Made by a program: the position numbers and the translations under genes. The notes under the pieces are model-generated. The model made no database searches, was not told the DNA's origin, and worked only from the letters and a program-made list of their open reading frames with translations. Positions 1 to 8,368 of a stretch of 8,368 bases of DNA are shown piece by piece; position 1 is the first letter of the stretch, and each line of letters opens with the position of its first letter. The DNA is from a virus (lineage: Duplodnaviria; Heunggongvirae; Uroviricota; Caudoviricetes), in IMG/VR virus record IMGVR_UViG_2609460059_000004, one strand, 5' to 3'.

Positions 1-6609: not shown

Positions 6610-7070
6610 ACAGAGTAACCGCGATTATCTCCGCTCTGGTTATCTGCATCATCGTCTGCCTGTCATGGGCTGTTAATCATTACCGTGATAATGCCATTAC
6701 CTACAAAGCGCAACGCGATAATGTGAAGGAAAAACTCAACCAGGCGACCGCAATCATTACTGACATGCAGATACGCCAGCGTGATGTTGCTGCACTCGAT
6801 GCAAAATACCTGAAGGAGTTAGCTGATGCGAAAGCTGAAAATGATGCTCTGCGTGATGATGTTGCCGCTGGTCGTCGTCGGTTGCACATCAAAGCAGTCT
6901 GTCCGTCCGTGCGTGAAGCCACCATCGCCTCCAGCGTGGATAATGCAGTCTCCCCCAGACTGGCAGACACCGCTGAACGGGATTATTTCACCCTCCGGGA
7001 ACGACTGGTAATGATGCAGGCCCAACTTGAAGGTGCTCAGCAATACATAACCGAACAGTGTTTAAAGTAA
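6606..7070 (+). CDS. Rz: Rz-like inner-membrane spanin (i-spanin)
   Basis: ATG 6606 overlaps the endolysin stop (ATGA). N-terminal TM segment [14 protein letters not shown], then a charged, coiled-coil-like periplasmic domain. The track start at 6594 is a GTG. Confidence 0.85.
6826..7011 (+). CDS. Rz1: Rz1-like outer-membrane lipoprotein spanin (o-spanin), embedded in Rz in the +1 frame
   Basis: [24 protein letters not shown]: signal peptide with lipobox (VVGC), followed by a proline-rich mature region (PPSPPAW...PPDW); lies entirely within Rz. Confidence 0.8.
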
Positions 7071-7129
7071 AATCTTAACTACAATATGATTCATTTTGAT
7101 GATTGTTTCATAAGGAACAGTGAAGTAAG

Positions 7130-7170
7130 ATCTAAGATGAGTTAAATTTTATACAGTATAATCATAATGT
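7130..7170 (+). promoter_or_regulatory. candidate promoter for the trkG-like gene
   Basis: Perfect TATAAT at 7157-7162 in AT-rich DNA; no convincing -35. Confidence 0.2.
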
Positions 7171-7207
7171 TGCAGCAAGGTGGTTATAATTGAAAGAATA
7201 TTTAGAT

Positions 7208-8275
7208 ATGAATACATCTCATGTAAGAGTTGTTACTCATATGTGTGGGTTCCTGGTTTGGCTCTATAGTCTTTCAATGTTGCCACCAATGGTTGTAGCA
7301 TTGTTTTATAAAGAAAAAAGCCTGTTCGTTTTCTTTATAACTTTCGTTATATTTTTTTGCATTGGTGGCGGAGCGTGGTATACAACTAAGAAATCTGGTA
7401 TTCAATTACGTACCCGTGATGGGTTTATTATAATTGTAATGTTTTGGATTTTGTTTTCTGTTATTAGTGCATTCCCTTTATGGATTGACTCAGAACTTAA
7501 TTTAACGTTTATTGATGCTCTATTTGAAGGGGTTTCTGGAATAACAACAACAGGAGCAACTGTAATTGATGATGTTAGTTCATTACCTCGGGCATATTTG
7601 TACTATCGGTCACAGTTAAATTTTATAGGTGGCTTAGGAGTTATTGTTCTGGCGGTTGCTGTATTGCCATTATTGGGTATTGGTGGTGCAAAGCTTTATC
7701 AGTCAGAAATGCCAGGGCCATTTAAGGATGACAAACTTACTCCCCGCCTGGCCGATACGTCACGGACACTTTGGATAACTTATTCTTTATTAGGTATTGC
7801 TTGTATTGTCTGTTATAGACTTGCAGGAATGCCTTTGTTTGATGCTATTTGTCACGGGATATCCACAGTTTCGCTTGGTGGTTTCTCAACTCATAGCGAG
7901 AGTATCGGATATTTTAATAACTATTTGGTTGAGCTGGTGGCTGGTTCTTTTTCCCTGCTATCGGCTTTCAACTTCACCCTTTGGTATATTGTTATTAGCA
8001 GGAAAACGTTAAAACCTTTAATCAGAGATATTGAACTTCGTTTCTTTCTGTTAATAGCCTTAGGGGTGATCATTGTTACCTCTTTCCAGGTCTGGCATAT
8101 AGGTATGTATGACTTGCCTGGAAGTTTTATTCATTCGTTTTTTCTTGCCAGCTCCATGCTCACTGATAATGGTTTAGCTACGCAGGATTATGCAAACTGG
8201 CCCACGCACACGATAGTGTTTTTGCTGTTGTCAAGTTTCTTTGGGGGATGTATCTTGGCGGCCCGCTTGGACTAA
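7208..8275 (+). CDS. trkG: TrkG/TrkH-family potassium uptake protein, truncated: ends after 355 codons at a TAA where the conserved family motif should follow
   Basis: Multi-TM protein with glycine-containing P-loops (GITTTGATV, SLGGFSTHS, SSMLTDNGLATQ) and the run LLLSSFFGGCI, which aligns with TrkH LLLCSAFIGGCAGSTGGGLK as I recall it. The frame then reads LAARLD and stops at 8273-8275. Start taken at ATG 7208 (MNTSHVRV...); the track start at 7190 is a TTG. Visibly AT-rich; position after the spanins matches trkG in the Rac prophage. Confidence 0.8.
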   Translation: MNTSHVRVVTHMCGFLVWLYSLSMLPPMVVALFYKEKSLFVFFITFVIFFCIGGGAWYTTKKSGIQLRTRDGFIIIVMFWILFSVISAFPLWIDSELNLTFIDALFEGVSGITTTGATVIDDVSSLPRAYLYYRSQLNFIGGLGVIVLAVAVLPLLGIGGAKLYQSEMPGPFKDDKLTPRLADTSRTLWITYSLLGIACIVCYRLAGMPLFDAICHGISTVSLGGFSTHSESIGYFNNYLVELVAGSFSLLSAFNFTLWYIVISRKTLKPLIRDIELRFFLLIALGVIIVTSFQVWHIGMYDLPGSFIHSFFLASSMLTDNGLATQDYANWPTHTIVFLLLSSFFGGCILAARLD

Positions 8276-8368
8276 TGTCTATCGGTTTAATGGCCATTTT
8301 GGTCAGAGGTCTGGGGTTACTGATGCTGGGGGTTGCTTCAACGGCGGGCCAGTTACTGGGATCAGTAT
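8275..8368 (+). CDS. unidentified ORF with hydrophobic N-terminus, runs off the right edge
   Basis: ATG 8275 overlaps the trkG stop (TAATG); reads MSIGLMAILVRGLGLLMLGVASTAGQLLGSV... An in-frame ATG also exists at 8248. Not recognisable as the remaining TrkH sequence in any frame. Confidence 0.3.
   Translation, partial: MSIGLMAILVRGLGLLMLGVASTAGQLLGSV

Follow-up and report, generated by a model that had tools for sequence, protein, structure and literature searches.

TrkG is the TrkH-family K+ transporter subunit of the Rac prophage, and the trkG gene analyzed here occupies the same canonical place, just downstream of Rz/Rz1. Its coding sequence breaks off close to the end of a draft contig, and two kinds of described event resemble such a break. 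First, prophages decay by deletion and illegitimate recombination, which produce the same short microhomology and the same truncated prophage accessory gene; real decay deletions, however, leave a single junction, are passed on to descendants and are assembled through, whereas here there are two unrelated junctions, both located at contig ends and found in no other genome. Second, contigs built from short reads can have chimeric ends, which are known from IDBA, SSPACE and A5 assemblies and from template switching during PCR. These show the same joins between interiors of unrelated single-copy genes, and they likewise lie within one read of both contig ends, at microhomology, and in no other genome. 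Judging from this pattern, the break in trkG is very probably a chimeric contig end, that is, an assembly or library artifact and not a structure of the chromosome of the strain.

The window, by which we mean the whole stretch of DNA analyzed (8,368 bp), is the entire contig JFFL01000153.1 from assembly GCA_000599765.2, a draft MiSeq/A5 assembly of E. coli JA23, which is a blood isolate. The JA23 library was one of six TruSeq libraries that were pooled, sequenced on a MiSeq (2 × 250, 28x) and assembled with the A5 pipeline. This coverage of 28x was the lowest among the six pooled E. coli strains, and the contig N50 of the JA23 A5 assembly was 372 kb. A PacBio assembly of the same strain (JA23_pb, JMJB00000000) also exists and is independent of the Illumina assembly. 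The contig is numbered 153, yet the genome announcement gives 62 contigs and 42 scaffolds for the JA23 Illumina assembly; the assembly record is at version.2.

Between the two joins, positions 109 to 8253 (plus strand) are a segment of a Rac-like lambdoid prophage, identical at 8145/8145 positions to a copy (L005, GCA_964054765.1) that sits on a 4.6-Mb contig of another E. coli, and at 8144/8145 positions to the copy in APEC O1. The sole SNP relative to APEC O1, at position 403, is common to L005 and thus provides no strain-specific handle. The genes of the segment are DUF977, queH, sok/hok, a doc-type toxin, DUF1367, YbcO, a Q-like DUF1133 gene, tRNA-Thr, tRNA-Gly, holin, lysozyme, Rz/Rz1 and the 5′ 72% of trkG. 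An exact look-up of the neighboring Rz protein led to nine other genomes. In ten independent prophage copies (L005, APEC O1 and eight further), the sequence continues upstream into a DUF1627 gene and downstream through a full-length trkG into ParB_N, TAGT and terminase genes, and both junction strings were absent from all ten.

The queH gene (epoxyqueuosine reductase, PF02677) lies at 723-1388, and the same slot holds a DNA methylase and AAA-ATPase gene pair in other prophage copies (e.g., L007), marking it as a variable cargo site. A hok/sok type I toxin-antitoxin locus follows, with sok RNA at 1456-1632 (Rfam RF01794, 119 bits) and a Hok/Gef ORF at 1645-1782. Positions 2189-2674 contain a toxin gene of the Fic/Doc "death-on-curing" type; the 59-aa ORF in front of it (1991-2170) has no Pfam hit on record and could encode its antitoxin. 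Genes for tRNA-Thr(TGT) and tRNA-Gly(TCC), at 4967-5120, follow the Q-like antiterminator gene (DUF1133) and precede the lysis cassette. When the window was scanned for Rfam families and tRNAs, sok and these two tRNAs were the only hits, and nothing was detected at the junction. Inside the Rz gene, in another frame, a 61-aa ORF (6826-7011) with a lipoprotein-like N-terminus is consistent with the Rz1 o-spanin. In two other copies, insertion sequences separate the Q-like gene from the holin gene: one of the Transposase_mut type in L011 (7065-8273) and an IS21-like rve and IstB pair in L012 (5876-7845). Genuine insertions in this prophage thus differ clearly in appearance from the junction in the window.

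The trkG reading frame opens at 7190 or 7208 and closes at 8275, with the C-terminal end ...LLLSSFFGGCILAARLD before the stop. Positions 7208 to 8253 (plus strand) are identical to the first 1046 nt of the 1458-nt trkG in APEC O1 and many other strains, corresponding to residues 1-349 of 485. The initial annotation, made from the sequence alone, had described likeness to TrkH as far as ...SSFFGGCI, followed by LAARLD and a stop. We aligned the protein with the intact APEC O1 TrkG (485 aa) to find the breakpoint, and this alignment confirmed the description: the two proteins are identical as far as GGCI, after which the intact protein continues with GSTCGGIK (GSTCGGIKSLRF) and the protein in the window with LAARLD-stop, giving 355 residues (349 native residues plus LAARLD). 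Intact homologs do not share the sequence of the window at this point, as AGGTTCAACTTGTGGTGGAATTAAG (GSTCGGIK) is found directly past the right breakpoint in 10/10 prophage copies. Translation of the remaining bases also bore out the observation that GSTxGGIK is missing from all three forward frames. An exact look-up of the truncated TrkG protein returned a match on JFFL01000153.1 only.

The window ORF had a strong match to PF02386 (TrkH; E = 1.1e-95, 321 bits), covering profile positions 3-360 of 502. The full TrkH architecture is not present, as the intact APEC O1 TrkG spans positions 3-500; the last 136 residues of TrkG are missing, including the GSTCGGIK stretch and all that lies past profile position 360/502. 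We attribute this incomplete coverage of the profile to the chimeric join. In the TrkH structure, the missing part comprises the intramembrane loop, the last portion of repeat D3 and the whole of D4, which is the fourth pore repeat, and the truncated TrkG, if real, would be non-functional.

Two further observations concern trkG in general. Its sequence at 7201-8000 in the window is AT-rich (GC 0.34-0.41 vs 0.43-0.53 in the neighboring prophage genes), which is consistent with a foreign accessory "moron" gene. In another prophage copy (L013 10636-12061; LR134246.1), trkG is split into two called ORFs (308 and 185 aa), through either a frameshift-type disruption or a sequencing error, at a position other than that of the junction in the window.

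We resolved the end of trkG to base level. The last trkG-compatible base is 8253 and the first non-trkG base is 8254, with the crossover located somewhere in a shared octamer at 8246-8253. The 3′ part of trkG had initially been proposed to be replaced near 8255; unrelated DNA is indeed found there, but the switch is precisely at 8253/8254. Because the prophage match (99.96-100%) ends at 8253 and is absent beyond, while another gene takes over (126/127 identical bases over 8242-8368), this discontinuity is not chance variation. In all of the approximately 3,190 records that hold trkG, the trkG match ends at window position 8253-8254.

The gene that takes over encodes a YdcZ-type DMT family transporter (WP_000739817, 322 aa), and the right tail, at 8254-8368 (plus strand), was identified as its interior by megablast and by PF04657. 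The last 113 bases (8256-8368) are 100% identical to the interior of a "DMT family transporter" gene in about 2,000-2,050 genomes, and the matching region is single copy per genome. The base-level match extends back to 8242 and includes a trkG-specific base at 8245. The DMT piece corresponds to nucleotides ~709-823 of the 966-nt gene and is out of frame with trkG, which explains both the LAARLD-stop ending and the "new ORF." Specifically, the stop codon TAA at 8273-8275 (plus strand) is an artifact of DMT sequence read in the trkG frame. The initial annotation was right in noting that TAATG at 8273-8277 contains an ATG (8275-8277) that opens a hydrophobic ORF (MSIGLMAILVRGLGLLMLGVASTAGQLLGSV); this ORF is, however, not a novel overlapping frame but the DMT gene's own reading frame, entered at an internal Met. 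In its native frame the tail translates to ...YLGGPLGLMSIGLMAILVRGLGLLMLGVASTAGQLLGSV (residues ~237-275), which matches PF04657 (DMT_YdcZ). The tail is thus identical to the interior of a YdcZ-type DMT gene and translates in the native frame of that gene, but unlike the whole gene it comprises 115-127 nt only, with no start and no upstream or downstream context, and is therefore not a gene here. In Nissle 1917, the DMT gene is located in an accessory cluster between glutamine amidotransferase and phosphotriesterase-related genes, with IS remnants nearby; this cluster is present in about 38% of complete E. coli genomes.

A similar join is found at the opposite end of the contig. Positions 1-108 (minus strand) are the interior of the core gene yqjD (nucleotides 44-151 of 306; PF05957 hit), and these 108 bases are single copy and 100% identical to yqjD in 5,423/5,426 genomes. 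Here too the join creates an artifactual ORF, encoding a 47-aa DUF883 protein (1-142, minus strand); it begins in prophage sequence, crosses into yqjD and is cut off by the contig end. The prophage match begins at position 95, so the two sources meet in a patch at 95-108, where ATCGGAAA-GGGATT of yqjD is aligned with ATCGGAAAAGTGATT of the prophage (13/15, one gap). Only GATT (105-108) is perfectly common to yqjD and the prophage.

At the right junction, the 8-bp microhomology GGATGTAT (8246-8253) is perfect in both trkG and the DMT gene, and the similarity extends to 11/12 bases over 8242-8253 and to 13/16 over the last 16 aligned bases. In a simulation of random joins, the probability of a perfect match of at least 8 bp was 1.3e-4 and that of at least 13/16 was 1e-5; for the perfect part of the left join, the simulated probability was about 0.02. 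Microhomology at both junctions is beyond chance. It has no power to discriminate between in vitro template switching and in vivo illegitimate recombination, as both predict it; among artifacts, microhomology of this significance argues against chimeras formed by blunt ligation and for template switching during library PCR. The DMT parent sequence (L002 5990-5997, approximately window 8245-8252) also contains TCTGGTGG, left of and overlapping the microhomology, which has 7/8 bases of Chi (GCTGGTGG); this resemblance is probably coincidental.

We then considered whether the junctions occur elsewhere. By megablast, no match in the 5,426 complete E. coli genomes extended across either junction (0/5,426). 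A 34-mer across the right junction had 0 hits in metagenome and GTDB-representative contigs, and the plasmid collection held no junction-spanning match, only separate trkG or DMT matches. The distance from junction to contig end is 108 nt on the left and 115 nt on the right, in both cases below the length of a 250-nt read. The sequences of the two tails are 1.3 Mb apart in SK1144 and have opposite relative orientation, so a real structure would need several independent rearrangements, which would destroy a core gene.

These findings are those of a chimeric contig end: the junction is in no independent genome or assembly, the terminal tails (108 and 115-127 nt) are shorter than a read, and the defect is present at both ends. 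The initial annotation had proposed a biological insertion or rearrangement, for which we found no support given that the junction lies at the end of a draft contig with an equivalent yqjD tail opposite; it had also flagged assembly error as worth checking, and the chimeric contig-end pattern vindicates this caution. An assembler would have continued through a real junction, because the tails are single-copy sequence and do not reach the length of a 250-nt read. With a chimera, it would halt at the point where the minority path runs into the true locus, or at the end of a single chimeric read.

The contig would then consist of an authentic 8.1-kb stretch of Rac-like prophage with a foreign piece at each end, each joined at a short patch of similarity. 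Most likely, the polymerase switched templates at microhomology in the TruSeq PCR and so gave rise to chimeric library molecules. The paper describing A5 reports that misassemblies are occasionally present in IDBA contigs, that breaks are placed at an estimated position that is possibly ill-defined, and that SSPACE is used to scaffold and extend contigs. At 28x, IDBA could have incorporated chimeras into its contigs, which the A5 misassembly breaker then cut imprecisely. Alternatively, they may have been taken up during contig extension by SSPACE, via reads that map to no contig; as far as a secondary description of SSPACE goes, the extension step uses unmapped reads, which is the pool where chimeric reads end up. 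In the real JA23 genome, trkG, yqjD and the DMT gene would be expected to be intact, and if the junction is a chimeric contig end, the truncated TrkG and the "new ORF" would both be annotation artifacts.

Other assembly-level routes were tried and rejected. A merge in a de Bruijn graph at fixed k does not account for the joins, as the perfect tails of 123 and 108 nt fit no single k. A k of 127, suggested by the 127-nt DMT match, fails because that match contains the trkG-specific base at 8245 and because the assembler was IDBA within A5, not SPAdes. A spurious overlap of the SSAKE type during extension is an improbable cause of the left join, whose perfectly shared part is only 4 nt long.

A variant of the artifact, in which low-level carry-over between samples brought in prophage reads from another strain at low depth and chimeric reads extended the ends of the resulting contig, is rather unlikely. 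Carry-over would fit the pooling of the samples, the coverage of JA23 (28x, the lowest of the six) and a short contig that is numbered 153 though 62 contigs were reported; against this, the prophage may well be present in JA23 itself.

We consider it very improbable that microhomology-mediated (illegitimate) recombination, in JA23 or in a subpopulation of the culture, fused trkG at codon ~349 to the interior of the DMT gene. The 8-bp perfect and 13/16 imperfect microhomology is far beyond chance and typical of illegitimate recombination, and trkG, like other accessory genes of prophages, is dispensable and belongs to a class that frequently decays, as the split trkG of L013 may illustrate. This explanation does not sit well with a contig that ends 115 nt past the junction in unique single-copy DNA, nor with an independent and equally odd yqjD join at the opposite contig end and on the other strand. 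Furthermore, the junction is absent from the 5,426 complete genomes, the metagenome contigs and the GTDB representatives, and no fewer than two or three rearrangements, placed precisely on either side of this 8.1-kb piece, would be needed. An in vivo rearrangement is expected to be assembled contiguously into its flanking loci and to be seen in related genomes, and neither was found. If real, the trkG/DMT join would yield a 355-residue TrkG without the fourth pore repeat, and the yqjD join would have arisen separately in the same way, which would mean that illegitimate recombination is unusually active around the prophage.

It is scarcely credible that an IS, transposon or integrative element was inserted in trkG at ~8254 and that the tail is the end of this element. 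The abrupt loss of trkG homology and the new hydrophobic ORF would be expected of such an insertion, and two other copies of this prophage (L011 and L012) do contain IS insertions. However, in ~2,000 genomes the middle of a DMT_YdcZ gene (nucleotides ~709-823/966) matches the tail at 100% identity; the tail has no element terminus and no transposase or integrase homology, and it is single copy per genome, unlike an IS. A check of the sequence from 8255 onward against IS and integrative elements, as initially suggested, therefore leads not to an element but to the interior of this single-copy gene, and its identity refutes the element. Finally, a simple sequencing frameshift or base error in an otherwise intact trkG has a negligible probability: indel errors often account for premature stops in draft assemblies, but frame translation and alignment past 8254 refute one here, as no forward frame past 8254 encodes TrkG sequence and the DNA past 8253 has no similarity to trkG and belongs to another gene.

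The biological significance of the junction is close to nil, and its practical value is one of caution. The deposited contig holds two artifactual ORFs, the truncated TrkG with its LAARLD end and the 47-aa DUF883 fragment, both of which are present in protein collections, and these could pass for pseudogenization of trkG or yqjD or for a prophage integration junction. As a screening rule, a junction found within about one read of a contig end, with the same at the other end, should be presumed an assembly artifact until reads show otherwise.
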